Assembly (NCBI GenBank): GCA_051117555.1
Contig: JBNPEG010000086.1
Coordinates: forward strand, 1-64,000
Source of the DNA: Elainellaceae cyanobacterium
GTDB taxonomy: Bacteria > Cyanobacteriota > Cyanobacteriia > CAZCXK01
Reading direction: 5' to 3'
Length of the DNA stretch: 64,000 bases
The notes below the pieces were generated by a model that saw only the letters and a list, made by a program, of their open reading frames with translations, made no database searches and was not told the DNA's origin. The position numbers were made by a program, and so were the translations under genes. Numbering within the stretch: the stretch's first letter is position 1; each line of letters starts with the position of its first letter. Below are positions 1 through 64,000 of the stretch, one piece after another.

Positions 1-154
1 TTCTCATTGAGATGCGGCAAAATCGTGAGTAGTTTTTGGGCAAGCGGATCGTCATCTGTCATGAATCAATAGTAGATCCATTTGACCTGAAAGATGTAAA
101 AGTTATTTCTTTACGAGTCCTTAGTGTAATTAGGTGAGCTAGAGAGAAAAACCA

Positions 155-2539
155 TCACTGGCATTGGTCAGCCGATAACTCTTCAAGGGCAGACCCTGCC
201 CCATCTGGTGAAGATTGAGCGATCCAACCTGTAAATCCGCCGTAGATTGAGACTTCGATAAACACCTGCCCATCAGCTTGCTGAGTGGTCGGCGGATTGG
301 TCGAGGCATAGGCAATGTCGTTTTTGTTGTAAGCGCCTGCTACTGCCGCAGAAGATGAGGGTTCGGCATATACCGTTAAGGGGCGATCGACCTGGAAGCA
401 AATGGGAGTGCTGGATGCCGTGTTCGCTTCAGCCGTGGGGGTTGGAGATGTGCCGTTATTCGCACCGGCGTCGGCTGGAGTAGACTGCTCTGTCGCACTC
501 AAAGGCAGGAGAAAGTCGGGCTTTAGATCCTCAGTGCAGCTGGTATTAAGCTCCTGGTCAGGGTCACTTACAAACGCCACGCCAATATCTTTAGCGCATT
601 CGGAATCTTTCGTGACACCATGACCCGTGTTGGGCAGCTCCACATAGGTGCCATTGGAGAGTCCCGTCATTACCTGCGACCCCACGACCGTCGTCGTCGG
701 TGCGTCATAGCGCCCTTGCAAGACCAGGGTGGGAATGTCGCTTTCGACAGCCTCAAAGGGGCGATCGCGATAGGACTCAACAGGCCAGTTTTCGCAAATG
801 GTATAAGCCTCAATGGCATCGTGATAACGACTGGCACCCATCTGAGGCAGCTCTAAGCTAGCCAAAGCCGCATCCGTTTCGGCGCGTTCACTAAAGGGGC
901 GAATGTCTTGACAGGCCACACTCCAGAACATGCCCTGGGTCGCACCATTGTCAATGGGGACGAGTTGTTCGGTGACATCGGAGACCACCTCATACACATG
1001 GCGCACTTCGGTGTCAGCCATGTCGTTGACAGCGGCGCTGAGAGACTGCGCCTCCTCTCCTTCAAAGTTTTCGTCTACAAACGCGAGTAGGGTGGCGCGA
1101 TCGCGCGGCATTCCAGACTGATATCCCACCCCTAAGAAGTTGGCCACCACCCGCAGCTGCTCCATTTGGGGAAGCTGCAACGCAAGGGTTTGCACCTGGT
1201 TTGACCACTGAGTAGCAGGACGCTCTTGTTCCGCCTGAAGGAGCTGTGTTGCCAGCAGTTTTTGCGCCTCAAGTTGTAATTCTTCAGCCCGAATGCGGTA
1301 AGTGAGGGCTGGATTGACCAACTCTTCAGACTCTTCTGGCTCTTCTGGTTCTGCCTGGGTTGGCAGATTGTCCGACAGGATAGCCTCATAGGTAGTGGTG
1401 ATGCCCTGCTCTAGCTCATCGATCATTCGCGGCACGTAGGGCGATAATTTCTGAGGGAAATTGTTTAGGAAGTCCATGATCATGATGATCTGATCGGGCG
1501 TAACGCTGTCGATCAGAGTATCGGGTTCGATAGGACTGGGGATAGGACTGGACAGGGGAACAGGGCTGGTCTCTAACTGCTCTAGCAGAGCAACGGTGCG
1601 CGCTTTCAGGTTTGGATAGGCAGCCCGACAGGCGGCATCGGCGTCACAGTCTTCAATCAGGTTCAGCAAGACCACTTCGTGATCTTGCACCCAGGCTTCG
1701 TAGATTTTGACCTGTTGAGGTAGGGTCGAGTCGAGTACGACGCTGCGCAGGCGATCGGGATAGTCGCGCATTACTTGCTGGGCCAGATAAGTCCCGTAGG
1801 ATGTGCCGTAGAGATTGATTTTGTCGTAGCCCAGAGCTGTGGCCAGAGTCACCACATCCTGAGCGTTGTTCGCCGTGTTGTACTGACTCAGATCGGCACC
1901 GTGAGCTTCTAACAGTTGTCCACATAGAGCCATGTAGGCATATTTGAACAGGTCATCTTCCGAAGCCTCAGGATACTTTGCCCTGAATCTGTCTAGCAGC
2001 GAATCAATCTGACCGAAATATTCACTCTCCTGATTGCTAAAAATATTCGATACGACATAGGAAACAGGCGCACAGCCCAGGCGGTTGGAATACTCTGTGC
2101 CCCGTTGGTCAAACAAAACTACGTCGCGGGTGCGTCGATGTCCTGCAAATCTCTCACCCCAGCCAATTGGGGCATAAACGCTGCCGCCTCCAGGCCCCCC
2201 AGCCAGATAAATCACCGGGTCGGGAGCGGGGGAAAGGCTCTGACTGTAGAGCACCGCATAGGTCAGCTCAATCTGGCGACCATCGGGTTCATCGTAGTTT
2301 TCGGGGACGGTGACAATGCCGCAGTCATAGGTTTCGCCCTTGACTTCATCGATGCCAACAACCACAGAGGGGCAAGGAATTTCAGTCGCTGAGCCGTTGG
2401 TTTCATTGCCTGAAGCTTGGGCTAGGGTTTCAGGAGCCGTATCGCTACTGTTTGCTTGAGTACTTGTACAGGCTTGGGAAAATAGACAAGTGGCGATCGC
2501 CAACGCAGCAAACGGTAAACGCTTTCGAATGAGATGCAT
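155..2539 (-). CDS. Secreted lipoprotein alpha/beta hydrolase (TAP-like/peptidase S33) with probable C-terminal SH3-like domain
   Basis: Signal peptide with lipobox (FSQAC); GGPGG, DQRG and GTSYG nucleophile motifs; RYDAPT Asp and GHG His; C-terminal segment ending GWI after an S/T/P linker. Confidence 0.85.
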   Translation of the reverse strand: MHLIRKRLPFAALAIATCLFSQACTSTQANSSDTAPETLAQASGNETNGSATEIPCPSVVVGIDEVKGETYDCGIVTVPENYDEPDGRQIELTYAVLYSQSLSPAPDPVIYLAGGPGGGSVYAPIGWGERFAGHRRTRDVVLFDQRGTEYSNRLGCAPVSYVVSNIFSNQESEYFGQIDSLLDRFRAKYPEASEDDLFKYAYMALCGQLLEAHGADLSQYNTANNAQDVVTLATALGYDKINLYGTSYGTYLAQQVMRDYPDRLRSVVLDSTLPQQVKIYEAWVQDHEVVLLNLIEDCDADAACRAAYPNLKARTVALLEQLETSPVPLSSPIPSPIEPDTLIDSVTPDQIIMIMDFLNNFPQKLSPYVPRMIDELEQGITTTYEAILSDNLPTQAEPEEPEESEELVNPALTYRIRAEELQLEAQKLLATQLLQAEQERPATQWSNQVQTLALQLPQMEQLRVVANFLGVGYQSGMPRDRATLLAFVDENFEGEEAQSLSAAVNDMADTEVRHVYEVVSDVTEQLVPIDNGATQGMFWSVACQDIRPFSERAETDAALASLELPQMGASRYHDAIEAYTICENWPVESYRDRPFEAVESDIPTLVLQGRYDAPTTTVVGSQVMTGLSNGTYVELPNTGHGVTKDSECAKDIGVAFVSDPDQELNTSCTEDLKPDFLLPLSATEQSTPADAGANNGTSPTPTAEANTASSTPICFQVDRPLTVYAEPSSSAAVAGAYNKNDIAYASTNPPTTQQADGQVFIEVSIYGGFTGWIAQSSPDGAGSALEELSADQCQ

Positions 2540-2569
2540 GGGATATTCAATGCTCCTGGGTTTGTTTGT

Positions 2570-3064
2570 TTAATCCAATAAAAAGATAAGCAAAGTTGTT
2601 TCACCTGATTTACGGCGACCCACGACCAAAACACCAGACATGGCTGCACCATCGCCAATGGTGTAGATTGCCAAATTCGTGACCGTTGCATCGTCATAGG
2701 CATCTGATAGAGCTCGATGTGCAGCTTCGGCATTATCAACCGTTAATATCATCGACAAAGACAGTGCAGCATCGGAGACAGAAATGGCCTGCATTTCGGC
2801 AACAATCTGACGAGAAGTATCAGGTAACCGCCGATACACTACTTTCCAGGGAGCCATCCATGCGGCTTCTCCCCACCGCTCCCAGCGATCGCCAACAAAA
2901 TAGCGATAGGTTTTCAGCGCCACCTGATCTAACGGTTCAGGTTGATCGACTGATTCGTAGAACACAGCACTACCAAATCCTGCCTGACTTGGAGCGCCAT
3001 AAATGGCTTGCAAATCGACAACATAACCTGGGAGGTCGGACGACGAATTCAACAGAGTTGGCAT
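2570..3064 (-). CDS. Hypothetical protein
   Basis: 164-aa ATG ORF co-oriented with its neighbours, ending 30 bp before the hydrolase start. Confidence 0.7.
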   Translation of the reverse strand: MPTLLNSSSDLPGYVVDLQAIYGAPSQAGFGSAVFYESVDQPEPLDQVALKTYRYFVGDRWERWGEAAWMAPWKVVYRRLPDTSRQIVAEMQAISVSDAALSLSMILTVDNAEAAHRALSDAYDDATVTNLAIYTIGDGAAMSGVLVVGRRKSGETTLLIFLLD

Positions 3065-3102
3065 ATCTTGACCCGGTGCTGTGGCAACTGCGAGGTGACT
3101 TC

Positions 3103-3131
3103 AAAGCGCCCAGCTTGTGACTGGGCGCTTT
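3103..3131 (-). terminator. Stem-loop downstream of secreted-protein gene
   Basis: AAAGCGCCCAG-N7-CTGGGCGCTTT perfect 11-bp stem just past the stop at 3146. Confidence 0.55.
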
Positions 3132-3145
3132 AAAGCAGGCTGGAT

Positions 3146-3802
3146 TTAGCAAGGCTCTGTCGCAGGATCGCACATGGTGCTGGGGTCTTCGCCAAAGAAG
3201 ACCGGGTTAATGCTGTAGTCGTACAGAGTTTCTCCAGTGCGTTCATCAAAAATAACGATTCGCCCCGTGTCTGGAGTCAAAATAACGCGGGCATGGCCGT
3301 CACTTCCGGCATAGTCAGGGCCAGGGAGCTTGGTCAGGGTTTCGTGGAAAAAGAAGTAGTCGTCATCGATTTGGATGATGATGTGGTTGGGATCAACAAA
3401 CGTGGTGTAAGTTACCGGATTGCCAGAAGACGCATTGCTGCTCGTGGAATGGCTTAGCCCAGCCGTGTCCCAATACACGTAAATGGACTCATCGGCGAGA
3501 CGAAAAATCAGACCGCGATCGCCCAATCCAGACTGCCGATAGGCCGCGTTTCCATTTTGATCGACATAGTTACCGGGCTGATCTCCAACAGGAGCTAGGT
3601 CAAACCGCTGTCCATTCTCAAATTGAATCCCCACCGCACCCTGGCGTTGGGAGAAGGTGCAAGGCGTGACGAGAGACGCGTGATCTTCGCCACGGGGATA
3701 GACATCGCAGCGGGCATCGACGGTGTCGGCTTTGACCGCGACGGGGGCAAAAACGGCAGCAGTTGTGGCGATCGCTGAAATGATAAAAAGCTTAATTCGC
3801 AT
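3146..3802 (-). CDS. Secreted hypothetical protein, paralog 1 (ADTVxARC N-terminal domain)
   Basis: ATG at 3802 gives signal peptide MRIKLFIISAIATTAAVFAPVAVKA; N-terminal domain shared with 3885..4535. Confidence 0.75.
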   Translation of the reverse strand: MRIKLFIISAIATTAAVFAPVAVKADTVDARCDVYPRGEDHASLVTPCTFSQRQGAVGIQFENGQRFDLAPVGDQPGNYVDQNGNAAYRQSGLGDRGLIFRLADESIYVYWDTAGLSHSTSSNASSGNPVTYTTFVDPNHIIIQIDDDYFFFHETLTKLPGPDYAGSDGHARVILTPDTGRIVIFDERTGETLYDYSINPVFFGEDPSTMCDPATEPC

Positions 3803-3884
3803 GGGTTGATTGAATTTAAGTAGATCGAATGTGAAGAATACAACAGGCGGAAAAGTCCAGAACGTTTGAGAGGCGATGATTGGC

Positions 3885-4535
3885 CTATTCGCCGGCATCT
3901 TCAAAGATGATAAAATCGCTGCGAATCCAGCCCACAGCGCGAGAACGAGGAAATTGGACTTGGCACCAGTTCAAGGTGCTGTTGTAGCTATCGTGGTCTT
4001 GTACACACTGAAGAAGCTGAACGCGATCGCCCGGAATACCATATCCCTCCACCAAGGAATCAATCGTGGCTTGGCTGCGGAGGTTAATGCGCGAACCTGG
4101 ATCGCTGGCTGAGAGCGTCACAAAACCGCCATTGCCAGAGGGCCGATTAGCAACAGGAGTGCTACTAAAACTGCTGCCACCACTAGACACACCAGCAGTA
4201 TCCCAGTAGACGAAAATCCGTTCGCCCGACGTTTGGAAAATGAGGCCGCGATCGCCCAACCCTGCCTGACGATAGGCGGCATTGCCGTTTTGATCGACAA
4301 AATTTCCGGGTTGACTCCCCGATGGCGCAAAGTCGTAGCGGCGACCATTGGCTAACTGAATGCCAACGGCACCTTGGCGTTGGGAAAACGTACAAGCCGT
4401 GACCGCAGATGCCTGATCTTCGCCGAGGGGATAAATATCGCAGCGAGCATTCACCGTATCAGCATGAGCTGCCGAGTGAATGCCAACAGAGGCAATCACT
4501 GTGGCGATCGCCCAAAATGTAGTCTTAATATTCAT
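3885..4535 (-). CDS. Secreted protein, paralog 2, with C-terminal bacterial SH3 domain
   Basis: Signal peptide (AAHA); shared N-terminal domain; SH3b signature INLR...W.QV.F....GWIRSDFI. Confidence 0.8.
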   Translation of the reverse strand: MNIKTTFWAIATVIASVGIHSAAHADTVNARCDIYPLGEDQASAVTACTFSQRQGAVGIQLANGRRYDFAPSGSQPGNFVDQNGNAAYRQAGLGDRGLIFQTSGERIFVYWDTAGVSSGGSSFSSTPVANRPSGNGGFVTLSASDPGSRINLRSQATIDSLVEGYGIPGDRVQLLQCVQDHDSYNSTLNWCQVQFPRSRAVGWIRSDFIIFEDAGE

Positions 4536-4784
4536 GATTTCAGATTCGAATTTCGGTAGTTTCAGGAGTCATCGTTATTAAAGGATGAAATACTCTAGTT
4601 AAAAAAAATTTTTATGAAAATATAAGGATTGAGTTAACGTTGATTGCAAGATAAGTAGATAGCATCGTTTAATTATGGCTACCTACTTACTAGCAAAAAC
4701 CGTTTTCATTGGTTCTAAAAATATTGCAAGTTGTGAGCTTCAGGTTAAAATCAATGACTTTATAGAGACAAGATCAGTCAGTTT

Positions 4785-5169
4785 GGGAGCATGTCACTTT
4801 TGCGCCCTCACCCTAAATCCCTCTCCCAAAGCGGCTACCGTGTACACACAAGCCGGGTCTGACTTTGTTTAAGTCTTTTTCACCCCCTAAATCCCCCAAT
4901 CCTGGGGTAGGGACGATTCTCTAAGAGGAGAAAAACTATTTGAAGCTTGTAATCTCGTCAAACATCAAAATGGGGGCAACGTGATAATGCGGGTTATGAG
5001 ATTTTTCTCCGACTAATAAATCAGCCCTACCCCAAACTTGGGGGTTGGGGGGCGGTTCGCCAGTGATTTGGTTAGATTTGATCACTTGTGTGTACACAGT
5101 AGCCACGGTTGGGAGAAGGGGCTGGGGGATGAGGGGATTTCGAGAGAGTTGCAAATCTGACATGCTCCC
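4785..5169. mobile_element. MITE family A (outer element) with 8-bp target-site duplication
   Basis: Ends GGGAGCATGTCA / TGACATGCTCCC; flanked on both sides by GTCAGTTT; homologous to 38325..38463. Confidence 0.85.
4833..5104. mobile_element. Second MITE nested inside family A element
   Basis: 20-bp TIR GGCTACCGTGTACACACAAG / CTTGTGTGTACACAGTAGCC (1 mismatch). Confidence 0.8.
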
Positions 5170-5222
5170 GTCAGTTTTTTAGCATTCAGCATCGTCAACC
5201 TTTCTACTGAGGAACAGGCGAT

Positions 5223-6068
5223 ATGAGCCTTCCCCCTGAGTCATCCGATCAAAAACCTGTTTCTCCATCAACCTCAACGGCAACAGCATTGTGGATGAGA
5301 AGGGTTCGTTATCTTCTTCTCTTCAGCGGTGTCGTAGGAGGAGCGATCGCCACTCTTGCTGCCGTCATTGGATGGCGCTTTGTCAAAACTGACTTGATTG
5401 GCATTGTAGAAGAAAACCTGAGTCAAACCCTTGACCGCCCCATTGCTCTAGGGGAAATTGAGCGGATTTCTTGGACAGGTATTCAGCTTGGCGCTTCTCT
5501 CGTGCCCGCGACAGCCGACGACTTTAGCTGGCTGACAGTACAGCAAATCAATATTGATATTGCGCCGTTGCAGTTGCTTTTGCATCGCACTCTAGCCGTT
5601 GATATTACGCTGCACCAGCCGACCGTGCTTTACAGCCAGCAATGGAATGATCAGTGGTCTACACTGCCTTCAACCCCTAAAGAAAATCAGGGGCCAATCC
5701 GAACCGAAATTCATCAACTTCGAATTGAAGGAGGAATCCTCTTTGTCTCTCCTTCCACAGAAGGCTCCCAACTGCGATCGCCCATTTCATCGTCCCTCTG
5801 GTCTGAGTTGTTCATTCAAGATTTAGATGCTCAAATAGAATTTCGAGATGACCATCAAATCGTAGCGTTTGAAACGTCAGGAACCACCAATGGTCAAGGT
5901 CGGTTTGAGCTGAAAGGGGAAGCCCAAACGGATGGTTCGGCCACAAATTTAATGGTTCAGAGCCAAGAGGTTGCGATCGCCAATTTCAATGCGCTACTTC
6001 CTCCGTCTATTGCCTTGAAGGAAGGACAGATCGACGGACAGATTCAAGCCGAATTACGACGCGATCGC
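5223..6068 (+). pseudogene. Truncated TamB/AsmA-like (DUF748-type) membrane-anchored protein, N-terminal part only
   Basis: N-terminal TM helix, then LSQTLDRPIALGEIERISWTGI and beta-rich sequence typical of cyanobacterial TamB-like proteins; the tail after 6068 is read-through of unrelated duplicated DNA. Confidence 0.65.
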
Positions 6069-6304
6069 CCAATCCAGATTGCCGATAGGCCGCGTTGCCA
6101 TCTTGATCGACATAGTTACCGGGCTGATCTCCAACAGGAGCTAGGTCAAACCGCTGTCCATTTTCAAATTGAATCCCCACCACACCCTGGCGTTGGGAGA
6201 AGGTGCAAGGCATGACGAGAGACGCGTGATCTTCGCTACGGGTATAGACATCACATCGGGCATCGACAGTATCTGCTTTGACAGCGACAGGAGCAAAAAC
6301 GGCA
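6061..6304 (-). pseudogene. Partial duplicate of the secreted-protein gene (matches 3515..3758)
   Basis: Ungapped 244-bp alignment with about 16 substitutions by eye; no start codon and no C-terminus. Confidence 0.9.
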
Positions 6305-6587
6305 CGTGCGTCATGCACAGGAGCGGGTGAGCTTAGCGGTGATGGCAGTGTGGCCCGATGGACACCATGAACTGTTACATTATGAAATCGCGCTCAAGGA
6401 GGAAACCGAGGCATGGACGCAAGTGTTTGAACACCTGATTGAGCGGGGATTAGACCCCAACGGCGTAACGCTTGTCGTGAGTGATGGCTCCAGAGGATTG
6501 TTGTCTCACATTATTTTTTCTGGTGATTCAACTTGACCATGCCAAACATGACCGGAAATCGATGGCGAATAAATCGGGACACTAACC
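6305..6587 (+). mobile_element. IS256 (Mutator) family transposase remnant
   Basis: Peptide W..VF.HL.ERGL...V.LVVSDG..GL matches the IS256 DDE region; possible terminus CGGGACACTAACC ending at 6587. Confidence 0.7.
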
Positions 6588-6614
6588 AAAATCCAAAATC
6601 TAAAATCCAAAATC
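6586..6614. repeat. Heptamer tandem repeat (CCAAAAT)n, STRR-like
   Basis: ccaaaat ccaaaat ctaaaat ccaaaat. Confidence 0.7.
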
Positions 6615-6618
6615 GGTA

Positions 6619-7206
6619 TTAGTCTTGATTTCCCACCAGTCGCATGAGCACGAAAATTAACGCCACGCCTGCCAATGCTCCACCAAGATGGGCGATACGG
6701 TTCACGCCATCTTGTAAGCCGACCTGTTGCACCTCATTCAAAACTTGACTGATGACAAACTGTCCCAAAATCAGAACTTCGAGAAGTTTGCGCCAGTTCC
6801 AACTTAGTTTGATCAAGACGCTCACCGCAAACAAGCCAAATACGGCTCCCGATGCACCCAGCGAAACAATCGGTGCGGGTTGCAAAATCCAACTCAGCAC
6901 GTTGGCAGCCAATCCAGTAATCAAATAGCTAGCAATGACGCCAAATGCACCCTCTTCTTCTTCAACAATCTTGCCAAAAATGTAGAGCAAAAACAGATTG
7001 CCAGATATATGGGCCCAGTTGGCGTGGCAAAACATTGCGGTGATGAACTGATACCAGGCTGGATCTGCCTGATTAAGGTAGAGAAACCCGATTGGCACCT
7101 TGAACACATGATCCACAATAAACAGTGCCAAGTTGATTAAGATTAGAATGAAGACCCCGTTGTAGAGGGGCTGAGTTTTAGGTTCAAGCGGCTTGGTTTC
7201 AATCAT
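6619..7206 (-). CDS. Rhomboid family intramembrane serine protease
   Basis: HxxxxHxxxN, GASG and AHLGG motifs; multiple TM helices. Confidence 0.93.
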   Translation of the reverse strand: MIETKPLEPKTQPLYNGVFILILINLALFIVDHVFKVPIGFLYLNQADPAWYQFITAMFCHANWAHISGNLFLLYIFGKIVEEEEGAFGVIASYLITGLAANVLSWILQPAPIVSLGASGAVFGLFAVSVLIKLSWNWRKLLEVLILGQFVISQVLNEVQQVGLQDGVNRIAHLGGALAGVALIFVLMRLVGNQD

Positions 7207-7336
7207 GGGAGTGTCTGAGTATCACGAGTATGATGCGACGGGAGAGGTGGTTTCACTCTAATCTAGCTTTATTGTAGGAGAGCGCCATTCAACCCGTTTT
7301 TCTCCTATACCCGACAGTTCAGGACGTTCAAGATCC

Positions 7337-9379
7337 ATGCCTTACGAGCCTTTACATCACAAGTATCGTCCCCAAACGTTTGCGGAATTAGTCGGGCAAA
7401 CGGCGATCGCCACGACGCTGAGCAGCGCACTGTGCCAACAGCGGATTGCGCCTGCCTATTTGTTTACAGGGCCGCGAGGCACCGGGAAAACATCAAGCGC
7501 ACGCATTTTAGCCAAGTCACTCAATTGCCTAGCCGGAGAGGTGCCCACAGAGACTCCCTGTGGCATTTGCGACGTGTGTCGGGCGATCGCACGAGGATCG
7601 GCACTCGATGTCATCGAGATTGACGCGGCTAGCAACACAGGCGTTGACAATATTCGCGAACTGATTGAACGAGCTCAGTTTGCACCCGTGCAGTGTCGAT
7701 TCAAAGTGTATGTGATTGACGAATGCCACATGCTCAGCACGGCTGCATTTAACGCATTGCTAAAAACGTTGGAAGAACCTCCTGAGCATGTCGTTTTTGT
7801 GTTGGCAACAACCGATCCCCAGCGGGTATTGCCGACGATCATTTCCCGCTGCCAGCGGTTTGACTTTCGCCGCATCCCTCTCACCGATATGGTGCAGCAC
7901 TTGATTCACATTGTTGAGAAAGAACACATTGATATCACTGACGAGGCGGTTGAGTTAGTGGCTCAAATTTCTCAAGGCGGATTGCGAGATGCGGAGAGCT
8001 TGCTGGATCAGCTCAGTTTGCTCGACGGATGTATCACCGTCGATCGCGTCTGGGATTTGGTCGGCGCCGTGCCTGAACGCGATTTGTTGGAACTGGTCAA
8101 AGCGATCGCCACAGACAGTGGAACTGCCGTCCTCGATTGGGCACGCCATCTTATGAATCGGGGACGAGAACCGCTGATTGTGCTGCAAAATCTGGCGAGT
8201 TTTTATCGAGATTTACTCGTGGCAAAAACGGCGAGCGATCGCCGCGATCTGGTTGCCATTACCGAAACCACATGGGCAGACATGTGTGAGTTTGCTCAAC
8301 AGATGGATACGGTGACAATTTTGGCAGGGCAGCAGCACCTGCGTACGAGCGAAGCGCAGGTCAAACATACTACCCAGCCTCGCTTGTGGCTTGAAGTTAC
8401 GCTGATGGGGCTGCTGCCATCGGCGCTCAATCTATCCTCACCCGTCACAGAGACCAAATTTACAAATCCCAGATCACCTAGTCAGGCAGCCGTACCCCCA
8501 ACCGCCGGGCGATCGCCTCAGCCCGCATCTCCGACTAGCCATTCAACTGACCATCCGACTACCAAGCAGACTCCCCCAGCATCTCCCCAGCCGATCGCCT
8601 CCCCGTCCCCTCTGACTCAGCGACCTCGGCAACCTGAGCCTGCCAGATCCACCTCTCAACCGCGTGCAGAGGGTTCCAAGTCTCCTCCACCTGAGGATTC
8701 TCTACCAGCGCAGCCCGAACCCCAATCGCCCCCTAAGACAGCGCATCAAGACCTCAGCCATTTATGGCAGCAGGTGATTGAACATCTCCATCCGTTGAGC
8801 AAGGCTCTGCTTCGCGATCATGGGCACCTTGCTAGCTTTAACGGGCATCATGTCACGATTGGCATTCGTTCAAAAAATCTCCTCAAGATTGCTCAAAGTA
8901 GAATTCCAGATATTGAACAAGCCTTTCGAGCTGCGGTGTCCCAAGACGTGAGCGTGGATGTGGTTATCAGATCAGACACCCCAACCCCTGCTGAATCGTC
9001 ATCTCCAGACGAGCGATTGCCCGTCGAAGCATCTGCATCTGCTCCAGTGCCGCCCCCCCCGTTTGTATCGACGCCCGTGTCTCCTGCGGAGCCGATTACC
9101 GAAACACCGCCTCATCCAGCGTCTCAAGCAGAACCCCACCCCGCTGATCAGCCATCAACAGCGTCTGCGACAGGAGCTGACGCAGAAGAAGCCTCAAAAG
9201 CCTATGAGATACCAAGCTGGCAAGACGACGATGAAGTGTCTAAAGCAGCACGGCTGTTTGCCCAGATGTTTAACGGCGAAGTCGTTAATCTGTCTGATGA
9301 CATTGACAATGGCAAGCATCCTCAACCGCGCAATTCGTCAAACCCTCCTCCTCAGCGCGATGACGATGTGCCATTCTAA
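7337..9379 (+). CDS. dnaX: DNA polymerase III subunit gamma/tau
   Basis: KYRPQTF, GPRGTGKT, Zn-binding cysteines, EIDAAS, IDECHML and SRC motifs; DDVPF tail. Confidence 0.97.
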   Translation: MPYEPLHHKYRPQTFAELVGQTAIATTLSSALCQQRIAPAYLFTGPRGTGKTSSARILAKSLNCLAGEVPTETPCGICDVCRAIARGSALDVIEIDAASNTGVDNIRELIERAQFAPVQCRFKVYVIDECHMLSTAAFNALLKTLEEPPEHVVFVLATTDPQRVLPTIISRCQRFDFRRIPLTDMVQHLIHIVEKEHIDITDEAVELVAQISQGGLRDAESLLDQLSLLDGCITVDRVWDLVGAVPERDLLELVKAIATDSGTAVLDWARHLMNRGREPLIVLQNLASFYRDLLVAKTASDRRDLVAITETTWADMCEFAQQMDTVTILAGQQHLRTSEAQVKHTTQPRLWLEVTLMGLLPSALNLSSPVTETKFTNPRSPSQAAVPPTAGRSPQPASPTSHSTDHPTTKQTPPASPQPIASPSPLTQRPRQPEPARSTSQPRAEGSKSPPPEDSLPAQPEPQSPPKTAHQDLSHLWQQVIEHLHPLSKALLRDHGHLASFNGHHVTIGIRSKNLLKIAQSRIPDIEQAFRAAVSQDVSVDVVIRSDTPTPAESSSPDERLPVEASASAPVPPPPFVSTPVSPAEPITETPPHPASQAEPHPADQPSTASATGADAEEASKAYEIPSWQDDDEVSKAARLFAQMFNGEVVNLSDDIDNGKHPQPRNSSNPPPQRDDDVPF

Positions 9380-9415
9380 TAGCTGCCGCCGTCACCACTC
9401 TCGCGACTCAATTCG

Positions 9416-11737
9416 CTACTCGATGCGCTGTACGGCAACTCGCAAGCCATTATTAATCAGCATTCGAGCCGTTTCATTTGCATTATTGAGGTCGTTGAAT
9501 GCTCCTGCTTGCATCACAGCTTGACCATTCACGTAGGTATAAAACGCTCCAGGCACCAGCGATTGAACGAGCCTCTGTATCCGTTCATTACGGGCATCAA
9601 CTACGACTCGATACCGCGATCTCAATCGAGTCGACCGATTAGGCGACGATCCAGCGGAGGTTCTTTGCCGCACTGGATCGCTGTAGATGGTCACGGTCGG
9701 CAAACTGCCAGTATAGCCTCGAGGAATCTCCCCCCCAGGAACAGGTAACGCATTTGAGTGACGAGGTGGCGATGACCGGGGTTGAAGCAGGGTTCTCAGT
9801 AGGTTTCTAGGTGGAGAACTGGGTTGTTGAGCGGATGGTGATGACTGAGCGGATGCCAGTGCAGACGCTAGCTGATTGACCGGGCTGGCTTGGCCATCAT
9901 TCTCGTCGGACAAATCAGCCACAGTCCCACGCATGGGCGGCGGCACAGGGATCTCAATAGGCGCTGTGAAATTTGCTACGGGGCGGGCAGAACGGGACGG
10001 GGCAGACTGCGCATCTGAATTCAAGCGCGGCGTAGTCGAACGGTCTGCGATCGCCCGTTGCGGTGAGGGGGAGGACTCGGTAACTGCGGATATCACAGCA
10101 GGTGCAGGCGGCGGCGGTGCGGGCGGCGTCGATGTCGGGACGGATGGAGGCGGTACAAACATGTCAATCGACGGAATTCGTTGAGGTGACGGTGTTGCGG
10201 CCGCTCCAGTATCCGTTGGGCGAGGAAATGATGCTGCCGTTCGAGAGGATGCGGGTCGAGAGGACGCTGTCGGAGATGGCACCGTTGATAAGGAGGCAGA
10301 TGATGAGGAGGCAGATGATGAGGAGGCAGATGATGAGGAGGCAGATGATGAGGAGGCAGATGATAAGGAGGCAGATGATAAGGACTGGCGACTCGTTGGG
10401 TGAGCGGCGATCGCCTGAGATGAGGGCTCGCCTTGATGAGGGTGCATCGATGACGCGGAGGACGACTCCTCGCCAGATGACGAACGGGCTGGCGCCTCCG
10501 ATGATGTAGGCAATACTGGCAATGATGAGGACAACGAATTCTCGGAGGAGGATGAATCGGGGCGTAAGTCAGCAGCAACGCGGCGTGGAGCTGCAATTGG
10601 GATCGGCACATTGCCGGTCACATCAACCGCTCCGGTCATGCGTGCGTCCGTCAGGTCATTGCCGAACGCAGGAACTGGGTGTTCGGCTGCTTCAACATTG
10701 AGATCGTAGCGAGTATTGTTTTGAAACTGATTATTGCCTGGATGATCAGGCGTTCCGAGATTAGGCACTGCTTGGGCGATCGCCACGATTCCGTCTCGAT
10801 GGCTCCCGTCTATAACGTTATGTCGCAGCACCGGACGGGCATGCCCCTGAATAACAATGCCATCTCGATTATTGAGTAAACGATTCTCAATCAGGTGAGG
10901 CGCAGCATTCTGACTCACATTAATGCCAAACCCGGTTTGTTCAAAGACGTTTTCTCGGACGACGGCTTGCCCCGACCCAAACACGGTGATGCCGTTCGCG
11001 CCATTCTGACGAAACAGATTATCTTGCACAATAGGCGAACTGTCGCCGTTGACCGACACCCCATCATGGATATTGTTGCTAAATGTGTTGCGAGCAACAG
11101 TTGGGCTACTTGACTCAATCCACAATCCGTAGCCTCGGGCGTTTGGGTTCCTGACCGTCACCCCTGTCAACGTAGCATCGTCAGCTCCCAGAATGGCGAT
11201 ATTTTGACCCGCAACGGTGGGGCTGAGAAATCGCCCTCCTCCTCGGATCAGAATGCCGTCTCCGTGAGTGCTTGGATTTCCCTGAATGATGACTCCAGGC
11301 TTCATCCTCAACGGGAATTGTTCGCCTGACTCGGCACTATAGGTTCCCGGTGCAAGCATAATGACCGTTCCAGGTTGAGAGCGCTCCAGTGCTTGAGTGA
11401 TCGTTCTAAAGGGCGATCGCTGGCTGCCATCGCCCTGGGTGTCATGACCCACAATTGGATTGACAAAGAATAATGTCGTCGAGGTGGCGGGTGGCGTATA
11501 CGATCGACGCGCCTGAGATGATGAGATGGGTAATGTTGTTTGGGCGATCGCCCCCGTTTGACTCGTTAATGAAACGACGACTGCAAGCCCAAGCCCAGCA
11601 GCCAGGAGTATCTGAGGTGAAACAGTTACTCGTCTGCCGCCCCGACCCACGTCAGAACATTCGTTTCTTCTTCTAAGTAAATCGTAGGAATATTGCAACA
11701 CCATAATGTCCCTCATCTCACTGGATGCCCTAAACAA
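9416..11737 (-). CDS. DUF1565 / parallel beta-helix domain protein with S/P-rich linker and SPOR-like C-terminus (start codon uncertain)
   Basis: FVNP..G.D...G....PFRTITQAL...LAPGTYS...GE.FP motif; beta-helix repeats; MQAGAF C-terminal motif. Confidence 0.85.
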   Translation of the reverse strand: MFRASSEMRDIMVLQYSYDLLRRRNECSDVGRGGRRVTVSPQILLAAGLGLAVVVSLTSQTGAIAQTTLPISSSQARRSYTPPATSTTLFFVNPIVGHDTQGDGSQRSPFRTITQALERSQPGTVIMLAPGTYSAESGEQFPLRMKPGVIIQGNPSTHGDGILIRGGGRFLSPTVAGQNIAILGADDATLTGVTVRNPNARGYGLWIESSSPTVARNTFSNNIHDGVSVNGDSSPIVQDNLFRQNGANGITVFGSGQAVVRENVFEQTGFGINVSQNAAPHLIENRLLNNRDGIVIQGHARPVLRHNVIDGSHRDGIVAIAQAVPNLGTPDHPGNNQFQNNTRYDLNVEAAEHPVPAFGNDLTDARMTGAVDVTGNVPIPIAAPRRVAADLRPDSSSSENSLSSSLPVLPTSSEAPARSSSGEESSSASSMHPHQGEPSSQAIAAHPTSRQSLSSASLSSASSSSASSSSASSSSASSSSASLSTVPSPTASSRPASSRTAASFPRPTDTGAAATPSPQRIPSIDMFVPPPSVPTSTPPAPPPPAPAVISAVTESSPSPQRAIADRSTTPRLNSDAQSAPSRSARPVANFTAPIEIPVPPPMRGTVADLSDENDGQASPVNQLASALASAQSSPSAQQPSSPPRNLLRTLLQPRSSPPRHSNALPVPGGEIPRGYTGSLPTVTIYSDPVRQRTSAGSSPNRSTRLRSRYRVVVDARNERIQRLVQSLVPGAFYTYVNGQAVMQAGAFNDLNNANETARMLINNGLRVAVQRIE
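10287..10384. repeat. In-frame 15-bp tandem repeat, 6 full units plus a partial, encoding (S/L)SSAS
   Basis: Unit GAT(A/G)AGGAGGCAGAT. Confidence 0.95.
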
Positions 11738-12059
11738 ACGCCAGACAATACTCAGGAAATCAATCGCAATGCGATCGCTTAACGTAGCCTTTAGCCATCA
11801 AAAGATTTCTCGCTAATGAGTCAGCAGGGGGGTATGCCGTTCTGATTAACTAGATTTGCAAAAACAAAACTGCCGTATTTGATACTAGATAAACTTGATT
11901 GACATTCATTAAATCTCAGATGAATTAAAGGTAGATGGTCTAAATTTTGCCTGATTTTTTTCAGATTTAAACCTATAAATCTAAACTTTTTTTACTTTCT
12001 GTCCTAAAAAAGTTGGAATTTCGCGCAGGGTAATGCCCTATTCAGGTATTCGTGCACAC

Positions 12060-12098
12060 TAAAACCCCCCAGATTCTGCCAGAATCCGGGGGGTTTTA
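12060..12098. terminator. Intrinsic terminator downstream of vipp1
   Basis: TAAAACCCCCCAGATTCT-GCC-AGAATCCGGGGGGTTTTA long stem. Confidence 0.75.
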
Positions 12099-12193
12099 CA
12101 GCTAAATTACATGACGTAGCGGGTGAGGTCGCGGTTTACTCTGTAAGAACTCGTATCGCACCTACGACTATCAAACGCTTTTCACAGCATCTT

Positions 12194-12964
12194 CTAAAGC
12201 TGGTCAAGCTGTGCTTTTAGGTCTTCGAGTTCGGCATCAACCGCCTCATCTCTAGGTGCATCACTTGACTCCGTGGCGCCTTCAATTTGAGGTTGATCCG
12301 CAGAACCTCCCAGCATTTGAGCTTTCATAGCGGCGAGTTCGTCATCGACATCTGACCCCGATTCAAGCTGAGCAAATTGGCTTTCTAGATCCGATCCTGC
12401 CAGTTCAGACGCAGCTTGCGATCGCGCTTCCATCATCATTACTTTCTCTTCCATGCGCTCAAAGGCTGCCATGGAACTGCCTGTACCAAGCTGACCTACT
12501 GTGTTTTGGAGCTGCTCATTGGCTTTTGCTGCGCTAGCGCGAGCCTTGAGCATATCTTTCTTGGTTTTGGCTTCCGAAATCTTACCTTCAAGGGCAATTA
12601 GATTTCGCTTTAATGTTTCAACGCTAGTATTCTGTTGGTCAAACTGAGTTTGGAGAGACGCCGCAGTTTCAGCTTGCGTCTTTTTGCGGCTGAGCGCTTG
12701 CCGAGCCAATTCTTCGTCTCCCTTTTGCAGAGCAAGCTGGGCGCGTTGTTGCCACTTGCCGGCTTCAGATTGAGCTTGGTTAAGCTGTTGCTGAGTCCGT
12801 TTCTGACTGGCGATCGCCCGCGCAACAGCCTGACGCATCTGCACTAGATCTTCCTGCATATCGATGATCGCCTGATCCAAAATTTTCTCTGGATCTTCAG
12901 CAGCGCCCACCATCGCGTTAAGGTTTGAGCGAACCACCCGGCTCACACGGTCAAATAGTCCCAT
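12194..12964 (-). CDS. vipp1: PspA/IM30 family protein Vipp1
   Basis: MGLFDRVSRVVRSNLN..AEDPEKIL; coiled coil; extra C-terminal helix VDAELEDLKAQLDQL. Confidence 0.95.
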   Translation of the reverse strand: MGLFDRVSRVVRSNLNAMVGAAEDPEKILDQAIIDMQEDLVQMRQAVARAIASQKRTQQQLNQAQSEAGKWQQRAQLALQKGDEELARQALSRKKTQAETAASLQTQFDQQNTSVETLKRNLIALEGKISEAKTKKDMLKARASAAKANEQLQNTVGQLGTGSSMAAFERMEEKVMMMEARSQAASELAGSDLESQFAQLESGSDVDDELAAMKAQMLGGSADQPQIEGATESSDAPRDEAVDAELEDLKAQLDQL

Positions 12965-13089
12965 AGCTCAATCTTTCCCCTCGGAAATACAGTAAGCAGT
13001 TATAGGTTTCTTAGCTTGGTCTACCCATCTAGTTTAATCAATTGAAACGGCTCCTATCCGCCTCAGCCTCAAAATTTGACGACATTTAT

Positions 13090-13121
13090 AAAAAAAATGG
13101 GAGCGATGTCACTCCCACTTT
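13090..13121 (-). terminator. Intrinsic terminator of ftsH
   Basis: TGGGAG/CTCCCA stem followed by a T-run on the minus strand. Confidence 0.75.
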
Positions 13122-13145
13122 GACGAGAACAATTAGAATTCGCCG

Positions 13146-15029
13146 CTAAATCTGCGGAACGTACTGATCCTTCTCCGGAACAGGAGTGTATTCGGCGACA
13201 ATCTGGCGAAATTCTTCACCATCAATTGTTTCTTTCTCGATGAGCAAGTCTACTAAGCGGTCGATCGCCGCGCGATTCTCCCGAACAACCCGACGCGCTT
13301 CGTCGTAGCAGTGCTCGACAATAGAACGCACCTGAGCATCAATTCGAGACGCGATTTCATCTGAATACTCTGAGCGAGTCATCAGGTCACGCCCTAAGAA
13401 TACCTCACTCTGCTGGCTTTCTAGAGAAATGGGACCCAGATCAGACATTCCAAACCGCGTCACCATCTGACGAGCCATGCCAGTCACTTGCTGGAGGTCA
13501 TTACCTGCCCCTGTGGTCACTTCGGCATCCCCAAAGATGACCTGCTCAGCGGCGCGACCTCCGAGTGCTCCAGTAATTCGAGCCATCAGCTGAGAGCGAG
13601 AAATCAAGCCCTGCTCCTCATTCGGGGTAAACCACGTCAAGCCGCGAGCCTGCCCCCTGGGAATGAGCGTCACCTTCTGAACCGGATCGTGATCTTTCAA
13701 CAAGGTGCCGATAATAGCGTGCCCCAGCTCGTGATAAGCAATCAAGCGCTTACTCTTGCTGTCAATGAGCGGAGTGCCTTCCATACCCGCGACAACGCGA
13801 TCTACCGCATCATCGATTTCGAGCATGGTGATTGCTTCTTTGCGTCGGCGAGCTGTTAGAATCGCCGCTTCATTGAGAAGATTTGCTAAATCGGCCCCTG
13901 TAAACCCGGGCGTGCGACGGGCGATCGCATCGAGAGACACTTCAGGTGCTAGCTTCTTATTGCGGGCATGCACCTGCAACACCTCTAAACGCCCTTTAAT
14001 ATCGGGTGGATCAACCATGACCTGACGGTCAAACCGCCCAGGACGAAGTAAGGCTGAATCTAAAACGTCAGGGCGGTTGGTAGCGGCAATAATGATGATG
14101 CCTGTATTGCCTTCAAATCCATCCATTTCGGTGAGCAATTGATTGAGGGTTTGCTCCCGCTCATCGTTGCCGCCTCCAATGCCAGCACCTCGCTGACGCC
14201 CAACCGCATCAATCTCATCAATAAAGATAATGCAAGGCGCATTCTCTTTCGCTTTTTTGAACAGGTCGCGGACGCGGGATGCACCCACACCGACAAACAT
14301 CTCAACAAATTCGGACCCGGAGATGCTGAAGAAAGGAACCCCTGCTTCACCCGCGATCGCTTTCGCTAGCAACGTTTTACCCGTCCCTGGAGGACCAACC
14401 AACAACACGCCTTTCGGAATCCGCGCACCCACTGCCGTAAAACGCTCAGGCTTCTTCAAAAATGAGACGACTTCTTCAAGCTCTTCTTTCGCCTCTTCAA
14501 TGCCAGCCACATCGTCAAACATGACACCCGTTTTAGCCTCCATCTGGAAGCGTGCCCGAGACTTACCAAAGTTCATGGCTTGTCCAGGCCCTCCGGCACC
14601 GGAGCCAGAGCGGCGAAATAGAAAGAATAGTCCGCCAATCAATAAAATAGGGAAAATAAGATTTCCCAATAATCCCCAGATTGCCCCATCATTGCGGGGG
14701 GGATGGGTGTCAAAGTTCACACCGTCTTCTCGCAACCTGGAGATCAGCTCAGGAGCATTACCCGGCAAATCGACTCTTAAGCGACGAACTCGATCATCGA
14801 GCTGGTCAACTGCTTCGACGATAGCGGTCCGCCCGCCATCGTACAAATCAACGCTGGTCACTCGACCCGAATCGAGATATTCCAGAAATCGACCATAGGT
14901 CATCCGACTATTTGCGGTGTTTCCTCCGATATCCATCGCTGAGGACGAAAATGCCCCCTGCCAGAAAAAGAACCCGATGACTAAGACTGGCAATGTCCAG
15001 AGGAGAATCACTCTCCAGGAAAGCTTCAT
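13146..15029 (-). CDS. ftsH: ATP-dependent zinc metalloprotease FtsH (FtsH2 type)
   Basis: [10 protein letters not shown] lumenal domain; [19 protein letters not shown] zinc motif. Confidence 0.97.
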
Positions 15030-15483
15030 AACCCTAAGCGCCTCTAATAACAGCAGTTGAATTAGTTGAATTAAAGTACACGCAGCCTAACACTGCTCAA
15101 CAAGATTTCGTTTCTAATCAACTCTAATCAATCCAGATGTGGCTCAGACTTCTGCGTCATCTTTACTATCGTACGCGGTTAGGAGAATCGACAAGAATTA
15201 ACAAAACCACTATTTCTGAGTGTAAATCTTAATTAAATTTAACGTAACGAGGGCACATCGAGCAACTCAGGAAAGAATTGGATTTTGCCGATGCCTGCTA
15301 AATCGATGCTAGCGCGTCTGATCGCGTTTTGAATGCTGGGAGATATTTGGATTGACATTTCCGCCTATTTTCTCAGAAATTGTAGACAACTTTTAAAGAA
15401 CGCTTGTACTGAAAATCGAGATGTGATAGAACAATTGTATTATCTGGTGGCGTCAGGTTGTGCAGCGAGGTGGCGTCGGCAGC

Positions 15484-16629
15484 ATGAGTACTGATTTGAC
15501 GAGTACTGATTTGACGAGTACTGATTTGACGAGTACTGATTTGAATAGAGGTACAAACCCCATGACTGGCAGGCAATCCTCCAATATTCCAGGTACGGTT
15601 TTGAGCGTCGATTTGGGGCGCACTGCAACAAAAGCTTGTGTGGGTCGCAGTCCTGCTGATGTGGTTCTTATTCCCGCCAATGTCGCTCATCTGACGGTCG
15701 AGCAGGTTCGTAGGGGTGGTTTTGAATCGCAGCCTACCGATCCGCTGCTCGATATTTGGCTAGAGTTTCAGGGCAAAGGCTTTGCGATGGGTCAGCTTGC
15801 AGCAGATTTCGGCGCAAACCTAGGAGTTGGTCAATCGAAGGTTGAAGATGCGTTGGTGAAAGTTTTAGCATCAGCCGGATATTTTGACCTGAAAGGCAGT
15901 ATTGGTGTGGTATTAGGATTGCCATACCATTCTCAGGAGCAGTTTGATCAAGAGAAAGAGCAAGTTATCGGCTTGTTGCGATCGCCCCACGTCATGAACT
16001 ATCGAGGTGAATTTAGGGCGATTGACATTCAGCAAATCTGGGTCATGCCGGAGGGGTATGGAAGCCTCATCTGGTGCGAAGCACACGGAAAGAAGTCTAC
16101 TCCCGATTTTCCCAATTTATCAGTTGGCGTGGTTGATATCGGTCACCAAACGACCGACTTTCTCATGATTGATCGATTTCGATTTGCGCGAGGAGCCTCT
16201 CAGAGCGTGCCCTTTGCAATGAGCCAGTTTTATGAGAATGTAGCCAGCCAGATTCAAGGGGCTGATAGTCAATCATTATCATTAATTGAAGCAGTTCATC
16301 GCCCCGAAGGTGAGAGGTTTTTCCGTCCCAGAGGAACTGCAATTCCAACTAATCTAGACGATATCTTGCCCAGCTTGCGACGAAGTTTTGCCCGCGAACT
16401 GTCTAATCGTCTCGTGTCGTGGTTGCCTGAGCGCGTGACCGATGTTGTTGTCAGCGGCGGCGGCGGTGAGTTCTTCTGGAATGAGCTTCGTCCGCTTTTG
16501 CGCGAAGCCAAGCTTAAAGGGCACCTAGCAAAACCGTCTCGCAAGGCAAACTCGCTGGGGCAGTATATCTACGGTGAGGCGCAAATTGCGATTCTCTCAA
16601 GTCAGCTTGTTGCTAGCAAAAGCGCTTAA
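15484..16629 (+). CDS. parM: Chromosomal ParM/StbA-family actin-like ATPase (CorM type); start either 15484 or 15562
   Basis: Actin-fold motifs VDLGRTATK, GLP, MPEG, VDIGHQTTD, SGGGG and AN..G. Confidence 0.9.
   Translation: MSTDLTSTDLTSTDLTSTDLNRGTNPMTGRQSSNIPGTVLSVDLGRTATKACVGRSPADVVLIPANVAHLTVEQVRRGGFESQPTDPLLDIWLEFQGKGFAMGQLAADFGANLGVGQSKVEDALVKVLASAGYFDLKGSIGVVLGLPYHSQEQFDQEKEQVIGLLRSPHVMNYRGEFRAIDIQQIWVMPEGYGSLIWCEAHGKKSTPDFPNLSVGVVDIGHQTTDFLMIDRFRFARGASQSVPFAMSQFYENVASQIQGADSQSLSLIEAVHRPEGERFFRPRGTAIPTNLDDILPSLRRSFARELSNRLVSWLPERVTDVVVSGGGGEFFWNELRPLLREAKLKGHLAKPSRKANSLGQYIYGEAQIAILSSQLVASKSA
15486..15544 (+). repeat. 4 x 15-bp direct tandem repeat GAGTACTGATTTGAC
   Basis: Three perfect units plus a fourth of 14/15 bp. 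Confidence 0.95.
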
Positions 16630-16679
16630 TCCACAGCGCTTCACTCACGAAATTCATTATCCGCATGAGGGGGGGCTCG

Positions 16680-17168
16680 ATGAGATTGGATGCAGATCAG
16701 TTTAATCATGTCAATTATGATGTGGTCTTTAAGGACTCGGTCACCGATCAAGCCTTGCTAGGAGCTATTGAACGAGCATTGGCAACTCAACCATACGCCA
16801 GTTTCAGCGATTTATGTAAACAAGCCCTGCGGCAGTCGCTTCTAGGGGCTGAAATGTCGTCTACGATGCCCTTATTCCTAGAGTTACAGCGCCAGATTGT
16901 TGATTTGAGAGTCAGTCTGGCAAATCTTGAATATCGGCTGAGTGGCGATCGCCCTTCTCCGAGACATGAAGAGTTAGATCGCCCATTCGATCATCTCGAC
17001 CATCAATTCACACGGCTCTCAAGTCGTTTTGGGGAAGCGCATTCAACGATTCCGTTTAACGAGCGAGAATCGCGGGAATCACCCGAGCCGGAGCGAGTTC
17101 CAGCGACGATATCGAGAGCATCTGACCCCCTTTTAGATCGACTCGCGCCTATCTTGGATGACTTCTGA
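16680..17168 (+). CDS. parR: ParR-like adaptor (CorR type)
   Basis: Directly after parM; RHH-like segment with FSDLCKQAL, a coiled coil, a disordered linker and C-terminal helix DPLLDRLAPILDDF. Confidence 0.7.
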   Translation: MRLDADQFNHVNYDVVFKDSVTDQALLGAIERALATQPYASFSDLCKQALRQSLLGAEMSSTMPLFLELQRQIVDLRVSLANLEYRLSGDRPSPRHEELDRPFDHLDHQFTRLSSRFGEAHSTIPFNERESRESPEPERVPATISRASDPLLDRLAPILDDF

Positions 17169-17205
17169 ATTCTTTGAATCCAACGGTTGAATCCAACAGC
17201 GCCAT

Positions 17206-17715
17206 TTAGCGGACTGCTGAAATGCGAATTACGTATGGATGGTAGCTGTTTTCCTGGTATGAGCCGACCCAAATCTCATACGTGCCTGAAAACCACTGGC
17301 CTGCAATTCCGGGATTGACGCCCGAATAGTCGTCATTGCACCAACTCCCGCCTGGTCCGCGAATCACCAGAGTCGTGTCGTCAGGGCTCTGAATTTCGAG
17401 GCTGAGATAGTCAAAGAATTCGGTCAATGTCATCCGGTGATCTGGGGGGCCATCCACGAAGCCAACGCACGATCCAGTGTCGGTTTCGGGGCGACCTGCC
17501 ACAGCGCTGGCAGGCTGCTGCCCTCCACTAATTCCTCTGACTGTGATTGGATCAGGGGTAAAGCTAGGGGTCAGCGTCACATTCTCAAACAGGGTGACCT
17601 CTTGAGAGGGCTGCACAACTTGGGCCTGAGCAAGACGACCTAACCGCGATCCGTTGACCGAAATCACGCTTGCAAGAGTCAGCCCAATCCCAACGATCAG
17701 TGGTTGGATACGCAT
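17206..17715 (-). CDS. Secreted hypothetical protein (PPC-like beta domain)
   Basis: Signal peptide; DTTLVIRGPGG.WCNDD...P.I......G.Y.IWVGS. Confidence 0.75.
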   Translation of the reverse strand: MRIQPLIVGIGLTLASVISVNGSRLGRLAQAQVVQPSQEVTLFENVTLTPSFTPDPITVRGISGGQQPASAVAGRPETDTGSCVGFVDGPPDHRMTLTEFFDYLSLEIQSPDDTTLVIRGPGGSWCNDDYSGVNPGIAGQWFSGTYEIWVGSYQENSYHPYVIRISAVR

Positions 17716-17783
17716 AGTATTAGCGAATGAAATTTAGACAAGAGATGTTCTTGCCTATCGTAATCTGGCGGGGATCTATTTTG

Positions 17784-19247
17784 TTAGAGCTTTGTTAGAG
17801 CGATCGCCTGCTGAAGTCGGGGCTGATCGTATCCCCGTTGATGCAGCAGCAGCCACGATTGCGCAAGGTCGGGGCCGTGAAGATCTCCGGTTAATGCTGC
17901 CCTGAGCGTCCGCATGACTAGACCTTTCTTCACATTCTTATCTTTTGTGACCCGTTTAATGACCGATTGAGCATCTGACTCAGTATCAAAGGGCGGATTT
18001 TCTTCGAGTAATTCTAAAACCCCTTCTAACACCACGGATGCCCCATCTTGCTGAAGCTGCTGAATTGCGGCCTCTTTTACCTCGATGTCGCGCCTAAATA
18101 AATAATCGCTCATAGGAACAGCATCATCCAAGCGAGTGAGGCTTGCCCCAATGAGTTGGGAAATTTGATTAAGCCAGGGGCGATCGCTCACCGGGTCAAA
18201 CTCAAACCCTGCATCTTGCCAAAACGGAATGAGTAGATCGGTGATTTCATCGGCAGATTTGTGATGAAGATATTGGCTGTTGAGCCAGTTGAGCTTATCC
18301 CAGTCAAATTTTGCTCCGGCCTTATTGACCCGATCGAAGCTAAACTGACTGGCGGCTTCGCTTAGCGAAAACTGTTCTTGAGTAGAGTCGGGGGGCGACC
18401 AACCTAACAGCGTCATGTAGTTGACCATCGCCTCTGGAACGTATCCCATCCGCTGAAAGTCTGAAATGGATGTTACCCCATCCCGTTTTGAAAGCTTTTT
18501 ACCCGACGGGCTGAGAATCAAAGGCGTATGGGCAAACTGAGGGATATCAGAACCTAGCGCCTCATACAGCAAAATCTGCTTAGCGGTATTTGCGATGTGG
18601 TCTTCACCACGAATGATATGAGTGATGGTCATATCCATATCATCGACTACGACCACAAAGTTATACAGCGGTTGCCCAATCTCACCAGCCGGAGCGCGAC
18701 GGGCAATGACCATATCGCCCCCTAAGTCGCTCCCTTTCCAGGTCATCTGCCCGCGCACCATGTCCTTCCATGAGATCACCCGGTCATCATCAATCTTGAA
18801 GCGAATGACCGGCTGCCGCCCTTCTGCTTGAAATGCAGCCTGCTGTTCGGCTGTGAGCTGGCGATGGCGATTATCGTAGCGCGGCGGTTGTCCCTTGGCT
18901 TCATAGGACGCGCGAATGGCTTCAAGCTCGTCTTCTGTGCAATAGCAATAGTAGGCGTGACCCTGATCCAGCAGAGTATTGACCTGTTGCCGATAAAGCT
19001 CGGTTCGTTTGCTTTGAAAGAAGGGTCCCTCATCCCAGGTCAAGCCTAGCCAGGTTAATCCCTCTAGAATATTTTGGGTAAATTCTGGGCGCGATCGCTC
19101 GACATCCGTATCTTCAATTCTCAGGATGAACTGACCTTGATTGTGCCGAGCAAATAACCAATTGAAGACAGCCGTGCGTGCGGTGCCGATATGGAGATTT
19201 CCGGTTGGGCTAGGAGCGATACGAACGCGAACAGTCATAGTGAACAT
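17784..19247 (-). CDS. gltX: Glutamate--tRNA ligase
   Basis: [23 protein letters not shown] and KLSKR motifs. Confidence 0.97.
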
Positions 19248-19303
19248 TAAGCGTGGTGCGGTTTGGCATGCCTCATTCTAACGAGAATATGCGGCGAATT
19301 GTT

Positions 19304-19843
19304 TTATGGGTTAACGCCTGATTCAAGATTTTTAATTTGAAGAATTGGCCTAAGATCTATCGGGATCTGACCAACACTCTCAAGATGAGCAAGACGGCGA
19401 TCGCCTGAACCACCCTTCACAGGTTGCTCAGACGCCTGAGCATCAATGTATGAGAGGCAAATTTTGAGATAGTTATCGGGACGATAGGGCAGCCGATCCG
19501 CCCATTCAATGGCGGTGATTCCAGACGGGTACTCCTGTCCGTCCCAATACAGTTCAGGATAGAGAGAACCAACCTCATTCGGTGACAACCGATATAGGTC
19601 GAGATGATAGAGGGGAATGCGACCATCCGAATATTCGTTAATGAGTGTAAAGGTGGGGCTGACAATCGAATCAGAAATCCCGAGTCCTTTACCCATCCCC
19701 TGAACCAAGGTGGTCTTGCCGCTACCCAGAGTCCCTTCCAGCAAGATGACGGTTCCGGCTGGGAGCGATCGCCCGAGCGCGATTCCTAATTTATGAGTCG
19801 CATCCACAGTTAGAAGGGGAAAAGAAATTGCCTGCGTTGCCAT
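19304..19843 (-). CDS. tsaE: tRNA threonylcarbamoyladenosine biosynthesis ATPase TsaE
   Basis: G.LGSGKTT, SPTF, HLDLYRL and IEWA motifs. Confidence 0.95.
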   Translation of the reverse strand: MATQAISFPLLTVDATHKLGIALGRSLPAGTVILLEGTLGSGKTTLVQGMGKGLGISDSIVSPTFTLINEYSDGRIPLYHLDLYRLSPNEVGSLYPELYWDGQEYPSGITAIEWADRLPYRPDNYLKICLSYIDAQASEQPVKGGSGDRRLAHLESVGQIPIDLRPILQIKNLESGVNP

Positions 19844-19927
19844 ACCTACATCGATTTAAACCAAAATCCAGGAGATAACCCAACAATGGCTACACTCCCG
19901 GACTTGCAGTATTAAGTCATATAATCC

Positions 19928-19965
19928 GATACAGATTCTTCGGATACAGATTCTTCGGATACAGA
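19928..19965. repeat. 15-bp tandem repeat GATACAGATTCTTCG, about 2.5 copies
   Basis: Direct reading; lies between CP12 and tsaE. Confidence 0.85.
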
Positions 19966-20080
19966 CTCAGATTCTAGAGATATAGCCCGCCGCGCTTGCG
20001 TTAGGACATTGAACACATACAGAACTCCAACGGTGCGGACGTTCTATACCCAAATCTGAGCCCGTCGGGATATCAGATCT

Positions 20081-20305
20081 TTAGTCATCGTATATCCGGC
20101 ATTCTGCTGCTTCAGGGTTGTCGTCGCAATATTGTTCCAAAGAGGTCTTAGACTTGGCTTTATTGCGCTTATGAGACGCTTCCGCCTGAAGCTCTTCAAC
20201 TGCATCCCACGCAGCAGCACAGTCTGCAGAGTCTGCCCCGCTCATATCACAAGCATCACGAGCCTGTGTGCGTTCTTTTTCGATTTGCTCCTGAATATCA
20301 CTCAT
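20081..20305 (-). CDS. cp12: Calvin cycle protein CP12 (canonical, two Cys pairs)
   Basis: AWDAVEEL core; N-terminal C...C pair and C-terminal CDDNPEAAEC. Confidence 0.96.
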   Translation of the reverse strand: MSDIQEQIEKERTQARDACDMSGADSADCAAAWDAVEELQAEASHKRNKAKSKTSLEQYCDDNPEAAECRIYDD

Positions 20306-20633
20306 GGGTTTCGCTACTTCCGCTAACTACTACTCTGATGATCAGAGACTGATCGAGAATTATTATTCCAAGATACCGCAGCATCATTAAGAACCTCAGT
20401 TCTTGGAAAACGGATTCTATAATCGTAACTATTCCGTTCTAGTATGCACAATGAAGAGAATTTGTGACGGAATGAACTCCATTTCTTAAGGTTTGAATGG
20501 ATCTAAACTGCGTCTGGCTCGAAACTTGCAGCTTTTTCTTAAGGAGAATGACAGGTCTAGACGTAGACAAAGTTTCTTTCAAGTTGAGAAATAAGTGTTG
20601 TATTGAGTTTGACGAGCACTTAGCTTAGGAAGC

Positions 20634-21899
20634 GTGACAATGGCACAATCAATGACTGATCAGATGAAGTGGGTAAGCGCCTTATCAACACAGCCGTCGT
20701 TAGAAGCTGCCATTCATGATGTAGTCGAACAGGCTCAGCAATCGCTACAGGCTCCAGCAGACCTTGGCTTGGTCTTCATTTCGTCGGCATTTGCGAGTGA
20801 ATACCCACGCCTGATGCCGCTATTGAAAGAAAAGCTGGAGGTTTCAGTGCTGATTGGATGTAGCGGAGGCGGCGTTGTCGGCATGAACACCGTCGATCAG
20901 TCAGAAGAAATCGAGGGCGGAGCTGCCCTCAGCCTCACGCTTGCTCACTTGCCAGGGGTCACCATTACACCATTTCATGTCACAGAGGACGAGTTGCCCG
21001 ATCTTGACGGGCCTCCCGATCGCTGGATCGACCTCATGGGCATTTCTCCCAATGAGCAGCCTGATTTCATCGTATTATCAGACCCGACGTTCTCTAAAGT
21101 CGTTGATCTCCTTCAAGGGCTAGACTTCGCGTATCCGGGATCAGTCAAGGTGGGCGGATTGGCCAGTGGTGGAGCGCTGCGAGGCGGGGTTGGGCTTTTC
21201 TATAACGAGCAGATGTATGAAGACGGTATGGTAGGCATTGCCCTGAGCGGCGACGTCACGTTAGAAGCAATTGTGGCTCAGGGGTGTCGCCCCATCGGCG
21301 GAATTTATCAGGTCGTCGAGGGTGAACGCAATATTATCTTAAAACTCGAAGAACAGATCCGTGATGACATGTGCGGCATCGCTCAAACGCCGTTAGAGGT
21401 GCTGCAAACGCTCATCCAAGACTTGAGTGAGGACGATCGCGAACTCGCTCAACATTCTCTATTCGTGGGCATCGCTCAAACAGAATTTAAGCGAGAACTC
21501 GATCAGGGCGATTTCCTAATTCGGAATCTGATTGGTGTCGATCCAAGAATTGGAGCTATTGCGGTGGGCGATCGCGTCCGTCCGGGGCAACGTATCCAGT
21601 TTCACCTGCGCGATGCGGCCACCTCTGCCGATGACTTGGAGGGGCTTCTCAAACACTACCAATATACGGAGCAGACTCGGTCTACATCGCCGATCGGAGC
21701 CCTGATATTTTCATGCATGGGGAGAGGCGAACGGCTCTATAACGAGCAAAACTTCGACTCTCGACTCTTTAGCCACTACGTGAGCAATGTTCCGGTTGCC
21801 GGATTTTTTTGTAATGGGGAGATCGGTCCCGTTGGTGATACGACTTTTATCCACGGCTACACATCTGTATTCGGAATTATTCGTCAAGCATCGTCATAG
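20634..21899 (+). CDS. FIST N/C domain protein
   Basis: GCSGGG, GGLAS, QGCRPIG, FSCMGRG and GFFCNGEIGP motifs. Confidence 0.92.
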   Translation: MTMAQSMTDQMKWVSALSTQPSLEAAIHDVVEQAQQSLQAPADLGLVFISSAFASEYPRLMPLLKEKLEVSVLIGCSGGGVVGMNTVDQSEEIEGGAALSLTLAHLPGVTITPFHVTEDELPDLDGPPDRWIDLMGISPNEQPDFIVLSDPTFSKVVDLLQGLDFAYPGSVKVGGLASGGALRGGVGLFYNEQMYEDGMVGIALSGDVTLEAIVAQGCRPIGGIYQVVEGERNIILKLEEQIRDDMCGIAQTPLEVLQTLIQDLSEDDRELAQHSLFVGIAQTEFKRELDQGDFLIRNLIGVDPRIGAIAVGDRVRPGQRIQFHLRDAATSADDLEGLLKHYQYTEQTRSTSPIGALIFSCMGRGERLYNEQNFDSRLFSHYVSNVPVAGFFCNGEIGPVGDTTFIHGYTSVFGIIRQASS

Positions 21900-21908
21900 C
21901 ACGCATCG

Positions 21909-23012
21909 TCAGAATAATAGGGTCGCGGAGTTGTCAATCAAATCAGGGCTGCCGGTCTCATCCAACGCGCCAAATTGCTCGAAATAGCGGCGCACTCTCA
22001 GCGGAAATTGAGGAAAGCTGAATTGGGCATCGCCATGGGCAATATCCGCCCAAAAGTAACGTAAATCAGGTGCGAATCGTTTGGCTTCAGGATATGAGAG
22101 GTTGAGCGGATCGCCCATCAGCAGCTTCATCATAAAGTGAACGGAGCGATCGCCCATCAGCTCACGAGAACTGGTTTGCAAATCATCCCAACCCGGTAAT
22201 GACTGAATGCGGTGAGATTCAATCTGAAGCCGCGTATGTCCGTCGTTTTGATACAACTGCAGAACGCGAAACGGGTGGGGATAACTCACCAGCGACCCCG
22301 TTGTGATGTCGTAGATTCCGCGATCGTGGGCAATATCTTGGACATGGAGATGCCCAGTACAAATCAGCCGAACACCCGCCTGCCTCAAGAGATTCAAAAG
22401 ATCTGGCGCATTTTCGAGCATGTAGCGCCGTCCGAGGGGGTTTTGCGTCTGCCCTGGCAAATGTTCAATCACATTGTGATGAATCATTACCACAATAAAT
22501 TCGTCGGATGCGGCCTCAAGGCAATGGTGTAACCAAACAAGCTGTTCCTCATCCACTCGTCCCATGTAGAGTTGCTTGCCCTGATCGTCAAATGCGATCG
22601 AGTTAAGCCCAATCAGGCGAATTCCGGGCAAGAGCGATTCTGAATAGTAAAGCTGCCCCGGATTAGAATAGCCAAATTTTGAATAATAGGATGGAAAATC
22701 TGCGATGCCGATGGAGGAGTGAGTCGAGTGCTGCTCTACGGCATCATGATTTCCAGGGACGACATACACCGGATAGGGAAGCTGAGCCAGTCGTCGGGCA
22801 ACCCATGCGTGGTTATCAGGCTCGCCATCTTGCGTTAAATCCCCCGGCAGCAGCAAGAAATCTAAGTCGAGTTGCGCGAGGTAATCAAGCACCGCTTCGA
22901 AGGCATGGGTGCTGAGTTCTACTCGATGAAACCGATGCGGGTTGTGGGGAATCGTATGAGGCAGCGCAATGTGTAGATCACTGGCGATCGCAAATCGAAC
23001 ATTCAGACTCAT
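21909..23012 (-). CDS. Calcineurin-like metallophosphoesterase
   Basis: SDLH, GDL, GNHD and GHLH motifs. Confidence 0.92.
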   Translation of the reverse strand: MSLNVRFAIASDLHIALPHTIPHNPHRFHRVELSTHAFEAVLDYLAQLDLDFLLLPGDLTQDGEPDNHAWVARRLAQLPYPVYVVPGNHDAVEQHSTHSSIGIADFPSYYSKFGYSNPGQLYYSESLLPGIRLIGLNSIAFDDQGKQLYMGRVDEEQLVWLHHCLEAASDEFIVVMIHHNVIEHLPGQTQNPLGRRYMLENAPDLLNLLRQAGVRLICTGHLHVQDIAHDRGIYDITTGSLVSYPHPFRVLQLYQNDGHTRLQIESHRIQSLPGWDDLQTSSRELMGDRSVHFMMKLLMGDPLNLSYPEAKRFAPDLRYFWADIAHGDAQFSFPQFPLRVRRYFEQFGALDETGSPDLIDNSATLLF

Positions 23013-23138
23013 AATGCGTCGGCAAGAGCATCCTAATTAAAGACGGCAGTCAATTCCCGTTGAGTATAACCCCTTATTCTAGATGCTGCCGCGAATCGTC
23101 TAGGCTGGAGTAGATGTCAGTATGGAGGTCATTTTCCT

Positions 23139-23768
23139 TTGTCGGCTGTTCGAGTGCGCCAACACGTCAATCCATTGAGTCAGAAATATCAGCATCCTGC
23201 GGCTCCTCCCCAGTGGGAGACGGTATATGCTGAGTTAGACCATCCGCTTCATCTCGACATCGGCTGTGGTCGTGGTAATTTCTTAATTGCCATGGCTCAA
23301 CAGCAGCCCGGTTGGAATTTTTTAGGATTAGAGATTCGGGAGCCGCTGGTGGAGCAGGCCGTCCTCCAACGCGACGAACTGGGGCTACCAAATCTTCATT
23401 TCATCTCTTGCAATGCCAACAAGTCTCTAACACCGCTCTTGTCATCGCTACCCGACGGAGTATTACAGCGGGTGACGATTCAATTCCCTGACCCATGGTT
23501 TAAGAAACGCCACCAAAAACGGCGAATTGTGCAACCCAAACTGGTCGATGAGCTTGCCCGCTATCTAGTGCCGGGAGGGTGGGTGCTGCTGCAATCAGAT
23601 ATCGAAGAGGTGGCAATTGAAATGGGCGATCGCTTTCAAGAGCATTCATTTACTCGCCAAGGGCTTAACTGGCTGCCTCACAATCCGCTACCGATTTCAA
23701 CGGAGCGAGAAGACCTCACCCTATCAAAGGGAGAACCAGTGTTTCGATCCCAGTTCATCAAATCCTAA
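23139..23768 (+). CDS. trmB: tRNA (guanine-N7)-methyltransferase
   Basis: RVRQHVNP, DIGCGRG and FPDPWFKKRH motifs. Confidence 0.96.
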   Translation: MSAVRVRQHVNPLSQKYQHPAAPPQWETVYAELDHPLHLDIGCGRGNFLIAMAQQQPGWNFLGLEIREPLVEQAVLQRDELGLPNLHFISCNANKSLTPLLSSLPDGVLQRVTIQFPDPWFKKRHQKRRIVQPKLVDELARYLVPGGWVLLQSDIEEVAIEMGDRFQEHSFTRQGLNWLPHNPLPISTEREDLTLSKGEPVFRSQFIKS

Positions 23769-23771
23769 GGT

Positions 23772-26608
23772 CTAAAGCCAATTGCCCACAAGCACGTAGG
23801 GAGCCCAATAAATCGGCGATCGATAATAGGGATTTTGCAACAGAGCTAGCTGCGATCGCCGCAGCGCTTCTGCCTTGGTGATTAGAGTCTCTGCTCCTGC
23901 CAGTTCTTGATAAAAGTGACTCATTAGTTCTGCCGTACCCTGGTCATCGACATACCACAGCGATGCTAAGGTGCTGCGTGCGCCTGATTGAACGGCGACT
24001 AATCCTAAGGCAGCACGGCTATCTCCATCCGCAGTCTTGCAGGCGCTTAACACCAGCAGCTCAATTGCATTCGCCCGTTGGCTACGATTTTGCAGGATGG
24101 CACTCAGCGCGTTGATATTGACCCGCTTATCCCACGCCAGAATGAAGGTGTCTTCGGGTTCGGAGCTAAACTGCCCGTGGGTTGCCAGGTGAATGATCGG
24201 AAATGACGTCGTCGTTGCAAGTTGCTGAAGCCTATCGCTGGTGAAGTCTTGATTGAGAAGTCGCCGCCCTGACGTTTGAGCACTGACTTGATTGAGTTCG
24301 ATTTCAACATTTTCTAGAGCAGCAAAGCCTCGATGAGCCGGGAAGTCAGGTCGAATTTCAGACAAGCCAAATTTGAGGACATCAAGCTGCACCTGGGTCA
24401 GCGGTTTAGGCTCAATGAGCTGCAATCCGGGCATGAGGGCGATCGCATAGTGTTCAATCAGATAGTGCTCACCGTCATACAGGGCTGCCATCGGTACATT
24501 TCGCAGGGCCCCATCGAGAACAAAGACCAGCGTTTCGACCTGTTCAGCATCCAGAATTGACTCGGCGGGACGAATCAGCCAATCATAAACCTGCATTCCC
24601 AATGCCCGTCCTTGCCGCGATGGATAGGGCTTTTCGAGTTCTTGGCGGAGGCGAACGAGCACGGTATCGACCTCATCCTTGGGACGCGACACCGCATAAA
24701 AGTGCAGCCGATCAGACTGAGGCGATTTCAAAATTACTGCTAGCTGATTTTCCAAAATAATCGGATAGAGAATGGCAGCCGTTGGGTCGACGTTTGCTTC
24801 ACTAATTTCGAGGGATGGTGACAAATCGCATCGCAGAAAATTCTCCAACTCGCTCACCTGGAGCGCATCAATATCTTGAATGGCCGCTTGCAAATTTTCT
24901 TGACTGGGGGCTGCTCCATTGGTATTTAGTAACAGCTCGACGAGTTCTCGGTAAATGGGTTCGACGTTATCTCGAAATGAAAAGCGAATTTCAGAATCGA
25001 CGCTGAGCAGGTTTTGACGAACCGTCTGGAGAGTTTGAACGGCGGCTTCGTAGTGGGCGATCGCCGCGTCAGTTTTTCCCTGCTTGCGATAAAGGCGACC
25101 GAGTTGCCACTGCCAGCGATAGGCAATATCCCAGGCTTGATGAGCTTGAGCCAACCCAAGGGCGGGTTGAGTCAATTCGCGAGCTTGCTGCCAAGAGGCG
25201 TGAGCACGGTGGGGAGCCCGATCGCCAATTTGCTCATAAATCATACCCAGCGTGCCACGGGCATAGGACTCTGCACGAGGAATTTGAAGCGCCTCGGCCT
25301 GTCGGAGCGCGGTCAGTGCGAGGGCGATCGCCTCATCGGATACCGTCTGAAGCTGCTGATGCTGTTCGAGATTCATTAACGTTTGCGCCAGGTCAAGATG
25401 AGCATCAATTGCAGCATGACTAGGCGGCAAATTTGCTAACCCTCCAGACTGAATCTCAGCCCACTGGCTTTGGATTTGAGGACGAATAGCTTCTGCAACT
25501 CTCAGCCGATTTTGGCTCCGCAGCCAGTGTTCTAAATCAGATAATAGGCTCAACCGCTGGAGCTGAGCCTGAATCGGGCGGATCGATAGATATGTCGAGG
25601 CGATCGCCGCTGATTGACGATAGTGCTCCAGTGCTTGCAATCCGTAGTTTCTAGCCTGATTGCGATTAACGCTATCACGGGTGCGCTCAAACAGCGACCG
25701 CGTTTTGAGATAGCGCGATCGCTCCGTGTCGCCTAAGCTCAGCATTATCTCGCCTTCAAACTGAGGCAGCGACAAGGTTTGTGACATCTCTACTCCCTGT
25801 TCTAGCAATTGGTAAGATGCGTCCAGATTGCCAATGCGTCGCAGCAGATTGCCTAGGCTTCGCAAGCTGATCAGTTGAATCGAGGGAGTTAGGTTTGACA
25901 CATGATGGATGACCTGATCGACGGCATCCTGCGACGTAAGAGCGCAGTCTATATCCAGCTCGATGGTATCGAATACGGTTTTACAGGCTTGCGGATAAAA
26001 TCCCAAACTTTCTAAGGCTTGTGCTTGGTTGAGTAGCCCTCCCGTGATGCCGGGGCGATCGCCGGGCTGCCGATATATCTCCGTTGCGTGTCGCCAGGTA
26101 TCTAACGCCGATTGCGATCGCCCCATTGCCAGATCTAAGCGACCCTGGGCATTCAGAGCCTGAGCATAGGGCAATGTCGATGTAATTTGATGCGATTCTG
26201 GCTGTAACGTCAACAGAGCGATCGCCGTCTGAATGGTATCCTCCGCCTGTGCCCAATCTTGCATCTGCTGATAGGCCAGAGATAGATAGGTCAAGGCGAT
26301 CGCGCGCTGAGATAAATTGCCTACTTGATGAGCTGTTGAAGCAGCAGTTTGCCAGTACTCCACAGCCGCTTCATAGTCACTATTGGCGTAGGCATCGCGC
26401 CCTTGATTGAAGAACGATGACACAGACTGGGACGGTGCTAATGCGTGCTCTGGGATGCTTTCTGAGGCATTCTGCTGGACATTTTCTGGGGCGGGTTCTT
26501 GACCCCCTGTTTGGGCGATCGCCTTCCTCTCCAGACCCGATATTGAATGAGCCGATAGCCCCCACGCTAGCAATATCCCGACAAAAACCCATGCCCATCG
26601 GCGCAGAT
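23772..26608 (-). CDS. TPR + CHAT domain (caspase-like) protein; original start apparently lost, possible pseudogene
   Basis: TPR repeats; HLATHG and LSAC CHAT motifs; frame open upstream of TTG 26573 through a signal-peptide-like stretch, with no start codon. Confidence 0.85.
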
Positions 26609-28048
26609 GCGATCGCCCACGTTCAGACCCTCGCGCGCATCCACGATGACGGTTCCCCCGTTGCCCGCAAACCCGTTCAAACTATCATCTGTGCGAATCG
26701 AATCGACCTCGATCGTGCCTCCAGGCAATGTCGGGTCAGCTTGATACTGATTCGTGAGAAACACCAACCCATTGGGAGCTTCCAAGTTGACTGAATCAAG
26801 GGTGATATCTGCGGATGTACGAGTCGGGCTGAGCGGATCGGCAGGTGTTAATTCCTCTACGCTCCCTGATACGCCAATGGGAGGGGTGATCGCTTCTAGA
26901 TTGACTCCAGCCCGAATGTCTAGGGTGGGCTGAGTGCGCCCGTCAATCGCGACGGTGGTGATGCCGTCAGAGAGCGTTACAGTCTCTGCGATCGCGTCAA
27001 TACCCTCCACAGCGGCGTCATCGGTTCCTGTGATCACCACCGAGCCAATATCAACGGCACCTCCGGCAAAAATATGCAGTGACGTACCGCGATAGGTATC
27101 AAATGCAACATCACCCCCCGCTCGAATAATCGGATCAATCGGACTCCAAAAATCACCGAGAATGCCGTCAGCCCGCTCCACTCGAAAGTCGCCACCGCTC
27201 CAATAGTGAGCATCTCCAATCACGGGATTGGGCGATCGCAAGATTAGATCTGACCCGGCGACCAGTCGGCTATCGGGATGATTGAGCGCGACAATATCAA
27301 GCTGTTGATTGCCTTGGAGCCGCATTGTCTGCCCAGCCGTGGCGATAAACGGCGTGATCACGCGATCTCGAATACGCAAATCGTCAGCGACCAGGGTTAG
27401 ATGTCTGCCTGCCTGGAGCTGTCCTTGTAGGTCAAGCTGCTGAGCCGACAGGGTTAAATCTCGCCCGACTTGAAGAGTGCCCGCATTGGCGATCGCTCCC
27501 ATACCAGTGCCATATTGCAGGCCAATCGGCACATTCACCGTCAACAGTGGAGCCGCTTGAGGAGTACTAGCGCTAAACTCGCTGCCATCGGGAAACGTAA
27601 AGCGGTCAGCGGTGCTGGCAACAAATGACCCGCGAATATCGAGACGCGCATTCGGACCAAACACAATTCCATTGGGATTGATCAGAAACAAATTCGCCAT
27701 CCCATCCACGCCGAGCGTTCCCAAAATCTCAGACGAGCTGTTGCCTGTCAACCGGCTGAGAATCGTTTCGATGCTTGCCGGATTCGCAAAGTAAACTGCG
27801 ACCCCATCGGGCACATCAAAATCTTGAAAGCTATGGAAAAGGTTTGAGCCACGACGTGCTCCACCTTCAATCCGAAATTGATTGGCTCGAATCTGCTGAA
27901 TATCAGACCGATCGGAACCTAGAGTGTCATTAGGAACGGGACGAGCGATCACCACTAAGCAGCCTCCTGACCCGAGTGTCAGTCCAATCGAGACCCCTAT
28001 TCCAGCGATTACGGACAGGCATATTTGAGGTAACCTCTTGATAACCAC
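26567..28048 (-). pseudogene. Filamentous haemagglutinin N-terminal (TPS) domain protein, C-terminally truncated
   Basis: NLFHSF and NPNG motifs; beta-helical repeats stop abruptly at the HIP1 site 26609..26616. Confidence 0.75.
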
Positions 28049-28227
28049 GTCTTGCTCCTTAGCAGCGAATACCTGCCGTGTATCTTGAGTTCAGCAACGC
28101 CGGTGATGCGGTCGTCATCTGTTTTTAGATATGGGCAAGGCTTATGAAAGGCTTCGTTAGTACTTTTACCTTACGACGCCTCAATGACGGCACTGTCGTT
28201 TAAATAATTTATTCTGATTAGAGCATT

Positions 28228-28415
28228 TATAGCCCTACGGGCTCTTTGTGTGGTGATCCCGCGCGGCGTATGCGTTTAGCGCATGTGTGAGATCCCACGC
28301 TGTCGCTGCCCGAAAAAGGGGGCTATTTACAGGGTGTTGAAGTCCTCCTTTTCAAGGGGGATTTAGGGGGATCTCTAGGGCGTTACGCTAAATACATACA
28401 GAGCGTAAGGCTATA
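28228..28415. mobile_element. Degenerate TA-flanked miniature inverted-repeat element
   Basis: TATAGCCCTACG... / ...CGTAAGGCTATA ends; internal AAGGGGGATTTAGGGGGATC motif. Confidence 0.6.
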
Positions 28416-28416
28416 C

Positions 28417-29199
28417 TTAACTGGATGCGCTTGTGTAAAAGCGGAGGGCAAATCGCCAAAACAGCTTAGAGACATAGAGTAGGGCGATCGCCAATGCTAG
28501 CGCTCCAATCATCCATTCCACGTCTCCACGATGAAGCAATGCCTGCGCCGGGATTGTGGTGAGAAACGCCACAGGCACCACAAACGTGAAAAAAAAGCGA
28601 TATGCCACCGGATACGCCACAATGGGAAACCGCCCCGCTTCGAGTAAGCCCCGCAGCACTTCGGTCACGTTATAAATTTTCACGAACCAAATGCTGGTCG
28701 CACCCAACATAAACCACAGGCTGTAAAGACTCAGAAACCCGCACAGCAGCGGAAGAATCGCAGCCAGATAATTCGTCCATCCGAGTTCCAGCTTACTCCC
28801 GGCGTAGACCACTAGAATCGCGCCAAAAAATAAATCGGACGATCCCCACGGCGAGACGGTGCGCGTCGATAGCCAAAATTGAGAACTGATTGGCTTCAGC
28901 AAGACAAAATCTAAGGTGCCCTCTTGAACCTGACGCACGATTTGATTGAGGTTAGGCGCTAAAAACGTTGCGGAAAATCCTTGCAGCAGCGTAAACACGC
29001 CTAAAACGACGAGCGCCTCTTCCCACGACCAATCTTGAAACGTGTAGTTGGTTCGGTAGAACAGAAACAACCCAAACAGGCTACCCGCCAAGTTTGCGAG
29101 GCTCGTTAGCGCAGCGATTAAGAAGTTAAGACGATATTCTAACTCGGCGGCGATCGCCGCTCCCCAAAATAGCTTTAAGACCTTGAGATAGCGACCCAT
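28417..29199 (-). CDS. ABC-2 type transporter permease (DUF990 family)
   Basis: EYR.NF and G.LDF.LLKP motifs; about 6 TM helices. Confidence 0.92.
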   Translation of the reverse strand: MGRYLKVLKLFWGAAIAAELEYRLNFLIAALTSLANLAGSLFGLFLFYRTNYTFQDWSWEEALVVLGVFTLLQGFSATFLAPNLNQIVRQVQEGTLDFVLLKPISSQFWLSTRTVSPWGSSDLFFGAILVVYAGSKLELGWTNYLAAILPLLCGFLSLYSLWFMLGATSIWFVKIYNVTEVLRGLLEAGRFPIVAYPVAYRFFFTFVVPVAFLTTIPAQALLHRGDVEWMIGALALAIALLYVSKLFWRFALRFYTSASS

Positions 29200-29213
29200 T
29201 TGGATGCAGTGAA

Positions 29214-29429
29214 TTACTGTTGCTCAGTCTCCCTAAGTGAACGATACGCCTCAACAGCCACCGCTGACAAGAAGGGGAGTGTCCACAAAAAACTCATAAA
29301 CGGGCAGCGCACCGATAAGGAATGTAGCGCCATGCCTAGACTCACTGCCAGCCCAACGGGAGTCGTGAGAAATTCTACAAATTCTAACACCCGCAGTAAG
29401 CCGAGTAGTAATGCCATATATGCCCTCAA
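29214..29429 (-). CDS. Putative small membrane protein
   Basis: 71-aa hydrophobic ORF (alternative ATG at 29417) ending 14 bp before the next permease. Confidence 0.4.
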   Translation of the reverse strand: MRAYMALLLGLLRVLEFVEFLTTPVGLAVSLGMALHSLSVRCPFMSFLWTLPFLSAVAVEAYRSLRETEQQ

Positions 29430-29551
29430 CGGTTTGATTTCAGCAATTCAAACATCCTGTTGCGCTCTTTCACTATAAAGGATGCTCTAGCCTACCAGGG
29501 GTTAATTATTGATTTTGTCAATGTTGTAACCGAAAGATTTATAAATCTTTA

Positions 29552-30331
29552 CTATGCGCCCATGCCTGAGTATTGCTTAAGCCCCTTTCGCCAAAGCCAA
29601 CGATTGAGAACAAAGAAAATTCCCGTCCACACGATCATGGTGATAAAAATACGGGGAATATCCACCGGAATCCCCACCAGCAAGCTAGCAGGATAATAAA
29701 TCAAATAGGGAAACGGCAACCAAACCACGACCTGGCGAACCGCCTCAGGAAATGTATCAAGGGGAGCAATCAAGCCAGAGAGAAACAGATAAAACAAAAA
29801 CCAGAAACTCTCGATCGCACTGGCTCGCTCTGTCCAGAAGGCAAACATCGCAAAGGTATATTGCATCACGAATCGCAGCGTAAACGCCATCATCAAAATC
29901 ACCAGTGCGATCGCCACATCTGCCAAATCAGGGAGCCAGGCGGCTTGGGGATAGACCAAAAAAAACAAGCCCATCACTAGAAGCACAAACGGCATGCGCG
30001 CAAAGCGTTCGGCAAAGTGAGACGCAAAATGATGCCAACCCGGATCGAGCGGTTGCAAGAGTTTGGGAGACAGCCTACCCTCTACAATTTGGCGTTCAAA
30101 CTCCCAAATCACCCACACCACGCTAAACTGCCGGACAAAAAACACCGCAATGAAATAGCGAATAAAGTCCAGAGAGGTTAGCCCAAATTGCCCACCCGCA
30201 GCCGCCTTGGCCCAAATGCCCATGAGAATCAGCGGTAGGCTGCCAGAGAGTACCCAAAACAGCAATTCTGCCCGATATTCGAGCATGTAGGCGTAGTAAA
30301 CGGTGATCAGAGTTTTAGCGGTGCGAATCAT
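29552..30331 (-). CDS. ABC-2 type transporter permease (DUF990 family)
   Basis: EYRAE and G.LS..LL.P motifs; overlaps the ATPase stop (ATGA). Confidence 0.92.
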   Translation of the reverse strand: MIRTAKTLITVYYAYMLEYRAELLFWVLSGSLPLILMGIWAKAAAGGQFGLTSLDFIRYFIAVFFVRQFSVVWVIWEFERQIVEGRLSPKLLQPLDPGWHHFASHFAERFARMPFVLLVMGLFFLVYPQAAWLPDLADVAIALVILMMAFTLRFVMQYTFAMFAFWTERASAIESFWFLFYLFLSGLIAPLDTFPEAVRQVVVWLPFPYLIYYPASLLVGIPVDIPRIFITMIVWTGIFFVLNRWLWRKGLKQYSGMGA

Positions 30332-31320
30332 GCGTCATGTCCAACGGTTCCAGCTCGAAACACCCGTCCGATTACTTCCTCCACGGGCGGATCGGTGATG
30401 GTCATATCCAGCACGTTGAGATTGGCAAGAATGCGGGCGATCGCCCCCGTCAGTTCATCTCGGCGGACGATAAATCGAGCCACACACCCCTCCAAGGCTT
30501 CTAATTCGCCATACGCACTCAGGTCGTCTGGCGCACAGCCCTCTGCCAGCTCAACTTTGACCTCTCGATACGGCGCAAAGCGTTCGAGTAACTGATCTAA
30601 ATTGCCGTCATAGATGAGTTGACCTTGATAGATGAGCAAAACCCGTTTACACAGAGCGGTGATGTCTGCCATGTAGTGACTCGTCAGCAGAATCGTCGCC
30701 TGATAGCGCTGGTTATATTCCCGCAAAAATTCTCGCACGCTCACCTGAGCATTCACATCAAGCCCCAGGGTCGGTTCATCGAGAAACAACACCTTCGGAC
30801 GATGCACCAGTGCAGTGAGCAGTTCTGCTTTCATGCGTTCTCCGAGGGAGAGCTTGCGAACGGGTTGAGTCAGTTTGCTCTCCAAGGTCAGCATGTCTGC
30901 TAATTCCCCAACGCGTCCCCGAAACTCTTTATCCGAGATGCCATAGATAGCCGCATTAATTCGCAACGAGTCTAGAGTCGGCAAGTCCCAAATGAGCTGC
31001 TGCTTTTGCCCCATGACGAGGGTGATATTTTTCAAAAACTCAGGCTCTCGTTGAAAAGGCGTGTGCCCAACCACATTGACCTGCCCTTTCGATGGATGGA
31101 TCAACCCCGTCAGCATTTTGAGCGTGGTGGTTTTTCCTGCGCCGTTGGGTCCCAAAAACCCCACCACCTCTCCTGAATCAATGCCGAAGGTCACGTCTTT
31201 GACAGCTTCAACCTGTCGGTAGGTGCGTCGAAAGAAGTGAGTTAGTGTGCCTTTGAGCCCTGGCTCTTTGACAGCGACCGGATAGACTTTGCTCAGATGA
31301 TCAACCGAAATAATCGGCAT
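30328..31320 (-). CDS. ABC transporter ATP-binding protein
   Basis: GPNGAGKT, LSLGE and FLDEPT motifs. Confidence 0.96.
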   Translation of the reverse strand: MPIISVDHLSKVYPVAVKEPGLKGTLTHFFRRTYRQVEAVKDVTFGIDSGEVVGFLGPNGAGKTTTLKMLTGLIHPSKGQVNVVGHTPFQREPEFLKNITLVMGQKQQLIWDLPTLDSLRINAAIYGISDKEFRGRVGELADMLTLESKLTQPVRKLSLGERMKAELLTALVHRPKVLFLDEPTLGLDVNAQVSVREFLREYNQRYQATILLTSHYMADITALCKRVLLIYQGQLIYDGNLDQLLERFAPYREVKVELAEGCAPDDLSAYGELEALEGCVARFIVRRDELTGAIARILANLNVLDMTITDPPVEEVIGRVFRAGTVGHDA

Positions 31321-31495
31321 AGATGCCGTTCCTATGGCGTGAAATGCACACCCTTATCGTAACGGGATCAGCCGCTAGATTGCGGAGCGATCGCCCTGCT
31401 TCCATAACCAATGATTTCACCGATTTCACCAACATAAGCGATCGCACCTCTGCCATTAGCTCTGCCATTAACGTTGCAGTCCGTAACTAACGATC

Positions 31496-31652
31496 CTGAT
31501 GGACTGACAAAAGATTCAGAGGCTGGCGGTTAAACCCGCGCCTACACAAGCAAAGTCGGCTTGCGCCGACTCGTTTCAACCCGCGTAGGCGGGTTTTCCC
31601 CGTGTAGCAGCAGTTTTAACTGCCGCTACACAACGTTTTGTCAGTCAATCAG
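31496..31652. mobile_element. MITE with 17-bp TIR and 9-bp target-site duplication
   Basis: CTGATGGACTGACAAAA / TTTTGTCAGTCAATCAG; CTAACGATC on both flanks; internal hairpins. Confidence 0.9.
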
Positions 31653-32452
31653 CTAACGATCACAGTCATGAAACAGGCGATCGCTCATTCGCATGCATCA
31701 ACAGATATAGATATTAATAATGATAACCATTGGATTTAAACCTTTAATTTGATTCAGAATCGTGCAATCAAACTTAGTTTATTCCAAATCAAACGGCATT
31801 GATAAATATGATTAATAAAAACACCCACCTTCAAACAGAAATTTGAACGTTAATTTCTATGATCAATATTAGAAATATTAGACATATCTAGACTCAATTT
31901 TCTAATAATCGGTATTGCAATATCAATGTGAAGAGTTTTCCCTAAAGACAAAACATCTCATTTTCAACGACGAGTGAAAAACTTAAATACAGCAAATGAT
32001 TAAAACTATGAATACTGTGTCAAATGATCAAAACTACGTATTAGTCACCTGTATTAGTTGCCTATAGGGGTTTATAGCTGTATGTCCAGTGCGGAATTGA
32101 GAGAGCCTCCAAGAAAATTTGTATAAGAATTGACTGTCTGAAATAGTTAGAATAGCCATTCCACAGCAGAGTCTAGACGTCTTGAAATCCTTCAGCGTAG
32201 CCAGCCATTGTAGACAAGTATGCTCGGTTAAAAGATCACTCTACCCAACAAAAATGATTAAGCAAGAATTAAGTCATCTTTAAATAAGAAAAACGAATTA
32301 GCGCTATGCCCTCTCTATCAAGAATCAGAGTGTAAGCTTGATAACTGAAATTAGATAACGGTGGTAGATAAGTTTAGATATTGGGTCTATAAAGGATAGA
32401 AAAGCGTAGATTTTGATGCATCTTACTTTTTCTTGTTTAGGACTACACCACT

Positions 32453-34852
32453 ATGACAGTTGCAACGCCTCTTCAAACCAAGCCGTTATCCGATGAAGAC
32501 ATTCGCAAGATTCATGCTTACTGGCGTGCCTGTAACTATCTGGCCGTTGGCATGATTTATCTGCGAGATAACCCCCTGCTCAAAGAGCCGCTTCAACCCG
32601 AGCATGTTAAGCAACGCTTGCTGGGGCACTGGGGTACGAGTCCTGGGCTCAGTTTTCTCTACGTTCATCTCAATCGAGTCATCAAAAAATATGACCTCGA
32701 CATGATCTATATCGCAGGGCCGGGGCACGGTGCGCCTGGGATTTTAGGCCCCGTCTATCTGGAAGGAACCTATTCTGAGATTTATCCAGATAAGAGCGAA
32801 GACGAAGAAGGCATGCGGACCTTCTTCAAACAGTTCTCGTTTCCAGGAGGCATTGGTAGCCACTGCACACCCGAAACGCCAGGCTCAATCCATGAGGGTG
32901 GAGAACTCGGCTATAGCCTTTCCCATGCCTATGGAGCCGTTTACGATAATCCTGATTTAATTGTGAGCTGCGTCGTGGGAGACGGCGAGTCAGAAACAGG
33001 TCCCCTCGCTACCGCCTGGCACTCGAATAAGTTTCTCAACCCGATTCGAGACGGTGCAGTGCTGCCGATTTTGCATTTGAATGGCTACAAAATTGCCAAT
33101 CCGACCATCTTGGCGCGGGTGAGCCACGAAGAACTGGAGGATTTATTCAAAGGATATGGCTATAAGCCCTATTTTGTGGAAGGAAGTGACCCTGAAACCA
33201 TGCATCAGACGATGGCGGCGACGTTAGAAACCGTCATTTCTGAAATTAAAACCATTCAATCAGAAGCTCGCAGCTCAGGCGTGGCGAGGCGTCCACGCTG
33301 GCCGATGATTGTCCTGCGATCGCCCAAAGGTTGGACTGGCCCTGCCCAAGTAGACGGCAAGAAAACCGAAGACTTTTGGCGATCGCACCAAGTCCCCCTT
33401 TCTGGCATGCACAAAAACCCTGAGCATCTCCAACTGCTAGAAACCTGGCTGAGAAGCTATAAGCCGGAAGAACTGTTTGATGAAAATGGCACGCTGATGC
33501 CCGACCTGAAAGCGCTTGCACCAACCGGGTCTCGTCGCATGGGGGCAAATCCACACACAAACGGCGGGTTCTTACGAAAAGATCTGAAGATGCCCGATTT
33601 TCACCACTATGCCGTTTCGGTTGATCAGCCCGGAGCCGTCGACGCCGAAAACACGCGTCCGCTGGGTGACTTCCTGCGAGACGTCATGCGCAATAACATG
33701 ACCAATTTCCGGCTGTTTGGTCCCGATGAAACCGCATCAAACCGCCTCAGCGCCGTTTACGAGGCTAGCAAGAAAGTCTGGATGGGCGATATTTTGCCAG
33801 AAGATTCGAACGGCACCGAAATTGCCACGGATGGGCGCGTCATGGAGATGTTGAGCGAGCACACTCTCCAGGGCTGGTTAGAAACCTATCTCTTGACGGG
33901 GCGACACGGATTTTTCCATACCTATGAGGCATTTGCCCACGTCGTCGATTCGATGTTTAATCAGCATGCCAAATGGCTCGATATCTGTAAGCACGAAGTC
34001 CCCTGGCGATCGCCCGTTTCCTCGCTCAATATTCTGCTCTCATCAACGGTATGGCGGCAAGATCACAACGGCTTCAGTCACCAAGACCCAGGCTATGTCG
34101 ATCTCGTCACCAACAAAAGCCCCGAAGTCGTGCGGGTCTATTTTCCGCCCGATGCTAACTGTCTACTGTCGTGTGCTGATCATTGCCTGCGAAGCAAGAA
34201 CTATGTGAATGTCATCGTCGCAGACAAGCAAAAGCATCTCCAGTTCTTAAACATGCATGATGCGGTTACGCACTGCACCAAAGGCATCGGCATTTGGGAA
34301 TGGGCGAGTAATGATGACTGCGGTAAAGAGCCGGATATTCCCGACGTGGTGATGGCAAGCTGTGGCGATGTGCCCACGATGGAGTCACTGGCAGCCACGG
34401 CAATTCTGCGAGAAGAATTTCCCGAACTTAAGGTGCGGTTTGTGAATGTGGTCGATCTGTTTAAGCTCATGCCAGACACCGAGCACCCGCACGGACTCTC
34501 CGACTGGGATTTTGACAGCCTGTTTACGACCGACAAACCCGTTATTTTCAATTTCCATGGCTATCCCTGGCTGATTCACAAGCTGGCCTATCGACGCACC
34601 AATCATAAAAACCTGCACGTGCGGGGCTATAAGGAGAAGGGCAACATCAATACGCCGCTGGAACTGGCAATCAATAACCAGATTGATCGGTTTAACCTAG
34701 TCATCGACGTGATTGATCGCGTACCGCAGCTTGGATCAGCCGCTGCCTATGTGCGCGAACGCATGCGAAACGCCATCATCGATCACCGTAGCTATGCCTA
34801 CGAAAACGGAATGGATAAGCCGGAGATCGTCAACTGGAAATGGCCTTACTAA
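32453..34852 (+). CDS. xfp: Xylulose-5-P/fructose-6-P phosphoketolase
   Basis: GHWGT, GPGHG, EGGELGY, GDGE, LSEH and QDHNG motifs. Confidence 0.97.
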
Positions 34853-34865
34853 GAGCGTTCCAGCA

Positions 34866-34990
34866 CTAGTGTTGTGACATGCCTAAAATAGTGCAAATCC
34901 CTAAAGGGCTGAAGCTCTTGAATCCGGTGCGTTACGCTGCGCTAACGACACCCTACCTAATGCATTATTTTAGCTATGCCACGCCAGTAG
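34866..34990. mobile_element. Degenerate miniature inverted-repeat element
   Basis: Imperfect 30-bp TIR CTAGTGTTGTGACATGCCTAAAATAGTGCA versus reverse complement CTACTGGCGTGGCATAGCTAAAATAATGCA. Confidence 0.65.
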
Positions 34991-35086
34991 GTTGGTGTTG
35001 AGCGTAGCGAAACCCAACAAGCTCTGGTATCGTTGGGTTTTCCTTACGGAATGCTTAGCAAACGCTATGGCTCAGCCCCAACCTAC
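34987..35086. repeat. GTAG-type REP doublet
   Basis: GTAGGTTGG...GAAACCCAAC and inverted GTTGGGTTT...CCAACCTAC. Confidence 0.7.
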
Positions 35087-35096
35087 GAGATGAGCC

Positions 35097-35180
35097 CAGT
35101 ATAAGACGACGGAAGTTTCATACCCATAGTGTGAGCGTCTCGCTCACGTCGCGGGCAAGATGCCCGCACTCCCACTGTGC
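35097..35180. repeat. Dispersed repeat homologous to 53589..53698
   Basis: Shared AGTGTGAGCGTCTYGCTCACGTCRCRGGCAAGATGCCCGCA core. Confidence 0.8.
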
Positions 35181-35238
35181 CAACAGCCTATTTGCGGTTC
35201 CTATTCCCATACTCCTGTAATGTTTTGAGGCATCGGCG

Positions 35239-36237
35239 ATGAAGATTGGAGTCTTTAGCACAAAGCCTTACGACAAGCGATTTCTCAATGAGGCGAATCG
35301 CCCCTATGATCACGAACTGGTGTTTTTTGAGCCTCGGCTGACACCAAAAACGGCAGTCCTAGCAGATGGGTTTCCAGCAATCTGCGCATTTATTAATGAC
35401 CAGCTTGATGAACCCACGCTACGGGCGATCGCCTCAACAGGGACTCGACTGATTGCCCTCCGCTCTGCCGGATTCAACAATGTCGATTTGAAGGTCGCAG
35501 CAGACCTTGACATGACCGTTTTGCGGGTGCCTGCCTATTCGCCGTATGCGGTGGCAGAGCATGCCGCAGGGCTGATCTTGATGCTCAACCGTAAGCTCTA
35601 TAAAGCCTACAATCGCGTTCGAGACGATAATTTTTCACTCAGTGGATTGCTTGGCTTCGACCTGCACGGCTCAACGATTGGCATTATAGGCACGGGTAAA
35701 ATCGGTCAGTGTTTTGCTCAGATTATGAAAGGCTTTGGGTGTCATCTCCTTGCCTATGATGTGTACCAAAATCCCGACTGTTTGGAGTTGGGTGTCAAAT
35801 ATCTTGACTTGCCTGAGGTGTTAGCAACGTCTGATATTGTCTCGCTGCACTGTCCTCTGGTGGCAGACACGTATCACCTCATCAACGACAAAACGATTGA
35901 GCAACTCAAGCCTGGAATGATGCTGATTAATACCAGTCGGGGCGGGCTCGTTGATACGTCTGCTGCGATTCGCGCAATTAAGTCTGGCAAAATCGGGTAT
36001 TTAGGACTCGATGTCTACGAAGAAGAAGCCAATATCTTTTTTGAAGACCTGTCGGATACCGTGATTCAAGATGACACGTTTCAGTTGCTCCAGTCATTTC
36101 CCAACGTGGTGATCACCGCGCATCAGGCATTTTTTACTCGCAATGCGCTAGAGGCGATCGCCCAAACCACGCTTTCAAATATCACCGATTTTGCCGAGGG
36201 GCGACCGTGCCCCAATCAGGTCAAATTTCAGCCCTAA
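35239..36237 (+). CDS. ldhA: D-lactate dehydrogenase / D-2-hydroxyacid dehydrogenase
   Basis: RVPAYSP.AVAEH, GTGKIG, INTSRG, DVYEEE and HQAF motifs. Confidence 0.9.
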   Translation: MKIGVFSTKPYDKRFLNEANRPYDHELVFFEPRLTPKTAVLADGFPAICAFINDQLDEPTLRAIASTGTRLIALRSAGFNNVDLKVAADLDMTVLRVPAYSPYAVAEHAAGLILMLNRKLYKAYNRVRDDNFSLSGLLGFDLHGSTIGIIGTGKIGQCFAQIMKGFGCHLLAYDVYQNPDCLELGVKYLDLPEVLATSDIVSLHCPLVADTYHLINDKTIEQLKPGMMLINTSRGGLVDTSAAIRAIKSGKIGYLGLDVYEEEANIFFEDLSDTVIQDDTFQLLQSFPNVVITAHQAFFTRNALEAIAQTTLSNITDFAEGRPCPNQVKFQP

Positions 36238-36250
36238 GAGTAATGGACTT

Positions 36251-37420
36251 TTAAACCAAATACGGCACGGATGGGTTTGCCACTGGGTTGGCCAAAGGCG
36301 CATACAGCGTGTCTCGTTGCTGAGCGGGTCGCCCCAACGAGGCGATCGCCCGTTGCAGGTCATCGACCTCCATACAGGTTCCACCCTGGGCACCCGCCAT
36401 CGTGGTGATGTGTTCTTCCATGAGCGTGCCGCCGATGTCATTACATCCCCATTGGAGCGCCTCGGTCGCGCCTTGAAGCCCTAGCTTCACCCAGCTTGGT
36501 TGATGATTCACAATCCAGTTGCCTAAGAAAATCCGCGCGACAGCCGTCAGCAACAACGCATCGGAACGTACAGGCTGGTCGCGTCCTACCCGACGGCGCA
36601 GTGGCTTTGGAGCATCTTGCCCCACAAAGGGCAGCAAAATAAATTCGGTAATGCCGCGATCGCCTCGGTGGTAAGCTGCCTGCTGGAGCGATCGCAGGTG
36701 CCCCAAATGACGAATCTGCTGTTCTGACGTTTCAATGTGTCCCGACAACATCGTACTCGTCGTTGGCATGCCGAGGCGATGGGCGGTTTCCACAATGTCT
36801 AGCCAGGTTGCCGTATTAATTTTTTCAGGGCAAAGAATTTGTCGTACGATGTCATCCAAGACCTCTGCCGCAGTGCCGGGCATGGAACCAACTCCCGCGT
36901 CTCGGAGCGCCGCAATCACAGCCGCGTAACTCACCCCATCTTCGCGGGCAATAAATTCGACCTCTTGAGGCGAAAAGGCATGAAGATGTAGATTGGGAAA
37001 CTCATCTCGGATGGTCTGAATAAGCCGCACATAATAGGCTAGCGAGGTTCCGTCTCGCTTTGCTTTGAGATTCAACCCCCCTTGCATACAGATTTCCGTT
37101 GCTCCACGCTGCACCGCATCGGTTGCTTTTTCAAGAATTGTGGCTTCATCCAGCCAATACGCGCCGTCTTGGCCTTCATCTCGACGAAAGGCGCAAAAGC
37201 TACAGTGCTGCTCGCAAATATTTGTGAAATTGATGTTGCGATTCACCACGTAGGTAACGGTGTCTCCAGACTGCCGATGGCGAAGCTGATCAGCCACCTG
37301 TTGAATAGCGGCGATCGCTCCCGGATCAGTTTGGATGAGCAACATAACGCCCTCTGTCTCGGTAATGTCTTCTCCGTGAAGAGCGCGTTTTAGAATTGAA
37401 TCGACAGCTTGAGGTATCAC
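36251..37420 (-). CDS. cofH: FO synthase subunit CofH (radical SAM)
   Basis: [24 protein letters not shown] and GGTLMEE motifs. Confidence 0.92.
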
Positions 37421-37477
37421 AAAAATTCAGCGATAAAATACATCACTCTTCATTGTGACAGTCTATAGGGGCGATCG

Positions 37478-38257
37478 CTAGGCAGGGACCAATTCAGGAT
37501 GGAGCGTGAGAATCTCAACACCATCCTTTGTAACGGCGATCGTATGCTCAAACTGAGCCGATAGCTTTCGATCCTTAGTTACCGCAGTCCAATTATCGTC
37601 AAGCACCTCAACCTCCCAGGTGCCTTCATTAATCATCGGTTCAATGGTAAACACCATTCCGGCACGCAGCTTTTTGCCTTTCCCTCGCGTTCCATAGTGC
37701 GGAACCTGCGGCGCGGTGTGAAACACCCGACTGACCCCGTGCCCGACAAAATCACGCACGACTGAGAAATGGTTCGCTTCTGCATATTCCTGAATCGCCG
37801 CGCCAATATCCCCGATGCGAGCTCCTGGTTTTACTTCAGCAATGCCTCTCATCATGCATTCTTCCGTGACTGCGACCAGCTTCTCAGCAAGCGGAGACGA
37901 GTGACCCACAAAAAAGGTGCGAGACGTATCACCGTGAAATCCATCGAGAATTGGTGTGACATCGATGTTGATGATATCGCCGTCTTTCAAAATTTGCTTT
38001 GCGTTGGGAATGCCGTGGCACACCACCTCATTCACGCTGGTGCAAATTGACTTCGGAAACCCGTGGTAGCCAAGAGGGGCACTGATTGCACCGTGCTCAC
38101 GAGTCCACTGCTCGGCTTTGTCATTCAACTCTAGAGTGCTGACTCCAGGTTTCACAAAGGGTTCTAAATATGCTAACAACTCCGCCGCCAAGCGTCCGGC
38201 TTGACGCATCTTTTCGATTTCGCGGCTAGATAATATGACAATCGGTTCGCTATCCAT
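37478..38257 (-). CDS. map: Type I methionine aminopeptidase
   Basis: SVNEVVCHGIP, GHG, FTIEPM and QFEHT motifs. Confidence 0.97.
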   Translation of the reverse strand: MDSEPIVILSSREIEKMRQAGRLAAELLAYLEPFVKPGVSTLELNDKAEQWTREHGAISAPLGYHGFPKSICTSVNEVVCHGIPNAKQILKDGDIINIDVTPILDGFHGDTSRTFFVGHSSPLAEKLVAVTEECMMRGIAEVKPGARIGDIGAAIQEYAEANHFSVVRDFVGHGVSRVFHTAPQVPHYGTRGKGKKLRAGMVFTIEPMINEGTWEVEVLDDNWTAVTKDRKLSAQFEHTIAVTKDGVEILTLHPELVPA

Positions 38258-38324
38258 GAACGTTTTAGTATAGTTCTATCTACTTTATAGTAACCATCTT
38301 CCTTACACCTTTATAGTAACCATC

Positions 38325-38463
38325 GGGAACATGTCACCTTTGCAAATTTGCCCTCATCCCCCAACCCCTTCTCCCAAGCAGGGAGAAGGGGAGCCGGATT
38401 GAAGTCCCTCTCCCGCTTTGGGAGAGGGATTTAGGGTGAGGGCTACAAAAGTGACATGCACCC
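38325..38463. mobile_element. MITE family A, intact copy with 9-bp target-site duplication
   Basis: GGGAACATGTCAC / GTGACATGCACCC ends; GTAACCATC on both flanks. Confidence 0.9.
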
Positions 38464-38496
38464 GTAACCATCTTCCTTACACCGTGAACTAATCGC

Positions 38497-39291
38497 ATGC
38501 CAGAACTTCCAGATGTAGAAGTATTTAAGCAATATCTTGATTCAACATCGTTGCATCAAACAATCCGGCACGTAGATGTATCAAACTCTAAAGTCTTAGA
38601 AAATACGTCAGCTCAGGTATTCAAAAATCAGCTTAAAGACTGTCAATTCCAATCTTCAAGTCGGCAAGGTAAGTATCTGTTTGTTGAACTCAGTAGCGGT
38701 GAATGGCTAGTGTTCAGTTTTGGGATGACGGGCAGTTTGAAGTACTTCAAAAACGATGATCAAATGCCCGACTATCCTCGTATTAGATTCGACTTTGTAA
38801 ATGAGTTCCACCTTGTTTATGCCTCTCAACGCATGTTAGGAAAGGTCATGCTAACGGGCGATCGCAAGCAGTTTATCGAGGCTCACCAGCTCGGACTCGA
38901 TGCAATCAGTCCGGATTTAGATGAATCTAGGTTTCGGCAGGTCATGAAAGGTAGACGGGGAATGCTGAAATCTACCCTAATGAATCAGCATGTCATTGCC
39001 GGGATTGGAAATGTGTATGCGGATGAAATTCTATTCCATGCTGGGTTTCATCCCAAGACTTCCGTGAAAGAATTGGACGATAACCATTTTGATACCCTCT
39101 TTCGAGCGATGCAGGAGGTCTTACAGGTGGCGATCGCTCATCGGGCTGATCCGGAACAACTGCCTAACTCCTATCTCCTTCCCCATCGCCATGATGGCGG
39201 GAAATGCCCCAAGTGCGGAGAATCATTGCAGCATATCAAAGTCTCAGGGCGCACCGCCTATTATTGTCCTCAATGTCAGCCTAAGCCGTAA
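38497..39291 (+). CDS. Fpg/Nei family DNA glycosylase
   Basis: MPELP.VE N-terminus, GIGNVYADE and a C4 zinc finger. Confidence 0.92.
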   Translation: MPELPDVEVFKQYLDSTSLHQTIRHVDVSNSKVLENTSAQVFKNQLKDCQFQSSSRQGKYLFVELSSGEWLVFSFGMTGSLKYFKNDDQMPDYPRIRFDFVNEFHLVYASQRMLGKVMLTGDRKQFIEAHQLGLDAISPDLDESRFRQVMKGRRGMLKSTLMNQHVIAGIGNVYADEILFHAGFHPKTSVKELDDNHFDTLFRAMQEVLQVAIAHRADPEQLPNSYLLPHRHDGGKCPKCGESLQHIKVSGRTAYYCPQCQPKP

Positions 39292-39300
39292 GCGATTAGC

Positions 39301-39394
39301 TATAGCAATAGCAATCCCAGATGGGTTGTGAGTGGTGGGGCGGGCGGCGTCCTACCCCTCACACACAATTCACAAGCGATTTAGGATCGCTATA
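39301..39394. mobile_element. TA-flanked MITE family E, copy 1
   Basis: ATAGCAATCCCAGATGGGTTGTGA ... TCACAAGCGATTTAGGATCGCTATA. Confidence 0.8.
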
Positions 39395-39694
39395 TTGGCG
39401 ATTAGCATTCAGTTTGGATATAAGCACATTTGCGCCAGTATAACCAAAGAGAGATTCTTACTCCGTACCATTTGAGGTATCACTCTGACAGACACATAGA
39501 AATTCCTAGACATACTTGAGTCCAAGGATTTTACGTTGGCATGGAAACACGGTTTTCTGTTGCTCTTTTCACAATTTGGGTAGGAATCCTATACCTGCCC
39601 GATCCAGATTGAAAGTAGGTTGAAACTCCGACGTCATCGTTCGGCATTTCAGCGTATCGATAGCTCTGCATGTGCCCTATACACTAAGTGCGCT

Positions 39695-40186
39695 ATGACT
39701 TTTGAATTTCTTCCAGAGTGGGTTAAAACGGGGTCACAATTTATCCATCCCACGGTGATGCTAACCTTGCTGTTCTTTACGTTCTATACGCTCTATCTCG
39801 GCATCAAGGCTCAGAAAACGCGTACTGCTGAAGGAGACGAAAAGAAAGAGCTTGTCAAAGGACGATATGGCATCAGGCATCACAAGCTCAGTTCAATCCT
39901 GCTAGCTATTTTTGTGCTGAGTCCCTTGTTTGCTATGTTGGTGACCTATATCAACAATGGCAAGCTCATTCTTGGACCTCATCTTGTTGTAGGCTTGACC
40001 ATTACTGGACTTGTTGCCATGTCTGCTTCCCTTGCTCCATTTATGCAAAAGGGTAATATTCCGGCCCGCTATGCTCACGTAGTTTTGAATGTCGGGGTTT
40101 TGGGCTTATTTAGCTGGCAGGTCTTTACGGGGTTGAAAATCGTACAAACTATTATCAGCCATCTAACTACGGCAAGTCCGGCGTGA
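39695..40186 (+). CDS. DUF4079 family membrane protein
   Basis: FIHP..M, HH, GPHL and terminal H within 4 TM helices. Confidence 0.85.
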   Translation: MTFEFLPEWVKTGSQFIHPTVMLTLLFFTFYTLYLGIKAQKTRTAEGDEKKELVKGRYGIRHHKLSSILLAIFVLSPLFAMLVTYINNGKLILGPHLVVGLTITGLVAMSASLAPFMQKGNIPARYAHVVLNVGVLGLFSWQVFTGLKIVQTIISHLTTASPA

Positions 40187-40188
40187 AT

Positions 40189-40321
40189 GAGAGCGTTTAA
40201 ATTTTCGTGTAAGTGCGACCGTCCTCGGTCGCCTGTGCCCTAACCGTGGGGATGTGAGCGAGACGTTATGCTCCACATTGCCAGGGCAAACACTCAATTA
40301 CACAAAATTTGGAACACTCTC
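40189..40321. mobile_element. MITE with IS256-like ends and near-perfect 8-bp target-site duplication
   Basis: GAGAGCGTTTAAATTTTCGTGTAA / TTACACAAAATTTGGAACACTCTC; flanks GCGTGAAT / GCGTAAAT. Confidence 0.8.
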
Positions 40322-40410
40322 GCGTAAATTGGCTTGGCATTCAAGGACAATTTTGAGATGCGCTATGTGTCTTGCATGCTTAACTAAGCCCTTTAAATTG
40401 CACATTGCTC

Positions 40411-40493
40411 TATAGCAATCCCAAATGGGTTGTGAGTGGCGGCGCCCGCCCCACCACTCACAACCCATTCACAAGCGATTTAGGATCGCTATA
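40411..40493. mobile_element. TA-flanked MITE family E, copy 2
   Basis: TATAGCAATCCCAAATGGGTTGTGA ... TCACAAGCGATTTAGGATCGCTATA. Confidence 0.85.
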
Positions 40494-40502
40494 TTAAGTC
40501 TT

Positions 40503-40877
40503 ATGGATATTAATCATCCGGCCATTGTTACAGAGGTCACGGCTGCATTTGAGCGCTACGAGGCAGCTTTGATTCACAATGATGTCCTGGTCCTGGATGA
40601 GCTATTTTGGAACAGTCCTTACACCATTCGGTATGGTGCAACTGAAAATTTGTATGGATATGAGGCGATCGCCCGATTTCGCAGTCAGCGATCGCCCATG
40701 GGGTTGACGCGCACCTTATCGAATACCATCATTACCACCTATGGGCGCGATTTTGCGACAGCGAATACTGAATTTCAGCGCGACGAGTCTGGCAAAATCG
40801 GACGACAAAGCCAAACCTGGATGCGGACTCCTGAAGGATGGCGAGTTGTGAGTGCCCATGTATCGTTTCTTCCATAG
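40503..40877 (+). CDS. hpxZ: AtzH-like / oxalurate catabolism protein HpxZ (DUF3225)
   Basis: F.RYE.AL..NDV.VLDELFW, RYG..ENLYG, GRQSQTW and WRVVSAHVS motifs. Confidence 0.88.
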
Positions 40878-40949
40878 GCGTGCCCAGATTGCGCGCCGCG
40901 ATTTTACCCCCTTGCCGATACACTAAGATTAACGCTCTGAGCAAATGCT

Positions 40950-41657
40950 ATGACTGTTGCTGATACCCCAGCCGACGATATTCGTTTGCCACCGTGTGAT
41001 CTTTGGAGTGATGAACCCCCCTTGGAAAGCGACTGGCATCGCGATCAAATTGACCTGCTATTAGCCTGTTTACGATTCTGGTGGCGCGATCGCAGCGACT
41101 ACTATGCGAGCGGCAACCTTACCATCTATTACAGCGAAGACAAAATAACGACTCGAGATTTTCGGGGTCCTGATTTCTTTGTCGTCTTAGGGACAGAAAA
41201 TCGCCCACGCCGCAGTTGGATGACATGGGTAGAAGGAGGTAAATACCCTAATGTCATTATTGAGCTGCTATCCAATAGCACCGCAAGCGTCGACCGCAAC
41301 GAAAAAAAGCTCCTCTATCAAGACACCTTCCGCACGCCCGAATATCTCTGGTTTCACCCTGAAACCCTAGAATTCAAGGGATTTCGGCTAATGGCGGGTA
41401 ACTATCAGCCCATTGAGCCCAATTCTCGCGCATGGCTCTGGAGTCAGCAGCTTGATTTATATTTAGGAATTCACGAAGATCGGCTCCGCTTCTTCACGTC
41501 AGATGAAATACTCGTACCCACGCCCCAAGAGCGAGCAGAACAGGAAGCTCAGCGAGCAGAACAGGAGGTTCAACAACGCCGACAAGCTGAATATCAAGTC
41601 GCTGCGCTTCAGGCAAAATTGAGAGAACTGGGTGTTGATCCCGATACGCTCGCATAA
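40950..41657 (+). CDS. Uma2 family (DUF820) PD-(D/E)XK endonuclease-like protein
   Basis: SDEPPLES..H, GPDFFVV and IIELLS.ST motifs; ERAEQEAQ coiled tail. Confidence 0.93.
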   Translation: MTVADTPADDIRLPPCDLWSDEPPLESDWHRDQIDLLLACLRFWWRDRSDYYASGNLTIYYSEDKITTRDFRGPDFFVVLGTENRPRRSWMTWVEGGKYPNVIIELLSNSTASVDRNEKKLLYQDTFRTPEYLWFHPETLEFKGFRLMAGNYQPIEPNSRAWLWSQQLDLYLGIHEDRLRFFTSDEILVPTPQERAEQEAQRAEQEVQQRRQAEYQVAALQAKLRELGVDPDTLA

Positions 41658-41678
41658 GACTGAGCGATCGCCTTCTCA

Positions 41679-42449
41679 TCAACGCATTCGGTCTGAAAGA
41701 AGCATCTCACTCATTTCACAAAATCCCTCTGCTTCAGCATGCTGAGTCACAAACCTTGGCGGATGGGTCATCTGATTGAGGTAATCCAGAACATTCGCGA
41801 CACCGACGGAGTGAGGAAACTGAACCGGATTGAATAGGCTCTCATCATTTGGACTATCTCCGACAGTCAGAACATGGTCTGGATTAAAATCGGAGAATTG
41901 TGCTTGCAAGACCTCAAGCAACGCTGTTGCCTTGTCTTGACCGTGCGGTTTGATGTGACACTGCACCGTACTATAGGTAAAACTCCATCCCTGCGCCTCG
42001 CAGCGCTCCTGTAGAGTTTGCAACTCAGACCTGCTTAAGCCCTCAACATCAAACGTCCAGTCTGTAATCCGAAAGCGATTATCAGATGACTCGTGAAGCA
42101 TAGGGTATTCAGCACTCAGGCTTGCGAAGGTTTGACTCAGATTGGCTCGATGGTTCTGAATATCCCTAATGGGTGAAATCAAGTGAAGCTCGCCGTCCGC
42201 CGAATAAAAAAGACCACCATTTTCGGCGATCGCCCCTTGAACTGGCAGATAGCTCACTATGCCCTCAACCCACCCTGCCGATCGCCCTGTCACAACCAAA
42301 ACCGGAATGCCTGCACGAGCCAAATCCGTTAGAGTTTGCAGCATGCGAGCCGTAAACTTGCCTGATTGGGTTAATGTTCCATCCATGTCGGTAGCAATTA
42401 GACGAATATTCTTGACAGAATCGGCATAAAGTCGTTGAGTTTTGAGCAT
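41679..42449 (-). CDS. HAD-IIB family hydrolase
   Basis: DMDGTLT, TGR and GDSPND motifs. Confidence 0.92.
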   Translation of the reverse strand: MLKTQRLYADSVKNIRLIATDMDGTLTQSGKFTARMLQTLTDLARAGIPVLVVTGRSAGWVEGIVSYLPVQGAIAENGGLFYSADGELHLISPIRDIQNHRANLSQTFASLSAEYPMLHESSDNRFRITDWTFDVEGLSRSELQTLQERCEAQGWSFTYSTVQCHIKPHGQDKATALLEVLQAQFSDFNPDHVLTVGDSPNDESLFNPVQFPHSVGVANVLDYLNQMTHPPRFVTQHAEAEGFCEMSEMLLSDRMR

Positions 42450-42505
42450 AACCGCCTACACTGGGTAGTTGACTAGACTGAATTCAAGATACCTCGTTAC
42501 CCCCC

Positions 42506-44173
42506 ATGGCAGCACTGAACCCAGACCAACGGAACTATCTCTACATTCTGGACGCAGTGCGAGTAGGCATCCACAAGCCTATTCTGGCGGCGCTGTATGC
42601 GGTTCACAATAGCCCTCGCTTATTCGATGGAGAGACCGGGCTTGGAATTGCTCCCATCAATCGCGTCCCGCCCGATCGGGTCAATACGTTTGCAGAGCAG
42701 GTGCAATATGCGGCAAACACCATCCGCAGCATGACTGAACGCCTAATTGCTCAAGGGTGGAAGGGCAATGACTTATGGGATAGCAATCAAGGTCGATATA
42801 GCGATCGCTTCATTCAGGCGATCGCAGACGGATACTCTCCTCCAGCCGACGATGTGTCGTCAGCACTCTTAGAATCATGTGATTCAGAAGAATTACTCCG
42901 GGCATACCTCGATGACATCGACATCGATTACGAAGGAACGCAACTCCCGCAAAATCTGGTATATCTGGATCGTGCCCTGCTAGAACTTGTGGACCGCATT
43001 CCTCGCTATTATCAGAGAGTCGTCCATCAGCGAGACGCGCTACTCGAAGCGTTACGCATTTGGCGCAAACTCGATACTCAAGACCAAGCTATTAGTACCC
43101 TATTTGGACGACCCAGCGGTTTTTCAAGTAGCTCGGTCGACGAAGTCCAAATTGACCGAGAATTAGTCAAATTTGTTCAAAATATTTCACCATATTACAG
43201 TGGCTATCCTCATCAGCGAGAAGCGTTGTTGAGGCTCGTTCAGCTTTGGCGTCAGCTTGATTCCCGCGAAGATGCAATTCGTTCGTTACAGGAAAGTGCA
43301 TCCGCCGAGAGCAATCTGAACATCGTTGATCCAGCCTTAATTGCGTTTGTGCAGCGCGTGCCCCAATTTTATGATGGCAAGGGGAGCCAGCGAAATGCCT
43401 TGACCGAAGCCTTTCGTCTCTGGCGGCAGCTCGATTCTCGGCGCACTGCTCTCATCGAGCTGGGTATCAATCCAGATATTCTATCCAGCAAGCAGCTTGC
43501 TCCTGAAACGGCTCAAGATGTGGCTCGTCAACTCGATCGAGAACTGATTGCATTCACCCGTCGCATTCCTGGAGCCTATCAAGAAACGGATGAACAGCGA
43601 GAGGCGCTCATTCGCTTGGTTCAACTATGGCGGGATCTCGGCGTTCGTGAAAAGGCAATTCAAGCATTGCTAGAAGACGTCAAGCGCATCAACCAAGCCC
43701 GTCGGGGATCGCCCAATGAGCCACCAGCTCCTGAACCTGCTCCTCAACCACCTCGCCCTGACCGCTGGACTCCGAACAACATTCAGCTACATGCATCGAT
43801 TATTCCAAACGGCAATTTTACGTGGGCAGAAGCCACGCGCGGAGGGCAACGGATGCCGCCCAATCAGACGACCGTGGATGCCATCGTTAGAATTGCTCAA
43901 TTGGCCCAGCAAGCACGCGATCGCATTGGCCGCCCCTTCCGGATCACAAGCTGGTATCGACCGCCCGATGTCAATCGACGCGTGGGTGGAGCATCCGAGA
44001 GCAGGCATGTCGTTGGTGATGCGATCGATTATTATGTGGATGGACTAACAGGGGATCAGATCTACCGCGCCTTAGATCCCTGGTGGGCTGGAGGTCTAGG
44101 TCGATATACAGGAAGCCGAAGCAACCTGAGCCACATCGATGCTCGTGGCTATCGAGCTCGATGGCGGCATTAA
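42506..44173 (+). CDS. Peptidase M15A (D-Ala-D-Ala carboxypeptidase-like) with N-terminal helical repeats
   Basis: SWYR...N..VGGA..S.H..G.A.D...H.D.R C-terminal domain. Confidence 0.9.
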   Translation: MAALNPDQRNYLYILDAVRVGIHKPILAALYAVHNSPRLFDGETGLGIAPINRVPPDRVNTFAEQVQYAANTIRSMTERLIAQGWKGNDLWDSNQGRYSDRFIQAIADGYSPPADDVSSALLESCDSEELLRAYLDDIDIDYEGTQLPQNLVYLDRALLELVDRIPRYYQRVVHQRDALLEALRIWRKLDTQDQAISTLFGRPSGFSSSSVDEVQIDRELVKFVQNISPYYSGYPHQREALLRLVQLWRQLDSREDAIRSLQESASAESNLNIVDPALIAFVQRVPQFYDGKGSQRNALTEAFRLWRQLDSRRTALIELGINPDILSSKQLAPETAQDVARQLDRELIAFTRRIPGAYQETDEQREALIRLVQLWRDLGVREKAIQALLEDVKRINQARRGSPNEPPAPEPAPQPPRPDRWTPNNIQLHASIIPNGNFTWAEATRGGQRMPPNQTTVDAIVRIAQLAQQARDRIGRPFRITSWYRPPDVNRRVGGASESRHVVGDAIDYYVDGLTGDQIYRALDPWWAGGLGRYTGSRSNLSHIDARGYRARWRH

Positions 44174-44335
44174 TTTTATTAGTGATAAATTTTCCTGAAT
44201 CAGGGTGCCTATTCTTGTATAAGCCTTTACATGGTTTATTCCTGATGGACTTCTATCAATTAGGGGAATCCTCTTTAATGTAGGGCTTCCTAACTGCTAG
44301 GCATCGTTACTGGTTTGTATTCAGCGAAACTCACT

Positions 44336-45091
44336 ATGTCAGCTTATATTCTCCTTGTTGAACCCAGATTGGCGCAAACTCCGTCTTCTCCTCCGGCGAA
44401 GTTCCGTGCTGATCAAATGTGGATGATTTCGTCAGGGGTTCTTTTTATTTTGTTGATTGCATCGATTGTTTATACCAACATCACAGTTAATAAAATTCAA
44501 AAAGAAAAGCGATTCGAGGAATTTAAAAATCGTGAACTCCACAGAAAGCTGAAACTTTCGTTGCAAACGATTAGCAAAATGGAGAGAAATCCAGATTTAA
44601 TTTATTCCAGAGAATTTAATCTCGACTATCTCAGAATGCGAATGGAAGAAAAAAAATTCCACTTCGCAATCGTCAATCAAATCAAAATTAAGGTTAAAGA
44701 AAAAATTTCGGTTGCACTGCGCCCTTCGCAAGCCAATCAAGGCTTAGTAGGAATTGCCAGCACGGGGCGGCAGGTCGATGAAATCTTTGATGTCGAATAT
44801 AACTTGAGCGATATTATTGATGGGAAGCGAGGTGTTTTATTCCGAATTCAAATTCGGCTGACCAAAATTCCAACGCAACCAACCTCTGTAACCATTAGCC
44901 AGATCATCGACTGCCTTGAAACCTATATGAGCAACAAAGCCGATCATGATACGTGGCAACCTACGATTCAGGGTCGCATTGCATCGGTCCATTGGGATCA
45001 AAAGGCAAAGCCGACTCCGTTGCTAGTGTTAGAACAATCCAACGAAGGGGTTAATGTTACGTTTCGAACCACTCGGATGGTGCGAAGCTAA
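44336..45091 (+). CDS. Hypothetical single-pass membrane protein
   Basis: Long ORF with one TM helix followed by a coiled segment. Confidence 0.75.
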   Translation: MSAYILLVEPRLAQTPSSPPAKFRADQMWMISSGVLFILLIASIVYTNITVNKIQKEKRFEEFKNRELHRKLKLSLQTISKMERNPDLIYSREFNLDYLRMRMEEKKFHFAIVNQIKIKVKEKISVALRPSQANQGLVGIASTGRQVDEIFDVEYNLSDIIDGKRGVLFRIQIRLTKIPTQPTSVTISQIIDCLETYMSNKADHDTWQPTIQGRIASVHWDQKAKPTPLLVLEQSNEGVNVTFRTTRMVRS

Positions 45092-45235
45092 CTCTAGGCG
45101 CGCTAAAAATTTGCAAGTGTAGGTCTATGTGCGCTGGCAACCTGCACTATAAATCTTTAGTGAATTTGTATCGAGGGGATTGCGATCGCCCGGTAAACTA
45201 GGTCAAGCTCAAACGATACATTTTCTAATTCAACT

Positions 45236-46801
45236 ATGCCAAGCGATCGCGCCCAAGAAACTCTTAGACGGGCTCGCAAACTCCGACTCAGCCCAACTCC
45301 TCGAACCCTCAGAGATTTCATCGGGCAAGGCGACTCCACCGATCTCTATCGCTTTAAGTCCCGAGCAACTAGTCAGATTGACTTAACGTTGTCCAAACTC
45401 AGGGCTAATGCGAATGTCGAAATTTATCAAGTCAAAGGTAAGCTGCGGAACGTCCTTCGAAAAATTGGGCGCATTGACTTTGATGACCTCAGCCGTCGAG
45501 ATATTCGGCGCAATCTCAGACGAATAGGCCGTTCGACCCGAAAGGGCAAACGCAACGAGACACTCAGCCTAGATGTGGGGCCGGGTACATTCTTTGTACG
45601 GGTCTACCCCAATAGAAATCGAGACAGCACCCGATATCGGCTGCGTATATCCGCAACGCCAGAAGCACTCCCAGTTTTGGATAGCGTCGGCAATACTCTC
45701 GCTGATGCGACTCAGATTCCATCGGAGTCAACGGTGAATATCTTTGCAGATCAAATTGGAGTATCTGATCCGAGTGATGTGTATCGCTTTGATTTGGGCG
45801 ATCGCAAGAAGGTGTTCCTCGCCTTAACCAACTTGCAAGCCAATGCCGATCTGAATCTTCTAGACAGCACCGGAGCCCTAATCAAAAATTCTGCAAAGAT
45901 TGGGGTTGAATCAGAAGCGATTGTTCGCAATCTAAAGGCGGGCACCTACTATATTCAGGTGGTTCCTCAAGCAGGAAGCACCACTCCCTATACGCTGACC
46001 TCATCGATAGCTGATTTAACAACGACAACCCTATACAATGGCGTCAATCTGCCCGCGGACACGGTTCCCCAGTCGCTTGCGTTGGGGCAGTTTCCCATTC
46101 CTGAGACGCTCGCTCCGATTCCGATCAATCTGCTGCCTCCAAACATCAGAGACTTTTTTGGCGATCCAATACCCGAAACCTACGTGCCGGGAATTGGAGT
46201 GAACATCAACTCTCAATTCTCAACAACCAACCCGAATCAAGGCTATGTTGGCTATTCCAACTATCAGCCTGACCTGAGCTCCATCAATACAGTCGAACTT
46301 TTGGGCGCAAATAGTCTAGATGACTTAGACGTTGATTTCAATTTGGTCAATTCTCTCTTTCCAGTGCTCGACGCATCAGTCGGCTACACCCTCGAATTTA
46401 CCCTGACGCTCAACTCTGAGACGAGCGGTGCTAATCGAGCAGGCTTTAGCTTAATCATGATGAATAATACAGCACAAGGCGTTGAGCTAGCCTTTAAGGG
46501 CGATCGCATCTTTGCTCAATCTGCTAACTTCACAGAAGTTGCGACTGAGAGCGCACCACTCAGTTCCATCGGTAGAGCCATCAACTACACGCTTGATGTC
46601 AGCGATACCAACTATGAGCTATTTGCAGACGGAACATCGCTTTTCTCTGGATTGCTGCGTGACTTTAATTTTGATCCGGCACTCAGCGATCCGCCGTTGC
46701 CGTTTAGCCCGTACGATCGTCTCAATTTTCTATTCTTTGGCGATAACACAGATCAAGGGCACGCTGATTTCACACTAGGCCCCATCTCCTTGTTTACGTA
46801 A
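45236..46801 (+). CDS. PPC-domain extracellular protein with choice-of-anchor-Y-like C-terminal domain
   Basis: Two D.YRF...L.ANA.....G.Y...V PPC-like units; RAGFS and FFGDNT C-terminal motifs. Confidence 0.7.
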
Positions 46802-48008
46802 AGCGTGCAGAGGGCAAGATGAGCATGGCATCTCCAAAAGAATAGAAGCGGTAGTTGTGGGCGATCGCCTCTTGATAGAGAGTCAGCAGACGGGGGCGCC
46901 CAATTAGTGCGCTGACCAGCATTAGCAAGCTTGACTTCGGTAAATGAAAGTTTGTAATCAATCCTTCAACGACTCGCCACGTATACCCTGGATAGATAAA
47001 TAAATCGGTTTTGCCACAAAATGGGTGGATCTCCCCATCCTGGGCAGCCGCTTCCAGCGACCGAACAACCGTTGTGCCTACTGCGATAATGCGTCCTCCA
47101 TTGGCTTTAGTGCGCTGAATAGCGGCTACAGTCTCTTTGGGGACATCGACCCACTCTCCATGCATCGCATGAGCGGTAATGTCTTCAGAGTCGACGGGGC
47201 GAAATGTCCCGACTCCAACGTGCAGAGTTACAAAGGTATGTTGAATATTCGCCTGCTGGAGTTGCTCTAGAAGTTCTGCCGTGAAATGAAGCCCAGCCGT
47301 AGGAGCCGCAACAGCACCCAGGCGATCGCCATATACTGTTTGATAATGTTCTGAGTCTACTTGAGTGTTAGTAATGTAGGGCGGTAAAGGCACTTGCCCC
47401 ATATGAGGTAAGACCTGCTGAAGCAATGTGCCGTCTGGCAGGTGAAACTGAATGATACGCCCTTTTGTCGCTGGGTCGGTTGCGACCACGGTTGCGTCTA
47501 AAACAGTTGCGCCTGACGGGGTATTTAGAGACGCGATCTGATCATTGGATGATGTCGCAGAAATAGGGGAGGGCACCTCGAATTGAATATGAGCACCTGG
47601 CTTGAGTCGGCGACCTGGCTTAACGAGTGCAAGCCATTGATTGGGTTGATGTTCTTCTAACAACAACAGTTCGACTGCTGTACCGCCTGGCTTGCGTCCA
47701 TAGAGTCGGGCAGGTAGTACGCGAGTGTTATTGAGGACTAGCAAGTCTCCGGGCTGTAGGAGATTCGGAAGCTCCCGAAAAATATGATGGGTGTGATTAG
47801 TCAGATCTTGTACGACCAGCAATCGAGAGCGATCGCGCGGCACAACAGGCTGTTGAGCGATGCGATCATTCGGCAAGTCGTAATCATACGAGCTAAGACG
47901 CCAATCCGGATGATCAGAGTCAACCTTGTTCTCGATGTCTTGATGGTCATTAGAAAATGGAAACGCTGGATCTGGGACAAAAGGTCGAGCCATATTCATA
48001 GGAGTCAC
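46794..48008 (-). CDS. queA: S-adenosylmethionine:tRNA ribosyltransferase-isomerase
   Basis: [28 protein letters not shown] and YSFGDAM motifs. Confidence 0.97.
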
Positions 48009-48143
48009 CGAAAGATCGATAGAGATTTGGGGAATGGGGGATCTTCCCTATCTCCACCCAAGCAAGGTCGGGTGGTCTTCCCCTATTGCTTTATCAAGTT
48101 TCTCGCAAAGATAGAAGTGTAGCATTTGCTTGAACCTTCAACG

Positions 48144-48533
48144 ATGGAATATACCTATTACCTCGCGAATGCCAGCCTTACACTCAGAGTCGTGGAATTT
48201 CTCCATTCAACTCTATGGCTTCCTGTTCGCTTCATGACCGTGATTCACCAAATTGATGGCTGGGTCATCAAAATCAAGCTTAATCGGCAGCTTGGCATTC
48301 AGCAGGATGGGGACTTGCGAGCTTTCCTAAACGAGCTAGGGATTCCGTATGAGCCTGAAATTCGGGTTCGCATGGCGTTCTGGGGCTTGGAAACAGGACA
48401 GTCTCCGGTCGATGTAATGCGGCGTTATCAAGTGGCAGTCGTCTCCCATGGCGCTCCAGATAGTGAAGAAATTGAGGCTTTTCGTAAGCAGTTTGTTCAA
48501 GGGTTGGGCTACTGTCCGGAGACGTTAGCCTGA
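48144..48533 (+). CDS. Conserved cyanobacterial hypothetical protein
   Basis: MEYTYYLANASLTLR...GLGYCPETLA; clean ATG ORF. Confidence 0.75.
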   Translation: MEYTYYLANASLTLRVVEFLHSTLWLPVRFMTVIHQIDGWVIKIKLNRQLGIQQDGDLRAFLNELGIPYEPEIRVRMAFWGLETGQSPVDVMRRYQVAVVSHGAPDSEEIEAFRKQFVQGLGYCPETLA

Positions 48534-48581
48534 ATATTCTTGCTGATTTGGGGTGTCTAACCTGATGGTAATTCAAAGGTG

Positions 48582-48610
48582 AAGGGGATGTACCGTAGGT
48601 GCGTCCCCTT
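48582..48610. terminator. Hairpin between convergent genes
   Basis: AAGGGGATGTACC-GTA-GGTGCGTCCCCTT. Confidence 0.6.
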
Positions 48611-48621
48611 TCGAATGTTTT

Positions 48622-49197
48622 TCATTGAAGCGATTCGAAATTGCACTCAAATGCACCCGAGATATAGTGTTGAAGGCTAAATTGGTAGCCTTCTTTTTCG
48701 ATCGCTCGCTCATGCTGGATTGGTGGTTTCGGGGACGACGCGGATGGAAGGGGCGACCCAGTTGATTCTAATTTGATTTGGGTCGACCGAACTGAATAGG
48801 GTTTGCATGAAACCAACGCAACATCAAATTGGCAAGGGTTTTGTTCAAGCTCAGGATGCTCCACTAGAAACAGTTGGGCAGCCCGCCAAAGCTTCGCTTG
48901 TTTTTGGGGCGTGATTGAGAATAGCCCGTTAGCATCCCAGTTGCCGCGACTCCGAACTTTGACCTCGACAAATATAGTTAGGGGAGACTCATTCTCAGCG
49001 GATTGGGCAATCAGATCCAGTTCCCCCCATCTACATCGCCAGCGTCGCTGCAAAATTGCCCAGCCACGGCACATTAGCCACTGAGCTACCCAATCTTCTC
49101 CAAGGCGACCGAGATCAGGGTTAGGGCGCTTCGACGAAGGCATCTGAGTCTGGGCATCAGAGGTCATACATTCTCCTGATATGAAGGGGCGCATCAA
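48622..49197 (-). CDS. YraN family (UPF0102) endonuclease-like protein
   Basis: G..GE, GELDLIA, FVEVK.R and FDV motifs. Confidence 0.9.
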   Translation of the reverse strand: MMRPFISGECMTSDAQTQMPSSKRPNPDLGRLGEDWVAQWLMCRGWAILQRRWRCRWGELDLIAQSAENESPLTIFVEVKVRSRGNWDANGLFSITPQKQAKLWRAAQLFLVEHPELEQNPCQFDVALVSCKPYSVRSTQIKLESTGSPLPSASSPKPPIQHERAIEKEGYQFSLQHYISGAFECNFESLQ

Positions 49198-49209
49198 AAT
49201 TCATACTAT

Positions 49210-49251
49210 GAAACGCAATTTGGGAAACGCAATTTGGGAAACGCAATTTGG
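49210..49251. repeat. 3 x 14-bp perfect tandem repeat GAAACGCAATTTGG
   Basis: Direct reading; lies in a divergent promoter region. Confidence 0.95.
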
Positions 49252-49336
49252 CATAGGGAACAGATGTCTTTGAGAAAAGGCAGGCAACACATTCCGGTAC
49301 TATCAGAATAGTGATTGTTCGCTGTATTGTTTCAGT

Positions 49337-49903
49337 TTGATAGCGTTTAGCATCATGTCTCGATTCTGTTTTGATTCCCTGAAACGGCTACGCCTGCGAT
49401 ATAGGGGCTTAAGCGTTAAACGGTATCGCTTATTGGCTCTATGGATTATTTTAATTGGGGCGATCGCCACCAGTCTGGGATATGCCCCGACTGCTTATGC
49501 AGAAAACTACGACAAACAAAGTTTGATCGATGTCGATTTCTCAGGGCAGGACTTGACTGATTCTAGCTTCACCAAAGCAAACCTCCGCAGCAGTGATCTT
49601 AGCGAAACTAATCTAAGAGGCGTTAGTTTCTTTGGCGCTAATCTTGAAGGTGCCACTTTATATGGATCTGACCTCAGTTATGCAACCCTGGATACGGCCC
49701 GGTTTGTGAATGCCAATCTGACGAATGCCATTCTTGAGGGAGCGTTTGCGTTCAATACCAAATTTGATGGCGCTACGATTGTGGGTGCAGATTTTACAGA
49801 TGTGTTGCTGCGCCGAGACATGCAAGAAAAATTGTGTAAGGCCGCCCGAGGAACCAATCCAACCACGGAGCGAAGCACCCGAGACACGCTGGAATGTTGG
49901 TAA
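49337..49903 (+). CDS. Pentapeptide repeat protein (exported/lumenal; start uncertain)
   Basis: AYA signal cleavage site; A(N/D)LXX repeats; LC..A.GTNP.T...TR.TL.C tail. Confidence 0.92.
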   Translation: MIAFSIMSRFCFDSLKRLRLRYRGLSVKRYRLLALWIILIGAIATSLGYAPTAYAENYDKQSLIDVDFSGQDLTDSSFTKANLRSSDLSETNLRGVSFFGANLEGATLYGSDLSYATLDTARFVNANLTNAILEGAFAFNTKFDGATIVGADFTDVLLRRDMQEKLCKAARGTNPTTERSTRDTLECW

Positions 49904-49923
49904 CATTCAGCAGTTATTCGGAG

Positions 49924-51918
49924 CTAAACCGATGATTGGGGTTTAGTTTCGGTAGAGTTGATCCAGTGATCTGGATCTGCCACTTGAAATAAATCTTCGA
50001 AGCTGATTGAGCGATGCTGATCAAGTTCGGCAATGCGATGTTTTTCGGCATAAATCTGTTGTTGGTAATATCGGCATAGGTCAGGCTCGGCTGAAATTTC
50101 GGTCTGAGTCCACAAGTTGCGAAAGTGACGGTATCGTTTCTCACACATGACTCGTTCTAAACAATCTGTTGCCGCTTGGATAACTAGGGAAGCTCGCAAA
50201 ATATCTCGCTGTGTTTTTTCGTCGAGTTGAAAGAGATGAGCCACCGGATCGAGCAATGCTGAATCCTCGGCACAGCGATCGCGCAGTCGAGCGATCAAGT
50301 CTTTTTGGAGAATTCTAGGGGTGTCAGATGGCAAATTTGAATGAGCGTCGAGTTCTTCGGCGGCAATGAGGTCTAAAATATGCCGCCAGATCGCTCGATG
50401 ATGGGACAAGCTAAACTGCAAGTCGCGTTCGTCGATGGCTTTGACAACCTCGTCCCGATAGTCTGGAGCGTGCAAATAAATTCGCAGCAGCGTCGCTTCT
50501 GCCTGGTCTAAAAAATCAGTTGCCACCAGCAGCGATCGCGGCATTTCAGAACCATCAGGCGATCGCCGTCGCTTACGTCGCACCTGGGCGAGTAAATTAT
50601 CAGCCAGGAGCGGCACCAGTCGAGCATCCCCTCGACTCAGCAATTCTGCACATCGACGAATGTAGTGCGTACGGGTGTTGGCATTGGCGATATCCCCTAG
50701 AAGACGCACTAACTCTTGGGTTACAGTATGAAACTGCTCAGCTTGATCGAGATCTCGGTGCTCAAATGCGGTGTCAATTTGCCAGTCAAGCCAAAGAGGA
50801 GCCTGATCGAGGAGAGCCTGATAGTCAGCAGAAGTATGGCTTTGGAGATAATCATCCGGGTCTTTGCCATCGGGAATATTGAGGACTCGGAGCTGAATCT
50901 CACCCCGGTATGCTAGGCGTGCGGCTTCCCCAATGGCCCGCTCTGCTGCTTTAGCCCCCGCCGCATCAGCATCAAAATTAAGAATGATTTGCTTAGATTC
51001 GGTATAGCGCAGTAGTTGCTTGATTTGAGCCAGACTCAGAGCAGTACCGAGCGATGCAACCACAGACTCAATACCTGCGGCATGGAGAGCGATCGCATCA
51101 AAATAGCCTTCAACCACAACCGCCCGATCATGTTGGGCGATCGCCGTCTTGGCTTTGTTGAGCGCAAACAGAGTTTTGCCTTTGTCAAATAGCTCTGTCT
51201 CAGGCGAATTGAGATATTTGGGGTGAGTATCTCCCAGCGCTCTGCCACCAAACCCGATGACGCGCCCCTGCACATCCTGAATCGGAATCATGAGGCGATC
51301 GCGGAATCGGTCATAATAGCCGCGATCGCCCGATCGCGGCACAATCAATCCCGCTTTTTCAACAAGTTCAACCGGGTATCGCTTTTGCTCGACAAGATAG
51401 CCATAGAGCGTTTGCCACCCCGCTGGAGCATAGCCGAGCTGAAACTGCTGAATCGTCACCTGGCTGAGCCGTCGGGAGGATAAATAGTCGAACGCAGCCT
51501 CTCCCTGGGGCTGATGGAGCGCATGTTCATAAAACCGAGCCGCTAATGCAACAATCTCGTAGAGCTGTTCTCGCAGGGAAAGCTGTCGCTGAAGTTCTTG
51601 TCGTTGAGAAGGCTCAAGCGTTTGCACAGACACGTGATATCGATTTGCCAAATCGAGTACAACATCTGCAAACGGGCGCTTTCCGAGCTCCATGAGAAAC
51701 TTAATCGCATTCCCTCCTGCGCCGCAGCTAAAGCAGTAATAAAATTGCTTGCTTGGGCTAACGCTAAAACTCGGAGACTTGTCATCATGAAACGGACAGA
51801 GCCCAATAAAGTCTTTCCCCTGCTTACGCAGCACCACATGCTCAGACACCACATCTACAATGTCAGCCTTTTCTTTGACCTGCTCGATGGTATCGGGATG
51901 CAAACGGGGAATATCCAT
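49924..51918 (-). CDS. dnaG: DNA primase
   Basis: CPFH zinc finger, FGGR, KYLNSPET, VEGYFD and D.D.AG motifs. Confidence 0.97.
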   Translation of the reverse strand: MDIPRLHPDTIEQVKEKADIVDVVSEHVVLRKQGKDFIGLCPFHDDKSPSFSVSPSKQFYYCFSCGAGGNAIKFLMELGKRPFADVVLDLANRYHVSVQTLEPSQRQELQRQLSLREQLYEIVALAARFYEHALHQPQGEAAFDYLSSRRLSQVTIQQFQLGYAPAGWQTLYGYLVEQKRYPVELVEKAGLIVPRSGDRGYYDRFRDRLMIPIQDVQGRVIGFGGRALGDTHPKYLNSPETELFDKGKTLFALNKAKTAIAQHDRAVVVEGYFDAIALHAAGIESVVASLGTALSLAQIKQLLRYTESKQIILNFDADAAGAKAAERAIGEAARLAYRGEIQLRVLNIPDGKDPDDYLQSHTSADYQALLDQAPLWLDWQIDTAFEHRDLDQAEQFHTVTQELVRLLGDIANANTRTHYIRRCAELLSRGDARLVPLLADNLLAQVRRKRRRSPDGSEMPRSLLVATDFLDQAEATLLRIYLHAPDYRDEVVKAIDERDLQFSLSHHRAIWRHILDLIAAEELDAHSNLPSDTPRILQKDLIARLRDRCAEDSALLDPVAHLFQLDEKTQRDILRASLVIQAATDCLERVMCEKRYRHFRNLWTQTEISAEPDLCRYYQQQIYAEKHRIAELDQHRSISFEDLFQVADPDHWINSTETKPQSSV

Positions 51919-52126
51919 AGTCGCTTTGTATTACACAATCGTTAGAGTCATAGGAAGAATCTTTGGTAAAGTATACGCTCTATCTAGGAAAAGTAGAAAA
52001 GATTAAGAATAAAGGCATGAGGCGATTATGCTTGAACTTTGACCCTCGATGACTCTATAACGGATTTTGACGCGAGAAAATAAGCGAACAGAACAGGATT
52101 CTGGCACACGAGGATTAACGAACAAA

Positions 52127-53515
52127 ATGGGAAGAATCTTTATCTCGGCGGGACATGGCGGGCAAGAGAACGGAGTGCTTGATCCAGGCTCAGTAGCGGG
52201 CGGGACAACGGAAGCAGCGGAAATGATCGCACTCCGCGATTTGATTGTTCCAGAATTGCGATCGCGCGGGTTTGAGACGCTCTCAGTTCCAGATGGGTTA
52301 AGTCTAGTTCAATCAATCGACTGGATTAATGCTCGCAGCCGACGCGGCGATATTGCTCTTGAACTGCATGCTGATTCATTCAACAATCGTGAGGTGCGAG
52401 GCGCGACCGTTTATTACATCACTCACAATGACGAACGTAAAAGCCATGCAGAACTGATGCTGCTCGCGCTGCTACGCCGTGTGCCTGAACTGCCCAGTCG
52501 AGGCGCCCAACCTGACACAACAACCAGCACTGGACGCCTTGTATTCTGTCGGTGGATTGTGATCCCGTCGTTACTCATGCAAGTTGGGTTTCTGACGAAT
52601 CCTCAAGACCGAGACTTGCTGCAAAATCGTCGCAGAGACTTTGCAGTCGGTATCGCAGATGGGCTCGCTGCTTGGAGTCGAGCAGTTTCTGGCGGTTCCC
52701 CATCTCCCTCTCCAAGCCCAGCGCCAGTCCCCGCACCTGCGCCTCCCAGTCCGACATATCCTCCGATTAATATCAACATCAATGGCGGCTTTTATGGGGA
52801 GCCAGGCATCATCGTGAACGGCAATGCCTATATTCCGATCGATTTGGCGGATCAATTAGGGATTGATCTGTCTCAAGCTCCCACTGTTCATCGCATTCGT
52901 TATCAGAATGTTGTATACATCAAAGCAATCGAGCTTCGAGATTTTAATATTTCCGTAGCCTGGGATAATGCCAATCGAACCATTATTTTGCGATCGATTG
53001 TGTCTATTTGCCCGGGTGAGTTTGACCGTATCCTTGGACGCGGTAAAACGTCAGAAATGCAGCTCATCATGTTTCTCAAAGTCAATAATGAGGCAGGGCT
53101 CAATAAATTTCCTGATTTGCCTAAGCTATATCGAGAAGAATCCACGATTGAAAGTATCAACTACGATATCGCATTCTGCCAGATGTGCGTTGAGACAGGG
53201 TTTCTTCAATTCAAGGGAGACGTTAAGCCCGAACAAAACAACTTTGCAGGGTTAGGCGCTGTCGGTGGAGGCGCTGCCGGAGCAACGTTTCCCAGCGCTC
53301 GTATAGGGATTAGAGCCCAGATTCAACATCTCAAAGCCTATGCCAGCACCGAACCGCTGGTACAGGAGCTCGTCGATCCTCGATTTCGATTTGTAACACG
53401 CGGAGTTGCCCCCCTTGTTGACCAACTGTCGGGGCGCTGGGCTGCTGACTTAAATTACGGCACTAAAATTCTCGCGATGTTGAAGCGGTTATATGAATTT
53501 ACTGACTTAATGTGA
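52127..53515 (+). CDS. tftA: Amidase_3 + glucosaminidase-like cell wall hydrolase (TftA-like)
   Basis: SAGHGG...E...LHAD amidase motifs; C-terminal ETG, NNFAGLG and WA motifs. Confidence 0.7.
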   Translation: MGRIFISAGHGGQENGVLDPGSVAGGTTEAAEMIALRDLIVPELRSRGFETLSVPDGLSLVQSIDWINARSRRGDIALELHADSFNNREVRGATVYYITHNDERKSHAELMLLALLRRVPELPSRGAQPDTTTSTGRLVFCRWIVIPSLLMQVGFLTNPQDRDLLQNRRRDFAVGIADGLAAWSRAVSGGSPSPSPSPAPVPAPAPPSPTYPPINININGGFYGEPGIIVNGNAYIPIDLADQLGIDLSQAPTVHRIRYQNVVYIKAIELRDFNISVAWDNANRTIILRSIVSICPGEFDRILGRGKTSEMQLIMFLKVNNEAGLNKFPDLPKLYREESTIESINYDIAFCQMCVETGFLQFKGDVKPEQNNFAGLGAVGGGAAGATFPSARIGIRAQIQHLKAYASTEPLVQELVDPRFRFVTRGVAPLVDQLSGRWAADLNYGTKILAMLKRLYEFTDLM

Positions 53516-53588
53516 TCTGCCACTTCGCATGGCTCGTCAGGCACTTGCACGCTAGCTTCGGCTTTTTGGAATCCACCCATCAAAGCAG

Positions 53589-53698
53589 CTATTACAAGAC
53601 GGCAGACGTTTCATCACCCAGTGTGAGCGTCTTGCTCACGTCACAGGCAAGATGCCCGCATTCCTCAGGGTTGGCTCAGTTCTGCCAAACCGTACTAG
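53589..53698. mobile_element. Miniature inverted-repeat element
   Basis: Imperfect TIR CTATTACAAGACGGCAGA / TCTGCCAAACCGTACTAG; core shared with 35097..35180. Confidence 0.7.
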
Positions 53699-53854
53699 CT
53701 TGCTTTGAATCAATCTCAGCAAGCTAGACGCTCGATTCAAAGTGCTCACTATGAAGCTTGAAACAAGCGATGTAAGCAGGGCAGAGAGCTGAGGAAAGGT
53801 ATCCTGATACTCAAAATCACCATTTAACGATGATGCGCGATCGCCCACCCGGCA

Positions 53855-54199
53855 TTACATGCCAGGTAAATTAAGACCACCTGTCAATTCTTCCATACGC
53901 TCCCGCATCGTCTGGGTAGACTTGTTATAAGCATCTTTCATGGCTGCAGTGACCAGATCAGAGACGACATCAGCACCTTCACCTAGCACATCTGGAGAAA
54001 TCTCAACGCTGCGAGGTTCTTGATTGCCACTGAGAACAACCTTGACCATCCCGCCTCCAGCTTGTCCCTCAATATTCATTTGCTCAAGTTCTTCCTGGAG
54101 CCTCTTAGCACCCTCTTGAACCTGCTGAGCCTTCTTAAACGCTTCGGTGAGCTCTTTCATCTTGCTTAAGCCGAAGCCGAACCCTTGTCCTTTTGACAT
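53855..54199 (-). CDS. ybaB: YbaB/EbfC nucleoid-associated protein
   Basis: AQQVQ, G.AGGG.V.V, DLV.AA..DA and GGLNLPG motifs. Confidence 0.94.
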
Positions 54200-54385
54200 A
54201 ATCGTTTAACGCAGCTAAATAAAGTATGAACTTAACACATTAAAGTTAGCACTGTTGCTGATTTATGTCTCACCCCGGAGACGGTTATTCGCAACTTACA
54301 CTGATATGCCGCAGAAATGCAATGCCCCTTGAAATAGAGCCGCCAGAGGACGTGGTATCAGCCGAATCAGAGTGAGCCGCTCTCG

Positions 54386-55414
54386 CTAAAACTCTCCTAA
54401 CAACTTTACTTCAGGGTATAGCCAGAGCGACCATTGACGCTCGACCTGATGCTGAACATGCTGAATCAGGTGAAAAATATCGCTTGCTGTCGCATTCCCT
54501 ATATTCAAAATAAAATTGGCATGACGCTGTGCAACCTGCGCTCCTCCAATTTGATGCCCCTTCAACCCCGCCTGTTCGATGAGCCATCCGGCTGCGCGAG
54601 GACTCGGATTCCGAAACACGCTACCACAACTCGGAAGATGATAGGGTTGCGTCGTGCGGCGGTGTTCTAGATGGGCTGATGTTTGAGCGAGCACTCGTTT
54701 TGGATCACTCGCTGGGTTAAGTTGAAAGGTCGCTTGCGTAACGAGCCACGTCGCGCCTTGCAAATTCGAGGTGCGATAGGTATAGCCCAATTGATTGGTT
54801 GAGAGAGTATCTAGCGTGCCATTCGATGACAGCACGCAGGTATCAACTAAAATATCTGCGATGCTAGCAGCGTGAGCACCTGCATTCATAACGACGGCGC
54901 CGCCAACGGTGCCAGGAATACCGACTGCCCATTCCAGCCCACTCCAACCTCGCTCCGCTACTTGCCAAGCGAGACGAGCGATGGGTTCTCCCGCAGCGGC
55001 TGTGATTTGCCCGGCGTCTATATTAAAGATGGAGCTCCGTAGATATCGAGTACAGATGACTAGTCCAGGAATGCCGCGATCGCTCACGAGCAGGTTGGTT
55101 CCGGCACCTAACAAGGTTGTATTTACCCCCTGATGATTGGCCCACGCAAGACTTGCTTGCAAGTCAGTTAAGTTTCGAGGTGCGACATAAAGTTCTGCAG
55201 GTCCACCGACACGAAACGACGTAAGCTTAGCGAGCGGAACCTGGGGCTGAATTAAACATTGGCTGTCTGGAAGATGAATAGGAGTCACTTCACTCCCCAA
55301 GGGCTTATACGCACTGCGCGTTTTATTCAGCTCGGGAGTGTAAGAGTTTGCAATCACGGTATGAGAATTGGGCTCATCGCTGCGTATATTTGAGGATTCT
55401 TTCGAAAGCGCCAT
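54386..55414 (-). CDS. murB: UDP-N-acetylmuramate dehydrogenase
   Basis: VGGPA, GIPGTVGGA..MNAGA, GSVFRNP and HANF motifs. Confidence 0.96.
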   Translation of the reverse strand: MALSKESSNIRSDEPNSHTVIANSYTPELNKTRSAYKPLGSEVTPIHLPDSQCLIQPQVPLAKLTSFRVGGPAELYVAPRNLTDLQASLAWANHQGVNTTLLGAGTNLLVSDRGIPGLVICTRYLRSSIFNIDAGQITAAAGEPIARLAWQVAERGWSGLEWAVGIPGTVGGAVVMNAGAHAASIADILVDTCVLSSNGTLDTLSTNQLGYTYRTSNLQGATWLVTQATFQLNPASDPKRVLAQTSAHLEHRRTTQPYHLPSCGSVFRNPSPRAAGWLIEQAGLKGHQIGGAQVAQRHANFILNIGNATASDIFHLIQHVQHQVERQWSLWLYPEVKLLGEF

Positions 55415-55650
55415 AATCGTAACACACGGGAACACTGCTAAGGGTTTGAATGAAGCGCCTCAACTTCAAGAGACTGAGCGCAAATGATGGGAGATATTGC
55501 TAATAGACTGTGATGTCGGAATTATGCAAATGGCGGATGAGAAACAGCGACCGATATTAAGCAATACATTAAAGACACAAATGCCAAATAGACCTAACTA
55601 TCAGGCACCTAATAATCGCACGGGTTAATTATCTCTAGGCACATCAGCCA

Positions 55651-57195
55651 TTAGACAACCGCATGAATGTCACCTTCTTCTATTTTCTGATAGAAACTCA
55701 TCAAGTCAGGAATAACCTGATTGAGGTTCCCTGCGCCCAAAAATAGAACAATATCCCCCGACATTAACGTGTCTTTCAAAAAGGATGACACGGAGGTCAA
55801 TGTTGAGCGATAAAACACATTTGCATGATGGACGGCGATCGCATCTGCAACCTGTTGCCCTCTAACTCCACCGATTGATGACTCACCCGCGCTGTAAATG
55901 TCAGTTGTCACAACCAGGTTGGCGTTGCCAAACGATTGCCCAAATTCTTCTAGAAAAACGTGAGTTCGACTGTAGCGATGGGGCTGAAACACTGCAACCA
56001 CACGTTTCGATTTCGTGCCGTCTCCATCCGCTTGCAGACGCGCTGCCGCAAGGGTTGCACGGATTTCGCTTGGATGATGCGCATAATCATCAACAAAGAC
56101 GATATTGGCGTATTCACCCCGACGCTCAAATCGGCGACGAGCCCCCTCAAATAGAAGCAGCGCTGTTGCAATTTGATCGAATTGCAAGCCAACTGAACGG
56201 CCTACGGCTATAGCCGCCAGTGCATTGCTAAGATTATGCGTTCCTAACACCCTGAGCGTTAAGTCCCCTAAGTATTTACCTCGTTCCCAAATTTCAGCTG
56301 TTGTGCCGTTGGCACTATACCTAACTTGGTTAGCAATATAGTCAGCATGAGAATCGGGATTCAGACTATAGCTAATCTCAGGATGCAAATCTCTCTGAAC
56401 AACGTCACAGTCAATGCATCCGATTAAGATTTGACACCGCTGAGCAAACGTTTTGAATGTCTCGATCACGTCGTCTAAGGTTGCATAATGATCGGGATGA
56501 TCCAGCTCAATATTAGTAATGACACCAATCTGAGCCTCGAATTTAACGAGTGATCCGTCCGATTCATCGGCTTCTGCGATCAGATGTGCGCCATGACCTA
56601 ATCGTGCATTGCCTTCCCACGCTTTAACCTCACCCCCAACAATAATAGTGGGATCAAGCCCTGCTTCAAACAGCAGGTATCCAACCATACTGCTGGTCGT
56701 AGTTTTTCCGTGGGTTCCGGCGATCGCAATGCTTTCATAATCGCGCATCAACGCTGCCAGCAAATCTGAGCGATGGAGAATTGGACAGCCCAACTCTAAG
56801 GCAGCCCGATATTCAGAGTTTGCAGGATTGATCGCGGTTGAGCAGACGACCTGAGGTAGTTCTTCTTTTCGTAGAGTCGTTGATCTCTTACCAGCCGATT
56901 GAGGATCACAATCGGCTGCTGATGCAGGATGACTGCAATTAGAGTCAATTGGCAGCGTCTCAATCAAATGAGGCTGAACCTTTGCCTGAAAGAACTCTAA
57001 ATTTGAAGCATCTTGGCTCAAAAAGATGTGAGCCCCTTCCTCTTGCAGTCGCTGCGTAATATGACTTAAGCAAATATCTGAGCCAGAAACTGGCAGATTA
57101 CGCTTTGCTAAGATGTAGGCGAGAGCAGACATTCCAATTCCACCGATCCCGATGAAGTGGAATGGTCTCCCGCTGAAATCCACAGAATTCAGCAT
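55651..57195 (-). CDS. murC: UDP-N-acetylmuramate--L-alanine ligase
   Basis: GIGGIGMS, GTHGKTTT, EADESD and DDYAHHP motifs. Confidence 0.97.
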   Translation of the reverse strand: MLNSVDFSGRPFHFIGIGGIGMSALAYILAKRNLPVSGSDICLSHITQRLQEEGAHIFLSQDASNLEFFQAKVQPHLIETLPIDSNCSHPASAADCDPQSAGKRSTTLRKEELPQVVCSTAINPANSEYRAALELGCPILHRSDLLAALMRDYESIAIAGTHGKTTTSSMVGYLLFEAGLDPTIIVGGEVKAWEGNARLGHGAHLIAEADESDGSLVKFEAQIGVITNIELDHPDHYATLDDVIETFKTFAQRCQILIGCIDCDVVQRDLHPEISYSLNPDSHADYIANQVRYSANGTTAEIWERGKYLGDLTLRVLGTHNLSNALAAIAVGRSVGLQFDQIATALLLFEGARRRFERRGEYANIVFVDDYAHHPSEIRATLAAARLQADGDGTKSKRVVAVFQPHRYSRTHVFLEEFGQSFGNANLVVTTDIYSAGESSIGGVRGQQVADAIAVHHANVFYRSTLTSVSSFLKDTLMSGDIVLFLGAGNLNQVIPDLMSFYQKIEEGDIHAVV

Positions 57196-57524
57196 TCTAG
57201 CTCCTTACACACCACACCACACCCGTAACACGCGATATCATAGCAAGAATTCTCTTTTGGTGATACTTGAAAGCAAACGAATTCGCTGACTATTACCATT
57301 TCTGCTTAACATTATTTGAGGTTAATCATTCTCAACGATGGGAGCTCGACTCGGTTAGCAGAGCAATATCGAAGAAAATGATAAAAGAGGCTCGGTGATT
57401 CTGACGATTTAGATAAGCTCCTCTATGAAGGTTTTACAGGGTAGGACTCTCAGCATTCCGGAATAAATCAATAATATTGATATCGGTACTGCGTATCAGC
57501 TGAGCCAATCACCGTAATTAGGCT

Positions 57525-58274
57525 GTGACTAAATTAGGAATTTTAGGTGGCACGTTCAATCCAGTACATTGGGGGCATTTGCTGATTGCAGAAACTGCCC
57601 GCGATCAGTGCATGCTGGATCGGGTGATTTGGGTGCCCACCCACTATCCGCCATATAAGTCGCCCAATCGCCAGGTTGCGTTTACTCATCGGCTAGAAAT
57701 GGTTAACCGGGCGATCGCCTCAAATCCAGGATTTTGTTCATCTGCTGCTGAGCGTGACCATACCCACGCGTCGTTTGCCGCTGAAACGTGGGCTAAATTA
57801 AACTCACTCTATCCAAACTGTCATTGGTACTGGATTATTGGGCTCGATGCATTTCTATCGTTGCCTAAATGGCATCGGGTTAAGGAGTTCGCATCACACT
57901 GCCACTGGCTCGTCGCGCCCCGATTCCTGCCTGATCCGCTTCAATCATCTAGTTCCCAACTATCGAGTGAGGGCAGGAATGAGGATGGAGATTCCAACTG
58001 CTTGTCGAGCAATCATATCCATTATTCCGATTTCAATTCATCTATTCGTGACATTTGCCGACAGATTGCTCAGGCACTCAGTCAGCAGTCCGTCGAGATT
58101 CAATGGCAAATCTTACATGCGCCACACCTTGAAATTTCGTCCACTCTAGTTCGCCAATATTGTGGCGATCGCCGCTCTATTCGCTATCTCGTGCCAGAGT
58201 CAGTTCGCCTCTATATCAACGACCATCAGCTTTATCAGAATTTCTCTAAGCCCCCTTCACATGATCCCGAGTGA
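57525..58274 (+). CDS. nadD: Nicotinate-nucleotide adenylyltransferase
   Basis: GGTFNPVHWGH, IIG.D and ISST motifs. Confidence 0.94.
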   Translation: MTKLGILGGTFNPVHWGHLLIAETARDQCMLDRVIWVPTHYPPYKSPNRQVAFTHRLEMVNRAIASNPGFCSSAAERDHTHASFAAETWAKLNSLYPNCHWYWIIGLDAFLSLPKWHRVKEFASHCHWLVAPRFLPDPLQSSSSQLSSEGRNEDGDSNCLSSNHIHYSDFNSSIRDICRQIAQALSQQSVEIQWQILHAPHLEISSTLVRQYCGDRRSIRYLVPESVRLYINDHQLYQNFSKPPSHDPE

Positions 58275-58276
58275 CC

Positions 58277-58308
58277 CTCAATTTTTCTAAGTCGCTGAGA
58301 AAATTGAG
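58277..58308 (+). terminator. Stem-loop after nadD
   Basis: CTCAATTTT / AAAATTGAG arms. Confidence 0.5.
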
Positions 58309-58417
58309 TCAAATCCACAGACGAACGAGATCACCTACTTGAGAGGCAGGTGACTTAAGGTGATATGATCTGAACCATTACTGGAGGCTTTACGTAGAAA
58401 ATAGAGGGCAAGACGCA

Positions 58418-59428
58418 GTGATTAGAGTAGCTATTAACGGTTTTGGTCGCATCGGTCGCAACTTTATGCGCTGCTGGCTCACTCGTGAAAACAGCCAGCT
58501 AGAGGTCGTCGCTGTCAATGACACCTCCGATCCGAAGACGAACGCTCATCTATTAAAATATGACTCTATGTTGGGCAAGTTAGACGCAGACATTGGTGCT
58601 GACGATAACTCCCTGATTGTGAATGGAAAAACTATTAAATGTACATCGGATCGCAACCCTGCCAACTTGCCTTGGGGAACCTGGGACATTGATTTGATCA
58701 TCGAATCGACCGGGGTCTTTAGGACGAAGGAGGGAGCATCGAAGCATCTTGACGCAGGTGCAAAAAAGGTGCTAATTACAGCTCCTGGAAAGGGAGAAGA
58801 CGGCACGTTCGTCATGGGTGTTAACCACGATTCCTATGACCATGATCGACATGTGGTCATCAGCAATGCGAGTTGTACTACTAACTGTCTTGCACCCATT
58901 GCAAAGGTCATCAACGACAACTTTGGCATCATCAAAGGAACGATGACCACAACCCATAGCTATACTGGCGACCAACGGTTGTTGGATGCAAGCCATCGAG
59001 ATTTGCGTCGAGCCCGCGCTGCTGCGCTCAACATTGTTCCTACATCAACCGGAGCTGCCAAAGCCGTTGCTCTCGTTCTTCCAGAGTTGCAGGGCAAACT
59101 AAATGGAATTGCCCTCCGGGTGCCAACCCCGAATGTATCGGTTGTCGATTTGGTGGCTCAAGTTGAAAAAAAGACAATCGCCGAGCAAGTGAATGAGGTC
59201 TTCAAATCTGCGGCTGAAGGCCCAATGAAGGGAATCTTGGCCTACAGTGACCTAGAGCTTGTTTCATGCGACTACCGAGGACATGACGCATCATCAATCA
59301 TTGATTCTAGTTTGACTCTGGTGATGGGGGGTGACATGGTCAAGGTCATCGGGTGGTACGACAACGAATGGGGATATAGCCAGCGAGTCGTTGATTTGGC
59401 CGAAGTTGTCGCTCAACGATGGCGCTAA
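58418..59428 (+). CDS. gap2: NAD(P)-dependent glyceraldehyde-3-phosphate dehydrogenase (Gap2)
   Basis: [17 protein letters not shown] and [15 protein letters not shown] motifs. Confidence 0.95.
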
Positions 59429-59481
59429 CTTCGATGCGTTACCTCGCTTAGATGTGAGCACGAATGATTCACTAGTTAATG

Positions 59482-59508
59482 GAGCAAGGATTCTCTTGCT
59501 CTTTTTTT
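59482..59508 (+). terminator. Intrinsic terminator of gap2
   Basis: GAGCAAG-N6-CTTGCTC followed by T7. Confidence 0.85.
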
Positions 59509-59880
59509 GATTTGGCACGCATGTCTTTCCTAAGCTGCTAGGACAAGTGATTAGAATCTGTATCGTGAGAGATAATGCTGTCGTGCTGAGATAGCAACTT
59601 TCTCACGGATAGATCCCCCCTTCACTTACTATTGCGCACGCAGAATTGCGGTGTATGTCTTGCTCTGACCGTGAGTGCTCTAAATGAGTGCCGTAAACGG
59701 GTCCATCGAGGCTTTGCAGGCCGCTCCGCGTAGCCCGCGGATTACACATAATCACAATTAATAGTCATCCTGACTCTTAAAATAGAAGAAGTCATGTCTG
59801 CTCAAGCCGACTCCGGATAACATCGCAATTACCCTACGTTCAACTTGAACAGGGGCAAGCCAAGAACCACGCGACTCAAG

Positions 59881-60597
59881 CTATTCTGCCATCTCTTCTT
59901 GCATTTCATTAGGAGCTTCAAACTTATACCCCACTCCCCGAACCGTTTGAATCAGGGCGGGCTGGGAGGTATCTGTTTCAATCTTTTTACGAATCTGCCC
60001 AATATGGACATCGACGACCCGCTGGTCTCCGACATATTCGTAATCCCAAACTTTTTGGATCAATTCTGCTCGACGCCAAACCCGCCCAGGATGGCTTGCC
60101 AGGAAATGGAGCAAATCAAATTCAAGTGCGGTTAATGGAACAATGGCGTCATTGAGCGTCACCTCGCGCCGAACTGGGTCAATGACAAGCCGATTAAATG
60201 TTAAGCATTGTTGTTCGGCGGTCGTGACCGGGCGCTGCCGCTTTAAGATTGCGCCAACACGAACCTCCAACTCTCCCAAGCTAAAGGGTTTGGTTAAATA
60301 ATCGTCTGCGCCTTGAGAAAAGCCTTTAATTTTATCAGCTTCATCCGTGCGACTTGTTAACATCAAGACAAAGACCCCAGTTCGCCGCTGCATCTCTTCA
60401 CAAAGAGCGTAGCCCGTGGCGTCGGGTAAATTGACATCTAAGATGACTAAATCAGGGTTGAACTGCTCAAAGGTAGCTAATGCAGTTTTTCCGTCTTCGG
60501 CAGACTCCATCTGGTAATCATGCTTAGATAAAAACCGATGAATCAGCGTTCGAATGGAAGGGTCGTCGTCAACTACAAGAATCTTGGCTGAGGCCAT
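59881..60597 (-). CDS. OmpR-family response regulator (no adjacent kinase)
   Basis: VVDDD, LD..LP, KPF and winged-helix TVRGVGY motifs. Confidence 0.95.
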   Translation of the reverse strand: MASAKILVVDDDPSIRTLIHRFLSKHDYQMESAEDGKTALATFEQFNPDLVILDVNLPDATGYALCEEMQRRTGVFVLMLTSRTDEADKIKGFSQGADDYLTKPFSLGELEVRVGAILKRQRPVTTAEQQCLTFNRLVIDPVRREVTLNDAIVPLTALEFDLLHFLASHPGRVWRRAELIQKVWDYEYVGDQRVVDVHIGQIRKKIETDTSQPALIQTVRGVGYKFEAPNEMQEEMAE

Positions 60598-60998
60598 GAC
60601 CGTTACCTTACATTTGGGGAGTGAGTGGACATCAAAGTGAGTGGACATTAATTATGAGCTAAGAAAACTTGGATAAAGATTCAATGTGGAATATTTAACT
60701 TTGTTCCGATTCGCTTCAAAATGGACATGAGTTTCTGCAACCCTGTTCGGATATTGAACCCATTATGATCCATTAATCGGTAATGAAAATAAAACTCATG
60801 CAGTTTAACCCGCTTTTCCTTTATACGGTAAACGTACCGCTAATGACCAACCTTACAGTCAGGTTAAAGATAAATGCTTATCCCATAGAAATGCCAACTG
60901 TGTTAAGACGTTCAAAAAAACTAGAATGTTCTCAGGTGGCCTATTTTCCAAATTAGTAATCATAATTGAGTAAGTTGGGGGTTTTTCGGAGATTGCAG

Positions 60999-61613
60999 AT
61001 GGGTGAGCCGAATTACTACGAAAAGCTGGGTTTGGATGAGAGTTCTTCATTCGAAGAAATTCAGGATGCTCGTAATCGCCTACTGGAGGAGCACAGTGGC
61101 GATCGCAAGCAGCAGGAGACGATTGAGGCTGCGTACGACGCGATCTTGATGGATCGCTTACGTCTCCGTCAAGAAGGCAAAATCAAAGTGCCAGATCGGA
61201 TTCGTTTTCCAGAACGTCTAGCCGAGCCTCCTCCTGACATTAATACAGCGCCAAGGCAGCAGGCTCCGGAATGGCTGCAACGCTTTATTGATACTCCGAG
61301 TCGCGAAGAAATTTTATGGCCCGCTGTGTCATTCGTTGCGATTGGGTTACTCAGCTTGGTGGATGCATCATATGCGGCGCTTTCACTGGCGATCGCTGCC
61401 GGGTTTAGCCTATATTTCTTAAATCGCAAGGAGCGTAAATTTGGGCGAGCATTTTTGCTGACTCTGATTGGCCTGATCGGAGGAGTCTTTGTAGGTCTGC
61501 AACTTGGGAATCTGATGCAAAGCCAGCTTGAAGCGGTCAGTTTAGCACCTGATTCATTCGCAGTCTTGGTGACAGCATTTTTGCTTTGGTTGATTAGCAG
61601 CTTTTTGCGGTGA
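60999..61613 (+). CDS. CPP1-like (J-like domain) membrane protein
   Basis: Y..LG....SFEEIQ.AR, EAAYDAILM.RLR.RQEG; 3 TM helices. Confidence 0.9.
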   Translation: MGEPNYYEKLGLDESSSFEEIQDARNRLLEEHSGDRKQQETIEAAYDAILMDRLRLRQEGKIKVPDRIRFPERLAEPPPDINTAPRQQAPEWLQRFIDTPSREEILWPAVSFVAIGLLSLVDASYAALSLAIAAGFSLYFLNRKERKFGRAFLLTLIGLIGGVFVGLQLGNLMQSQLEAVSLAPDSFAVLVTAFLLWLISSFLR

Positions 61614-61790
61614 CGATTGTCAGAAAACCTTGAAATTTGAGGTCAAATATTCATGGGAGCTTTAAAAAAATAACGTCACACGTTGGAGCAGTCAGCAGTC
61701 AGCACTCGGCGGTCAAAATTCGGCGAAAAGCTGACATATGCTCAAAACGTGCGAAGTTGCTTGTTATTAAGCGTTATTAAGCCCATCGGA

Positions 61791-62498
61791 TTAGGCGCGC
61801 TCAGATGATTGAAGCCATGATTTTGTGGCGATAATTTCGAGGGCTTCAGTCAAATCAGCCGCAATCCAGTCAGGCTCATAGTTCATCAACTGGTCGCGAT
61901 CGCGAATTCCACATAAAACGCCAATGACCGGGATGCCGTGTGCTTTCGCAGATAAAATATCAGCCTCGGTATCTCCAATCATCCACGTTTCTGCCGCATG
62001 TGGCATTTCCAATAATGCTTGTTGCATGAGCAGCGTTTTTTCTTCGATGTCTGTGGTCTTAAATGCCCGATTACATCGACAGTAGCGATGGTCTTCTGGA
62101 AACAGATCCGTCAAATCGAACTGCTTGAGGGCATACTCTAGCTCATGAAGTCGCCGCATGGTCATCAGCGTTAAATCAATATTCATCCGCTGAATTTGCT
62201 GTAGCGCTTCACGAGCGTCGGGCATTAGTTGGTCAAAACACAGATACGGAAGCGTATGCACCGTTTTTCGTCGAAGTTGGGCAAACGTTCTACCTTGCAT
62301 TTCATCTAGCCCTGAAATTTGACCGATTTGCCGCTCAGGGACGCGCGATCGTTTCAGTGCCCAAAACTCGGTCTTAGATAGCCAACGCACCGATTGCTCT
62401 GGACGGCGAACTTGGTCTAGGCAAAAGTGATATACGCGATAATACCGTTCTGAGACGTCTACAATTGGACCATCAAAATCGGTAATAAGCCTCAGCAT
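61791..62498 (-). CDS. HAD family hydrolase
   Basis: DFDGP and GDTEAD motifs. Confidence 0.9.
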   Translation of the reverse strand: MLRLITDFDGPIVDVSERYYRVYHFCLDQVRRPEQSVRWLSKTEFWALKRSRVPERQIGQISGLDEMQGRTFAQLRRKTVHTLPYLCFDQLMPDAREALQQIQRMNIDLTLMTMRRLHELEYALKQFDLTDLFPEDHRYCRCNRAFKTTDIEEKTLLMQQALLEMPHAAETWMIGDTEADILSAKAHGIPVIGVLCGIRDRDQLMNYEPDWIAADLTEALEIIATKSWLQSSERA

Positions 62499-62663
62499 AA
62501 GGAAATGCCTTCTAGAACTATTAATTTTTATTGCACGCCCATTACAGATTATCCTATTCCCCGTGCTGAAACAGATTTTCTTAAGATATATAGCGGCATG
62601 CGCTTGGGTTAAGTAGGGTGATGTGGCCCAGAAATAAAAAATTGCGCACCCTGTATAAACAGC

Positions 62664-62693
62664 ATTAGGGGCAGTTCGTGAACCGCCCCTAAT
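62664..62693. repeat. REP-like palindrome / possible terminator
   Basis: ATTAGGGGCAGTTCGTGAACCGCCCCTAAT. Confidence 0.65.
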
Positions 62694-62738
62694 ATCTTAT
62701 TTACATAGATCTGCTCCACCACCTACCGAGTGCGATGA

Positions 62739-63197
62739 TTAGCGATAACGTCTGCGCTTAGCACTGGTTTGGCGAGACAGTTTTGCATGGCGGCGTACTG
62801 ATGACCGGCGGCGACGAGACGCTGTTGCCCCTACGCCCATAATGCCGAGCAGCGCGGGCAACTGAAAATTGCTAGAGCGATGCTGCCGAGCTACATAGTC
62901 GGCATTCTGCGTTACTCGGTCGGCGTGCCGATCTTGATTCCGCTGTATGTAGTTGGAATATACGGCATCAGCAGCAGACGCAATGCTTGTTGCGATTAGT
63001 AGTCCTAAAATAACAGGACTCTTTGCATCGGAGTGTCCCTTCTTGATGGTGTAGGTCGCATAGATGAAATAAATGAATATGAGAGCGCTGACCACACATA
63101 GAATGCCCATAATCACAGGGCGATCGGCAAACGTATAGATGGGACCAGTAGCCTCATAAAATTCATCGTATGTTGAAAATGGGCTAGAGCCACGCAT
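62739..63197 (-). CDS. Hypothetical membrane protein downstream of amt
   Basis: Strong RBS (AAGGAG); 2-3 hydrophobic segments; Arg-rich tail. Confidence 0.75.
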   Translation of the reverse strand: MRGSSPFSTYDEFYEATGPIYTFADRPVIMGILCVVSALIFIYFIYATYTIKKGHSDAKSPVILGLLIATSIASAADAVYSNYIQRNQDRHADRVTQNADYVARQHRSSNFQLPALLGIMGVGATASRRRRSSVRRHAKLSRQTSAKRRRYR

Positions 63198-63254
63198 AGT
63201 TCTCTCTCCTTAGGGGTAATAACTGAAGCGATCGCAAGTTTACAAGTCGCACCA

Positions 63255-64000
63255 TTATTTGATCGATGTCATCGGAGCTTCTTCTCCCGGAACGATCGAA
63301 TATTCTGGATAGCCTTGAGTCCCAAAGTCCCCCATATCCAGACCTTCGATTTCTTCCTCACGAGGAACTCTCAACAGGTTCATCTGCTTCAGTACCCAAC
63401 TCACGCCATAGCCAGGGATAAACCCTAACAGAATGGTGCAAACTAGGGTTGGAATCAACTGACCAATGAAACCCGTTGCGGGATACCCATCTCCTTGGAT
63501 GTATCCGGTCGCCATCACGCCAACCGCCATCGCGCCAAAAACCCCGCAATAGCCGTGAACCGCAAACGCACCCACGGCATCATCGATGCCAATCTTCTCA
63601 ATCCACATACCCACCCAAGGCATGGTCAACGCGCCGATGAATGCAATCGGGATAACCAGCAGTGGCGCATAGAGGTCAAGCCCTGCGCCAACAGAAATGA
63701 TGCCAGCCAGCCCCCCCGAAATGGTAAAGAAGGGATCGCCCTTTGACCCGATGTACGCACCCACAATACCGATACAGAGCGCAAGGGTCGTATTGACTGC
63801 AATCGAAGCCAATGTCATGGGAGTGTCATAAATGGTAGTTTCTCTGGCAAAGCCGGGGCTATAAATGACACATGCCGCTAAAAAGGCATAAAACCCAACA
63901 AAGATAAGCATGAGCCCAACCATTGTTAAGGGAAGGTTGTGAGGCAAAATTGCTCTTGGCTTACCATCGGCGTCATATTTACCAATGCGGGGGCCTAGAT
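63255..64000 (-). CDS. amt: Ammonium transporter (Amt) family protein, 5' part outside window
   Basis: LGPRIGKY, PHN, IDDAVGAFAVHG and LRV..EEE..GLD motifs. Confidence 0.9.
   Translation of the reverse strand, partial: LGPRIGKYDADGKPRAILPHNLPLTMVGLMLIFVGFYAFLAACVIYSPGFARETTIYDTPMTLASIAVNTTLALCIGIVGAYIGSKGDPFFTISGGLAGIISVGAGLDLYAPLLVIPIAFIGALTMPWVGMWIEKIGIDDAVGAFAVHGYCGVFGAMAVGVMATGYIQGDGYPATGFIGQLIPTLVCTILLGFIPGYGVSWVLKQMNLLRVPREEEIEGLDMGDFGTQGYPEYSIVPGEEAPMTSIK

Follow-up and report, generated by a model that had tools for sequence, protein, structure and literature searches.

A chromosomal gene pair of a thin filamentous cyanobacterium as a probable FcmB/FcmC (CorM/CorR) cytoskeletal module

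Two co-oriented genes in the 64-kb window, the whole stretch of Elainellaceae DNA, are very probably the FcmB/FcmC (= CorM/CorR) module, a cytoskeletal system encoded on the chromosome of a thin filamentous cyanobacterium. The first, fcmB (corM; 15484..16629, + strand, 381 aa), encodes an actin-like ATPase and was assigned by NCBIfam model NF052678, Pfam domains, a match to PDB entry 9rmi, a tree and its dN/dS. The second, fcmC (corR; 16680..17168, + strand, 162 aa), encodes the adaptor and was assigned by NF052682, invariant columns, AlphaFold2 helices and its dN/dS. The FcmBC/CorMR system was already published in 2025 (PMC12645912; bioRxiv 10.1101/2025.06.27.661541); the identification is correct, not new, and adds little by itself, as it recognises a system that had recently been described. 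Its value is comparative and modest: many thin-filament cyanobacteria carry the system in strongly conserved form, and in these lineages neither the membrane helix of the adaptor nor the MinC extension, on both of which the Anabaena mechanism rests, is recognisable. An earlier note on this DNA had taken the pair for an ortholog of the domesticated CorM/CorR system in a non-heterocystous lineage, and as probably not segregating a plasmid. The first statement is upheld by both equivalog models, the 9RMI match, the tree, the plasmid search and synteny, and the second is supported by the chromosomal clade, a plasmid search with no match at 60% identity or above, and the housekeeping context.

The first open reading frame spans 15460..16629 (+) and can be started at a GTG (15460; 389 aa) or at an ATG (15484; 381 aa), while the second (16665..17168, +) offers an ATG at 16665 (167 aa) and an in-frame ATG at 16680 (162 aa). 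The latter lies 50 nt past the fcmB stop and is preceded by GAGGGGGG, and the corresponding frame of a same-genus locus (L014) begins at the equivalent ATG. Depending on the fcmC start, the two genes are separated by 35-50 nt, an arrangement that recurs in relatives. Neighbouring frames were surveyed from about 9.4 to 23 kb of the window, and frame and domain annotation confirmed the earlier placement of the pair among core genes, between ftsH (13146-15029, -) and gltX (17784-19247, -), with an unassigned 169-aa frame (17206-17715, -) separating fcmC from gltX. Further neighbours are tsaE, CP12, a FIST protein, a metallophosphoesterase and PspA/IM30. The host contig (C11, 91.7 kb) carries ftsH, gltX, tsaE, CP12 and PspA, and GC content is 0.496 in the locus and 0.488 in the genome as a whole. 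Because the genome is a draft of 256 contigs, we infer the replicon to be the chromosome from these housekeeping neighbours and from conserved synteny. In relatives, the locus is found in all four genomes of the same order, and in 21 of the 39 loci with at least 2.5 kb of upstream sequence, across families, fcmB has ftsH as its divergent upstream neighbour, a setting that speaks for vertical inheritance; in seven Nostocales-type loci the divergent neighbour of fcmB is not ftsH. The 454-nt region between ftsH (-) and fcmB (+), at 15030..15483, presumably holds the promoters of both genes. It contains one weak sigma-70-like match (15416-15443, +) that does not rise above shuffle expectation, and promoter and terminator scans of the locus returned no dependable signal above that level.

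The description of a complete actin-fold ATPase followed 50 bp later by a small gene agrees with the two frames at 15484-16629 and 16680-17168 and with the Pfam domains of FcmB, ALP_N (E 3e-14) and MreB-like_C (E 7e-9), both above their cut-offs. Against the equivalog model NF052678 (morpho_FcmB) the protein scores 623.6 bits (cut-off 300, E 9.8e-188), and a search of the whole genome with this model recovers the same locus. Residues 19-369 align with residues 26-376 of chain G of 9rmi, the Anabaena CorM, over 351 residues (E 5.2e-151, 505.8 bits). FcmB carries the motifs SVDLGRTATK, VDIGHQTT and SGGGGEFF, which we take to be the phosphate-1, phosphate-2 and adenosine motifs, respectively, of actin-fold (ASKHA) ATPases. 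Within them D43, G45, T47, K50, D218, G220, T223 and G325-328 do not vary among the 37 sequences aligned. Across 36 orthologs FcmB is 56-98% identical, with about 90 invariant columns. FcmB resembles MreB in that both are bacterial actins linked to rod shape and that their published mutants have a similar appearance, but the two belong to different families: a genome search with Pfam MreB_Mbl (PF06723) hits six places, none of them on the fcmB contig, and the separate MreB gene lies on contig C235 (487.7 bits).

Among the genomes compared, FcmB exceeds the cut-off of its model in 16 of 41 relatives and in 93 of 401 genomes across the class. The scores are bimodal: among the matches listed, beyond which there are 37 more, full-length ones lie above 500 bits and one truncated match reaches 389.6, while sub-cut-off matches to full-length ParM-like genes stay at or below 66 bits; pieces of FcmB genes that are split or truncated score up to 198.8 bits. 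According to NCBI taxonomy, the system occurs in Elainellales, Oculatellales, Leptolyngbyales, Phormidesmidales, Spirulinales, Geitlerinematales and Coleofasciculales. The CorM clade has been described as restricted to Nostocales and Oscillatoriales (bioRxiv 10.1101/2025.06.27.661541), and this longer list of orders may simply reflect a difference in taxonomy. A heat map of FcmBC over 126 cyanobacteria is also available (Fig. S5A, PMC12645912).

FcmC passes its own equivalog model, NF052682 (morpho_FcmC), with 108.2 bits (cut-off 90, E 4.9e-31), a margin of only 18 bits, compared with 236 bits for a Nostocales-type FcmC. The protein diverges quickly, identity being 52% inside the family and falling to about 30-38% between orders, and a phmmer search of PDB sequences gave no match at E <= 1. 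Nine columns are nevertheless invariant in 32 orthologs. They include F17, F42, C46, K47 and L50 of the conserved N-terminal domain (residues 13-50; 16716..16829, +), which was delimited from alignments and predicted helices and in which a strand-like V-x-F, a helix ADQxLL and a helix FSDLCKQAL form a conserved pattern. The AlphaFold2 monomer model (mean pLDDT 65) has helices at residues 21-36, 42-89, 102-120 and 150-159 and suggests a conserved N-domain that is followed by a long helix, then a disordered linker and finally a C-terminal helix. Of the small-protein features described earlier, the FSDLCKQAL segment stands and covers four of the five invariant residues named above, and the long helix and the amphipathic C-terminal helix are likewise present, since the model places helices at 42-89 and 150-159. 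The ribbon-helix-helix (RHH) fold is a candidate assignment. The N-domain is RHH-like according to the literature; a Foldseek search of the monomer model against the PDB gave no match at E <= 0.001, a monomer being unable to form the dimer strand. The domain is acidic, with a pI of 4.5.

The C-terminal peptide of FcmC (residues 149-162, DPLLDRLAPILDDF; 17124..17165, +) is the predicted FcmB-binding helix. Its motif reads DPLLxRLxPLLxDF, with D149, P150, L155 and F162 invariant in the 32 orthologs and R154 and D161 almost invariant, and no part of the protein has a higher hydrophobic moment than the C-terminal 11-mer (0.70). Modelling of the actin with the adaptor's C-terminal helix, which had been proposed as a check, placed the peptide in the actin pocket: FcmB 36-381 with FcmC 128-162 scored 0.71, a mark attained by 116 out of 157 complexes of solved structure and by 2 out of 215 mismatched pairs, whereas the best of three controls scored 0.02. 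At least 69% of the contacts are common to the runs, the partner pLDDT is at least 55, and FcmC 149-162 is predicted to contact FcmB at residues 154, 158, 186-200, 231-234 and 362-370. As ParM-ParR-type complexes have already been solved, this result is to be read as likeness and not as independent proof of binding. The homologous CorR peptide 150-162 is required for CorM binding (bioRxiv 10.1101/2025.06.27.661541).

By orthology with the published systems of Nostoc punctiforme and Anabaena, we posit that FcmB would assemble in the presence of ATP into dynamic filaments of the actin type, and that FcmC may act as a ParR-derived dimeric adaptor that captures FcmB by docking its own C-terminal helix, DPLLDRLAPILDDF, into the actin's hydrophobic pocket. 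The pair would influence cell shape alongside MreB without segregating DNA. Nostoc punctiforme loses its rod shape when fcmB or fcmC is deleted (Nguyen et al., mSphere 2025, PMC12645912). Polymerisation, membrane association and a shape phenotype may be expected by orthology in the Elainellaceae organism; experiments on members of the thin-filament clade are found neither in PMC12645912 nor in bioRxiv 10.1101/2025.06.27.661541. The N. punctiforme pair resembles the present one in its equivalog passes, its co-oriented chromosomal genes and an MreB encoded elsewhere, and differs in that the present host is of the non-heterocystous thin-filament type. With CorM/CorR of Anabaena (Nostoc) sp. PCC 7120 (Springstein et al.; PDB 9RMI), our locus shares the chromosomal two-gene order, the adaptor layout (N-domain, long helix, linker and short C-terminal helix), the acidic adaptor and the lack of parC. 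It departs from Anabaena in the N-terminal tail of FcmB, which is unrelated in sequence to that of CorM, and in having ftsH as the divergent neighbour.

The larger differences from Anabaena concern membrane attachment and MinC. In Anabaena, CorR cannot bind the membrane without an N-terminal amphipathic helix, and contact with CorM is made by the C-terminal helix (bioRxiv 10.1101/2025.06.27.661541). A cationic amphipathic N-terminal helix was not recognisable in FcmC from either start by the hydrophobic-moment proxy: the acidic N-terminus MRLDADQFNHV has a moment of 0.36, a charge of -1 and one aromatic residue, against 0.54, +3 and both F and W for the Nostocales-type MFQWSKKVVKS, and no helix of the MFQWSKK type can be made out. 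Aligned thin-filament orthologs likewise lack a cationic or aromatic amphipathic N-terminus. The amphipathic helix of the earlier note is the C-terminal one, whereas the helix that serves the membrane in Anabaena is N-terminal and cannot be recognised here. Similarly, MinC of this genome has 261 aa (open frame 262), compared with 340-373 aa for three Nostocales-type MinCs, and the N-terminal extension seen in those three genomes (80-110 residues, SIIPxAELxSVLxYL) is absent. This extension, with its CorM-binding helix, is unique to Nostocales (bioRxiv 10.1101/2025.06.27.661541). The segment SAIPQSTLDAIS at the MinC N-terminus was considered as a CorM-binding motif, given an apparent match to the beginning of the Nostocales-type helix, and rejected; the match dissolved in a wider alignment, and the MinC of the FcmB-negative genome G019 has a similar N-terminus.

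These absences bear on an alternative in which the pair is a CorMR ortholog that works otherwise than in Anabaena, FcmC being no membrane anchor, the filaments being cytoplasmic or tethered in another way, MinC exerting no control, and the system standing at an earlier stage of domestication. We regard this as rather unlikely. Besides the FcmC N-termini and the short MinC, it is favoured by reports that the CorR helix is poorly conserved outside Nostocales and the MinC extension confined to them (bioRxiv 10.1101/2025.06.27.661541). The candidate tethers would be a partner protein or the C-terminal tail of FcmB, which is hydrophobic in the thin-filament clade (IAILSSQLVASKSA here, elsewhere for example MVALINKLAAAQS, with moments of up to 0.51) and polar and basic in the Nostocales type (LSASRSSRA). 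The hydrophobic moment is just a proxy, however, and the predictor of the preprint's authors, Amphipaseek, is reported to detect helices in the CorRs of 'Oscillatoriales' (bioRxiv 10.1101/2025.06.27.661541). The tail of our own FcmB also has a low moment (0.24), and its hydrophobicity could be explained otherwise, since the start of the tail lines the predicted FcmC pocket. In addition, FcmC is under purifying selection and has kept all family-invariant residues.

A related, tentative possibility is that thin-filament CorMR systems, which are chromosomal, free of parC, linked to ftsH and strongly conserved, run without both the CorR membrane helix and the MinC helix, represent an earlier stage on the way from plasmid to cytoskeleton and are tethered by other means, for example by the FcmB tail or a partner. 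If so, domestication would predate the membrane-helix and MinC steps, and the system would extend more widely than 'Nostocales and Oscillatoriales'. Should the absence of the adaptor's membrane helix and of the MinC extension be borne out by experiment, the steps from a plasmid-partition machine to a cytoskeleton would be put in order.

The preferred reading of a chromosomal FcmB/FcmC module was further weighed against an integrated type II ParMRC cassette that still segregates plasmid or chromosomal DNA, which we consider very improbable. FcmBC/CorMR and ParMR share a common ancestry (PMC12645912; bioRxiv 10.1101/2025.06.27.661541), and the locus resembles ParM/ParR/parC of, for example, plasmid R1 in that an actin-fold NTPase is followed by an adaptor whose C-terminal helix, as predicted here, inserts into the actin pocket; the gene order is that of parM-parR. 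Distant homology is also visible in the scores of FcmB against the NCBIfam model ParM PRK13917 (44.8 bits) and against PRTRC protein D (35.4 bits), but the former is far under the ParM cut-off of 417. A parC-like iteron array was sought in 15030-15483 and none was found, only two-copy repeats of 9-15 nt being present. The acidic N-domain of FcmC, the non-plasmid locus with its housekeeping neighbours, and the synteny kept across families likewise distinguish the pair from ParMRC. Moreover, the genome possesses a distinct plasmid-type ParM-like pair on contig C178, which scores only 29 bits to the FcmB model. In Anabaena, CorR binds the membrane and not DNA, and the mutant shows no defect in DNA distribution (bioRxiv 10.1101/2025.06.27.661541).

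Phylogeny and plasmid searches speak against a segregating cassette as well. In a maximum-likelihood tree of 83 rows, built by a quick method with SH-aLRT support only, the locus falls into a starred thin-filament clade of 30 rows, whose records are labelled Oculatellaceae, Leptolyngbyaceae, Phormidesmidales and Elainellaceae, inside an FcmB clade of 66 rows. Long branches split the FcmB clade from the 17 rows of plasmid-type ParM and PRTRC-D, so that, in line with the earlier proposal, FcmB groups within the chromosomal clade and not with plasmid ParMs. A tblastn search of FcmB against 72,556 plasmids (PLSDB) matched 130 records, none with 60% identity or more; among the best 30 of the 130, four on Nostocales plasmids reach 52-56% and the next 26 do not exceed 28%. 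These four copies were considered as a possible plasmid ancestor and rejected, as they are nested within the Nostocales-type chromosomal clade of the quick tree.

Both fcmB and fcmC are under purifying selection, with dN/dS values of 0.035 and 0.099, respectively, against the same-genus locus L014, compared with 0.064 for GltX. That the pair is a decaying, functionless relic of a former plasmid integration is hardly credible: the fast divergence of FcmC would suit it, but both frames are intact, their dN/dS is similar to that of the neighbouring gltX, FcmB is highly conserved among its orthologs, and the terminal motif of FcmC is retained.

The N-terminal tail of FcmB contains a perfect 15-nt tandem repeat (15486..15544, +; 3.9 copies with 100% matches according to TRF) that encodes STDLT four times. 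With it, a low-complexity tail of 37 aa precedes LSVDLG, compared with only about 10-25 aa in relatives of the clade. The same-genus loci L014 and L012 have one STDLT unit each, and the expansion, which adds three STDLT units (15 aa), is strain-specific. None of the sequencing runs contains half or more of the sequence words of the stretch, X1 covering it in pieces, and no RNA run is listed among those that contain it. Contigs from runs X2 and X4 leave out precisely 45 nt (15485 to 15531), and in run X1 the 45-nt repeat contig has a depth of 12.8, against 2.7-3 for the flanking contigs.

Our analysis supports the claim of the earlier note that the gene pair of the window is an FcmBC/CorMR ortholog of a non-heterocystous filamentous cyanobacterium and not a plasmid-partition cassette, as judged from equivalog scores, the match to PDB entry 9rmi, tree placement and genomic context. 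FcmB (the actin-like ATPase, CorM in Anabaena) scored 623.6 bits against the curated NCBI equivalog model morpho_FcmB (cut-off 300) and FcmC (the adaptor, CorR) 108.2 bits against morpho_FcmC (cut-off 90); the plasmid ParM model gave FcmB only 44.8 bits (cut-off 417). Entry 9rmi, deposited as CorM, matches FcmB residues 19-369 (E 5.2e-151). The pair belongs to an already known, curated family. According to the literature, deletion of fcmB or fcmC abolishes rod shape in Nostoc punctiforme, where FcmB forms membrane-bound filaments and FcmC membrane-associated foci (Nguyen et al., mSphere 2025, PMC12645912), and the CorM filaments of Anabaena are antiparallel and dynamically unstable (Springstein et al., bioRxiv 10.1101/2025.06.27.661541). 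From orthology we infer the function of FcmBC in the window's organism, whose true MreB is encoded on another contig.

The predicted two-gene operon, with a small gene 50 bp behind an actin-fold gene, was borne out by ORFs and Pfam domains. The co-oriented ORFs of fcmB (15460..16629, + strand; 381 aa counted from the ATG at 15484, the start chosen in the earlier note) and fcmC (16665..17168, + strand; 167 aa, or 162 aa from the second in-frame ATG at 16680) follow each other. We prefer 16680 as the fcmC start because it is preceded by GAGGGGGG, the ORF of the same-genus locus L014 begins there and the 50-bp spacing fits. The first protein carries ALP_N and MreB-like_C, each above cut-off, with intact actin-fold nucleotide-binding motifs. 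In the small protein, the segment FSDLCKQAL is present as described; neither Foldseek of its monomer model against the PDB (E <= 0.001) nor phmmer against PDB sequences (E <= 1) gave a match that would confirm an RHH fold. The core-gene setting likewise holds, the neighbours being ftsH, gltX, tsaE, CP12, PspA/IM30, a metallophosphoesterase and a FIST protein. The locus does not stand out in GC content. The contig that begins with the window is 91.7 kb long, against 64 kb for the window itself, and belongs to a draft genome of 6.06 Mb in 256 contigs.

The comparisons speak against a plasmid-partition cassette. Among 72,556 plasmids searched by tblastn, 130 records were retrieved and none reached 60% identity to FcmB; the best four were Nostocales plasmids (52-56%), and the other 26 of the best 30 showed 28% or below. 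Upstream of fcmB no iteron array was found, the repeats there being two-copy and 9-15 nt only. The locus is also not absent from relatives: FcmB above cut-off occurs in 4/4 genomes of the window's own order, in 16 of 41 relatives and in 93 of 401 genomes of the class sample (any match at E <= 0.001 in 131), and FcmB is 99% identical in an Elainellaceae MAG, the nearest record that bears a name. Among the matches listed, scores were cleanly bimodal: orthologs had 389 bits or more and other ParM-like genes 66 or less, and the range between contained solely fragments of split or truncated FcmB genes that stay below the cut-off (198.8 bits at most); the class-wide search gave 37 matches beyond those listed. 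Seven partial rows and seven duplicates of other rows or of the window were left aside for a quick maximum-likelihood tree, which has 83 rows. In it the window falls into a starred clade of thin-filament taxa (30 rows). This clade is nested in a 66-row FcmB clade distant from the 17 rows of plasmid-type ParM and PRTRC-D, although, since long outgroup branches meet in the tree (tool warning), the ingroup placement alone is trustworthy.

Contigs whose MAG labels read Gloeomargaritaceae, Xenococcaceae and even Thiomargarita, possibly through mis-binning, also carry FcmB orthologs. In a small-genome family (f20, 2.2-3.2 Mb), FcmB was found in 8/8 sampled genomes (~505-518 bits), and FcmC lies downstream of it at one locus. 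Should any of these carriers be unicellular, it would matter for the view that the system goes along with multicellularity.

FcmC evolves fast: orthologs of the same genus are 93% identical, those of the same family 54% and more distant ones 27-38%. Nine residues are invariant (F17, F42, C46, K47, L50, D149, P150, L155, F162), and the C-terminal motif DPLLxRLxPLL(E/D)DF occurs in 32/32 aligned orthologs. It corresponds to the peptide 150-162 that, according to the preprint, Anabaena CorR needs for CorM binding, residues 1-10 conferring membrane binding (bioRxiv 10.1101/2025.06.27.661541). In the AlphaFold2 monomer (pLDDT 65), helices span 21-36, 42-89, 102-120 and 150-159, and 120-147 is disordered. 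Docking of the adaptor's C-terminal helix on the actin, a check proposed earlier, was predicted for FcmB 36-381 with FcmC 128-162 at a score of 0.71 versus 0.02 for the top of three controls, which denotes likeness and not independent proof because such complexes are already solved. Of 157 solved complexes, 116 attained the same mark, versus 2 of 215 mismatched pairs; runs showed at least 69% contact agreement and partner pLDDT of at least 55. The predicted contacts would join FcmC 149-162 to FcmB 154, 158, 186-200, 231-234 and 362-370. FcmC is acidic in 32/32 orthologs (pI 4.2-5.8; window N-domain 4.5), in agreement with the absence of DNA binding reported for Anabaena CorR in the same preprint.

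The lineages differ at the protein ends. The Nostocales-type FcmC start MFQWSKKVVKS has a hydrophobic moment of 0.54 and charge +3, whereas MRLDADQFNHV of the window has 0.36 and -1, the moment being a mere proxy for the preprint authors' predictor; the alternative start at 16665 is no better. In other thin-filament orthologs the N-terminus is polar and lacks an aromatic face, and the preprint notes weak conservation of the CorR N-terminal helix outside Nostocales. It further reports that a helix within the N-terminal extension of Anabaena MinC displaces CorR (bioRxiv 10.1101/2025.06.27.661541). Three Nostocales-type MinCs (340-373 aa) share a conserved SIIPxAELxSVLxYL segment in the extension; in contrast, MinC of the window's genome has 261 aa (open frame 262) and lacks it. 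Neither the anchoring nor the regulatory steps established for Anabaena can be recognised in this genome, and some potential for novelty is confined to them. A candidate remnant CorM-binding-like motif in the short MinC was lost in a wider alignment including FcmB-negative genomes.

The FcmB C-terminal tail (16585-16626, residues 368-381) is hydrophobic in the thin-filament clade, unlike the polar and basic Nostocales-type tail (ortholog alignment A2). It occurs inversely to the FcmC N-terminal amphipathic helix, a complementary pattern that may serve as a lead. At the N-terminal tail, a perfect 15-nt tandem repeat (15486-15544, 3.9 copies) encodes four STDLT units, three more than the single one of same-genus relatives. 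Contigs from two other sequencing runs jump exactly 45 nt here and carry one unit; the depth of the repeat unitig in the best-matching run is ~4x that of its neighbours. The N-terminal tail of the actin modulates polymerisation in Anabaena, and the expansion could matter or be neutral.

FcmB-like genes on Nostocales plasmids exceed the FcmB equivalog cut-off (562-615 bits): L059 3956-5026 (Nostoc N6 pNPM2), L060 3947-5047 (Trichormus variabilis plasmid A), L061 3941-5047 (Dolichospermum pUHCC0315c) and L068 (G186:C2). Their sole annotation is ParM/StbA, and no FcmC-like gene lies downstream. In the quick tree they nest within the Nostocales-type chromosomal clade, which suggests a secondary escape onto plasmids; the preprint describes this clade as solely chromosomal (bioRxiv 10.1101/2025.06.27.661541). 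The window's genome encodes a second, distant ParM-like protein on the 30.6-kb contig C178 (locus L002, 1330-2454, - strand; 374 aa, 29 bits against the FcmB model). Behind its gene comes a 168-aa ORF without family match (813-1319, - strand). These genes are probably a plasmid-type ParMR pair retained alongside FcmBC.

With duplicates and the four plasmid-type loci removed, the synteny survey had 39 loci whose upstream flank measures 2.5 kb or more. In 21 of them, from several families, ftsH is divergent and lies upstream of fcmB, as it does in the window (13146-15483); the arrangement is absent from Nostocales-type loci. The linkage is apparently old and may mark the original integration site. 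Relative to L014, fcmB has a dN/dS of 0.035 and fcmC one of 0.099, next to 0.064 for gltX and 0.006 for ftsH. Between fcmC and gltX, convergent with fcmC, lies a 169-aa ORF (17206-17715, - strand; dN/dS 0.088) that matched nothing in Pfam and NCBIfam searches. It is next after fcmC in 11 of the 39 loci whose downstream flank is long enough, and its N-terminus is hydrophobic and signal-peptide-like. A 773-aa protein (9416-11737, - strand) combines an N-terminal DUF1565/right-handed beta-helix part with a long Ser/Pro/Ala-rich low-complexity region containing SSSAS repeats.
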